Assembly (NCBI GenBank): GCA_030266405.1
Contig: JAJDHW010000001.1
Span: forward strand, 1 to 50,857
Length of the DNA: 50,857 bases
Reading direction: 5' to 3'
Source of the DNA: Methanobrevibacter sp. OttesenSCG-928-I08
GTDB lineage: Archaea; Methanobacteriota; Methanobacteria; Methanobacteriales; Methanobacteriaceae
Under the pieces are notes generated by a model. It saw only the letters and a list, made by a program, of their open reading frames with translations. It was not told where the DNA came from and did no database searches. This document shows, piece after piece, positions 1 to 50,857 of the stretch. Within the stretch, counting starts at the first letter, position 1; each line of letters opens with the position of its first letter. A program made the position numbers and the translations under genes.

Positions 1-1
1 A

Positions 2-130
2 AAATACTATAAAGTCAGCGATAGTACTGGAATAGCTAAATTAGAAATTAATTTAGACCCAGGATCATATATCGCAACAAGCACATGGAACGGATACAGC
101 ACAAGTAATAAGATTACAGTAAAACAATAA
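2..130 (+). CDS. 3' end of an adhesin-like protein (partial, runs off window start)
   Basis: Frame 2 reads KYYKVSDSTGIAKLEINLDPGSYIATSTWNGYSTSNKITVKQ*, closely matching the C-termini of the adhesin-like proteins at 6323-9841 and 28038-32504. Confidence 0.85.
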   Translation, partial: KYYKVSDSTGIAKLEINLDPGSYIATSTWNGYSTSNKITVKQ

Positions 131-584
131 ATCTTATTACATCTTATTTTTTTTTAATTATTAACAAAATTTGCATTTTAAATAACTTTTATTCTAAATA
201 CAAATCTAGAGATTAACAAAAATCAATTAAAAATAGGGATTTCTACAAGGCCTTAATAATGTAATTTTTAGTGAATTTTTTATTAGTTCAAATAATTGGG
301 TTTAATGTAATTATATTGTTATAAATTATACTAAATTTAATAATACTATCATGAAAAAATTTAATATAAATATACAAAGTAATTCAAATAACACGTCTTA
401 AATTTTGTTTTATCAATTTTAAACATATTTTTCACTGAAATTTACTATTAAGTTTTTTAAAATAGTGATTAATAATATGATAAAAAAATAAAGAACTATT
501 TTCATTTAGAAAAGTATTTTATAAGAAAAAATAAAAAATATATTTTGATAATAAATTATCTTTATTATTGTATGAGGTTTGATT

Positions 585-1280
585 ATGAAAAAATATATTA
601 GTGAACTTATAGGAACAATGGTACTTGTTCTTTTTGGATGTGGTAGTGCAGCAATAGCTGGTTCGATTCTTGGAAACTTAGGAATAGCTATGGCTTTTGG
701 TTTATCAATTGTAGCAATGGCTTATATAATAGGTGATATTTCTGGATGCCATATTAATCCAGCAGTATCATTAGGAATGTGGATATCTAAAAGAATAGAT
801 ACTAAAGATTTCGTATTTTATGTTGTTTTCCAGTGTATTGGTGCGATAATTGGAATTGGACTTCTTGCATTTATGATAAATTCTTCAGCATCTCTAGGAG
901 GATATCTTATAACTGGGCTTGGTCAAAATGGATTTGGTGCAGCTTCTAGTGTTGGTCTTAGTATGTGGGGAGCTATTGTTGTTGAAATTATTCTTACATT
1001 TGTATTTGTATTTACAGTACTTGGTGTTACACATGAGAAAAAAACAGAAAGTGTTGCAGGAATCGTTATTGGTTTAACATTAGCATTTGTACATATTATG
1101 GGAATTCCTTTAACTGGAACTTCTGTTAATCCAGCACGTAGTTTAGCTCCAGCTCTTTTCATGGGAGGGCAAGCATTAAGTCAAGTGTGGGTATTTATTG
1201 TAGCTCCTTTAATTGGTGGTGCAATAGCTGCACTTATTTATAAATATTTATATCCTAAAGTAACAGATACTTATGTATAA
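585..1280 (+). CDS. Aquaporin / MIP family channel
   Basis: Two NPA motifs (HINPAVS, SVNPARS) and several hydrophobic helices; GAGG RBS at 574-577 favours ATG 585. Confidence 0.95.
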   Translation: MKKYISELIGTMVLVLFGCGSAAIAGSILGNLGIAMAFGLSIVAMAYIIGDISGCHINPAVSLGMWISKRIDTKDFVFYVVFQCIGAIIGIGLLAFMINSSASLGGYLITGLGQNGFGAASSVGLSMWGAIVVEIILTFVFVFTVLGVTHEKKTESVAGIVIGLTLAFVHIMGIPLTGTSVNPARSLAPALFMGGQALSQVWVFIVAPLIGGAIAALIYKYLYPKVTDTYV

Positions 1281-1294
1281 ATAATTTGTAAAAA

Positions 1295-1332
1295 AATAGC
1301 TAGTTACTTTTTAACTAGTTATTTCTTTTTTT
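1295..1332 (+). terminator. Hairpin plus T-tract downstream of the aquaporin gene
   Basis: AATAGCTAGTTA/TAACTAGTTATT inverted repeat followed by T7. Confidence 0.55.
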
Positions 1333-1430
1333 ATTTGATTTTACGCATTTTAAAAAATTTTAACTAAAAAAAACTAATTTTTAAAAAAAATTTATATTCC
1401 AAGAAAATTAAATATATATAAGATGATTGC

Positions 1431-1967
1431 ATGGTTTTAAAAAGATGTCCACAATGTGGAACAACAACAGAAGACTCTTTTGGGTTCTGTACAAAATGTG
1501 GAAGAGAATTTCCAGAAGAAAATGAAGAAGTTATAAATAATAAATGTCCCAATTGTGGATTTGAAAATATTGAAGGTGCTACAATGTGTGTTAAATGTGG
1601 AACTCCTTTGATATTTAAAGAAACTATTTTTAATTTAGGTAATTTAGAAAAAAATCAAGAATCTAATCCTAAAATAATTCTTCAAAGCGAAATGAGTCAA
1701 AAACCTTCTAAAAATTATAATTTAATTATTATTCTAGGTTATATTTTCTCTATTTTAGGAGGAATCATTGGATTAATTTTAGCTTTATATTTAGTTACAA
1801 GGAAAGATTCTGGAGCTAAAAGACATGGAAGTGTTCAATTAACTATTTTATTATTTTATGCAATAATGATTCTATTGATGTATTTAAATGGTGATTTAAA
1901 TAATGTTTTTGAAACCTACAATCAAATAGCTCAAAATTATACTCAAATGTTTAATAGAACAAATTAA
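1431..1967 (+). CDS. Double zinc-ribbon membrane protein
   Basis: Four CxxC pairs (CPQC/CTKC, CPNC/CVKC) followed by two hydrophobic segments. Confidence 0.8.
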   Translation: MVLKRCPQCGTTTEDSFGFCTKCGREFPEENEEVINNKCPNCGFENIEGATMCVKCGTPLIFKETIFNLGNLEKNQESNPKIILQSEMSQKPSKNYNLIIILGYIFSILGGIIGLILALYLVTRKDSGAKRHGSVQLTILLFYAIMILLMYLNGDLNNVFETYNQIAQNYTQMFNRTN

Positions 1968-2398
1968 TTAATCTTATAAAACATTACAAGTGCTGCTTCA
2001 TTATTTTCATAGTATCCAGGAACTTCTCTATCAACAGTAAAGTCAAATTTTTTGTAAAAATTAATAGCTTTTTCATTATTTACATTTACTTCTAAAGTAA
2101 TAAGATCAATACCTGCATTTTTAAATATTAATATAGCTTTAGTTAATAGTTTACTAGCTACTTCTAAGTTTCTATAATTTTTATCTACAGCTAATGATAT
2201 AATATGGCCTAATCCTTCTTCTTTAATCCAGAAAATTATATATCCAACTACATATTCATTAATTTCACATACTAAAAAGCCAGTTCCAATATCATATAAC
2301 TTTTTAAACATATCAATACCATAAGATTGATTAAAAGACATTAATTCAATATCATGTATTCTTTTTAAATCTTTTGGAAGAAATTCACGAATTTTCAT
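1964..2398 (-). CDS. rimI: RimI/Ard1-type N-terminal protein acetyltransferase (GNAT)
   Basis: GHIISLAVDKNYR, LEVNVNNEKAINFY and GYYENNEAALVM motifs typical of RimI/Ard1. Confidence 0.85.
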   Translation of the reverse strand: MKIREFLPKDLKRIHDIELMSFNQSYGIDMFKKLYDIGTGFLVCEINEYVVGYIIFWIKEEGLGHIISLAVDKNYRNLEVASKLLTKAILIFKNAGIDLITLEVNVNNEKAINFYKKFDFTVDREVPGYYENNEAALVMFYKIN

Positions 2399-2486
2399 TT
2401 TATCTATTATTAATATTGTTAGAAAAATTATATAAACTTTAAAAACAAATATAGTATAGTTTTTTTTAAAAAAATGAGGAATTCCA

Positions 2487-2882
2487 ATGTGGGAATGCTT
2501 AGGCGAATTTATATCTAATTTTAAGGAAGATGAACCTTTAAAAGTAGCTGAAATAGCTATTGGGAAATTTGAAGATGTTTATAATTATCTTAATAAAGAA
2601 AAAGATATAGATATTATAAAAACAGATATTCAACCAAATAATAAAACTACAATAAAAGATGATATTAGTAATCCTAATATGAATTTATATAAAAATATAG
2701 ATATATTATATTCAATTCGTCCACCTTATGAAATTCAACCTTATTTAATGAATTTAAGAGATAAAACTAATTCAATTCTAATAATAAAACCATTATTCAA
2801 CGAAGATTTAAATATTGGGGAAAATAAAATGAAACTTAAAAATTATAAAGGAATAAGCTTTTATATTTATGGAGACATTTAA
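2487..2882 (+). CDS. UPF0146 family protein
   Basis: EIAIG, TDI, DDISNP..LY and YSIRPPYE motifs typical of archaeal UPF0146. Confidence 0.8.
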   Translation: MWECLGEFISNFKEDEPLKVAEIAIGKFEDVYNYLNKEKDIDIIKTDIQPNNKTTIKDDISNPNMNLYKNIDILYSIRPPYEIQPYLMNLRDKTNSILIIKPLFNEDLNIGENKMKLKNYKGISFYIYGDI

Positions 2883-5431
2883 TGACATCAATTAGTGAGA
2901 TTTTATCAAAATATAATACTTCTTTAGAGGGACTTTCAACAATTGAAGTTGAAAAAAGAAGAGAAGAATATGGAGATAATGAACTTAAAGAAGAAAAGAA
3001 AAAAAGTCCAATTGTGTTATTTTTAATGCAATTTGTAGATATTTTAATAATTTTACTTATTATTGCAGCTATTGCAGCATATTTTGTTGGTGATTTAATA
3101 GATGCTATTGTAATTTTAATTGTAGTAACAATAAATGCAGTAGTTGGATTTGTTCAAGAATATCGTGCAGAAAAAGCTATGGAAAAACTTAAAAGTTTAG
3201 TATCTACAGAAGCTGTTGTAAAAAGGAATGGTGAACTTGTTAAAGTACCTGGAAATGAATTAACTGTTGGAGATATTGTTGCAATAGAAGAAGGAGATAA
3301 AATTCCTGCAGATTTATTATTAATAGAAGTAAATGAGTTAAGAGTTGATGAATCTGCATTAACTGGTGAATCTCGACCAGTTAGTAAAAATATAGATTAT
3401 GAAAATGTTGGTTTAAATGATGTAAATAAATCAAATCCTCCTGAAGAATTAAAGTCAAAAATAGCATATATGGATTCCGCTGTTGTATCTGGTCGTGGAG
3501 TAGGTGTTGTTGTTGCAATTGGAATGGAAACATCTATTGGAAAAATAGCTGAAATGATTCAAGGAGAAGATACAGAAACACCTTTACAGATAAAAGTAAA
3601 TTCATTAGGGAAAACATTAGGATTAATAGCTGTTATTGTTTGTGTAGCAGTATTTATATTAGAATTTCAAAGAGGTGTTCCTCTTGTTGAAACATTTATG
3701 ACTGCAGTTTCACTTGCTGTTGCAGCAGTTCCAGAAGGACTTCCTGCAGTTTTAACTTTAACATTAGCTTTAGGTATGCAACAAATGGCTAAATCTAATG
3801 CAATTGTTAGAAAATTACTAGCTGTTGAAACTTTAGGTTCATGTAGTGTTGTATGTACTGATAAAACAGGAACATTAACAAAAAATAAAATGACTGTAAG
3901 AGAAGATGAATTAATTAATAAAGAAAAAGCTTTAACAGTATGTGGTTTATGTACTAATTCATCAATTAAAGATGGAAAAGAAATTGGAGATCCAACTGAT
4001 GTAGCTATTATGGTATTTGGAGAAAATAATGGATACATCAAATCAGATTTAGAAAAAAAATATCCTCGTATAAAAGAAATTCCATTAGATAGTACAAGAA
4101 AAAGAATGACTACAATCCATCAAAATGAATCTGAATTATTATGTATTACAAAAGGAGCTCCTGAAATTTTACTTGATATGTGTAAATATGTTGATAATGA
4201 AGGAAATATTCAAGTAATTGATGATGCAATTAAGAAAAATATTGAAAATAAAATCAAATCAATGACTAACTCTGCTTTAAGAGTTATTGGACTTGCATAT
4301 AAAAATATGGATCCAACTGACAATATAGATGATTTAAATCCAGAAGATATTGAAAAAGATTTAACATTTGTTGGAATGGTTGGAATGATTGACCCTCCAC
4401 GTCAAGAAGCTAAAATAGCTGTTGAAGACTGTAAAAAAGCTGGAATAAAAGTTATAATGATTACTGGAGATCATCAAGAAACAGCTGCAGCTATTGGGCG
4501 AGAAATTGGAATATTAACAAATGGTAAAGTCATAACTGGAGAAGAATTAGAAAGTTTAACTGAAGAAGAGTATTTAAAAATAGTTGATGATATTCAAATT
4601 TATGCAAGAGTATATCCTGAACAGAAAATGCGTATTGTTCAAACATTACAAGATCAAGGAAATATTGTTTCAATGACTGGAGATGGTGTAAATGATGCCC
4701 CTGCTCTTAAAAAAGCTTCAATAGGAGTTGCTATGGGAAGTGGAACAGACGTAGCTAAAGAATCTTCAGACATGGTAATTCAAGATGATAATTTTGCAAC
4801 AATAATAAAAGCTATTGCAGAAGGACGTAAAATATTTGATAATATTAAAAGATTTGTAAAATTCCAAGTATCTACTAATGTTGGAGCTATTTTAACTATA
4901 GTTGGAGCTTCTTTAATAAGTTTACCTATACCATTTAATCCAATCCAAATTCTTTGGATAAATATTATAATGGATGGTCCTCCAGCACAATCTTTAGGAA
5001 TGGAAGGTCCTGAAGATAATCTTATGACTAGAAAACCTGAAAATGGAGATATTTTAAATAAGAATATATTAACTAAAATAGTTGTAGCTGGAATAGTTAT
5101 GGCAGTTGGAACACTTGCAGTATTTGTTTATAAATTAAATACAGCAAATGAAATTGAAGCTATGAGTGTTGCATTTACTTTATTTGTTGTATATCAGCTA
5201 TTTAATGCATATAATAATAGATCCCAATCAAAAGTTAAAAATAAATTCTTTAGTATTTCAATAGCTGCATCATTTATATTACAGTTATTTGTCCTTTATA
5301 TACCATACTTACAAGGAATATTTAGAACAACTGGAATTGGTATATATGATTGGATCTTAATATTTGTTGTTGCATTAACAATATTAGTATCTGAGAGAAT
5401 AATGAATAAATTATTACCTCAAAACACATAA
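2882..5431 (+). CDS. P-type IIA (Ca2+-type) cation-transporting ATPase
   Basis: DESALTGES, PEGL, DKTGT phosphorylation site, KGAPE, TGD and GDGVNDAPAL motifs. Confidence 0.95.
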   Translation: MTSISEILSKYNTSLEGLSTIEVEKRREEYGDNELKEEKKKSPIVLFLMQFVDILIILLIIAAIAAYFVGDLIDAIVILIVVTINAVVGFVQEYRAEKAMEKLKSLVSTEAVVKRNGELVKVPGNELTVGDIVAIEEGDKIPADLLLIEVNELRVDESALTGESRPVSKNIDYENVGLNDVNKSNPPEELKSKIAYMDSAVVSGRGVGVVVAIGMETSIGKIAEMIQGEDTETPLQIKVNSLGKTLGLIAVIVCVAVFILEFQRGVPLVETFMTAVSLAVAAVPEGLPAVLTLTLALGMQQMAKSNAIVRKLLAVETLGSCSVVCTDKTGTLTKNKMTVREDELINKEKALTVCGLCTNSSIKDGKEIGDPTDVAIMVFGENNGYIKSDLEKKYPRIKEIPLDSTRKRMTTIHQNESELLCITKGAPEILLDMCKYVDNEGNIQVIDDAIKKNIENKIKSMTNSALRVIGLAYKNMDPTDNIDDLNPEDIEKDLTFVGMVGMIDPPRQEAKIAVEDCKKAGIKVIMITGDHQETAAAIGREIGILTNGKVITGEELESLTEEEYLKIVDDIQIYARVYPEQKMRIVQTLQDQGNIVSMTGDGVNDAPALKKASIGVAMGSGTDVAKESSDMVIQDDNFATIIKAIAEGRKIFDNIKRFVKFQVSTNVGAILTIVGASLISLPIPFNPIQILWINIIMDGPPAQSLGMEGPEDNLMTRKPENGDILNKNILTKIVVAGIVMAVGTLAVFVYKLNTANEIEAMSVAFTLFVVYQLFNAYNNRSQSKVKNKFFSISIAASFILQLFVLYIPYLQGIFRTTGIGIYDWILIFVVALTILVSERIMNKLLPQNT

Positions 5432-5440
5432 GGTAGTTTT

Positions 5441-6244
5441 ATGAAACAATTAAGAGTCTTCTTAATGGGAGGAACAAAAGATTCAATAGACATTATAAAA
5501 TTTCTTAAAAAGGAATATGATGTTTATATTTTAACAACTACAACAACAGAATATGGTTCCACACTTGCTATTAAAGGAGGAAGTGATAGTGTAATAGCTA
5601 ATCCTCTTCCAAAAGAAGATATTTTAAAAATTTTAACTGAAAAAAACTTTGATATATTTATTGATGCAACACATCCCTTTGCAGAACATGTAACACAAAC
5701 AGCTATTGAATGTGCAAAAATTATGAAAATTCCTTATATTCGTTTTGAGCGACCTACATCAAACTTTGAAAATTCACTTAATGAAAAGATACATCTTGTA
5801 ATTTCATTTGACGATGCAGGAAAATTAATATCTAAAAAATGGAATGAAGATAATGTATTGCATCTTGCAGGAGCTAATACTTTAAAAGATATCTTAAAAT
5901 CAATTCCTCCAGAAAAAATTTATCCTAGAATTTTAAATTTAGAAAATTCTATAAAAAAGTGTGATGAATTAAAAATTCCAAAAGAAAATATCATAATATT
6001 AAATGGAGTTTCAACAAAAGAAGAAAATATAAATTTAATAAAAAAAATCAATGCTAAAGTGATTATAAGTAAAGATAGTGGGGAAGTTGGAGGAGTTCCA
6101 GCAAAAATAGAAGCTGCAAATGAACTTGGAATTGATATAATAATAATTAAAAGACCAAAAATTGATTCACTCCAAAAAGAAAATATTGTAAACAATTTAA
6201 CTGATTTAAATTTAAAAATTCAAAAATATTTATGTGAAAATTAG
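5441..6244 (+). CDS. cbiJ: Precorrin-6x / cobalt-precorrin-6A reductase
   Basis: MGGT, DATHPFA, YIRFERP and SKDSG..GG motifs of CbiJ/CobK. Confidence 0.92.
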   Translation: MKQLRVFLMGGTKDSIDIIKFLKKEYDVYILTTTTTEYGSTLAIKGGSDSVIANPLPKEDILKILTEKNFDIFIDATHPFAEHVTQTAIECAKIMKIPYIRFERPTSNFENSLNEKIHLVISFDDAGKLISKKWNEDNVLHLAGANTLKDILKSIPPEKIYPRILNLENSIKKCDELKIPKENIIILNGVSTKEENINLIKKINAKVIISKDSGEVGGVPAKIEAANELGIDIIIIKRPKIDSLQKENIVNNLTDLNLKIQKYLCEN

Positions 6245-6257
6245 AAAAAAAGAAAAT

Positions 6258-6316
6258 AATATGGTTTAATTAAAAAAAACTGATTTTTATATATTTTTAA
6301 TATATTAAACCATATT
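6258..6316. terminator. 13-bp inverted repeat between convergent genes
   Basis: AATATGGTTTAAT (6258-6270) / ATTAAACCATATT (6304-6316). Confidence 0.45.
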
Positions 6317-6322
6317 TTAATT

Positions 6323-9300
6323 TTATATTACATTTACTTTGTTTGTTGTTGTGTATCCATTCCATGTTGCATATGCAATATAGCTATTTGGATTAAGATT
6401 TATATCTAATCTAGCTATTCCATCATTATCTGTCATTTTAATATAATTTACACCATTTATATTAATTGTTACATTTTCTTTTGCTAATCCTTTCCCTTTT
6501 CCATCATATACTTTTACTAAATATTGTGCTGATTCTATAAATGTTTTATTTAAATCTTCACCTACTAATGTAGCTATAACCGTGATTTTATTGAATAGTG
6601 TTAATCCATTTGATCCAATAGTTTCCACTACATACTCCCCAGGATATAAATTAATATTTAAAGTAGCAATTCCTACACTGTTAGTAGTTTTAGTATAAGT
6701 TTTACCATTAATTTTAATAGTAACATTAGTATTATTATAAAGATTACCCTCATCATCTAAAACTTTAACATTGAAAGCAGACCCATTAAGATAATACTTA
6801 GTTAAATCATTAGCAAATAATGTAGTTAATACACGGACATTGAAAGATCTTTCATAACTAGTATTTGTATTAATAAGTTTAATACTATAATTTCCAGGGA
6901 ACAAATTAATATTTAAAGTAGCATAACCTTCCCTATCCGTAGTTTTATTGTATGTAACTCCATTAATAATAAATTGCATAGTCTGATTATCCAGAGGATT
7001 ACCATCATCATCTAAAAACCTAGCAGTAAATTGAGAGCCATTAAGATAATATTTAACTAAATCATCGCCCAAAATACTCAAACCCACAGTATAAACCTTC
7101 AAAGAAATAATACCAGTAATATTATGCATTTGTTCCTTATAATTTCCTTCGAAAATTTTATTATATGCATCTTCCCAATTAATACCATCACCACTGACAA
7201 ACGAAGTATTAGCTTGTGGATGAACTCTACTTATAATTGAAAGTGGTACTTGATTTGATTTCATTACCACTTTAAAAATATCACCTTCCTTTATTGGAAT
7301 ATATTCATTTAACTGAATAGTATGATAACCACCAAAAGGAGTAATACCACTTTGATTATAAACAAAGATATCATTAACATAAATTTCCAAATAATAATCA
7401 ATACCTTCAGTCTCAAAGTAAGTTCCAACAGCAGCAATCAAATCATCACTTTCAGAAACAAACTGATTAGCATAAATAGTATAATTAGGAACATATGCTA
7501 TTTCTCCAGATAAATCATATTGGTAATTTTTATTATAAATTACATCATTTTCAAAAATAAAACCTGCAACTTTATATATTGAAGCATCATAATAAGAAAG
7601 ATAGAAATAACCATCATCTCCAGCATTAGTTCCCCAGCTATTTTTAAAAATAAAAGCACCATTACCAGGAGGTGTAATTAAAAAATTATCTTTACTAAAA
7701 TTATCATTCCAACCAACAATAGCAACAGAATGATTAGGCCCCCTTGTTTCATTAGAATATTGAGCGCTTGAATTACTATTATAATAAGGAGGAATTTGAT
7801 ATGCATAATAACTAAGTTCTAATGCCCCATATTTAATAATGGCATCTTTAATTGCATAAATAAAATCATCTCTATCACCTAAATTTTTAGAATGCAATAT
7901 AATTACATCTTGAACTTGTACCTGATTATAATACAAAGGAGATATTTTACCTAATTCATCATAGCTTTCATACTCAATAGAAAGTCCACCTAACCAGCTT
8001 ACAAGATAATTAACCCCGGTATAAAGACCTCCACCTTCAGGAGCATTAATCATTCCATATATTGAGTATTGTAACATTGTATTTTGCATATTACTTTGTG
8101 AAAAACTATATTCAACACCAGTAGCTTTTAATAAAGCAGATTCAAGAGCACTACTAGTCCCAAATGTCCAACAAGCACCAATACCTCCTTGATTTTTAAC
8201 TGGTGTTACCCAACCAAAGTCACGTAAATCAAATTTAGATGGAAAATTAGAAAGAATAATTGAATTGTTAATAAATTCTATATTAACACCTTCACTATCA
8301 AAAAAACTAATATAATGAGTATTGTTTGTAGAAACAGTATCATTATTAAAATTATTATTCACAAGAGAAATATTCAAATCAAACTCACTATATAAAGCAT
8401 CCCCATAATCTGCTTGATTGTTATCAAATATATTATTATTTATTACTAATGGATTTGCATCATAAGAGTAAATAGCTCCACCAAACATTGCAAAATTATC
8501 TATAAAAACAGATCCTGAAATATTATTATTCGAATGATCTAAGAATAACGCGCCTCCTCTAGATGAAAAAGGATCTACATCTTCTGCTTTATTTGAAGTG
8601 AAATTAGATTTTACAATGATAACATTAGCCCATGAAGTATAAACAGCACCACCATTATCTGTAGCAGCATTATATTCAAATAAAGAATTATTAATAGTTA
8701 AATTACCTAACAAAAAGACTATTGCGCCTCCAAAACCAGAAGAACAATTCAAAAAACTAGAATCATAAATAGCTAAATTATTGAAATGTCCTTTTTGATT
8801 TAATGCATTATAATCTGCAAAAATTGCTCCTGCATTTTTTATAGAACTAGTATTTAAAAAAGTAGAATTACTAATAATTACTTCTCTATTACCTTTTAAA
8901 CCAATAGCACCAGCAGTTTCAGTAGCACTAATATTAATAAAATTAGAATTATAAACTTTTAGAAGACCATCAGTACTATGAATAGCTCCAGAATATTTAG
9001 CAGAACCATTTACAAAAACAGAACCATTTACAAAAATATTTCCTCCACTATTATATATTGATCCACCAAAAGTACCAGCAGAATTATCAACAAAATAGGT
9101 ATCATTAATATTTATTGTATCAACATTAACAATTACACCACCCATTTCTCTAGCACTATTATTGTTTAAATAACTACCAGTAATAGTCAACATACCCTGA
9201 TTAAGAATTGCACCACCATTTTTTATAGCGTTATTATTGTTTAAATAGCTATCAGTAATAGTCAACATACCCACATTAACAATAGCACCACCATTTTCTG

Positions 9301-9841
9301 TAGCACTATTATTGTTTAAATAACTACTAGTAATAGTCAACATACCCACATTAACAATAGCACCACCCATACCTGTAACATTATTATTCTTTAAATGACT
9401 ACCAGTAATAGTTAACATACCCATATTTAAGATTGATCCTCCTCCAATAGAGCTATATCCGTTTTGTAGTGTTATATTTTCAAGTATTAAATTACCATTT
9501 TTTGATATATCAAAAATTCTTACAGTATTTGCTCCATCTATTATTCCATTTACTATAGTTACATTTTTATCTATTGGTATACCTTCTTCATAAAGTCCTG
9601 TATCATTCCACATGACAATATCATCATTTAAATCAATATAAGAATCACCAGGACGTATATTGATATGAGCATATAGCCCGTGGAAATTATAAATTATTTC
9701 TGCATTAGGTTCAATGATAATTCCTGCATCTATTGATTCTGCTGTATTTATATCTTGTGATACATTTTCAGCAGAAACCAAATTTACAGAACAAATTATT
9801 ATCAAAAAAACAAAAAATGTTCTCAAAAATTTATTTTCCAT
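6323..9841 (-). CDS. Adhesin-like protein with beta-helix repeats, papain-family (C1A) cysteine protease, lectin-like and Ig-like domains
   Basis: Signal peptide ending VSA; GGAI repeats; PSKFDLR..VTPVKNQGGIGACWTF (Cys), NHSVAIVGW (His), KNSWG (Asn); C-terminal INL.PG.Y repeats. Confidence 0.9.
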   Translation of the reverse strand: MENKFLRTFFVFLIIICSVNLVSAENVSQDINTAESIDAGIIIEPNAEIIYNFHGLYAHINIRPGDSYIDLNDDIVMWNDTGLYEEGIPIDKNVTIVNGIIDGANTVRIFDISKNGNLILENITLQNGYSSIGGGSILNMGMLTITGSHLKNNNVTGMGGAIVNVGMLTITSSYLNNNSATENGGAIVNVGMLTITDSYLNNNNAIKNGGAILNQGMLTITGSYLNNNSAREMGGVIVNVDTININDTYFVDNSAGTFGGSIYNSGGNIFVNGSVFVNGSAKYSGAIHSTDGLLKVYNSNFINISATETAGAIGLKGNREVIISNSTFLNTSSIKNAGAIFADYNALNQKGHFNNLAIYDSSFLNCSSGFGGAIVFLLGNLTINNSLFEYNAATDNGGAVYTSWANVIIVKSNFTSNKAEDVDPFSSRGGALFLDHSNNNISGSVFIDNFAMFGGAIYSYDANPLVINNNIFDNNQADYGDALYSEFDLNISLVNNNFNNDTVSTNNTHYISFFDSEGVNIEFINNSIILSNFPSKFDLRDFGWVTPVKNQGGIGACWTFGTSSALESALLKATGVEYSFSQSNMQNTMLQYSIYGMINAPEGGGLYTGVNYLVSWLGGLSIEYESYDELGKISPLYYNQVQVQDVIILHSKNLGDRDDFIYAIKDAIIKYGALELSYYAYQIPPYYNSNSSAQYSNETRGPNHSVAIVGWNDNFSKDNFLITPPGNGAFIFKNSWGTNAGDDGYFYLSYYDASIYKVAGFIFENDVIYNKNYQYDLSGEIAYVPNYTIYANQFVSESDDLIAAVGTYFETEGIDYYLEIYVNDIFVYNQSGITPFGGYHTIQLNEYIPIKEGDIFKVVMKSNQVPLSIISRVHPQANTSFVSGDGINWEDAYNKIFEGNYKEQMHNITGIISLKVYTVGLSILGDDLVKYYLNGSQFTARFLDDDGNPLDNQTMQFIINGVTYNKTTDREGYATLNINLFPGNYSIKLINTNTSYERSFNVRVLTTLFANDLTKYYLNGSAFNVKVLDDEGNLYNNTNVTIKINGKTYTKTTNSVGIATLNINLYPGEYVVETIGSNGLTLFNKITVIATLVGEDLNKTFIESAQYLVKVYDGKGKGLAKENVTININGVNYIKMTDNDGIARLDINLNPNSYIAYATWNGYTTTNKVNVI
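9125..9425 (-). repeat. 75-bp (25-aa) tandem repeat, about 4 copies, inside the adhesin-like protein
   Basis: TAATAGT(C/T)AACATACC recurs at 9181, 9256, 9331 and 9406; unit GMLTITxSYLNNNxAxxxGGAIVNV. Confidence 0.9.
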
Positions 9842-9988
9842 AAACTGAATCTCCCTACTATTTATTAAATCATTATCAAATAATATTCTGAGAATAATAA
9901 TATAAATATATTGTTATTTATTTCTTATAATAAAAAATGAACAAAAAACCAATCTTATATTAAAAAATAAAACATTTCATTTAAAAAA

Positions 9989-10090
9989 AAATAAAAAAAG
10001 TAATTAAAAACTAGGAAAAATAAATAGAAAAAATAAATAAAAAAAGTAATTAAAAACTAGTAAAAATAAATAGAAAAAATAAATAAAAAA
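9989..10090. repeat. 46-bp tandem duplication downstream of tRNA-Ser
   Basis: AAATAAAAAAAGTAATTAAAAACTAG(G/T)AAAAATAAATAGAAAAAAT at 9989-10034 and 10035-10080, one mismatch, plus a partial third copy. Confidence 0.85.
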
Positions 10091-10104
10091 ATAATAATAA
10101 TTGA

Positions 10105-10189
10105 CGCCGAGACTGGGATTTGAACCCAGGAGGAGGAGATCTCCACAGGATTTCAAGTCCTGCGCCTTACCAGACTAGACTATCTCGGC
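10105..10189 (-). tRNA. tRNA-Ser(TGA)
   Basis: GCCGAGA acceptor stem, CAGGA-CT-TGA-AA-TCCTG anticodon arm, long variable arm, GGTTCAAATCC T-arm; CCA not encoded. Confidence 0.97.
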
Positions 10190-10261
10190 AATATAAGAAA
10201 TTTAAAACATGAAATAAATTTAGAATAAATCTAAATAATTTCAGATTAAATTTAAGATAAA

Positions 10262-10570
10262 TTAACTTTTAAGTTCTATTTCAATACTAACATTGTCTGG
10301 AACATTTACTTTCATAACTTGTCTCATAGCACGTTCATCAGCACCGATGCCTACTAAACGTTTATGAATTCTAAGTTCCCATTTTTCCCAAGAAGCTTTT
10401 CCTTCACCATCTGGTGATTTTCTTGTAGGAACAACTAATTTTTTAGTTGGTAATGGGATAGGTCCAGATAAGTCTACGCCAGTTCTCTCAGCTATTTTTT
10501 TAAGCTGATCGCATACATAAGCAAGTTTTTCTGGGTCTGTTCCTGTGAGTTTTATTCTCGCTTGGTTCAT
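10262..10570 (-). CDS. rpsJ: 30S ribosomal protein S10 (uS10)
   Basis: SGPIPLPT and [16 protein letters not shown]; RBS spacing favours the second ATG (10570). Confidence 0.97.
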
Positions 10571-10658
10571 TTTCATCCTCCGAAAAATAAAAAAGATTAA
10601 ACCTAAATATAAAAAAGGAAAATATGATAAATCATATTTATCCTAATCAATTCTCCAT

Positions 10659-11900
10659 TTATTTAGCAGGAGTAATAGCAATACATAAACCAGCTGCTAC
10701 AGTTTGTCCCATATCTCTGATAGCAAATCTACCCATTTGTGGAATAACTTTAGCATCTTCAATAACCATAGGTTTGGTTGGTTTAACTTTTACGATTGCA
10801 GCATTACCAGTTTTTAAGAAATCAGGATTTTCTTCTTCAACTTGACCAGTAGCAGGATTTAATTTTTTAGTTAATTCTAAGAAAGTACAAGCTACTTGTG
10901 AAGTGTGACAGTGGAATACAGGAGTGTATCCTACGGTGATAACACCAGGGTGTTGTAATACAACAATTTGTGCATCGAATTCTTTAGCAACAGTAGGTGC
11001 ATCAGAAGTGTGTCCTGCAACATCTCCTCTTCTAATATCGTTTTTACCTACACCTCTAACATTGAAACCAACGTTATCTCCAGGTTCTGCAGTATCAAAC
11101 ATTTCGTGGTGCATTTCGATAGATTTTACCTCACCAGAAGCTCCAGCAGGTTCAAATATTACATCTTCACCTTTTTTCATTACACCAGTTTCGATTCTTC
11201 CAACAGGTACAGTACCTACACCAGTAATAGAGTATACATCTTGAATAGGAACTCTTAAAGGTTTGTCGGTTGGTTTTTCAGGAGCTTTTAATTCATCTAA
11301 TGCAGGAATTAAAGCTGGTCCTTTATACCAGGAAGTATTGTCACTATTTTCTTTAATGTTATCTCCTTCAAATGCAGAAACAGGTATGAAAGGTACTTCA
11401 GCAGGTTTGAATCCAACAGATTTAATTAAAGTAGAAACTTCTTCTTTTAATTCATTGAATTTACCTTCATCATAATCTATTAAATCAACTTTGTTAATAG
11501 CTACTATAAGTTGATCTACACCTAAAGTTTTAATTAAAAATACGTGCTCTTTAGTTTGTGGCATGATACCATCATCAGCAGCTACTACAAGTACAGCTGC
11601 ATCAGCTTGAGAAGCACCAGTAATCATGTTTTTAACAAAATCTCTGTGTCCAGGACAATCTACAACAGTGTAGTCGTATTTTTTGGTTTCGAATTTTTGG
11701 TGAGCAAGATCGATAGTTACTCCTCTTTCTCTTTCTTCACCTAATTTATCCATAACAAATCTAAATTTGTTTTCACCATCATCTAATTGTTGTTCAGCAA
11801 TAGCACCAGCTTTTAACAATAAATGTCCTACTAATGTAGATTTTCCGTGGTCAACGTGTCCAATAAACGCTAAATTAATATGTTCTTTTTCTTTTGCCAT
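10659..11900 (-). CDS. tuf: Translation elongation factor EF-1 alpha
   Basis: [39 protein letters not shown]. Confidence 0.99.
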
Positions 11901-12060
11901 AATAAAACCTCTTTTTTAATATGATAAAAATCATTATTATTAAGCTTAGAGTTAGCTTATATATAGATTTACAATTCAATATATAAAAACATAATGATTT
12001 TTTTTTAAATTTATTTAATTTTTATTAAAATATTATTTTTATAAAATTTTAATGGGATGT

Positions 12061-14253
12061 TTATCCCAAGTAATGATCTGGACCATAAGGTTCATCAGAT
12101 AAACCTTTTCTTTGTCTGATCTCTCTAATAATTTGTTTTTGCAATTCATTAGGTAATCTTTCAAATCCTGACATTTCAGTAGACCATAAACATCTACCTT
12201 CAGCAGCAGACCTAATATCACCTGCAAATCCAAACATTTCTGCAACAGGAACTTTAGATTCAATAGTAACCATGTCACCATCTTGTTCCATATTTACAAT
12301 TTGACCTCTTCTATTTTGAACTTCCCTAGTTGAGGAACCCATGTAATCTTGAGGTACATTAATAAATACTTTTTGTATTGGTTCAAGTAAAGTAGGGTTA
12401 GCAAGCATCATAGATCCATAAATAGCCTTCCTAATAGAAGGTAATACTTGTGCAGGCCCTCTGTGAACTGCATCTTCGTGAAGTTTTGCATCGACAAGTT
12501 TGAATTTTAATCCCATAGCTATTTCATTAGCAACTGGACCTTCATTCATTGCAGATTCAAATCCTTCAAGTAAGAGCTCTTTTACTTCATCTAAGTATTG
12601 AATACCTCTAGTCATGTTAAGGAACATACTTTTACTGTATACATCCCAAACTCTTCTAGCTTCTTCTTTATCCATACCTAATTCCATAAAGTCTTGAGCA
12701 GTTTCTTTACCTTTAACTCTTCCTTCTTTAAGTTGACCATTTTGTAAAGCTTCAAATATTGCAGGTTCTAAAGGTTCAATTTCAATATAGAATCTATTAT
12801 GTTTGTTTGGAGATTTACCTTCAACAGGTCCTGCAGTTCCAGCTACAGTTTCTCTGTAAACAACAATAGGTTCAGAAGTTTGTATATCTACACCTTTTTC
12901 ATTAATTCTGTAACTAATAACTTCTAAATGAAGTTCTCCCATACCTGATACTAAATGTTCACCAGTTTCTTCATTAATTTCAATTTTAACAGTTGGATCT
13001 TCTTTAGCAACTTGTCTTAATACTTCAATTAATTTTGGTAAATCTTTAGTATTTTTTGCTTCAACAGCTACAGTAACTACAGGTTCTGAAATATGTTCTA
13101 AGCCTTCAAATTCTTTAATTTTATCATCTGGAGAACAAATAGTTTCCCCTGCAATAGCTCCTTTAGCACCAGCAATATATACAATATTACCTGCAGGAAC
13201 AGTATCAGTGTTAACTCTTTCAGGTCCAAAGTATACACCTACTTGTTGTACTCTTGATTTACTATGAGAACCAACTAAGAATACTTCAGTACCTTTTTCA
13301 ATATTTCCACCATAAACTCTACCAGTAGCTATTTCACCTGCATGTTTATCTACAGATACATTAGTAACCATAACTGCAAGTGGTCCATCAGGGTCTGTAT
13401 TAATCATACATTGACCAGCAGGAGACTCAATATCCCCATCCCAAATACTAGGAACCCTATAAGCTTGAGATATTTTAGGAGAAGGTAAATGTTCTACTAC
13501 CATACCAAGTAAAACTTCAGATAAAGGAACTTTTTGAGCAAGTTCTTTTTGTTTATCATCATTACACATATCAATAATATCTTTAAAATTGATTCCAGTT
13601 TCTTGCATAATTGGAACATTAATAGCCCAATTGTGGTATGCTGAACCAAAAGCTACACTACCATCTGCAACATCAGCTTTCCATTCATCTTTTTTATCTT
13701 CTGGAGCCATACTTCTAATAAGTTTATTAGCTTCTGCAATAATTTTTAAGAACCTATTTTGTAATTCTTCAGGTTCTAATTTTAATTCATTGATTAATCT
13801 ATCAACTTTATTAATAAATAAAACTGGCTTAACATTTTCTTTTAAAGCTTGTCTAAGTACAGTTTCAGTTTGAGGCATAATACCTTCAACAGCACATACA
13901 ACAACAACTGCACCATCTACAGCTCTCATTGCACGAGTTACGTCTCCACCGAAATCAACGTGTCCTGGAGTATCAATTAAGTTGATTAAAAATTCATCAT
14001 CTTTAAATTTGTGAACCATTGAAACGTTAGCTGCATCAATAGTGATTCCACGAGCTTGTTCTTGTTCATCAAAATCCAAAAATCTTTGGTCTCCAGCAAG
14101 CTCTTCGGAAATCATACCTGCACCTGCTAAAAGGTTATCAGATAATGTTGTTTTTCCGTGATCAATGTGGGCACAAATACCAATATTTCTGATTGAATCA
14201 GGTTTGTACATCAAATCCTTGATTTTTTCAATCATTTTGTCTCGTCTACTCAA
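12061..14253 (-). CDS. fusA: Translation elongation factor EF-2
   Basis: [17 protein letters not shown] and diphthamide loop HEDAVHRG; AGGTGA RBS favours TTG at 14253. Confidence 0.99.
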
Positions 14254-14268
14254 ATAAATCACCTATAA

Positions 14269-14829
14269 TTAATGAGCTGCTTTAGCTACTCTTTCTTTTT
14301 CCTCTTTCTTTTGTAAAGCAAAACTTCTTGAATCTTCTTCAGAAGCAAGTATTAATTCATCAGCTAAACATTCTGCTACTGATCTTTTATTTTTAAAAGC
14401 AGATTGTAAAGTTCCTCTAGTTAAAAATCCTAAAGATAAATCTACTCTTCTTTGAGGAGCTATATCTACTGCTACTTGATAACCAATACCACCGTATTTA
14501 ATACGAGTAGTTTCTTCACGAGGAGAAGTATTTTCAACTGCAGTAACTAAAACTTGAACAGGGTTCTTTTTAGTTCTTTTATTGATAACTTCTAAAGCAT
14601 CTTTTACAATATTGTAAGCTTTATTTTTCTTTCCTGAATTAATATGAGTTCTCATAACTTTATTCATTAATCTTTCTATAATAGAAACTTTAGATTTAGC
14701 AAACTGTCTTTTAACATGTCTACCAGAAGTATGAGGAACAATAGTTTCATCTAAACAAATATATTTTACTAAACCTAAGTCATCTACTTTTACTTCACTT
14801 AGATCCCATTTATCAAATAATTTACTCAT
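14269..14829 (-). CDS. rpsG: 30S ribosomal protein S7 (uS7)
   Basis: NPVQVLVTAVEN..PREETTR, AVDIAPQRRVD; position in str cluster. Confidence 0.98.
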   Translation of the reverse strand: MSKLFDKWDLSEVKVDDLGLVKYICLDETIVPHTSGRHVKRQFAKSKVSIIERLMNKVMRTHINSGKKNKAYNIVKDALEVINKRTKKNPVQVLVTAVENTSPREETTRIKYGGIGYQVAVDIAPQRRVDLSLGFLTRGTLQSAFKNKRSVAECLADELILASEEDSRSFALQKKEEKERVAKAAH

Positions 14830-14839
14830 AAATAATCAC

Positions 14840-15265
14840 CTATCTTACAGGTTTCTCTATTTTTCCACTAACCATCTGTTCTAAAGCAACGTTGTTAACT
14901 TTGGAAACTTTCCAACGAACTCCAGGAATATCTCCCATAGATCTTCCGGATGGTCCACCGATTCCTTCAATCATTACTTCATCGTGCTCATCAATAAAAC
15001 CAATAGCACCATCACCTGGTGCAAATGCGGTTAATTGTTTACCGTTTTTGATTAATTGAACACGAACACATTTACGAATAGCTGAGTTTGGCTGTTTAGC
15101 TTCGATACCAACTTTCTCAATAACAATTCCTCTAGCTTGAGGTGATCCCCCAAGAGGATCTGCTTTGATATCCAAACGTAAAGCTTTTCTCTTATAATCT
15201 ACATCTTTCCACTTAAAATTTTGTCTATTTTTTTTAAGTTTTTTTGCAGCGAAAAGTCCTGGCAT
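14840..15265 (-). CDS. rpsL: 30S ribosomal protein S12 (uS12)
   Basis: [24 protein letters not shown]. Confidence 0.98.
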
Positions 15266-15725
15266 AATTTTTTTCCTCTTTAAATTTTTTTAAAATTATG
15301 ATTAATAATAATAAATTCTTATAAATAAATACAGAGTCCACCGCTGTGATTTATACATTCTCGAGATATTATGTACAATCTAAACCCCATAAATAAGTAG
15401 AATTTGATTTATAAACCATATGAAATCAATAATAACTAAAATAATAGCTATTTATTGATAATTAATATAATTAGCTAATTATATTTAGAATATTTTTAGA
15501 TAAATAAAGCTGGAATAATCTAGTAAACCAACAAAAAACATTGAAAAATACGTATGAAAAATTCTTTAATATGTCAATGATATATCTATCCATTAAAGAT
15601 ATGACAAAGAAATATAGTTGTACTATAACTAAATTGCACACCAGTTACAGCCAAAATGTTAAAAAATATAACAATAACCTATACCTTGTAAGAAATATCT
15701 TAGTATAAAATATGTAAATAAACAC

Positions 15726-15745
15726 ATATAAAGTTATTGTATATT
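15726..15745 (-). promoter_or_regulatory. Putative BRE/TATA promoter for the rps12 cluster
   Basis: Minus strand CAATAAC-TTTATATG downstream of the nusA T-rich terminator region. Confidence 0.4.
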
Positions 15746-15828
15746 ATAATAAAATAAATAAAAATGTGCAAAAATAATAAAAATTAATGTAAAAATCTAA
15801 TAAAAAAAATAAAAAAAATAAGTAAAAA

Positions 15829-16260
15829 TTATTTTAAAATAATATTACTTATATTTTGTTGTCTTTTAGCTATAAGTTTAGCTCTTTCAATATTAATTCC
15901 ATTTTTTCCAATAGCTATTTTTTTATTAGTGGTGTCTGTAGCAACAGTAGCTATTTTTTCACCAGATTCTTTTTGAAGTACTTTAATAGTTTGAAGTTCT
16001 GCAGGAGCTAAAAGATTTTTAATAAATTCAGTTGGATCATCAGATAATTCAATGATTTCAACACCTTTATCAACTGCTTTTTGAACTTTAGTTACAGTAC
16101 TTCCACCTTTACCAATAGCTAAACCCATATCACCATTTTTAACAACGAAAGTGACTTTTCCATTTTCATCGTCAATGATACAGTCTTTGACCATAGCCCC
16201 AGTCATATTTTCAAATAAAGCTATATATCTTATTTCGTTAGCGCTAAATTTAATAGTCAA
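15829..16260 (-). CDS. nusA: Archaeal NusA-like transcription factor (KH domains)
   Basis: MGLAIGKGG and IAIGKNG KH loops; follows rpl30e. Confidence 0.95.
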   Translation of the reverse strand: MTIKFSANEIRYIALFENMTGAMVKDCIIDDENGKVTFVVKNGDMGLAIGKGGSTVTKVQKAVDKGVEIIELSDDPTEFIKNLLAPAELQTIKVLQKESGEKIATVATDTTNKKIAIGKNGINIERAKLIAKRQQNISNIILK

Positions 16261-16266
16261 TTAAAT

Positions 16267-16566
16267 CTACCCCAATGATTCGAGTATAGTAGAATCTCCT
16301 GGATCGTTTATGACCAAAGTAGCCACGGTGAATGGTTTTCCACATACAGAACCTAAATCTACACTTGTACCTTCGTAAGTATAGAAAGGAATTTCTGAAA
16401 GGTTGGAATAATATTCTACATCTTCAATAATTTCTTTAGGGCTATTTTGTGCAACAACAACAAGCTTCCCCTTACCTAATTTTAAAGATTGAATTGATTT
16501 TTCAGAGCCTAAAGTTACATCACCAGTATCTACAGCTACTCTGATTCCTCTTTCTACGTCCATCAT
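16267..16566 (-). CDS. rpl30e: 50S ribosomal protein L30e
   Basis: TGDVTLGS, DLGSVCGKPF, DPGDS. Confidence 0.96.
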   Translation of the reverse strand: MMDVERGIRVAVDTGDVTLGSEKSIQSLKLGKGKLVVVAQNSPKEIIEDVEYYSNLSEIPFYTYEGTSVDLGSVCGKPFTVATLVINDPGDSTILESLG

Positions 16567-16575
16567 CTTTCCTCC

Positions 16576-20336
<3,761 letters not shown>

Positions 20337-20372
20337 AATATTGGCTCCTTAAAATATTTATAATAATGATAA

Positions 20373-22184
<1,812 letters not shown>

Positions 22185-22185
22185 T

Positions 22186-23730
22186 TTATTCCTCCAAAAC
22201 ATTCATCTTTTTAATAACATCCTTAATTTCATCAGTATCTGAACCTTCTGAAATATTACATAATAATGCTAAATTTTTAACCAATCCACAATTAGGTCCT
22301 TCTGGAGTTTCATTAGGACAAATTTTACCAAACTGAGTAGGGTGCAAATCCCTAGCTTCAAAGTGAGGTTGACTTCTTGTAAGTGGAGATACCACTCTTC
22401 TTAAATGTGAAAGTGTACCCATATAACTAGTACGATCTAATAATTGACTTACACCAGCTCTTCCACCAACCCAATTACCTGTTGCAATAGCATGTTTAAT
22501 GTTTTCTGTTAAAACATCACTTCTTACAGCTTGTTTAATTGAAAGCTCTTTACCTCTTGAAATACTTCTTTCAAGTTGATAGGTCATATCTCTTGTAAGG
22601 CTTGTAAAAGCAACTCTGAATAAATCTTCCATCAAGTCACCAGAGACTCTAAGTCTTTTGTTAGTGTAGTGATCCTTATCGTGAGGTTCCCTTTGTTCGT
22701 GAATAACTTGAAGTAACATTTCAGTCATTTCAGCTAAATAAACTGCTTTAACATCACGTTTTTCAGTTTCAATACCCATATGAGGTAATAAATAACGATC
22801 TATAACATCTTCTGCACGTTTAATACGATATTCTTCAGTCATGCCTTTAGCAACACGATTACCAATATATTTAATAGCTGCAGTTTGTAAATATTCATTT
22901 CTTTCTTCTTTTGAAAGTCCTTCCATTTCATTAGCATCTAATTTTAAAGCAGCATCAGAAACTTGAATATCATCTGCAATAATCATTTGGAAATTAAAGT
23001 TATCAGAAATTGAAGTAATAATTTCTTCATCAGTAGTAAAACCTAAAGCCCTAAGTAAAATAACAAGTGGAATTTCTCCTGGAACATATGGGAATGAAAT
23101 TCTTAAGAAAACACCAGTTTTACGAGGTTTTTTATATTCTAAGGAGATTCTAGCTCTGAATCCACTTTTAATTGAAGTAACAATAGCTTTAGCTCTTCTC
23201 TCTTCAATCTCACCTAATCTTTCAAGGATGATTTTGTTTGGTGCGATTTCTTCCATTGTTACAACAGCTCTTTCTGAACCATTTACAATGAAATAACCTC
23301 CAGGATCTTGAGGATCTTCACCTTGTGCAACTAGCTCATCTTTGTCTAAGCCATTTAAATGACATATATCAGATTTAAGCATTAAAGGTAATTCTCCAAT
23401 ATATACATTTTCCAAAGGATTATCTTCTCCTTCTTCGTTTAATGCCATTTCAAGATACATATGTGCAGAATAATTCAAGTTTCTTAACCTAGCTTCTGTA
23501 GGAAAAATCATACTTTTTGAACCATCTGCTTCTTTAGTAAAAGGTTTTTCTATAGAAACTTTACCAGTTTTTAAAGTATATTTACCGTTTTCTAAAGTTA
23601 TAGGTTCTGTAATATCTATAATATTTTGTATTCTATTATTAACAAAGTCATTATATGATTTTATATGGTGATCAACCAAATCATATTTATTAAAAAATGC
23701 GTCTACTAATCCCCATGTATTATTCTTCAT
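22186..23730 (-). CDS. rpoB2: DNA-directed RNA polymerase subunit B''
   Basis: [29 protein letters not shown]. Confidence 0.98.
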
Positions 23731-23811
23731 GGACTTCCTCCATTATAATATCTAAAATATAAATCTTTAAAAATTTAAAATAAAAAAAATAAAAATAAAT
23801 GAAATTAAAGA

Positions 23812-24045
23812 TTATTTTTCAACAATTCTATAAGTAATAAACGTACCAGCAGTTTGGCTGTTACGTGTAATTTTTAATATATCTCCAATTTTAGCATCAA
23901 TGTTTTTAACAACAGGATCACTAAGTTTAATTTTAGGTAAATTTTTGGTCTCATAATCTAAATCTTTAAAAGTTTTTTTAATTTCAGAATCAGACATGAT
24001 TTCATGTTTTGGAACAAGATTATGTTTTAAAATATCCATTTTCAA
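23812..24045 (-). CDS. rpoH: DNA-directed RNA polymerase subunit H (Rpo5)
   Basis: HNLVPKHE, LPKIKLSDP, SQTAG...YR. Confidence 0.96.
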   Translation of the reverse strand: MKMDILKHNLVPKHEIMSDSEIKKTFKDLDYETKNLPKIKLSDPVVKNIDAKIGDILKITRNSQTAGTFITYRIVEK

Positions 24046-24089
24046 AATATTTTCCTCCAGCTAGAAAATTCAAAGTATAAAATCAGAAA

Positions 24090-24164
<75 letters not shown>

Positions 24165-24210
24165 TGGTAAATCTACTATTATATTATTAAAGCTTTTATA
24201 TAATTAAAAG

Positions 24211-24283
<73 letters not shown>

Positions 24284-24475
24284 GGATTAATAAAATAGCA
24301 TTTCTAATAATAGTATCAAATAGTCCATAATATAATCTATATTATAGACAATATACATTCATAGATACAATATCAAACTACTAGTATATAAATGTTTTTA
24401 CTTTTCAGTAAAATTACAAATAAATATTAAAATTTTAAAATTATTTTTAAAATATTTTATATATAAAATTGTAAA

Positions 24476-24549
<74 letters not shown>

Positions 24550-24557
24550 TTATAAAA

Positions 24558-24632
<75 letters not shown>

Positions 24633-24779
24633 ATAAAACATACATGCTTCATATAAGATATATTTAATAGTATATAATTAATAGCATATAAAGATTATCA
24701 TTGATTTCATATATTGAAAACTTAATATAGCTATTTTTTTAAAGTAAAAAACAGAATGTAAAATGATTTTTTACTTAAA

Positions 24780-24853
<74 letters not shown>

Positions 24854-24975
24854 GATATTATATAAGAATATAACAATATACATTTTGTATAAATTCTCTT
24901 AAATACTTTACTATTTTTATACTAAAAAAATTTTTAGATTAATTATTTAAAATATATTTTATAATATAAATTAAT

Positions 24976-25836
24976 ATGAATAAAATTATCAATAAAATCC
25001 CAGATGCTATGGATAAAGTTAAAGAAAAAAACCCTTTAACTCATTGTATAACTAATTTTGTAACAGTAAATGATTGTGCTAATGCAATACTAGCTATTGG
25101 TGCTTCTCCAATCATGGCAGACGATGATGCAGAAGTTGAAGAAATTGTAGAAATTGCAGATAGTCTTGTAATTAATATTGGAAAATTAAGTAAATTTCAA
25201 ATAGCTGCTATTAAAAAAAGCTGTGAATATGCAAGTAAAACAAATACCCCAATTATATTAGATCCTGTTGGATGTGGAATAAGTAAATTAAGAAATGAAA
25301 TCACAATAGATTTAATTACAAATTATAATATTCAAGCTATTAGAGGCAATATGTCTGAAGTTAAAGCAATAGCTAGATTACTTGAAATAGATTTATCAAA
25401 CAATATAAAAGGAAAAGGAGTAGATGTATCTAAAGATGATATCATTACTAAAGAAAATCTTTCAGAAAATGGAGAAATAGTTAAAAAAATAGCTTTAAAA
25501 ACAAATTCTATTGTAATAGCTAGTGGACCAATAGATATAATTTCTGATGGTAATTTAATAATAGCTATTGAAAATGGAAATGAAATGATGGAAAAAATTA
25601 CAGGTAGTGGATGTATGTTATCTTCAATAGTAGGTTCCTTTTTAGCTTTTAATGATCCATTTATTGGAAGTATAACTAGTAGTTTACTTATGAGCATAGC
25701 TGGTGAGAAAGCTAGAGAGTATGTTAATAATAAAAACCTAGGAACTGGTACATTTAGAAGTAAATTAATTGATTACTTATTTTTATTAGATTCTGATGAA
25801 ATCATTAGTAAAGGAAATATTTATTTGATAGAATGA
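24976..25836 (+). CDS. thiM: Hydroxyethylthiazole kinase
   Basis: HCITNFVTVNDCAN, GASPIM, LDPVG, IRGN.SE, ITGSGC. Confidence 0.95.
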   Translation: MNKIINKIPDAMDKVKEKNPLTHCITNFVTVNDCANAILAIGASPIMADDDAEVEEIVEIADSLVINIGKLSKFQIAAIKKSCEYASKTNTPIILDPVGCGISKLRNEITIDLITNYNIQAIRGNMSEVKAIARLLEIDLSNNIKGKGVDVSKDDIITKENLSENGEIVKKIALKTNSIVIASGPIDIISDGNLIIAIENGNEMMEKITGSGCMLSSIVGSFLAFNDPFIGSITSSLLMSIAGEKAREYVNNKNLGTGTFRSKLIDYLFLLDSDEIISKGNIYLIE

Positions 25837-26471
25837 AATCTATAGACTATTCATTGTACTTAGTTACAAATAATAAAGATGAAAAAGAATTTTTAAATAT
25901 AATTGAAGAATCAATTAAAGGAGGAGTTAGTTTAGTTCAAATAAGAGAGAAAAGTAGCTCTACAAAAGATTTTTATGAATTATCTTTAAAAGTTAAAGCT
26001 ATTACATCAAAATATAATGTTCCATTAATTATAAATGATAGATTAGATGTTGCACTAGCTATTAATGCAGAAGGAGTTCATGTAGGTCAAGATGATATGC
26101 CGTGTTCTAAGGTAAGACAAATCATAGGCCCTGATAAAATCATAGGTGTTTCAGCTTCAACAATAGAGGAAGCTCAAAAAGCTGAAAAAGATGGTGCGGA
26201 TTATATAGGTTCTGGAGCATTATTTAATACTTCATCTAAAGATGATGCTCCTAAAATTACAAAAAATGATTTAAAAAATATTACAAAATCAATTTCAATA
26301 CCTGTTGTAGCTATTGGTGGAATTACACTTGATAATATAAAAGAATTTAAAGATACTGGTATTAAAGGAATTTCAGTAGTATCTGCTATAATGAATAGTG
26401 ATAATCCTAAATTAAGTGCAATTGAATTAAAAAATGAGTTTAATAAAATAATTAAAGTGGATTTTTATTAG
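25833..26471 (+). CDS. thiE: Thiamine phosphate synthase
   Basis: QIREK, INDRLD, GVHVGQDD, VAIGGI. Confidence 0.96.
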   Translation: MKSIDYSLYLVTNNKDEKEFLNIIEESIKGGVSLVQIREKSSSTKDFYELSLKVKAITSKYNVPLIINDRLDVALAINAEGVHVGQDDMPCSKVRQIIGPDKIIGVSASTIEEAQKAEKDGADYIGSGALFNTSSKDDAPKITKNDLKNITKSISIPVVAIGGITLDNIKEFKDTGIKGISVVSAIMNSDNPKLSAIELKNEFNKIIKVDFY

Positions 26472-27681
26472 CTGAATCTTTTAAAGCTTCAACTGCTGCT
26501 AACTTTTTACCAGCAAGTAAACTAATACAAGCTCCACCACCACTACTTACATGATCCATTTTATCCTCATAACCTAAACTAGCAGTAGCAGCTGCAATGT
26601 GGCCTCCACCAATAATTGAAAATCCTTTTGATGAAGCTATTGCATTTATTAAATCTTCTGTTCCAATAGCAAATTCTGGTTTTTCAAATACTCCTGCAGG
26701 ACCATTTGCAAAAATTGTTTTAGCATCCCTTATAATCTGTGCATATTCTTTAATTGTATTTATACCAATATCAAAAATAGGATAATTTGGAATTGAATTT
26801 ATATTAACATCTTCTCTTTTACCATCTTTTTCAATAGCTACATCATTAGGATATATCATTTTATCTGGAAATTCTTTAATTAATTCTTTAGCTTCTTCAA
26901 CAATTTCTAAATATCCCCTATCTGTAATAAATTGTTTATTAATTTTTCCAATATCATATCCAGATGCCCATAATGTTATATTTGCTACAATTCCTGTTGT
27001 TAAAATATAATCAGCAGTTCCATTTTTTAAAACATTTTCTATAACATCAAAAGAATCTTCAGGTTTCATACCACCAAGTAAAAACACACAAGGTTTTTTA
27101 ACTGAATTTAAAGCATTTTGAATAATTGTAATCTCCTCTTCCATTACTCTGCCAGCTGCTGAAGGATTATTAACTGTAAAACCAACGAGTGATGGTTGAG
27201 ATCTATGAGCTGTTGCAAAAGCATCATTTACATAAAAAGAAATTAAAGGAGATAGTTCTTTAACTAAAATAGAGTTTGATTGATCAATAGGTTCCCTAGA
27301 TAATGATTCTTCTGAGAAGAACCTTACATTTTCAAGTAAAAGAATTTCATGTGCTTTTAAATTTTTAATAGCTTCTTTTGCATCATTTGAGAAAATAGAA
27401 TCAACATATTTAACATTTAAATTAAGAATTTTTGAAAATTCATCAGCATGTTGTTTTAAAGTTGTAAAATCATTTTTTCCAGGTCTACTTTGATGAGCTA
27501 GAAGAACCACTTTAGCTCCTTTAGCTGAAAGCTCTTTAACAGTTTTAGAATGAAGTCTCATCCTAGTATCATCTAAAATAAATCCATCTGAAGGATCAAC
27601 AGGAGAATTAATATCAATTCTTACAAGTACTGTTTTATCTTTAACATCAAAATCATCAATAGTGTTAAACTCTTTTGCCAT
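26452..27681 (-). CDS. pgk: Phosphoglycerate kinase
   Basis: RIDINSP, LLENVRF, NDAFATAHR, NGPAGVFE, HVSSGGGA; ATG 27681 is the likely start. Confidence 0.97.
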   Translation of the reverse strand: MAKEFNTIDDFDVKDKTVLVRIDINSPVDPSDGFILDDTRMRLHSKTVKELSAKGAKVVLLAHQSRPGKNDFTTLKQHADEFSKILNLNVKYVDSIFSNDAKEAIKNLKAHEILLLENVRFFSEESLSREPIDQSNSILVKELSPLISFYVNDAFATAHRSQPSLVGFTVNNPSAAGRVMEEEITIIQNALNSVKKPCVFLLGGMKPEDSFDVIENVLKNGTADYILTTGIVANITLWASGYDIGKINKQFITDRGYLEIVEEAKELIKEFPDKMIYPNDVAIEKDGKREDVNINSIPNYPIFDIGINTIKEYAQIIRDAKTIFANGPAGVFEKPEFAIGTEDLINAIASSKGFSIIGGGHIAAATASLGYEDKMDHVSSGGGACISLLAGKKLAAVEALKDSANKNPL

Positions 27682-28037
27682 CTTTACACACAATATAATT
27701 TATAAATATTATAATTTTGGAGTTGCATTCTATTTAAAATTTTATGTTTTATTTAAAGATTTTAAAATAAGAAGCATTATGAATAATTTTAGTTTTAAAA
27801 TTAATTAGATAAAACAATATTTTATTAAAAGCTATTTACGAACAGTTTTAAATTCAATTAATTTAATTAATATTTAAAAACTGTTAAAATTTATTCTAAT
27901 TATAAAAAAATTTTATAATAAAATCAATGACAAAGTATAAATAATATTTTTTTACAAAATAGTTTATGTATTTACCAATGAACAATAATATTGTTGGATG
28001 TAAGTATATAAAAAATAAGTTAGGAGACTACTAATCA

Positions 28038-31000
28038 ATGAAATATCAAAAGATAGTTCAAACAGGAATATTTTTAATGATATTACTGTTTTCAATAAAC
28101 TTAGTATCTGCAGAAGGAGACTTCTCAACACTAGAAGAAAAAATAAATAACGAACAAACTAACGAAGTAAATTTAGAAGAAAATTACACTTATAATAAAA
28201 GCACCGACAATAAATTTTACCATGGTGTGAGCATATATAGAAGTAATTTTACAATAAACGGAAATGGCTTTACAATTAATGCAAATAATGAATCACGAAT
28301 ATTTAAAATACGTGGAGAGAACATAACAATCAAAAACCTAAACTTTATAAATGGAAATCATTATGAAGGAGGAGCAATCTACAACAAAGAAACTAATGGT
28401 TTAACAATAATCAATTGTGTATTTGCCAATAATACAGGAAGAGATGGAGGAGCAATACTTAACCATAACAGTAATATTGTGATAAATAACAGCATATTCA
28501 ACAACAACACAGCCAAAGAAGGAGGAGCAATACAGAACTATTTATACAATAATTTTAAAGGAAATAACAACATATTCACCAACAACAATGCAAAAAAAGG
28601 AGGAGCAATCAGTGATCTTTTAACTACAAGTTTTACAATGACTAACAGTACATTCACCAACAACACAGCAATAGAAGGAGGAGCTGTTAAATGTCTTTTA
28701 ACTAATAATTATACTGTAATCAATTGTATATTTAGAAATAATAATGTAAGTACAACTGGTGGAGCAATTTTAAGTACTGCATCAACTAATATAACATTAA
28801 TTCATTGTATATTCACCAACAACACTGCAAATGAAAAAGGCGGAGCAATCGATAAACATTTATGTATGGATTTCATAATAACTAACAACACATTTACCAA
28901 CAACAATGCAAAGAAAAATGGTGGAGCAATCAACAGTGATAATGGAGGTTATAATTTCACAATAACTAACAGCACATTCACAAACAACAAAGCAATAGAA
29001 TATGGTGGAGCAATCAACAATGATTTAGGATCTCAAAACTTAACAATAAACAATTGTACATTCACAAACAACAAAGCAAATGAAGGTGGAGCAATCAATA
29101 ATAAAGATGGAGGCTACTATTTAATAATAAATAACAGCACATTCACCAACAACAAAGCAGGAGAAAATGGAGGAGCAATCAATAATAACCACGGTGGTTA
29201 TTACTTAATAATAACTAACAGTATATTTATCAAAAATACTGCAACTAAAAAAGGTGGAGGAATATACAATAGCAATTCTAAATATATCATAATAAATGAC
29301 AGTTCATTCACAAGTAATAATGCAACATATGGTGGAGCAATCCATATAACTGAAATGTTTACTGATAATTTTACAATAAACAACTGTACCTTTAACAATA
29401 ACATTGCAATTGAAGATGGTGGAGCAATAGTAAGTTATTGTCTTAATTTTTTAATAAGCAAATCTACATTTATTAACAACCAAGCAGATGAAGGTGGAGC
29501 AATATATATTGCATTAAGTAATAGTAAAATAAGTAATAATAATTTCAACAACAACGAAGCAAATTATGGTGGAGCAATATATGCACTAACAAACTATGAA
29601 ACAAAAATAACTAGTAATGCATTTGAAGACAATTATGCAAAAGAAGGTGGAGCAATATACAACATCAAAAGTAATGAAACAAACATAGATAATAATGAAT
29701 TCACTGAAAACCATGCAGACTACGGAGGAGCAATATATTCTCTCAAAAACAATGAAACACTAATAACTATTAATAATTTTACTAATAACCATGCAAAATA
29801 CGGTGGGGCAATATACAACATCAAAAACAATAAAACAGACATAGATAATAATGAATTCACTGAAAATGAAGCAAAATTTGGTGGAGCAATATACAACATC
29901 AAAAGTAATGAAACAACAATAAACAACAACAAATTCACTGAAAACAAAGCAGCCTACGGAGGATCATTATATAGTATTTATAATAACAATTCTAAAATAG
30001 ACAATAATCAATTTAGTAAAAACACTGCAATTCATGAAGGCGGTGCAATTTATGAATTAAATAATGTAAATTACACCATATACAATAACACATTCATAGA
30101 AAACAATGCAAATGAAACAGGTGGAGCAATTGCAAACTATAATACTATCAATCTAAAAATAAATAATAGTACTTTCATTAAAAATCATGCAAAAGAAGGT
30201 GAGGCAATTTTCAATGTGAAAAGTGATTCTATAATCAGTCAAAGTAGCTTCATGAGTAACACCACAAATGAGAATATTATTTATAATAATGGAAAATATG
30301 AAATTTTAAGCATAATTGATTGTATTTTTAAATCATCTAATGAAAAAATTTTAATTTATAATGAAGGTAATTTATTTTTAGAACAAAATAAGATGATTAG
30401 TGATAATCCTGAGAAAATCTATAATAATGGAACTATTACAAGTAATATGACTTTAACTATTTTAAATAATGAAACAATTTACTCAGCATGCGGTAGTAAT
30501 GTCAATTTAACTGCAGTTATAACTGATGATAATGGAAATATAATAGTAGGTCAAAATATTACATTAAATGTTAATCAAATTGGCGAATTCATATTATCTA
30601 ACTATTATAAAGGAATTTATAATTATTTAATTGTAATTAATCAAAAAGGAATATTTCCAGTTACAGGATCATATGAGGGTGGAAGAACTATAGTTAAAAT
30701 AGGAATATTAGATAGTACAAAAAAGAATCCTATTTTTACAATTGAAAGTAAAAACACTGTCTATGGAGAAAACCAAACAATCATAATCACATTCGAAAAC
30801 GACGAAACAGGAAACGTAACAATAGGTAGTAAAACAGTCAACATAATCAATGGAAAAGCAACATTCGACAACCTAGGACTAAACGCCGGGACCCATACAC
30901 TAACAATAACATACAACGGAGATGAAAACTACAACAAACTAGAAAAACAATACACAATCACAATAAACAAAACAAACACCAACTTCACCATAAAAACAGA

Positions 31001-32504
31001 AAACATGATTTATGGAGAAAACCAAACAATCACAATATATTTCAAAGGTAACGAAACAGGAAACGTAACAATAGGTAGCAAAACAGTAAACATAATAAAT
31101 GGAAAAGCAACATTCAACAACCTAGGACTAAACGCTGGAACACAGACACTAACAATAACATACAACGGAGATGAAAACTACAACAAACTAGAAAAACAAT
31201 ACACAATCACAATAAACAAAACAAACACCAACTTCACCATAAAAACAGAAAACATGATTTATGGAGAAAACCAAACAATCACAATATATTTCGAAGGTAA
31301 CGAAACAGGAAACATAACAATAAACAGCAAAACAGCACAAATAATCAATGGAAAAGCAACAATTTCTAATTTAGAATTATCTAGTGGACACCATGATTTA
31401 TTAATTTCATACAGTGGAGATAAAAACTTTAATGGACTTGAAAAAAGTCAAAATATTTTTGTTGATAAAGCTGATGTTTTTTTAATTGGAGAAAATATTA
31501 GCATATTTTATAAAAGTGGAGAAGAATACATTGTTACTTTAAAAGATAAACATGGAAATATTTTAAAAAATATGACTGTTTATTTAACTGTTAATAATAT
31601 AACTTATAAAAAAGCTACAAATGATAAAGGTGAAGCTTGTTTATGTATTAATCTAAATCCAGGAAATTATATAGTATTTGTTAATTTTAATGAATCTGAA
31701 AATTATAATGAAGCTAAAACTAATAACACAATTGAAGTTTTAAGTAGAATCATAGGTAATGATATTGAAAAATATTATAAAAATGGCACACATTATTATG
31801 TAAAGCTATTAGATGAAAATGGAAAGCCATTAACTAATGTTACTGTATGTATAAATATCAATGGTAGATGTTATTATAAAACAACTAACAATACTGGAAT
31901 AGCTAAATTAAACATTAATTTAAATCCAGGAAATTATGAACTAAGTGTTTCACACCCAATTACAAATGAAACTATAACTAATTTAGTTTCTGTTTATTCT
32001 ACAATTAATGCAAGTGATTTAACTAAATATTATTGTAATGATTCGCAATACTATGTGAAATTATTAGATAATCTAGGTAATCCTTTAAATAATAGTATTG
32101 TTACTATGAATGTTAATGGAAAATTCTATAATAAATCAACAAACAATGAAGGAATAGCTAAATTAGATATAAAATTAAATCCTGGAGAATATAAATTAAC
32201 TGTTTCACATCCAATTAATGGTGAGAGATTAACAAATATCATTAAAGTTTTACCAACAGTCATAGGGCATGATGTAACTATGAATAAAGGAGAAAATAAA
32301 ACATATGATATAGAAGTATTTGATTGTGAAGGAAATCCTTTTGCTAATCAAACTGTTATTATAAACATACATGGAATCTTTTATAACAAGACTACTAAAT
32401 CAGATGGAAAAGTTAAATTAAATATTACTCTCGATTCAGGAAGTTATATTGCAACAGCAACATCTAATGGATATTCAACTTCAAATATAATAAGAGTTTT
32501 ATAA
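28038..32504 (+). CDS. Adhesin-like protein (GGAI beta-helix repeats plus Ig-like domains)
   Basis: Signal peptide ending VSA; many FxNNxAxxGGAI repeats; YNGDENYN Ig-like repeats; C-terminal INLNPGxY repeats; AGGAG RBS. Confidence 0.92.
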   Translation: MKYQKIVQTGIFLMILLFSINLVSAEGDFSTLEEKINNEQTNEVNLEENYTYNKSTDNKFYHGVSIYRSNFTINGNGFTINANNESRIFKIRGENITIKNLNFINGNHYEGGAIYNKETNGLTIINCVFANNTGRDGGAILNHNSNIVINNSIFNNNTAKEGGAIQNYLYNNFKGNNNIFTNNNAKKGGAISDLLTTSFTMTNSTFTNNTAIEGGAVKCLLTNNYTVINCIFRNNNVSTTGGAILSTASTNITLIHCIFTNNTANEKGGAIDKHLCMDFIITNNTFTNNNAKKNGGAINSDNGGYNFTITNSTFTNNKAIEYGGAINNDLGSQNLTINNCTFTNNKANEGGAINNKDGGYYLIINNSTFTNNKAGENGGAINNNHGGYYLIITNSIFIKNTATKKGGGIYNSNSKYIIINDSSFTSNNATYGGAIHITEMFTDNFTINNCTFNNNIAIEDGGAIVSYCLNFLISKSTFINNQADEGGAIYIALSNSKISNNNFNNNEANYGGAIYALTNYETKITSNAFEDNYAKEGGAIYNIKSNETNIDNNEFTENHADYGGAIYSLKNNETLITINNFTNNHAKYGGAIYNIKNNKTDIDNNEFTENEAKFGGAIYNIKSNETTINNNKFTENKAAYGGSLYSIYNNNSKIDNNQFSKNTAIHEGGAIYELNNVNYTIYNNTFIENNANETGGAIANYNTINLKINNSTFIKNHAKEGEAIFNVKSDSIISQSSFMSNTTNENIIYNNGKYEILSIIDCIFKSSNEKILIYNEGNLFLEQNKMISDNPEKIYNNGTITSNMTLTILNNETIYSACGSNVNLTAVITDDNGNIIVGQNITLNVNQIGEFILSNYYKGIYNYLIVINQKGIFPVTGSYEGGRTIVKIGILDSTKKNPIFTIESKNTVYGENQTIIITFENDETGNVTIGSKTVNIINGKATFDNLGLNAGTHTLTITYNGDENYNKLEKQYTITINKTNTNFTIKTENMIYGENQTITIYFKGNETGNVTIGSKTVNIINGKATFNNLGLNAGTQTLTITYNGDENYNKLEKQYTITINKTNTNFTIKTENMIYGENQTITIYFEGNETGNITINSKTAQIINGKATISNLELSSGHHDLLISYSGDKNFNGLEKSQNIFVDKADVFLIGENISIFYKSGEEYIVTLKDKHGNILKNMTVYLTVNNITYKKATNDKGEACLCINLNPGNYIVFVNFNESENYNEAKTNNTIEVLSRIIGNDIEKYYKNGTHYYVKLLDENGKPLTNVTVCININGRCYYKTTNNTGIAKLNINLNPGNYELSVSHPITNETITNLVSVYSTINASDLTKYYCNDSQYYVKLLDNLGNPLNNSIVTMNVNGKFYNKSTNNEGIAKLDIKLNPGEYKLTVSHPINGERLTNIIKVLPTVIGHDVTMNKGENKTYDIEVFDCEGNPFANQTVIINIHGIFYNKTTKSDGKVKLNITLDSGSYIATATSNGYSTSNIIRVL
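30762..31360 (+). repeat. 249-bp (83-aa) near-identical tandem duplication of an Ig-like domain
   Basis: TATGGAGAAAACCAAACAATC at 30762, 31011 and 31260. Confidence 0.92.
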
Positions 32505-32655
32505 ACTCTTATACTTCTTTTTTAAATAATTTATTTTAGAAATATCTAAAAATTTATAATTGATATAAGAAAGATTAAAATTATTATTCACTATATATGA
32601 AAAAAATTAAAATATAAAAATGTTTAAAAAAAAAAAAAGAAAAAATTATTAAATA

Positions 32656-33051
32656 TTAATTTCGTCCATGGCGGTATCCATGACCATTTTCACCATGATG
32701 AGCGTAGGAATTAGGTGTTTGTTGTGATTTCTGATTATAATTAGGACAATCTGGATAATTATCACAATAATTGTTATTATGATTATGCCCATAATTATTA
32801 TTTACTGTGTTTTCTTTATAATTATAGTTGTTATTTGCTTGATTGGTATTTTCTTTAGATGTACCACTATACAAAAATTTGCAATAATCATTTCTACAAT
32901 CATCATAATTAGGACAATATGTATTAGGAGTTTTTACAAGATTCTTAGATTGAGCCTGATTATTATCAAAACTATAAGAAGTAACTGCAACGATTCCTAC
33001 TAAAACTACAAAAACCATGATTATAGCAAATATAATTTTTTTATTAACCAC
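32656..33051 (-). CDS. Membrane-anchored/secreted Asn/His/Cys-rich hypothetical protein
   Basis: GGAGGTGG RBS, GTG start, N-terminal hydrophobic helix, CPNY motif twice, His/Gly-rich tail. Confidence 0.75.
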   Translation of the reverse strand: MVNKKIIFAIIMVFVVLVGIVAVTSYSFDNNQAQSKNLVKTPNTYCPNYDDCRNDYCKFLYSGTSKENTNQANNNYNYKENTVNNNYGHNHNNNYCDNYPDCPNYNQKSQQTPNSYAHHGENGHGYRHGRN

Positions 33052-33188
33052 ATTACCACCTCCTTTAAAAACTGATACATTAATATATGGTTTAAGTAGT
33101 ATATATTTCTTGTGGATTCTTATTTAATAAAAATAAGAAAAAATTTTAAAAAAAACTTTATTTAAATTAAAATAAATTCAGATTCATT

Positions 33189-33898
33189 ATGAAAAATAAT
33201 CATAACATTATAAAAAATCTAATTAAATCATTAGAAAATTCATCTGAAGAAAAAAGATTAGAATACGGACTTAAATCCTATCCAAGTAAACTTAAAATAA
33301 TTGGCGTTAATTCTAAAAATCAAGACCTTATTTTAAAAGATATGAAAATAGAAACAAAAGATTATAATGTTGATGATAAAATTGAATTTACAAAAGAGCT
33401 AGTTTCAACAGATATTTTTGAAGTTCATAGAATAGCTTATAAGTATTTAGGTTCTTATAAAAATGTTTTAGATAAATTAACAATTGAGGATATTGAATTT
33501 TTAGGTCAAAATCTTGATAATTGGGTTTTAGTAGATTATATTCTATAAATATTATTGGATATTGCCTAAGAGAAGGAAAAATAGATCTTGAATTTGTTAA
33601 AGATTATTTTAAATCTAGTAATGTTTGGATACGTAGAATTCCACTTTCAGCAACAATAGCTCTTAATCAAAAAGCTAATGGTGGAAAAGGAGATCCTAAA
33701 AGAACTTTAGAAATATGTGCCTTGGCAGTTAATGATTATGAAGCTATGATAAGTAAAGCTCTTTCTTGGGCACTTAGAGAACTTGTAAAAGTAGATAAAG
33801 ATTCTGTTGTGAAGTTTATAAATAGCTATGAAAAAGAATTAGATAAAAAAGTATTAAGAGAAGTTAGAAAAAAGATTGAAACTGGGAAGAAAATTTAA
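33189..33898 (+). pseudogene. Frameshifted DNA alkylation repair enzyme (AlkD-like HEAT repeat)
   Basis: ORFs 33189-33548 and 33521-33898 join into one protein (LDNWVLVD.. / YSINIIG..VWIRR..KALSWALRE); frameshift near 33536-33545. Confidence 0.75.
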
Positions 33899-33902
33899 AT
33901 TA

Positions 33903-34589
33903 TTAAATTTTACTTACCAAATCAAGTAAAGCTTCTTTAGGATTATCTGCTTTTATAATACCTGATGCAAGTAAAACTCCTTCTGCACCTAATTCAATAG
34001 CTTGAGCCATATCTTCTCCAGTTGATATTCCTGCACCACATAAAACTTTAACATCTTTATTAATTTTTCGAACATTCTTAACTGAGCCTTCAACAACTTC
34101 AGGTTCTGCTTTTGAAACTGGAATTCCTGTACCGATTAATTCAGGAGGTTCAATAGCTACAAATGTAGGATTTAAACTAGCTGCTGCCATACTAGTTGAA
34201 ACATTATTTGAACAAATACATGAAATCAACTGATTTTCATTTAATTTTTGTGTAATTAAATCAATATCTGCAAGTTCCATTCTTTTCTCAGAATGATTTA
34301 ATAAACTACCATCAATACCATTATCAAGTAAAGTTTCAAATAAATTAGCTCCTGTATTTCCTCCAGGACTTATAGGATCAATATGTTGAGATAAAAGTAA
34401 AATTGAAGTTTCATCTTTAATTCTATAAATATCTGCTGCTTGAGGAGATGCTACCATAGTTATACCTGATTCTTCACCAGCACTTTCAAGAGCTTTTGCT
34501 AAATTTAATGCATTTTCTCCACTTGATTCTAAATAAGTTTTAAAATTTAATATGACAATAGGACTTTTAAGTTTATACAGTTGAATCAC
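33903..34589 (-). CDS. tpiA: Triosephosphate isomerase (archaeal type)
   Basis: NFKTY, LLNHSE, AIEPPELIGTG, LCGAGI, GVLLASG. Confidence 0.97.
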   Translation of the reverse strand: MIQLYKLKSPIVILNFKTYLESSGENALNLAKALESAGEESGITMVASPQAADIYRIKDETSILLLSQHIDPISPGGNTGANLFETLLDNGIDGSLLNHSEKRMELADIDLITQKLNENQLISCICSNNVSTSMAAASLNPTFVAIEPPELIGTGIPVSKAEPEVVEGSVKNVRKINKDVKVLCGAGISTGEDMAQAIELGAEGVLLASGIIKADNPKEALLDLVSKI

Positions 34590-34695
34590 CTTTTTAAAGA
34601 TTTTTAATATATTAATATTTATTAAAAAGAATTTATTTAAAATTTTGTTTTTTTAAGACAAAATTTAAAAGATTGAAATAATAAAAATAATTTTA

Positions 34696-35610
34696 ATGAC
34701 ACTTTCTCACGATGCACGAAAAAAACTAGAGTATAGTGGATATAGATTTGTAGGAGATTATAAACATTCTGCTGTTAAAATCTGCCATTGGACAAGACAA
34801 AGCCTTTTAGATAAAGGAGTTTGTTATAAGGAAAAGTTTTATGGAATTGAAAGTCATAGATGTCTTCAAATGTCACCAGCTGTTCCATTTTGTCAGCAAA
34901 AATGTGAATTTTGTTGGAGAGATTTCTCAAATAGTCAATCCAAATGGTCTGGTGAATATGATGAACCTGGAATTATTATAGATGAAGCTATTGAAGCTCA
35001 AAATAAATTATTATGTGGATTTTTTGGTAATGATAATGCAAATAAAGATAAATTATTAGAATCTAAAACCCCAACAAATGCAGCTATTTCACTAGCAGGC
35101 GAACCTACATTATACCCTGAAATTAGTCAGTTGATTCAGGAATTTAAAAAAAGAAATTTTACAACATTTCTTGTAAGTAATGGTCAGTTTGTTGAAAAAT
35201 TAAAAAACCTAGAAACAGAACCATACCAACTATACCTATCCTTAGACGCACCTGACAAAAAAACATATGATGAATTATGCAACCCACAAATAAAAGATGG
35301 TTGGAACAATTTAAATGAATCACTAGAAACACTAAGTAGTTTTCAAAGTAGAACATGTATAAGAGTAACCACAGTTAAAGGCAAAAACATGATAAATCCT
35401 AAAGAGTATGGAAAATTAATTGAAAAAGCAGATCCTAACTTTGTAGAGATAAAAGCTTACATGTGTGTAGGCTCATCAAGAGATAGATTAACACTCGATA
35501 ACATGCCAACATTCGATGAAGTAGTTGATTTTGCAACAAAAATAGGAGAAGAATGCGGAAGAGAAATAGTAAATGACTCTGAAATAAGTCGAGTAGTACT
35601 TCTAGAATAA
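34696..35610 (+). CDS. taw1: 4-demethylwyosine synthase (radical SAM, TYW1/Taw1)
   Basis: KICHWT, CYKEKFYGIESHRCLQM, CQQKCEFCWR, AISLAGEPTLYP, EIKAYM. Confidence 0.95.
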   Translation: MTLSHDARKKLEYSGYRFVGDYKHSAVKICHWTRQSLLDKGVCYKEKFYGIESHRCLQMSPAVPFCQQKCEFCWRDFSNSQSKWSGEYDEPGIIIDEAIEAQNKLLCGFFGNDNANKDKLLESKTPTNAAISLAGEPTLYPEISQLIQEFKKRNFTTFLVSNGQFVEKLKNLETEPYQLYLSLDAPDKKTYDELCNPQIKDGWNNLNESLETLSSFQSRTCIRVTTVKGKNMINPKEYGKLIEKADPNFVEIKAYMCVGSSRDRLTLDNMPTFDEVVDFATKIGEECGREIVNDSEISRVVLLE

Positions 35611-35619
35611 TTTTCTAAA

Positions 35620-35657
35620 TTTTAGAGGTGAAAGTGAAAAAATTTATTAATAAAATT
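35620..35657 (+). repeat. 38-bp direct repeat, left copy (also inverted relative to 35782-35808)
   Basis: TTTTAGAGGTGAAAGTGAAAAAATTTATTAATAAAATT; 36/38 identical to 37562-37599. Confidence 0.85.
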
Positions 35658-35686
35658 TATATATTATTAAAAATATATAATAACTT

Positions 35687-35785
35687 GTAATAGTTAAGGG
35701 GAATTAGCCCCTTAATCTATTTGAACTGTTTGAGTATTTCAAGTGCTAACTTTATGATACTCAACAGTTCTAACAAGTTTTTTTT
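35687..35785 (+). ncRNA. Putative cis-antisense RNA (antitoxin candidate); ends are approximate
   Basis: TTTATATA box at 35656-35663 upstream; two hairpins (35694-35715 and 35723-35770); T8 tract at 35778-35785; antisense to most of the small ORF. Confidence 0.4.
35694..35715. terminator. Perfect 8-bp hairpin TTAAGGGG/CCCCTTAA
   Basis: Lies immediately after the TAG of the minus-strand peptide ORF. Confidence 0.6.
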
Positions 35786-35800
35786 ATTAATTTTTTTCAC
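35717..35800 (-). CDS. 27-aa amphipathic peptide (type I toxin candidate) MKKINKKNLLELLSIIKLALEILKQFK
   Basis: Hand translation; GGAGGTGA RBS overlaps the GTG at 35800 (ATT at 35791 is better spaced); TAG at 35717-35719; own TATA box upstream. Confidence 0.6.
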   Translation of the reverse strand: MKKINKKNLLELLSIIKLALEILKQFK

Positions 35801-35854
35801 CTCCAAAACGGAAGCAATATATCTGCCCCCTAAGGATTAATTTATATTTAATAT

Positions 35855-35870
35855 CATATAAATCTTTATT
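35855..35870 (-). promoter_or_regulatory. Putative BRE/TATA promoter of the small-peptide transcript
   Basis: Minus strand AATAAAGA-TTTATATG, about 25 nt upstream of the GGGGGCAG 5' hairpin. Confidence 0.5.
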
Positions 35871-36089
35871 TTATTAATTAAATAGCTTAAAATAGATAAA
35901 AAACACAATATTTAATTATAATTACAATATTTTCATTTTAAATCAATGAAAAAGAATTATTAAAAAAAATATTTATTTATAATATATAGGGAAAAATCGG
36001 AAATATCTCTAAATAATTTATATTGTTTTAATTTAATAATTTTCTAAGAAAGAACATTGTTAAAAATGGAAAAATAAAAAAAGAAGTAA

Positions 36090-36233
36090 TTATAAATAAT
36101 TTGGTTCAAATCTATCACAAGAAAAAGTGTCACCTGTTTCTTCACCTGTTAGAGTACATCCGTTCTCCCATCGACCGCCCCTGTAATAATCATCTACTAA
36201 ACCATAGTGTTTACAATCTTTACAAAAACCCAT
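36090..36233 (-). CDS. 47-aa four-cysteine microprotein MGFCKDCKHYGLVDDYYRGGRWENGCTLTGEETGDTFSCDRFEPNYL
   Basis: Hand translation; AGTGA RBS-like sequence, GC-elevated coding patch in AT-rich DNA, CxxC...C...C pattern, T-tract right after the stop. Confidence 0.7.
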   Translation of the reverse strand: MGFCKDCKHYGLVDDYYRGGRWENGCTLTGEETGDTFSCDRFEPNYL

Positions 36234-36363
36234 AATAAATCACTAATATATTATCTGTTTTTTAGATTATTTATATTTATCAATTCACAATAATAACTAG
36301 TAAAAATGATTTTGAAATAAATCATGTTGTTTAACTAAAATAAAATGATTTTCTAAAAATATT

Positions 36364-37494
36364 TTATTCAATCAGTTCAAAATCATGTTTTTCAAACTCA
36401 TTTCCATTAATTATTATGGAAATCTTATGTAGTCCAAGATGGAACTTCCTTGTTGTTATTAACTTAAAAGATTGTTTTCTATTAATCAATGTTACTGAAT
36501 TTTCTTTATATTCTTTTTCACTAATTTTATAAACTTTCTTTGATAATGTTCCATTTGCTTTTTGATAATAAATTGCATATTCCAGTCGTATTTTGCTTTT
36601 TTCATCAATATTATTCAATAATTTAAAATTAAATTCTAATGATTCTCCAATTTTAACTTTAGGAGTTGATATATGAAAATCCTCTATTTTAATATTTTCT
36701 ATAGATCCAAAACCAAATAATTCCATCACTTCACTATTACCTTGTTTTAATAGTGTTCTACAACCATGTTTAATAATCCAATCAGTATTTTTTGATTCTC
36801 CTTTCCATTTTTTTACTAAATCAATGACTATTTTAGGATTATCTTTTACTATATCATTTAAATTATTTGCAACACTTTTTCTTACAGATTCTGAAGGATC
36901 ATTTTTTAGATTTTCTAAAATTGGAATTATAGAAGATGGATTTTCCTTTAAGTTAGGTAATGCCATATGCCATGGAAGTCTTGGACGGCAACCTTCTGAT
37001 GAAACTCGTCTTACAGCCCAATTTTCATGTTTAGACCAAATCAACATTTGTTTCATCATTTCATCAGGATATTTTAAGATAAAAGGTCGAACTGCTCCTT
37101 CACAACTTGTAAATTGCGTGATTTCTTCTATGGTTTCAATAGATGTTTCATAATCATCTAATCCATAGTCTCCAACATATCCTCCTAAAAATCCATATTC
37201 TAATGATAAACCAAATCCTGTATCCTGTACTTTTGACCAATATGGAGTTTCTTTTAGATAATTTATTAATTCAATGATATTATCTGTTGCAGTTTTATAA
37301 TCTGAAGGTAAAATATTTTTTAATGTTGTAGAGAGGTGTCTTCCTCTGTCTACTATTCCTTTATTTTCCCATTTATCATCCATAATTTGAGATAAAAATA
37401 ATTGTTCATCAAAATCCCCAATTACATTTTTTAGAGCTTTTGTATATTCATTGAAAAATTCTTCATTAAAAATGTTTTTAAAAGGTTCTCCCAT
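36364..37494 (-). CDS. DNA alkylation repair protein (AlkC-like HEAT repeat with C-terminal Ig-like domain)
   Basis: FTSCEGAVRPF, VRRVSSEGCRPRLPW, VRKSVANNLND..KDNP, LEYAIYYQKANG, TTRKFHLG. Confidence 0.85.
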   Translation of the reverse strand: MGEPFKNIFNEEFFNEYTKALKNVIGDFDEQLFLSQIMDDKWENKGIVDRGRHLSTTLKNILPSDYKTATDNIIELINYLKETPYWSKVQDTGFGLSLEYGFLGGYVGDYGLDDYETSIETIEEITQFTSCEGAVRPFILKYPDEMMKQMLIWSKHENWAVRRVSSEGCRPRLPWHMALPNLKENPSSIIPILENLKNDPSESVRKSVANNLNDIVKDNPKIVIDLVKKWKGESKNTDWIIKHGCRTLLKQGNSEVMELFGFGSIENIKIEDFHISTPKVKIGESLEFNFKLLNNIDEKSKIRLEYAIYYQKANGTLSKKVYKISEKEYKENSVTLINRKQSFKLITTRKFHLGLHKISIIINGNEFEKHDFELIE

Positions 37495-37561
37495 GTTTTC
37501 ACCAGTTAATAATGTATTTTTTTATCCAGACTCTTTAAATTAAATTAATTGATGTTGAAAG

Positions 37562-37599
37562 TTTTAGAGATGAAATTGAAAAAATTTATTAATAAAATT
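37562..37599 (+). repeat. 38-bp direct repeat, right copy
   Basis: TTTTAGAGATGAAATTGAAAAAATTTATTAATAAAATT; 2 mismatches to 35620-35657. Confidence 0.85.
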
Positions 37600-37629
37600 C
37601 ATAATTGTTATTAAAAATAAAATAAATTA

Positions 37630-37666
37630 TAAAAAAAATAGTAAATAGCTCTGAAATTATCAGAGC
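37630..37666 (-). terminator. Terminator of the korDABC-sucC operon
   Basis: GCTCTGA/TCAGAGC hairpin at 37648-37666 followed on the minus strand by T8. Confidence 0.55.
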
Positions 37667-37678
37667 AAGATTATTTAA

Positions 37679-38785
37679 TTATTTTAAAGAATTACAAATT
37701 TCTACAGCCTTTTTAGCAGCCTTTTCCATTGATATATCATATGGAATTCCAGCTTCTTCAAGTAGCCTTTGTCCTTCTTCTTCATTAGTTCCTGTTAAAC
37801 GAATGACAATATTGACTTTTCTTTTAGATTTTTCTAAAACTTTAATAATTCCTCTTGCAACATCATCTGCACGAGTAATTCCACCTAAAACATTTAAAAA
37901 GACTACTTTTACAGGAGGATAGTTTAAAACTATATTAAGAGCTTTTTTAATAGTATTTTCAGAAGCTCCACCACCAATATCTAAAAATGTAGCAGGTTTC
38001 CCTCCATTAAGTTTTATCATATCCATACCAGTTAAAGTTAAACCCGCACCATTACCAATAACAGCAATATCTCCATCAAGTTTTACAAAATCTAATTCTT
38101 TCTTTTTAAAGGAGTTTAGTTCTACTAAATCTGGATGTCTAAATAAAGAATCATTTTCAATTTCAAGTTTTGCATCAGCTGCAATTAAACCTTCATCAGT
38201 TAAAGCTAATGGATTTATCTCAGCAGTTTCTGCATCATATTTATTAAATACATTAAATAGTTTCCAAATTATTGTTCCAACTGGAGAAATCAAATCAGAA
38301 GATACACCCATTTTACGAGCAATTTCACGAGCTTCATAAGGTAAAAATTCTTCTAAAGGATTTGGATAATATTTTATAATTTTTTCAGGATTTGTAATAG
38401 CTAAGTTTTCTATTTCAACTCCACCTTCGCGGCTAGCTATTATAACTGGTTTTTTCTCGTTACGATCTATAGAAACACTTACAAAAAACTCTTGTAAAAT
38501 ATTTGCTTTTTTCTCAACAAGTAAATGTTTTACTTTTTCCCCTTTAATATCCATATCAAGTAATTCTTCAGCTATTGAAAAAGCTTCTCCAGGATCATCT
38601 GCAAATTTAATTCCACCAGCTTTACCTCTTCCTCCAATTAAAACTTGGGATTTAAGTACTACTGGTTCATCCATTTCTGATGTAATTTCCATAGCTTCAC
38701 TTGGTGAGTAGGCAACATGGCCTTCTAAAATAGCTATTCCTTCTTTTTTAAAGATTTTTTTTGCATTGTGTTCAAAAAACTTCAT
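37679..38785 (-). CDS. sucC: Succinyl-CoA synthetase beta subunit
   Basis: GGRGKAGGIK, EINPL, GNGAGL, FLDIGGG, RLTGTN. Confidence 0.96.
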   Translation of the reverse strand: MKFFEHNAKKIFKKEGIAILEGHVAYSPSEAMEITSEMDEPVVLKSQVLIGGRGKAGGIKFADDPGEAFSIAEELLDMDIKGEKVKHLLVEKKANILQEFFVSVSIDRNEKKPVIIASREGGVEIENLAITNPEKIIKYYPNPLEEFLPYEAREIARKMGVSSDLISPVGTIIWKLFNVFNKYDAETAEINPLALTDEGLIAADAKLEIENDSLFRHPDLVELNSFKKKELDFVKLDGDIAVIGNGAGLTLTGMDMIKLNGGKPATFLDIGGGASENTIKKALNIVLNYPPVKVVFLNVLGGITRADDVARGIIKVLEKSKRKVNIVIRLTGTNEEEGQRLLEEAGIPYDISMEKAAKKAVEICNSLK

Positions 38786-38797
38786 TTTTAAAAACCC

Positions 38798-39343
38798 CTA
38801 AACTAAATTATAACCTGCTTCAAAAGCTTCTATATTTTTCTTCTCTGTTCCATGAGGTACACTATCTTCAATAGCTTTTATTGCAGCTTCTTTTGATATA
38901 ACCCCTGTAATTTTTGTAATTGCTCCAATCATTACAATATTTGCAACAATTTTAAGTCCAATTTCGTTTTCTGCAGTTTCAGTAGCTGGAGCTCTATATA
39001 ATGTAATATTATGTTCTTTTACAAAATCTTCAATTTCACTTTCAATTACTCTTCCAGGATCAATGATAAAAATACCATTGTCTTTTAAATCAAGCATATA
39101 TTTTAATGCTGATTCATGAGACATAGCTACTAATATATCAGGATGTTTTACTTTAGGATAATCAATTTCTTCATCACTAATTATAACTTCACATTTAGAA
39201 GCTCCTCCACGAGCTTCAGGTCCATATGATTGGGTTTGAACTGCATCATTATGATCAAAAAGAGATGCTGCTTTACCTAAAATAATTCCAGCTAAAATAA
39301 CACCTTGACCTCCAAATCCAGCTATTCTAATTTCTTTTCTCAT
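38798..39343 (-). CDS. korC: 2-oxoglutarate:ferredoxin oxidoreductase gamma subunit
   Basis: AGFGGQGVI, QSYGPEARGG; ATG 39343 after GGGAGG. Confidence 0.9.
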   Translation of the reverse strand: MRKEIRIAGFGGQGVILAGIILGKAASLFDHNDAVQTQSYGPEARGGASKCEVIISDEEIDYPKVKHPDILVAMSHESALKYMLDLKDNGIFIIDPGRVIESEIEDFVKEHNITLYRAPATETAENEIGLKIVANIVMIGAITKITGVISKEAAIKAIEDSVPHGTEKKNIEAFEAGYNLV

Positions 39344-39358
39344 ATAAAAACCTCCCAA

Positions 39359-40222
39359 TTAATCAAAATCCTCTGAATATGCAGAATAAATTAAAGGATC
39401 TTTTCCATAATGTGATTTAGATAAATTTTTAATATTATCTACAAATTCTCCTTTTTGCTTATTAACAAATTCCCCTACAACAATTTTTCCTTCTAATTCT
39501 TTTTCAGTATATGATGGAAGTTCAGATGTAAAAATTGTATTATTTTTAAAGTAAGATGCCATATCAACAGGAGTTTTTAATTTGTTTTTACGCCCATAGT
39601 AAGTTGGACATTGTGATACTATTTCAACAAAGGAAAATCCTGGATTTTTTAAAGCATCTCTAATTGATCTAACCATGTCATCTACTTTTAATGTTGTCCA
39701 TCTTGCAGCATAACTTGCACCTGCTGCTGTAACAAGTTCAGCTAGTTTAAATGGATATTCATCAACACCATAAGGAGCTGTACTTCCATAACTTTTATGA
39801 GGAGAAGTTGGACTAATTTGACCACCAGTCATTCCATAAATATTATTATTAATACATATAACAGTAAGGTTAATATTACGTCTTGCAGCATGAATTAAAT
39901 GATTTCCACCAATAGCTGCAGCATCTCCATCACCAGTAAATACTACGACATCTAAATCTGAATTTGATGTTTTTAATCCTGTTGCAAAACTAATAGCTCT
40001 CCCATGAGTAGTATGGAGAGAATCACATTTCATATAACCAGGTATTCTTGAAGAACAGCCAATACCAGAAACCATAGCTATATTATCAAAATCCATTTCA
40101 GCATCTTCCATACCTTGAATAAATCCATTCATAATTGTTCCAATTCCACAACCAGAACAAAAGATATGTGGAAGTCTATCTTCTCTTAAATATTTTAAAA
40201 ATGGAGATTTTTCATCAGACAT
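39359..40222 (-). CDS. korB: 2-oxoglutarate:ferredoxin oxidoreductase beta subunit
   Basis: FCSGCG, SGIGCS, GDGD TPP motif, YGMTGGQISPT. Confidence 0.92.
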   Translation of the reverse strand: MSDEKSPFLKYLREDRLPHIFCSGCGIGTIMNGFIQGMEDAEMDFDNIAMVSGIGCSSRIPGYMKCDSLHTTHGRAISFATGLKTSNSDLDVVVFTGDGDAAAIGGNHLIHAARRNINLTVICINNNIYGMTGGQISPTSPHKSYGSTAPYGVDEYPFKLAELVTAAGASYAARWTTLKVDDMVRSIRDALKNPGFSFVEIVSQCPTYYGRKNKLKTPVDMASYFKNNTIFTSELPSYTEKELEGKIVVGEFVNKQKGEFVDNIKNLSKSHYGKDPLIYSAYSEDFD

Positions 40223-40223
40223 A

Positions 40224-41348
40224 TTATTTACCTCCTATTTCTTCAATTTTAGATAAAATTTCATTTGGATGAGGTAATTCCCCTCCAATTTTACCAATTA
40301 AATGAGTATTAGATTGAGAGCATGCTACTCTTTCAACTTCCCAATACATTTGACCTAAGTTCATTTCAACAACTATTATATCCTCTGCAGTTTTGGCTAT
40401 TTCTTTAATTTCTTCTTCTGGGAAAGGCCATGGTGTATTAATTTTAAGATAACCTACTTTAAGGCCTTCTTCTCTAGCATCTTTAACTGCTGTAATAGCT
40501 GATCTAAATGGAGCACCATATGTAACTAAAACAATATCTGCATCATCACAATGTGATTTTTCAACAGAAATAATCTCATCTTTATTATCTAAAATCTTAT
40601 TAGTTAATCTTCTAACAAGTATATCATGAGTTTTAGGATTATTTGCATCAGGATAACCACGTTCATCATGAGTTAAACCAGTAACATGAATATCATACCC
40701 TTGACCAAAGGAAGGCATTGGATTAACCTCATCTGAATTTTTAAATGGTAAAAAGTTCTCTTTATCAGGCATTACTCTTGGAGTAATATCAATTTTATCA
40801 GGAATTACAATTTTTTCCCTCATATGACCAATAATCTCATCAGCCATAATAAAAACAGGAGTTCTAAATTTTTCTGATAAATTAAATGCTCTAATTGTAA
40901 AATCAAAGTATTCTTGAACAGAGGAAGGTGATAATGCAATTGGTTCATAATCTCCATGAGAACCCCAACGAGCTTGCATCATATCTCCTTGAGCAGCCAT
41001 AGTTGGCTGACCAGTTGAAGGAGATCCTCTTTGAACATCAACAATTACAATTGGAGTTTCTGTTATAAATGCATAACCAATATTTTCCTGCATAAGTGAA
41101 AATCCCGGACCTGAAGTTGCAGTCATAGATTTTGAACCACCCCATGACCCTCCAATAATTGATCCTGCAGCTGCTATTTCATCTTCCATTTGAACAAATG
41201 ATCCACCATGTTTTGGAAGGTTACGAGCTAAATATTCAGCTACTTCAGTAGATGGAGTAATTGGATAACCACCAAAAAATCTACATCCAGCTCTTAAAGC
41301 TCCTTCCGCACATGCTTCATTACCTTGAATAAATAATTCTTCTGTCAT
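40224..41348 (-). CDS. korA: 2-oxoglutarate:ferredoxin oxidoreductase alpha subunit
   Basis: GYPITPSTE, QMEDEI, TATSGPGFSL, QRGSPSTG; clustered with sucC. Confidence 0.92.
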   Translation of the reverse strand: MTEELFIQGNEACAEGALRAGCRFFGGYPITPSTEVAEYLARNLPKHGGSFVQMEDEIAAAGSIIGGSWGGSKSMTATSGPGFSLMQENIGYAFITETPIVIVDVQRGSPSTGQPTMAAQGDMMQARWGSHGDYEPIALSPSSVQEYFDFTIRAFNLSEKFRTPVFIMADEIIGHMREKIVIPDKIDITPRVMPDKENFLPFKNSDEVNPMPSFGQGYDIHVTGLTHDERGYPDANNPKTHDILVRRLTNKILDNKDEIISVEKSHCDDADIVLVTYGAPFRSAITAVKDAREEGLKVGYLKINTPWPFPEEEIKEIAKTAEDIIVVEMNLGQMYWEVERVACSQSNTHLIGKIGGELPHPNEILSKIEEIGGK

Positions 41349-41349
41349 A

Positions 41350-41622
41350 TTAATCTCCTTGTTTTATTTTTGAGAAATTTGGATTAAATTTCCAGTTTGA
41401 ATTCTCCTTTAACCACCAATGTTTTTCAACTCCAACATCAATTGCTTGATCAGGACATATAAGTTCGCAGTCTCCGCAACTAGTACACTCTTTCTCATAT
41501 TTAGGATAAGGTAGTGCAACTCCTTTCTTATTAGTTGTTGAAGAAATCATATAAACATTCTTATAACATATAAAGACACAAAGATGACATCCTTTGCATA
41601 AATCTTCGTCTATTTTTATCAT
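41350..41622 (-). CDS. korD: 2-oxoglutarate:ferredoxin oxidoreductase delta subunit (2[4Fe-4S] ferredoxin)
   Basis: CKGCHLCVFIC and CTSCGDCELICP. Confidence 0.88.
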   Translation of the reverse strand: MIKIDEDLCKGCHLCVFICYKNVYMISSTTNKKGVALPYPKYEKECTSCGDCELICPDQAIDVGVEKHWWLKENSNWKFNPNFSKIKQGD

Positions 41623-41845
41623 TATAATCTCCTATATAATAGTAATATTATAAATTTGTTTTAACATTAAATAAATCATTGCTTTTATAAAATATATTAA
41701 AACTTGATATAAACATGGGAAAAATTTAAAAAACTTCTAAAACTAAATGAAAAAAACTAAGAAAAAAACTTAATTTTATGAAAATATTTGTAAAAATTTT
41801 AACTTGAAAAAAATTTTATAAAGTTTAAAAAATACAATAATTAAT

Positions 41846-42337
41846 ATGATTCCAATAAACACACCTGTTGAAAATGAAGAAATAGCTAAGTTAAAAGTTG
41901 GAGATAAAATAGCTATTTCAGGAGAAATATACACAGGTCGTGATGCAGCATTACCTAAACTTGTAGATTCAGTAAAAAATGGAAATCCATTAATTGATAT
42001 AAATAAAATAGCTATTATGCATACAGCTGTAAGTAATGCAGGAATAGCTCCAACAACTAGTAATAAAGAAGAAATTGAAAACTCAATACCATTTTTATCA
42101 GAAAATGGAGTTAAAATTCATATTGGAAAAGGATCTTTATCTTTAAAAACTATTGAATCATTAAATAAAAATAATTCTATTTTTGTAATTACACCACCAG
42201 TAGCTGCACTTTTAACAGATTCAATAAAAGAAAAAAAATGTGTTGCATTATCTGAGGAAGGAATTGAAGCTATTTACAAATTAAAAGTAGAAAATATTCC
42301 TGGAATTGTGGCTTGTGCTCATGGAAAAAGTATTTAA
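41846..42337 (+). CDS. Class I fumarate hydratase, beta (C-terminal) subunit
   Basis: LKVGD...SGEIYTGRDAA, APTTS, IGKG. Confidence 0.85.
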   Translation: MIPINTPVENEEIAKLKVGDKIAISGEIYTGRDAALPKLVDSVKNGNPLIDINKIAIMHTAVSNAGIAPTTSNKEEIENSIPFLSENGVKIHIGKGSLSLKTIESLNKNNSIFVITPPVAALLTDSIKEKKCVALSEEGIEAIYKLKVENIPGIVACAHGKSI

Positions 42338-42365
42338 AAATATATTTATTATAAGAGGCATTAAC

Positions 42366-42596
42366 ATGTTTGATAGTAAAATAAATAAAGGATATAAAGT
42401 GACAATACCTATAGAATTAGTAGAAGAATTGGGAATAAAAGAAAATGATAAAATTTCATTAAAAATAAATGAACAAGGAAATATGGAAATAATTCCAAGA
42501 AAAAAGACATTGAATGATATAAAAGGAATGATAAGTGATGAAAATATGGATTCTCTAAAAGATACTGCAAAAGCTGGAAGAGGAGAAAAAATTTAA
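42366..42596 (+). CDS. AbrB/MazE/SpoVT-family antitoxin-like DNA-binding protein
   Basis: SKINKGYKVTIPIELVEELGIKENDKI swapped-hairpin motif and LNDIKGMI tail; GAGG RBS before ATG 42366. Confidence 0.8.
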   Translation: MFDSKINKGYKVTIPIELVEELGIKENDKISLKINEQGNMEIIPRKKTLNDIKGMISDENMDSLKDTAKAGRGEKI

Positions 42597-42697
42597 ATGT
42601 TTATATCTTTGATTCTAATTTTAATAAAGTAAAATAAGTATTAATTAAAATAAAATTTAAAAAAGTAATGTTTAAAAATAAATAATTTAGAAGAAGA

Positions 42698-43432
42698 TTA
42701 TTCCTCTTCTTCAGTTTCTTCAGGTTCTTCTACTCTTTTTTCAAACTCATCAAGGAAATTGACTTTTTCAACATCCATGTTTTCCCAGATATCTTTAGCA
42801 ATTCTAAATCTTGCAAAAGTTACATCCATGTAAGATTTTTGATCGAATTTTGTAATTTCATCTAATTTGATGTTAACAACTTTTCCATCAAAGGTAATTT
42901 CAGTTTTATCAATATCCATGTTAGGATAAGCATAGTGAAGTTGAATCATACTTTTAATTTTTTCTTCATCATCTTCGATTACTTCAACAACTTCAAAATC
43001 ATAAACAAGATCTTTACCAGCTAATTCATGGTTAAAATCAACTTTTACTCTTCCACCATTAACAGTTAAAATTTTTCCAGTGTTATTTTCTGCAGTAATT
43101 TTCATACCTGGAACAGGAGTCATACCTTGTTTTTTAAATTCTTTAACTGGTATAAGTTCAATTAAGCTAGAATCTCTATCACCAAAAGCATCTTTACTTT
43201 CAACTTCTAAATTTTTAGAATCTCCTTTTTTCATACCAACAATAGCTTCATCAAGTGCTGGTAAAAGATGATTACCTCCAACAACAATTGGTATTGGTGC
43301 ATAAGTTTTCTCTTCAACAAAAATATCTGCATCTTTTGCAGTTTCTTCATAAGTTGTATCAAAAACATCTCCAGTTTCAGCTATTTTACCAGTAAAATCT
43401 ATTTTAACAAAATCTCCTTCTTTAATTGCCAT
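42698..43432 (-). CDS. Long-type FKBP peptidyl-prolyl cis-trans isomerase
   Basis: [25 protein letters not shown], acidic tail. Confidence 0.93.
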
Positions 43433-43648
43433 AATAATTACTCTCCTATAAATTTGTATAATTTTTGATTAAATTTATAACAAAAATAAATTTATTTTAT
43501 GTATATATTAAATCTTTTGTATTAATTTTTAGCATAAATATTTTTAAAAGAGGTTAAAATTCATAATACTATGCAATATAACTTTTAAATAACAATCAAA
43601 GTTAAATAATACTTTAATTAAATAATTACAATAACGATTGATTAATTT

Positions 43649-44238
43649 ATGAATAAAACAGGGTTTTTTATTATGGATTCGGAATATATAAAAGAAAATT
43701 ACATCTTTGAAAAATTATCATCAAAACATGAATTAAGTAATTTTAATTGTGGTGATGATGAATTAAATGATTTTTTAATTAATGATGCATTATGTCAACA
43801 ATCTGAAAATTTAAATGTTACTCAATTAATTGTTTGTGATAGTGAAATTATAGGTTTTGTTACATTGCTAACAGATACATTGAAAATAAAAAAACTAATG
43901 ATGAAATAAAAAAATCCATAAAAAAACATGCCCCTAAACTGAAAGTAGTCCCATCCATAAAAATAGGTAGATTCGCAATATCTAATAAATATTCTAGGCA
44001 AGGCATAGGTACAAATTTTATGGAACATACAATTAGTGAAATTGTGGAAGAATTTTCCACTAAAATTGGAATGAAATTTATTATTGTCGAAGGATATGCT
44101 AAAGCATATGATTTTTATATAAAAATAAACTTTGAACTTCTAAACAATACAGAAGAAGAAATTAAAAAATTAAATAAAGCAAAAGAAAGAAATCCATCTC
44201 AAACATTCATACTATTTCAAAATATTACAAAATTATGA
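43649..44238 (+). pseudogene. GNAT acetyltransferase (AtaT/TacT toxin-like) split by a -1 frameshift at an A7 run
   Basis: FNCGDDELNDFL in the first frame; PSIKIGRFAISNKYSRQGIG and IIVEGYAKAYDFY in the -1 frame; junction ATA AAA AAA CTA at 43886-43897. Confidence 0.8.
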
Positions 44239-44388
44239 TTGAAAATGAATTTTTCTTTCAGATCGAAGTTTTTTTAGTTTTTTACTAAATTCTTTATCTT
44301 TTTCAGTGGGAGGCTCATTCATTTTCTTTAAAAAAGCTTCTGCAGCTTCACCTTCTAAAGTAGGTGTTGGTTTAATTGGTTTTGCCAT
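44233..44388 (-). CDS. 51-aa small protein MAKPIKPTPTLEGEAAEAFLKKMNEPPTEKDKEFSKKLKKLRSERKIHFQS (antitoxin candidate)
   Basis: Hand translation; GAGAGG RBS; TTTATAT box about 55-60 nt upstream of the ATG; overlaps the GNAT stop by 6 bp. Confidence 0.75.
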   Translation of the reverse strand: MAKPIKPTPTLEGEAAEAFLKKMNEPPTEKDKEFSKKLKKLRSERKIHFQS

Positions 44389-44529
44389 ATTATCCTCTCA
44401 TTTTTTATAACGTTAATATAAATTATAATTTGATTTTAAAGATATATAAAGCTTTCTTTGACTGATTAAAGAAAATTTAAGCCAATTGAAAAATTCACTC
44501 AAAAATAAAAAATTGTTACCATTAAATAA

Positions 44530-45072
44530 TTACTCTTTATTTTCATTATGAATATTAACATTTTTTCCATGAGCTGTTGGTATAACTTCAAAAACAGGGT
44601 CTTCAAAATCTAAATTAAATTCTTGACCATCCATTAATAAGTGTTGAAATACAGCTAAAGAAGACACTTCAGAATGAGGTTGTGTTGTAACAGAAACATT
44701 CCAATCAGAATTTTTATAAACTTCAGTTGGAACTTTTGCACCTCCAACAATAATTAAAATATCTGAATTAGATTCTTGAACTTCAGATACAATTTCATTA
44801 GCTTGAGATCCATACATTGTCAAATGAACAATTTTTCCACCATTGTCTCTCCAATTTAAAATGAATTTTTTAAAATTTTTAACATAATCAACTTTAAAAT
44901 CTCCACCCCACCTATCTACAATGTCTTCAACGTTTTTCATTAGTTTTGCATCTTCTTGACCACTCAGATGTATTTTACTTGCTCCAAAAGCTCTTGCAGT
45001 AAGACAAACATGAGTAGTAATACGAGTATCTCTCCCAATTCTATGATCTAACCTTAATACTTCTACATTCAT
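44530..45072 (-). CDS. trm56: tRNA (cytidine(56)-2'-O)-methyltransferase
   Basis: HRIGRDTRITTHVCLTARAFGA, HLTMYG, VGGAKVP, QPHSEV. Confidence 0.95.
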   Translation of the reverse strand: MNVEVLRLDHRIGRDTRITTHVCLTARAFGASKIHLSGQEDAKLMKNVEDIVDRWGGDFKVDYVKNFKKFILNWRDNGGKIVHLTMYGSQANEIVSEVQESNSDILIIVGGAKVPTEVYKNSDWNVSVTTQPHSEVSSLAVFQHLLMDGQEFNLDFEDPVFEVIPTAHGKNVNIHNENKE

Positions 45073-45833
45073 AAAACCACTCCAAATAAAATAACCATTG
45101 CAAGTAAAGAAATCATTCTTCCAAATTCATTTGAAGCACCAAGTACATCACCAGTTGCAACATTAAAATTGTATTTTGCAATTAAAGCAATTAGTGCGCC
45201 TGCAAATACCCCTCCAAGTATTCCTATAATTCCTGCAAATCCTCCAATAACATAAGAAATAGCTATAAAAATAATTATTGAAATTGAATAATTAATTAAA
45301 TTCATAGATTTAATAAAATGCATTCCAATTCCTTCATTTTTAGAAGCAGAACATATACAAGTTGTTAAAAGAGAAATCTTAGAAGCAACTTCAGCTATTA
45401 TAATACCTACAATAAAATTAAATTCTAATAAATTTGTAATTGTTAAAACTGTAATTAAAGCTACAATAAAAAAGGTAGTAATTCCACCAGTTCCAACAAT
45501 AGAATCTTTCATAACTCGTAATTTTTTAGCTGAATCCCCATGAACCATTACAGCATCAGCCATATCCATCAAACCATCAATATGATTAAATCCTGTAATA
45601 ATTAAAAAGAATGCATAAACAATAGCTCCAGATAATAAAGAAGAGAAATTAAGAATATCCAAACATAAATATCCAATTAAAGCTCCTAAAAATCCAATAA
45701 ATAAATGAACAAAAGGCCATAACCATGTTAAACGAGTCATATTTTCTAAAGTAGTATGAACTCTTAAAGGAATAACTGTTGAAAAAGTTATAAGTCCTAA
45801 AAATGAATGTAATAAAGAATGTTTTTCTTCCAT
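45069..45833 (-). CDS. cobS: Adenosylcobinamide-GDP ribazoletransferase (cobalamin synthase)
   Basis: HIDGLMDMADA, MKDSIVGTGG, TGDVLGASNE; multi-pass membrane protein; ATG 45833 is the likely start. Confidence 0.93.
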   Translation of the reverse strand: MEEKHSLLHSFLGLITFSTVIPLRVHTTLENMTRLTWLWPFVHLFIGFLGALIGYLCLDILNFSSLLSGAIVYAFFLIITGFNHIDGLMDMADAVMVHGDSAKKLRVMKDSIVGTGGITTFFIVALITVLTITNLLEFNFIVGIIIAEVASKISLLTTCICSASKNEGIGMHFIKSMNLINYSISIIIFIAISYVIGGFAGIIGILGGVFAGALIALIAKYNFNVATGDVLGASNEFGRMISLLAMVILFGVVL

Positions 45834-45837
45834 AGTA

Positions 45838-46974
45838 TCATTTCTCAAAAATTTTAGACATACATCCTGCAATTAAACCTGCAAAAATATCATCAAGCAT
45901 TGGGCCTAAACCATAAATTATTCCAGGTTTTGCTTCATCATAACGCTTAAAATTAAATGTAGCTTTTGTTCCAGCTATTTGATTAGAAATAGCTAAACCT
46001 AATACTTCATCTGTATATAAATATGCTGGATCATCTGAAACATCTATTTCACGAATTTTATTATTAGATAAATCATCTTCAGATCTAATAGCTGCCATTA
46101 AAAGAGTTATTACATTTATATCAGTTAAAGATTCAAGAATTTGTTTTTCTAGTTTTTCTTTAAGCTCATCAGTTACCTCAACACCAACACATAATTCCAT
46201 TCCAGCTTCAACTAAATCTCCAATTAAAATTCCTTCAGATACTAAATAATCTAATATACCAAAACTTAATTTAAGTTTTTCTAAAGCATCTTCACAACTT
46301 ATTATAACTGCATCTTCAATAGCTATTTTAAAGTCTTTAAAGTCAATTTCATTATCATCATATTGAGCATTTACAATATCTACACTTTCATCAATAATGT
46401 TCTCTTCTTCAAAAGTACTTTCTGCTACATTAGATGCAATACATAGAAAATCATTATTATTTAAGATATTTTTAATATGAATTGGTAAATTAAGAGATTC
46501 AAAAAATTCTGATTTGATTTTTAAAACTGTTTTATATGTTTTTAAAAGTAATTTAGGAGATAAAACTTTGTTTATAAAAATAACATGACCTATATCAATT
46601 TGAGCATTTTCAAAACCTATTGAAGTATTTGCAACCTTTAATTCATCTGTAAAATCATCAACACTTACATCACTTGATAAAAATGTAAATAGCTCTAAAT
46701 TTTCATAAGAATTTCTTAAAAACTCAGTACTTTTAAAATTTTGCCCAATATAGCTTCCTTCTACATTATTTGATTCATTAAACTTTTCACTTGATTCTGC
46801 AATGTTTTCAAAATCAATATCCTCATTTAAAGATGCATTAGATAAAATATTTATATTTTCAATGATATCTATACCATCACTTACTTCAAAATCACTGAAA
46901 GCTAAAAAATGATTAGGATTTGTAATAACTACTCCTTCTTTTGTAGATATAACATTTAAATTATTTTCACTCAT
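45838..46974 (-). CDS. cobZ: Alpha-ribazole phosphatase CobZ / PgpA-family domain with a long N-terminal extension
   Basis: C-terminal [38 protein letters not shown]; directly upstream of cobS. Confidence 0.75.
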
Positions 46975-47038
46975 AAAAAAACCTGATTTTTAATCAATTA
47001 TAATAAATTATATAATTCATAGCATATTAATTAATATT

Positions 47039-48250
47039 ATGACAATAATTATCGACCCTCAAAATGCAGGAATATCTGGGAATATGATTGTAGGAGCATT
47101 AGTAAATTTAGGTGCTGATGAGAATAAAATTAAAACGATAATGGAATATGCTGCAGAAGATTTTGGAGGAGTTGAAGTTCATTTTGATAAAATAAACAAA
47201 TCAGGGATTGAATCAACATATTGTAATGTAAAAACAATTAACAAAACAAAATCAATAAAATATAATGATTTAATAGATAAAATAGACGATTTAGATTTAG
47301 ATTTAGAAATTTTAGAAATGTCTAAAAATGTTTTTGAAAGGTTAGCTCAAAGTGAATCTAAAGTTCATGGAAAATCATTAGCTGATATTCATTTTCATGA
47401 AGTAGGTGCTGCAGATGCAGTTGCAGATATTATAGGGTCAATTTCTGCATATTTTGATTTAAAATTAGATGAAGAAGTTATAATTGGTCTTCCAATAGCA
47501 TTAGGTGGAGGAACTACTAAATCACAACATGGACAAATTCCAATTCCATCACCTGCAACAATGAATATTTTAAAAGGAGCGAAATGTTTTGGTGGTCCAA
47601 TAAATACAGAACTTGCAACTCCAACAGGTTCTGCAATATATATGGAAATTTGTGATGAATTTGAAGAATTCATTCCTACAATAAATCCAATAAACTCTGC
47701 ATATGGCGCAGGTACTAAAGATTTTGATTTTCCAAACGTTTTAAGAATAATTGAAACTGAAAAAATAAGTAAAAAACAAAAAATTAATGTAATTGAAACA
47801 AATATTGATCATTTATCTGGAGAAGATATTGGATACTTGTTTAATAACCTTTTAGTTGAAGGAGCATCTGATGTATGTGTAATTCCAACAATAATGAAAA
47901 AAAATAGACCTGGATACATTCTTAAAATAATATCAAAAGAAGAAAACACTGATCATTTAGTTGATGTTTTATTTAAAGAAACAGGAACACTTGGAATAAG
48001 AATTTCTGAAGATACTCATAGGTCTGTTGCAAATCGTGAAATATTACCTTTAAAAATTGAGATGAATGGACAAGTTTATCAAATCCGTTTTAAAATAGGT
48101 TTTAATAATGATGAAATAATTTCATATAAACCAGAATTTGAAGATATTAAAATAATAGCTATTAATGAAGATATGGCTCTTAGTGAAGTTAGAAATATTG
48201 CAAATACTATGATAAGGGATTATTTAGAACAAATACCTGAAGGTGAATAA
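47039..48250 (+). CDS. larC: Nickel-pincer cofactor biosynthesis nickel insertase LarC
   Basis: GISGNM, IHFHEVGAADAVADI, HGQIPIPSPAT, TPTG, ETNID, MKKNRPG, ETGTLGIR. Confidence 0.92.
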   Translation: MTIIIDPQNAGISGNMIVGALVNLGADENKIKTIMEYAAEDFGGVEVHFDKINKSGIESTYCNVKTINKTKSIKYNDLIDKIDDLDLDLEILEMSKNVFERLAQSESKVHGKSLADIHFHEVGAADAVADIIGSISAYFDLKLDEEVIIGLPIALGGGTTKSQHGQIPIPSPATMNILKGAKCFGGPINTELATPTGSAIYMEICDEFEEFIPTINPINSAYGAGTKDFDFPNVLRIIETEKISKKQKINVIETNIDHLSGEDIGYLFNNLLVEGASDVCVIPTIMKKNRPGYILKIISKEENTDHLVDVLFKETGTLGIRISEDTHRSVANREILPLKIEMNGQVYQIRFKIGFNNDEIISYKPEFEDIKIIAINEDMALSEVRNIANTMIRDYLEQIPEGE

Positions 48251-48931
48251 ATGGTTAAAAAAGCAATAGCTGTCCTATCAGGAGGATTAGATTCTACAGT
48301 TGCAACTGCAAAATTTTCTAATGAATATGAAATTCATGGATTAACTTTTGATTATGGGCAAAAAGCTAGTACTCAAGAAATAAAAGCATCAAAAGAAATT
48401 TGTAAAAAACTTAATGCAAAACACACTGTAATGGATCTTAAATGGTTAGGCAAGATAAGTAAATCATCTTTAACTTCAGAAGAGAATGTTCCTAAATTAG
48501 ATGAAAAAGATTTAGATGATTTAGATAAAACTAAAGAAAGTGCAGAATCTGTTTGGGTTCCAGGAAGAAATATTTTATTTACAGCAATAGCTATTTCATT
48601 TGCAGAAGCAGAAGGAGCTAGTAAAATAATTGTTGGCTGGGACAAGGAAGAAGCAGAAACATTTCCAGATAATTCAGAGGAATTTTTAGAAAAATACAAT
48701 GAACTTATACAAATAGGTTCACCAGATGAAATAAGTATTGAAGCTCCAGCTATTGATTTAGATAAAGTTGAAATTGTAGAATTAGGCCTTAAAGTAAATG
48801 CACCAATGGATTTAAGCTATTCATGTTATACAGGTAATGAAAAACATTGCGGAATATGTGAATCTTGTATGAGACGTAAAAGAGCTTTTAAAAAATTAAA
48901 TATAACAGATCCAACTGAATATGAAAATTAA
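48251..48931 (+). CDS. queC: 7-cyano-7-deazaguanine synthase
   Basis: SGGLDS PP-loop, DYGQ, WVPGRN, FPD, SCY...HCGICESC. Confidence 0.93.
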   Translation: MVKKAIAVLSGGLDSTVATAKFSNEYEIHGLTFDYGQKASTQEIKASKEICKKLNAKHTVMDLKWLGKISKSSLTSEENVPKLDEKDLDDLDKTKESAESVWVPGRNILFTAIAISFAEAEGASKIIVGWDKEEAETFPDNSEEFLEKYNELIQIGSPDEISIEAPAIDLDKVEIVELGLKVNAPMDLSYSCYTGNEKHCGICESCMRRKRAFKKLNITDPTEYEN

Positions 48932-49019
48932 CTAAAAAAAAGAAAAAATATAACTGATTTTTTAAAAAAAAATAATGTAAAAAAAATATAGGAAAAAATT
49001 CCTATTTAAAAAAAAATAA

Positions 49020-50735
49020 TTATTCAATAACCATTAAAATATCGCCTGCATTAACTGCATCACCAGGTTCTACAAAGATTTCTTTAACAACCCCTTGAGT
49101 ATCAGATTGTACATCATTTTCCATCTTCATAGCTTCAAGAACAGCAACAGTAGATCCTTTTTGGACTTTATCTCCAACATTGACTTTTAATTTTATAACC
49201 ATACCTTGCATTGATGATAAAATTCCACCTTCAACTGGAGTAAATGGTCCTTTATCTGTTTCTTGAACATTCATAAATCCAGTAGGCATAATTTTAACTT
49301 CAAATACATCGCCATCTACTTCAACGTTGTATTCTGTTGGAATTTCTCCAGTTGCACCTTCCATTTCCACAGGTTTTTGAGGAACTAGTTCTTCCTCTTC
49401 AGCTTCACCTTTTAAGAATTTAGGAGCAACAGCTGGATATAATGCATAAGTTAAAATATCTTCTTCTTTTTTAACTAAACCTTTATCTTCAGCTTCTTTT
49501 TTATATTTATCATATTCTGGAGGAATATCATCACCAGGTCTTCCAGTAATAACCTTTTCATCACCAATAATCTTTTTAGCTATTTTTGCATTTACTGGTG
49601 CTGGAGGAGTACCGTAGTTTCCTTTCATATATTCTTTAACTTCATTAGATACGTTTTTATATCTTTCCCCACCAAGTACATTCATTACAGCTTGAATACC
49701 TACAATTTGACTAGTTGGAGTAACAAGAGGAGGATAACCCATATCTTTTCTAACACGAGGCATTTCTTCTAATACATCTTGATATCTATCTAATGCATTT
49801 TGTTCTTTTAATTGAGAAATAAGGTTAGAAAGCATTCCACCAGGAATCTGGTAAAGAAGTACATCAGTATCAACTCTCTCAGTAATAGGATCAATTAAAC
49901 CTAAATATTTTTCACGAATATCCTCAAAGTACTTTTTAATATGATTTAAAAGTTTTAAATCTAATTTAGTATCATATTCAGTTCCAGCTAAAGCTGCCAC
50001 CATACTTTCAGTTGGAGGTTGGGATGTTCCCCAAGATAATGGTGAAATAGCTGTATCTAAAATATCTACTCCTGCTTGACAAGCAGCATAATAACTTATT
50101 GGAGTTATACCACTAGTACAATGACAATGCAAATTAACAAGTAAATCTGTTTCTTCTTTTAATCTTGAAACCAAATCATAAGCAACAGAAGGAGTAATTA
50201 ATCCCGCCATATCTTTAATAGAAATTGAATCACATTCTAAAGATTCTAATTCTTTAGCAAGATCTACGAAAGTATCTAATGAATGAACTGGACTTATAGT
50301 ATAACTAATAGTACCTTGAACATGAGCACCTTGTGCTTTAGCTACTTTAATTGATTTTTCCATATTACGAATATCATTTAAAGCATCAAATATTCTAAAG
50401 ACATCTACTCCATTTTCATATGATTTTTCAACAAATTTAGTAACAATATCATCAGAATAATGTTTGTAACCTACTAAGTTTTGTCCTCTTAGAAGCATTT
50501 GTATTGGAGTTTTTCTTGCTTTTTCTTTTATAGCTCTTAATCTTTCCCATGGATCTTCATTTAAGTATCGAATACATGTATCAAATGTAGCTCCACCCCA
50601 TGCTTCAAGTGAAAAGAATCCAACTTTGTCTAATTCCTCTACAGTTGGAACCAAGTCTCGTGTTCTCAATCTTGTAGCAAGTAAAGATTGATGAGCATCT
50701 CTCAATGCTGTTTCAGTAATTTGGGTAACTTTCAT
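49020..50735 (-). CDS. pycB: Pyruvate carboxylase subunit B (carboxyltransferase plus biotin carrier)
   Basis: LRDAHQSL, WGGATFD, KDMAG, HCH, VTPTSQ, EAMKM biotin site. Confidence 0.93.
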   Translation of the reverse strand: MKVTQITETALRDAHQSLLATRLRTRDLVPTVEELDKVGFFSLEAWGGATFDTCIRYLNEDPWERLRAIKEKARKTPIQMLLRGQNLVGYKHYSDDIVTKFVEKSYENGVDVFRIFDALNDIRNMEKSIKVAKAQGAHVQGTISYTISPVHSLDTFVDLAKELESLECDSISIKDMAGLITPSVAYDLVSRLKEETDLLVNLHCHCTSGITPISYYAACQAGVDILDTAISPLSWGTSQPPTESMVAALAGTEYDTKLDLKLLNHIKKYFEDIREKYLGLIDPITERVDTDVLLYQIPGGMLSNLISQLKEQNALDRYQDVLEEMPRVRKDMGYPPLVTPTSQIVGIQAVMNVLGGERYKNVSNEVKEYMKGNYGTPPAPVNAKIAKKIIGDEKVITGRPGDDIPPEYDKYKKEAEDKGLVKKEEDILTYALYPAVAPKFLKGEAEEEELVPQKPVEMEGATGEIPTEYNVEVDGDVFEVKIMPTGFMNVQETDKGPFTPVEGGILSSMQGMVIKLKVNVGDKVQKGSTVAVLEAMKMENDVQSDTQGVVKEIFVEPGDAVNAGDILMVIE

Positions 50736-50857
50736 TATTAAACACCTCTGGTAGTTTGTTTTAAATTACATAAATCAGATTAATAATAATATATTTGTTG
50801 TTATCATAAAATAATTTATCTATAAAATTAGTAAATAATTATTTTATATATGTAATA

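Follow-up and report, generated by a model that had tools for sequence, protein, structure and literature searches.

A candidate type I toxin-antitoxin family in methanogenic archaea and their viruses

Introduction

Whether archaea possess toxin-antitoxin (TA) systems of type I is a question raised by a short intergenic region in the 50,857-nucleotide stretch of Methanobrevibacter DNA analysed here (the window), where a candidate module is flanked by a radical-SAM wyosine gene (34696-35610, plus strand) and a DNA-alkylation-repair family gene (36364-37494, minus strand). A preliminary description of this region had proposed a 27-residue amphipathic peptide on the minus strand, controlled by a cis-antisense RNA from the plus strand, and, according to a preprint of June 2026, archaea have no known type I system. 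Sequence comparison identifies a real, undescribed family that would work like a kind known in bacteria, with no match to any named family, and we put the probability that it is an archaeal type I TA family at about 0.7. A literature search that covered mainly freely accessible papers found no description of the family.

The window locus

On the minus strand, a predicted TATA box (TTTATATG, 35855-35862), whose putative promoter function would set the start of the peptide mRNA at about 35831, is followed by a 5' hairpin (35810-35830), a full-length Shine-Dalgarno (SD) sequence (GGAGGTGA, 35797-35804) and an open reading frame (ORF, 35717-35791) for an amphipathic peptide of 24 residues, which is predicted to begin with AUU at 35791-35789, ends in TAG and contains a long stem (35725-35772). 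Past the stop codon lie a GC-rich hairpin (35694-35715), which is present on both strands and would also come first of the hairpins in the predicted antisense RNA, and a 3' anti-SD element (35619-35633). On the plus strand, a convergent promoter motif (35650-35663), made up of an A-rich BRE-like run and TTTATATA at 35656-35663, may drive a cis-antisense RNA predicted to span 35687-35790. The preliminary description had placed both TATA boxes, the 5' hairpin and the SD correctly; the 3' anti-SD element, which closes the long-range fold, had been overlooked.

The SD sequence GGAGGTGA occurs once in the window, where 0.46 occurrences are expected by chance, and TTATATA is carried, on one strand or the other, by 19% of the regions upstream of genes and by 27% of 22 convergent intergenic regions. 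With a host genome of 27% G+C, single motifs are weak evidence, and the case therefore rests on comparison. What stands above chance is the fold (z −9.6, equalled by none of 200 shuffles) together with the whole arrangement, which is kept across diverged copies. A promoter matrix learned from the genome strayed off the TATA motif and was uninformative, and the many short DNA matches to other places were discarded as AT-rich promoter look-alikes.

The module sits in a mobile context. In G001, a genome of the same genus, the site is empty: the wyosine gene abuts sucC and the window insert is absent, so the module and the repair gene together form an insert of about 2 kb in the window. Its boundaries are marked by the 3' end of the module, repeated over 81 nt: on the far side lies a decayed second copy of that end (37552-37632), which is 78% identical to 35610-35690 and has lost the TATA. 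Elsewhere in the window, a second DNA-alkylation-repair gene (33189-33898) is split into two overlapping ORFs of 119 and 125 residues, each corresponding to half of PF08713, and a repeat-rich adhesin-like ORF of 1,488 residues lies at 28038-32504.

Copies, distribution and decay

Listing the GGAGGTGA sites in the window's own genome (G000) brought up paralogues directly, and profile searches gave 13 full copies in three genomes: six in G000, six in G002 (of the same genus) and one in G008, the last added by the peptide profile. The copies of G000 are that of the window, one on contig C75, two on C119 that lie 390 bp apart and two on C53, thus including two tandem pairs, with a further fragment on C95; G002 has a fragment besides its six copies, three of which form a tandem array with a 380-bp unit. 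Paralogous copies with conserved amphipathicity, which the preliminary description had suggested looking for, are thus present.

An RNA model built from the 13 copies led to distant members in G078 and G089 and to decayed copies on contigs C120 of G008 and C28 of G001, and a second RNA model matched seven of 150 genomes of the archaeal family, a patchy presence. The peptide profile matched 17 of 314 genomes at E ≤ 0.05. Six of these were kept (G000, G001, G002, G008, G062 and G078); the other 11 were dropped as chance matches, nine of them after inspection, with an RNA-model match never better than E 0.88. A core pattern found nine stretches in genome contigs, of which four, all bacterial, were chance matches within other genes, and seven stretches in metagenome contigs, none of them a homologue. 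The cultured carriers of the window family include Methanobrevibacter sp. DSM 116169 and M. cuticularis DSM 11139. None of 353 pattern matches from the alignment search of viral contigs was confirmed, and tblastn of phage records and a search of plasmid records gave no new homologue.

Decay takes a recurrent form. Three decayed copies (G000:C53b, G008:C120 and G062:C5) have lost the SD or the promoter and/or acquired a premature stop and have kept the reverse TATA; a fourth, G001:C28, has lost both ends. At G062:C5:36599-36761 (L109/L148), an intact ORF without forward promoter or SD is fused behind a viral-protease-like gene fragment.

Database searches placed the family nowhere. Rfam 15 gave three weak matches in 35400-36500, all far under their cut-offs; no Pfam or NCBIfam family was found at E ≤ 1 for any of the 11 members tested, short queries of this kind having limited power; PHROGs had no match for the window peptide; and in the PDB it matched designed helical repeat proteins and no natural protein. 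No Pfam or NCBIfam model of a named bacterial toxin family (Hok, AapA, Fst/Ldr, SprA1, TxpA, YonT, TisB or Ibs) was matched; these databases presumably hold a model for each family named, that for YonT having been seen here.

The peptide reading frame

The preliminary description had read the ORF as 27 residues from 35800 to 35717. The open frame ending at 35717 stands, and its start does not: the GTG (35800-35798) lies inside the SD site (35804-35797) and shares the frame of the conserved ORF in only five of the 13 copies, for which reasons AUU is favoured. In all 13, a codon of the form ATH or ATG (ATT in eight, ATA in two, ATC in two, ATG in one) lies 9-15 nt past the first G of the SD and opens the conserved frame, and the single ATG stands in the same alignment column as the ATT of the window. 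On this comparison, translation most probably begins with the AUU at 35791 and yields 24 residues. Initiation at a TTG in codon 5-6 was rejected, as that codon is present in five of 13 copies and lies too far from the SD.

AUU/AUA initiation may therefore operate in this lineage, as the comparison of copies suggests. One independent clear ATT start was found in G000, in a frame of 1,522 codons on C66 whose first ATG, GTG or TTG comes 131 codons in; the other strong-SD starts of that genome are mostly ATG (105), TTG (16) and GTG (11). As a separate observation, large signal-peptide proteins (G000:C66, L026:374 and L027:1383) appear to start with ATT or CTG after a full SD, which suggests non-AUG initiation in adhesin-like genes of the host's archaeal family.

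The ORF is under purifying selection, its unpaired codons included. Across codons 6-23, pN is 0.23 and pS 0.71 (pN/pS 0.32), and the unpaired loop codons 13-18 give 0.27 and 0.85 (pN/pS 0.31); codons 2-5 are not conserved (pN/pS 1.44), and the five other frames range from 0.53 to 3.58. All 12 intact copies keep an open frame; the thirteenth (C53b), with its premature stop, also has a degenerate SD, all other copies having one of GGAGG type. Stop codons interchange among TAA, TAG and TGA. Codon 19, which is ATA in all 12 intact copies, is fixed at the nucleotide level by the stem. An antisense ORF of 39 residues (35721-35840) was rejected for lack of an SD and for the higher pN/pS of all reverse frames, and a leader-peptide attenuator was rejected because the downstream genes differ and are often convergent.

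The peptides of the family, of 23-28 residues, have the properties of the short (<70 residues) hydrophobic helical proteins of type I systems, for which a membrane location is predicted. The amphipathic helix pattern already seen in the window recurs in all 12 intact copies, with a best helical angle of 104-106 degrees, muH of 0.42-0.60 (shuffle p 0.0008-0.06) and a polar strip K14-E18-K21-E/Q22; net charge varies from −1 to +4. The pattern had been likened to that of phenol-soluble modulins and delta-toxin, peptides with a dedicated export and quorum-sensing context; no homology to them was found, there being no Pfam or natural PDB match and no conserved exporter beside the copies.

Fold of the predicted mRNA and sequestration of the SD

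The region 35833-35612 folds at −70.2 kcal/mol (z −9.6), and the MFE and centroid structures nearly agree. After the 5' hairpin, the RNA forms a long rod in which 35619-35633 pairs with the SD, through a 13-bp helix found in both structures, and 35644-35653 pairs with the start codon; the stem within the ORF, the GC-rich hairpin and a small palindrome of A and T lie inside this rod. The same shape was obtained for all 13 copies (z −7.8 to −16.6, 40 shuffles each), with 3' ends that were the analysts' choice.

In the alignment, 91% of cells are paired, compared with 39-49% for slid controls, and 22 of 42 consensus pairs have changed on both sides, values reached by none of 500 shuffles in a control that is inflated by the relatedness of the sequences. 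For example, both-side changes occur in six of the eight consensus pairs of the 5' hairpin, which is found in MFE and centroid structures alike, and the ORF stem has 14 consensus pairs, 95% of cells paired and compensatory changes in seven pairs. The SD helix itself contributes four scored pairs, one of them with a change on both sides. Only two pairs of the GC hairpin were scored because MAFFT aligned it poorly; it is found in each of the 13 individual folds, with variable loops.

The preliminary description had pointed out this hairpin, perfect in the window, directly after the stop codon. The hairpin is there, and it is probably not the mRNA end, since the longer RNA folds into the covarying rod; modelling suggests that the mRNA likely passes it and ends near 35617, at about 215 nt. 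A run of at least four U follows the anti-SD in 11 of the 13 copies, that of the window not among them.

These models predict that the SD is sequestered in the primary mRNA of all 13 window-family copies. In every one of them the SD has an unpaired probability of 0-0.32 in the complete RNA, which rises to 0.48-0.98 with the loss of 20 nt (0.00 and 0.57 respectively in the window copy); with deeper 3' trimming some copies refold over the SD, for example the G008 copy at 0.16-0.29. Cognate duplexes of SD and 3' end average −14.4 kcal/mol versus −11.9 kcal/mol for non-cognate ones (permutation p 3e-4), with the cognate partner ranked first in one of 13 rows. Such arrangements have been described in bacteria: the 250-nt aapA1 mRNA is reported as inert until 25-30 nt are cut from its 3' end (PMC5416894), and SD occlusion is named as a feature by which T1TAdb recognises toxin mRNAs (PMC8594479). 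Bacterial type I toxins are described as being held back by occlusion of the SD over a long distance, by a start codon other than AUG and by an SD that is too perfect, each a brake in its own right (PMC8167048, PMC5416894), and all three features coincide in the window family, where 12 of 13 copies are non-AUG by comparison.

The convergent motif and the predicted antisense RNA

At the plus-strand TATA box the mRNA strand reads TATATAA, a motif that is invariant in all 13 copies; on the mRNA, the reverse TATA is also one arm of the small AT palindrome, whose other arm has three invariant positions. In the distant members G078 and G089 that other arm is lost and the TATA is kept. A BRE-TATA motif, defined after the family was seen and scored on copies that are kin, is present on the antisense strand of 14 of 14 members versus 1.6 expected from shuffles, and on the sense strand of four of 14. 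This conservation suggests that the convergent motif may act as a promoter.

An antisense RNA starting near 35687 would be about 100 nt long if it ended in the T-rich tract and up to about 145 nt with read-through, and is predicted to form a two-hairpin fold (z −5.6 and −5.1). The T8 tract (35778-35785) from which the preliminary description had drawn its terminator is present in the window and is not conserved: an 8-nt run occurs there in two of 13 copies, and a run of at least five near the start in eight of 13.

Related modules on viruses and proviruses

The G008 copy lies on C88, a 44,161-bp contig with a terminase gene, whose right end carries the module, flanked on one side by two genes of a Panacea-domain pair and on the other by DUF2080. 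This contig (L080-L082) is tailed-provirus-like, and a Panacea/SocA antitoxin-like gene and a partner without Pfam match adjoin the module. A viral contig of IMG/VR shares a pattern match of the same type; with a relaxed pattern, seven of 19 IMG/VR stretches matched the RNA model (E about 1e-7 to 3e-8), one of them being 100% identical to the virus MSTV1. MSTV1 itself (PP537965.1) contains two modules, alike in plan to that of the window but with different peptides, one at 2981-3151 (minus strand) in an unannotated gap between ORF5 and ORF6, the other unannotated, at about 37960-38160 and directly after the pseudomurein endo-isopeptidase gene, and vir080 contains another.

An independent test chose loci by forward promoter and SD alone, blind to the features in question. 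It picked 28 viral stretches and 13 places in ten of 314 family genomes, its reversed control picking none. These 41 loci reduce to 19 distinct ORFs, 18 of which encode hydrophobic peptides of 23-32 residues (one after frame correction) and one a product of 120 residues. By the analysts' rule, the 18 short ORFs start with ATT or ATA in 15 cases, ATG in two and TTG in one. The antisense promoter motif is present in 13 of these 18 virus-type modules versus 1.05 expected, and on the sense strand in none. The MSTV1-type module is without the SD lock (SD unpaired 0.64-0.87). Its sequence link to the window family is weak (E roughly 0.0016 with the first RNA model), and a shared descent of the two is likely.

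In most virus-type modules the reverse TATA is followed by another small ORF, which is hydrophobic and has an SD of its own. These second ORFs, of about 44-55 residues, include L150:2829-2972 (minus) and L317:3166-3299 (plus), both unannotated in MSTV1, and L094:1257-1421, and are possible second toxins. Two further observations concern the wider viral set. A promoter of the form GAAA-NN-TTTATATA-N-TA ... TATARTA marks methanogen-virus modules (L276-L316) and precedes an unrelated gene of the virus Drs3 too. Viral contigs whose promoters look bacterial show a similar plan of GGAGGTG, short amphipathic ORF, hairpin, reverse −10-like motif and second small ORF, the amphipathic peptide having 45 residues in L153 and L155 and 35 in L191, L196 and L211; L153 matches phrog_31530, of unknown function.

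The MSTV1 provirus was lost from none of 73 colonies, a stability attributed to a HEPN system in the paper that describes it, and 14 public transcriptomes of the host, M. smithii PS, exist (PMC11375127). The terms 'antisense' and 'small RNA' do not occur in the text of the MSTV1 paper, nor does 'antisense' in six supplements.

Ribonucleases of the host

RNase III (PF00636) scored over its cut-off in five of five carriers tested and in 116 of 136 genomes of the archaeal family, compared with none of 14 genomes from the order's two other families and none of 12 in genus g3; in the control set, eight of 14 were positive, all of them bacteria. The RNase III domain is of bacterial type, lies at C81:6372-6644 in G000 and comes close to being universal within the archaeal family. 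All five carriers also encode two subunits of RNase PH.

A proposed mechanism and its alternatives

The reading as a type I system has strong comparative support from multicopy and tandem loci, selection on the peptide, the convergent motif, the SD lock, the non-AUG start, the provirus and RNase III; it is the reading of the preliminary description with the start codon, the 3' end of the mRNA and the T8 terminator changed. An mRNA of about 215 nt, started near 35831, would read through the GC hairpin and stop just past the anti-SD. Its predicted, covarying rod would lay the 3' end over the SD and start codon, and the primary transcript would therefore be stable and silent. The SD would become accessible once about 20 nt or more had been trimmed from the 3' end, with the archaeal exosome as one candidate for this step, while the AUU start and full-length SD may damp translation further. 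The antisense RNA of about 100-145 nt would pair with the open form and hand the duplex to host RNase III for cleavage; loss of the antisense RNA, as when a provirus disappears or the cell is stressed, would leave the peptide free to insert into the membrane and depolarise it, and such damage could make for addiction. The chromosomal copies are likely derived from simpler modules on methanogen viruses.

In its fullest form, the proposal is that this is the first archaeal type I TA family, with AUU/AUA-initiated membrane-peptide toxins and convergent antisense RNAs, spread by viruses among gut methanogens, helping to keep proviruses such as MSTV1 and using the RNase III of the host family, and that in one lineage the modules acquired a 3' lock like that of hok and aapA and grew in number on the chromosome. 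We consider that the whole of this account has slightly better than an even chance of being correct.

The alternative that survives best, and which we regard as unlikely, is a small membrane protein, comparable to sP24/asRNA94 of Methanosarcina mazei, that lacks toxicity, is controlled by an antisense RNA and adjusts a membrane complex or the response to stress. Pairs of this sort exist in a methanogen, where growth in salt stress is reported to benefit from them (bioRxiv 10.1101/2025.10.28.685009), and this reading accounts equally well for purifying selection and for an antisense promoter. However, three stacked translation brakes and tandem duplication are expected of a harmful product, and the patchy presence (seven of 150 genomes), the provirus accessory regions and decay through lost expression signals likewise form the pattern of a harmful product.

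The second small hydrophobic ORF of the virus-type modules, with its own SD past the reverse TATA, brings in a different possibility, that of a virus-derived two-gene membrane operon, antisense-controlled, for superinfection exclusion or lysis timing, of which the chromosomal copies would be domesticated antiviral remnants. One MSTV1 module does stand directly after the pseudomurein endo-isopeptidase gene, and second ORFs gave weak holin PHROG matches, but these (E 0.24 and 0.44) are not significant and the window family has no second ORF. Two ORFs with one antisense RNA are, moreover, the plan of the bacterial type I system yonT-yoyJ/SR6, as it is described in PMC5848175, so the two-ORF plan is compatible with the type I reading, and we regard the operon as very unlikely.

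A structured non-coding repeat, either a selfish palindromic element or a small RNA, whose ORF is a by-product of an AT-rich stem, might be suspected from the near-palindromic rod, the codons fixed by the stem (codon 19, ATA in 12 of 12), the absence of a start ATG in 12 of 13 copies and the lack of an Rfam match. Against this, the pN/pS of 0.31 and pS of 0.85 come from loop codons that are unpaired, the stops interchange, and 18 different virus-type ORFs, whose stems differ as well, all specify short peptides of hydrophobic character when read in the frame that the SD dictates, which makes a purely non-coding element highly improbable.

That the product is an amphipathic peptide released from the cell, be it a modulin-like surfactant, an archaeocin or a signal, and not a toxin acting inside it, as its helix pattern and the several sequence variants per genome might suggest, is barely credible for a peptide with no leader, with no conserved transporter, protease or immunity gene beside its copies, with translation predicted to be locked, not high, and with a net charge that varies from −1 to +4.

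Comparison with known systems

The preferred type I reading finds its closest parallels in aapA/IsoA of Helicobacter pylori and hok/Sok, which as described in PMC5416894 share a short ORF, an mRNA of about 200-250 nt whose 3' end locks translation through pairing over a long distance (predicted for the present family), an SD freed by removal of 20-30 nt, a cis-antisense RNA (again predicted here), RNase III and several paralogous loci. The antisense RNA of aapA1 binds the initial 76 nt of its mRNA (PMC5416894), whereas that of the window would begin past the stop codon and extend over the ORF. The family also stands apart from aapA and hok in its TATA/BRE promoters of archaeal type, in its predicted AUU start and in the absence of a sequence match. 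In its convergent layout, with the predicted antisense RNA on the 3' side, it instead resembles Fst/RNAII, TxpA/RatA, YonT/SR6, SprA1, SprG/SprF and also BsrE/G/H as catalogued in PMC8594479, and its prophage location is that reported for Gram-positive type I systems (PMC8167048). The second small membrane ORF downstream in the virus-type modules recalls yonT-yoyJ (PMC5848175). Unlike the Gram-positive systems, the archaeal peptides match no family model; the sole YonT signal came from L196, one of the bacterial look-alikes, at E 0.11 and 12.6 bits compared with a cut-off of 45.

TisB and DinQ of Escherichia coli have a helix of similar size with a narrow polar strip of alternating charges, but differ in their trans-placed antitoxins and LexA control according to PMC8309996, and no homology to them was detected. 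The tandem intergenic copies missed by annotation have a counterpart in ldr/rdl and ibs/sib (PMC2887945), from which the family differs in host and in the absence of a sequence match.

Among archaea, spRNA24/asRNA94 of M. mazei combines a small membrane protein with a cis-antisense RNA, the arrangement predicted for the present family; it is set apart here on the strength of its description as M. mazei-specific and beneficial under salt stress (bioRxiv 10.1101/2025.10.28.685009). In the archaeal virus SSV1, a291/T3E comprises an antisense RNA to a putative viral toxin, possibly type I-like, but A291 is a large protein and not a short hydrophobic peptide, and the link is called speculation by its authors (bioRxiv 10.64898/2026.06.17.732947).

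Implications

The family provides concrete candidates for archaeal type I TA systems, two of which lie where the annotation of MSTV1 has gaps, this virus being in culture and having as its host the methanogen that dominates in the human gut. The haloarchaeal CreTA system, with its RNA toxin, we take to be of a different kind. The family also hints that archaea regularly begin translation at AUU or AUA as a means of slowing it, that RNase III may have a task to perform in methanogens, and that a naturally occurring peptide may affect the membranes of these organisms.
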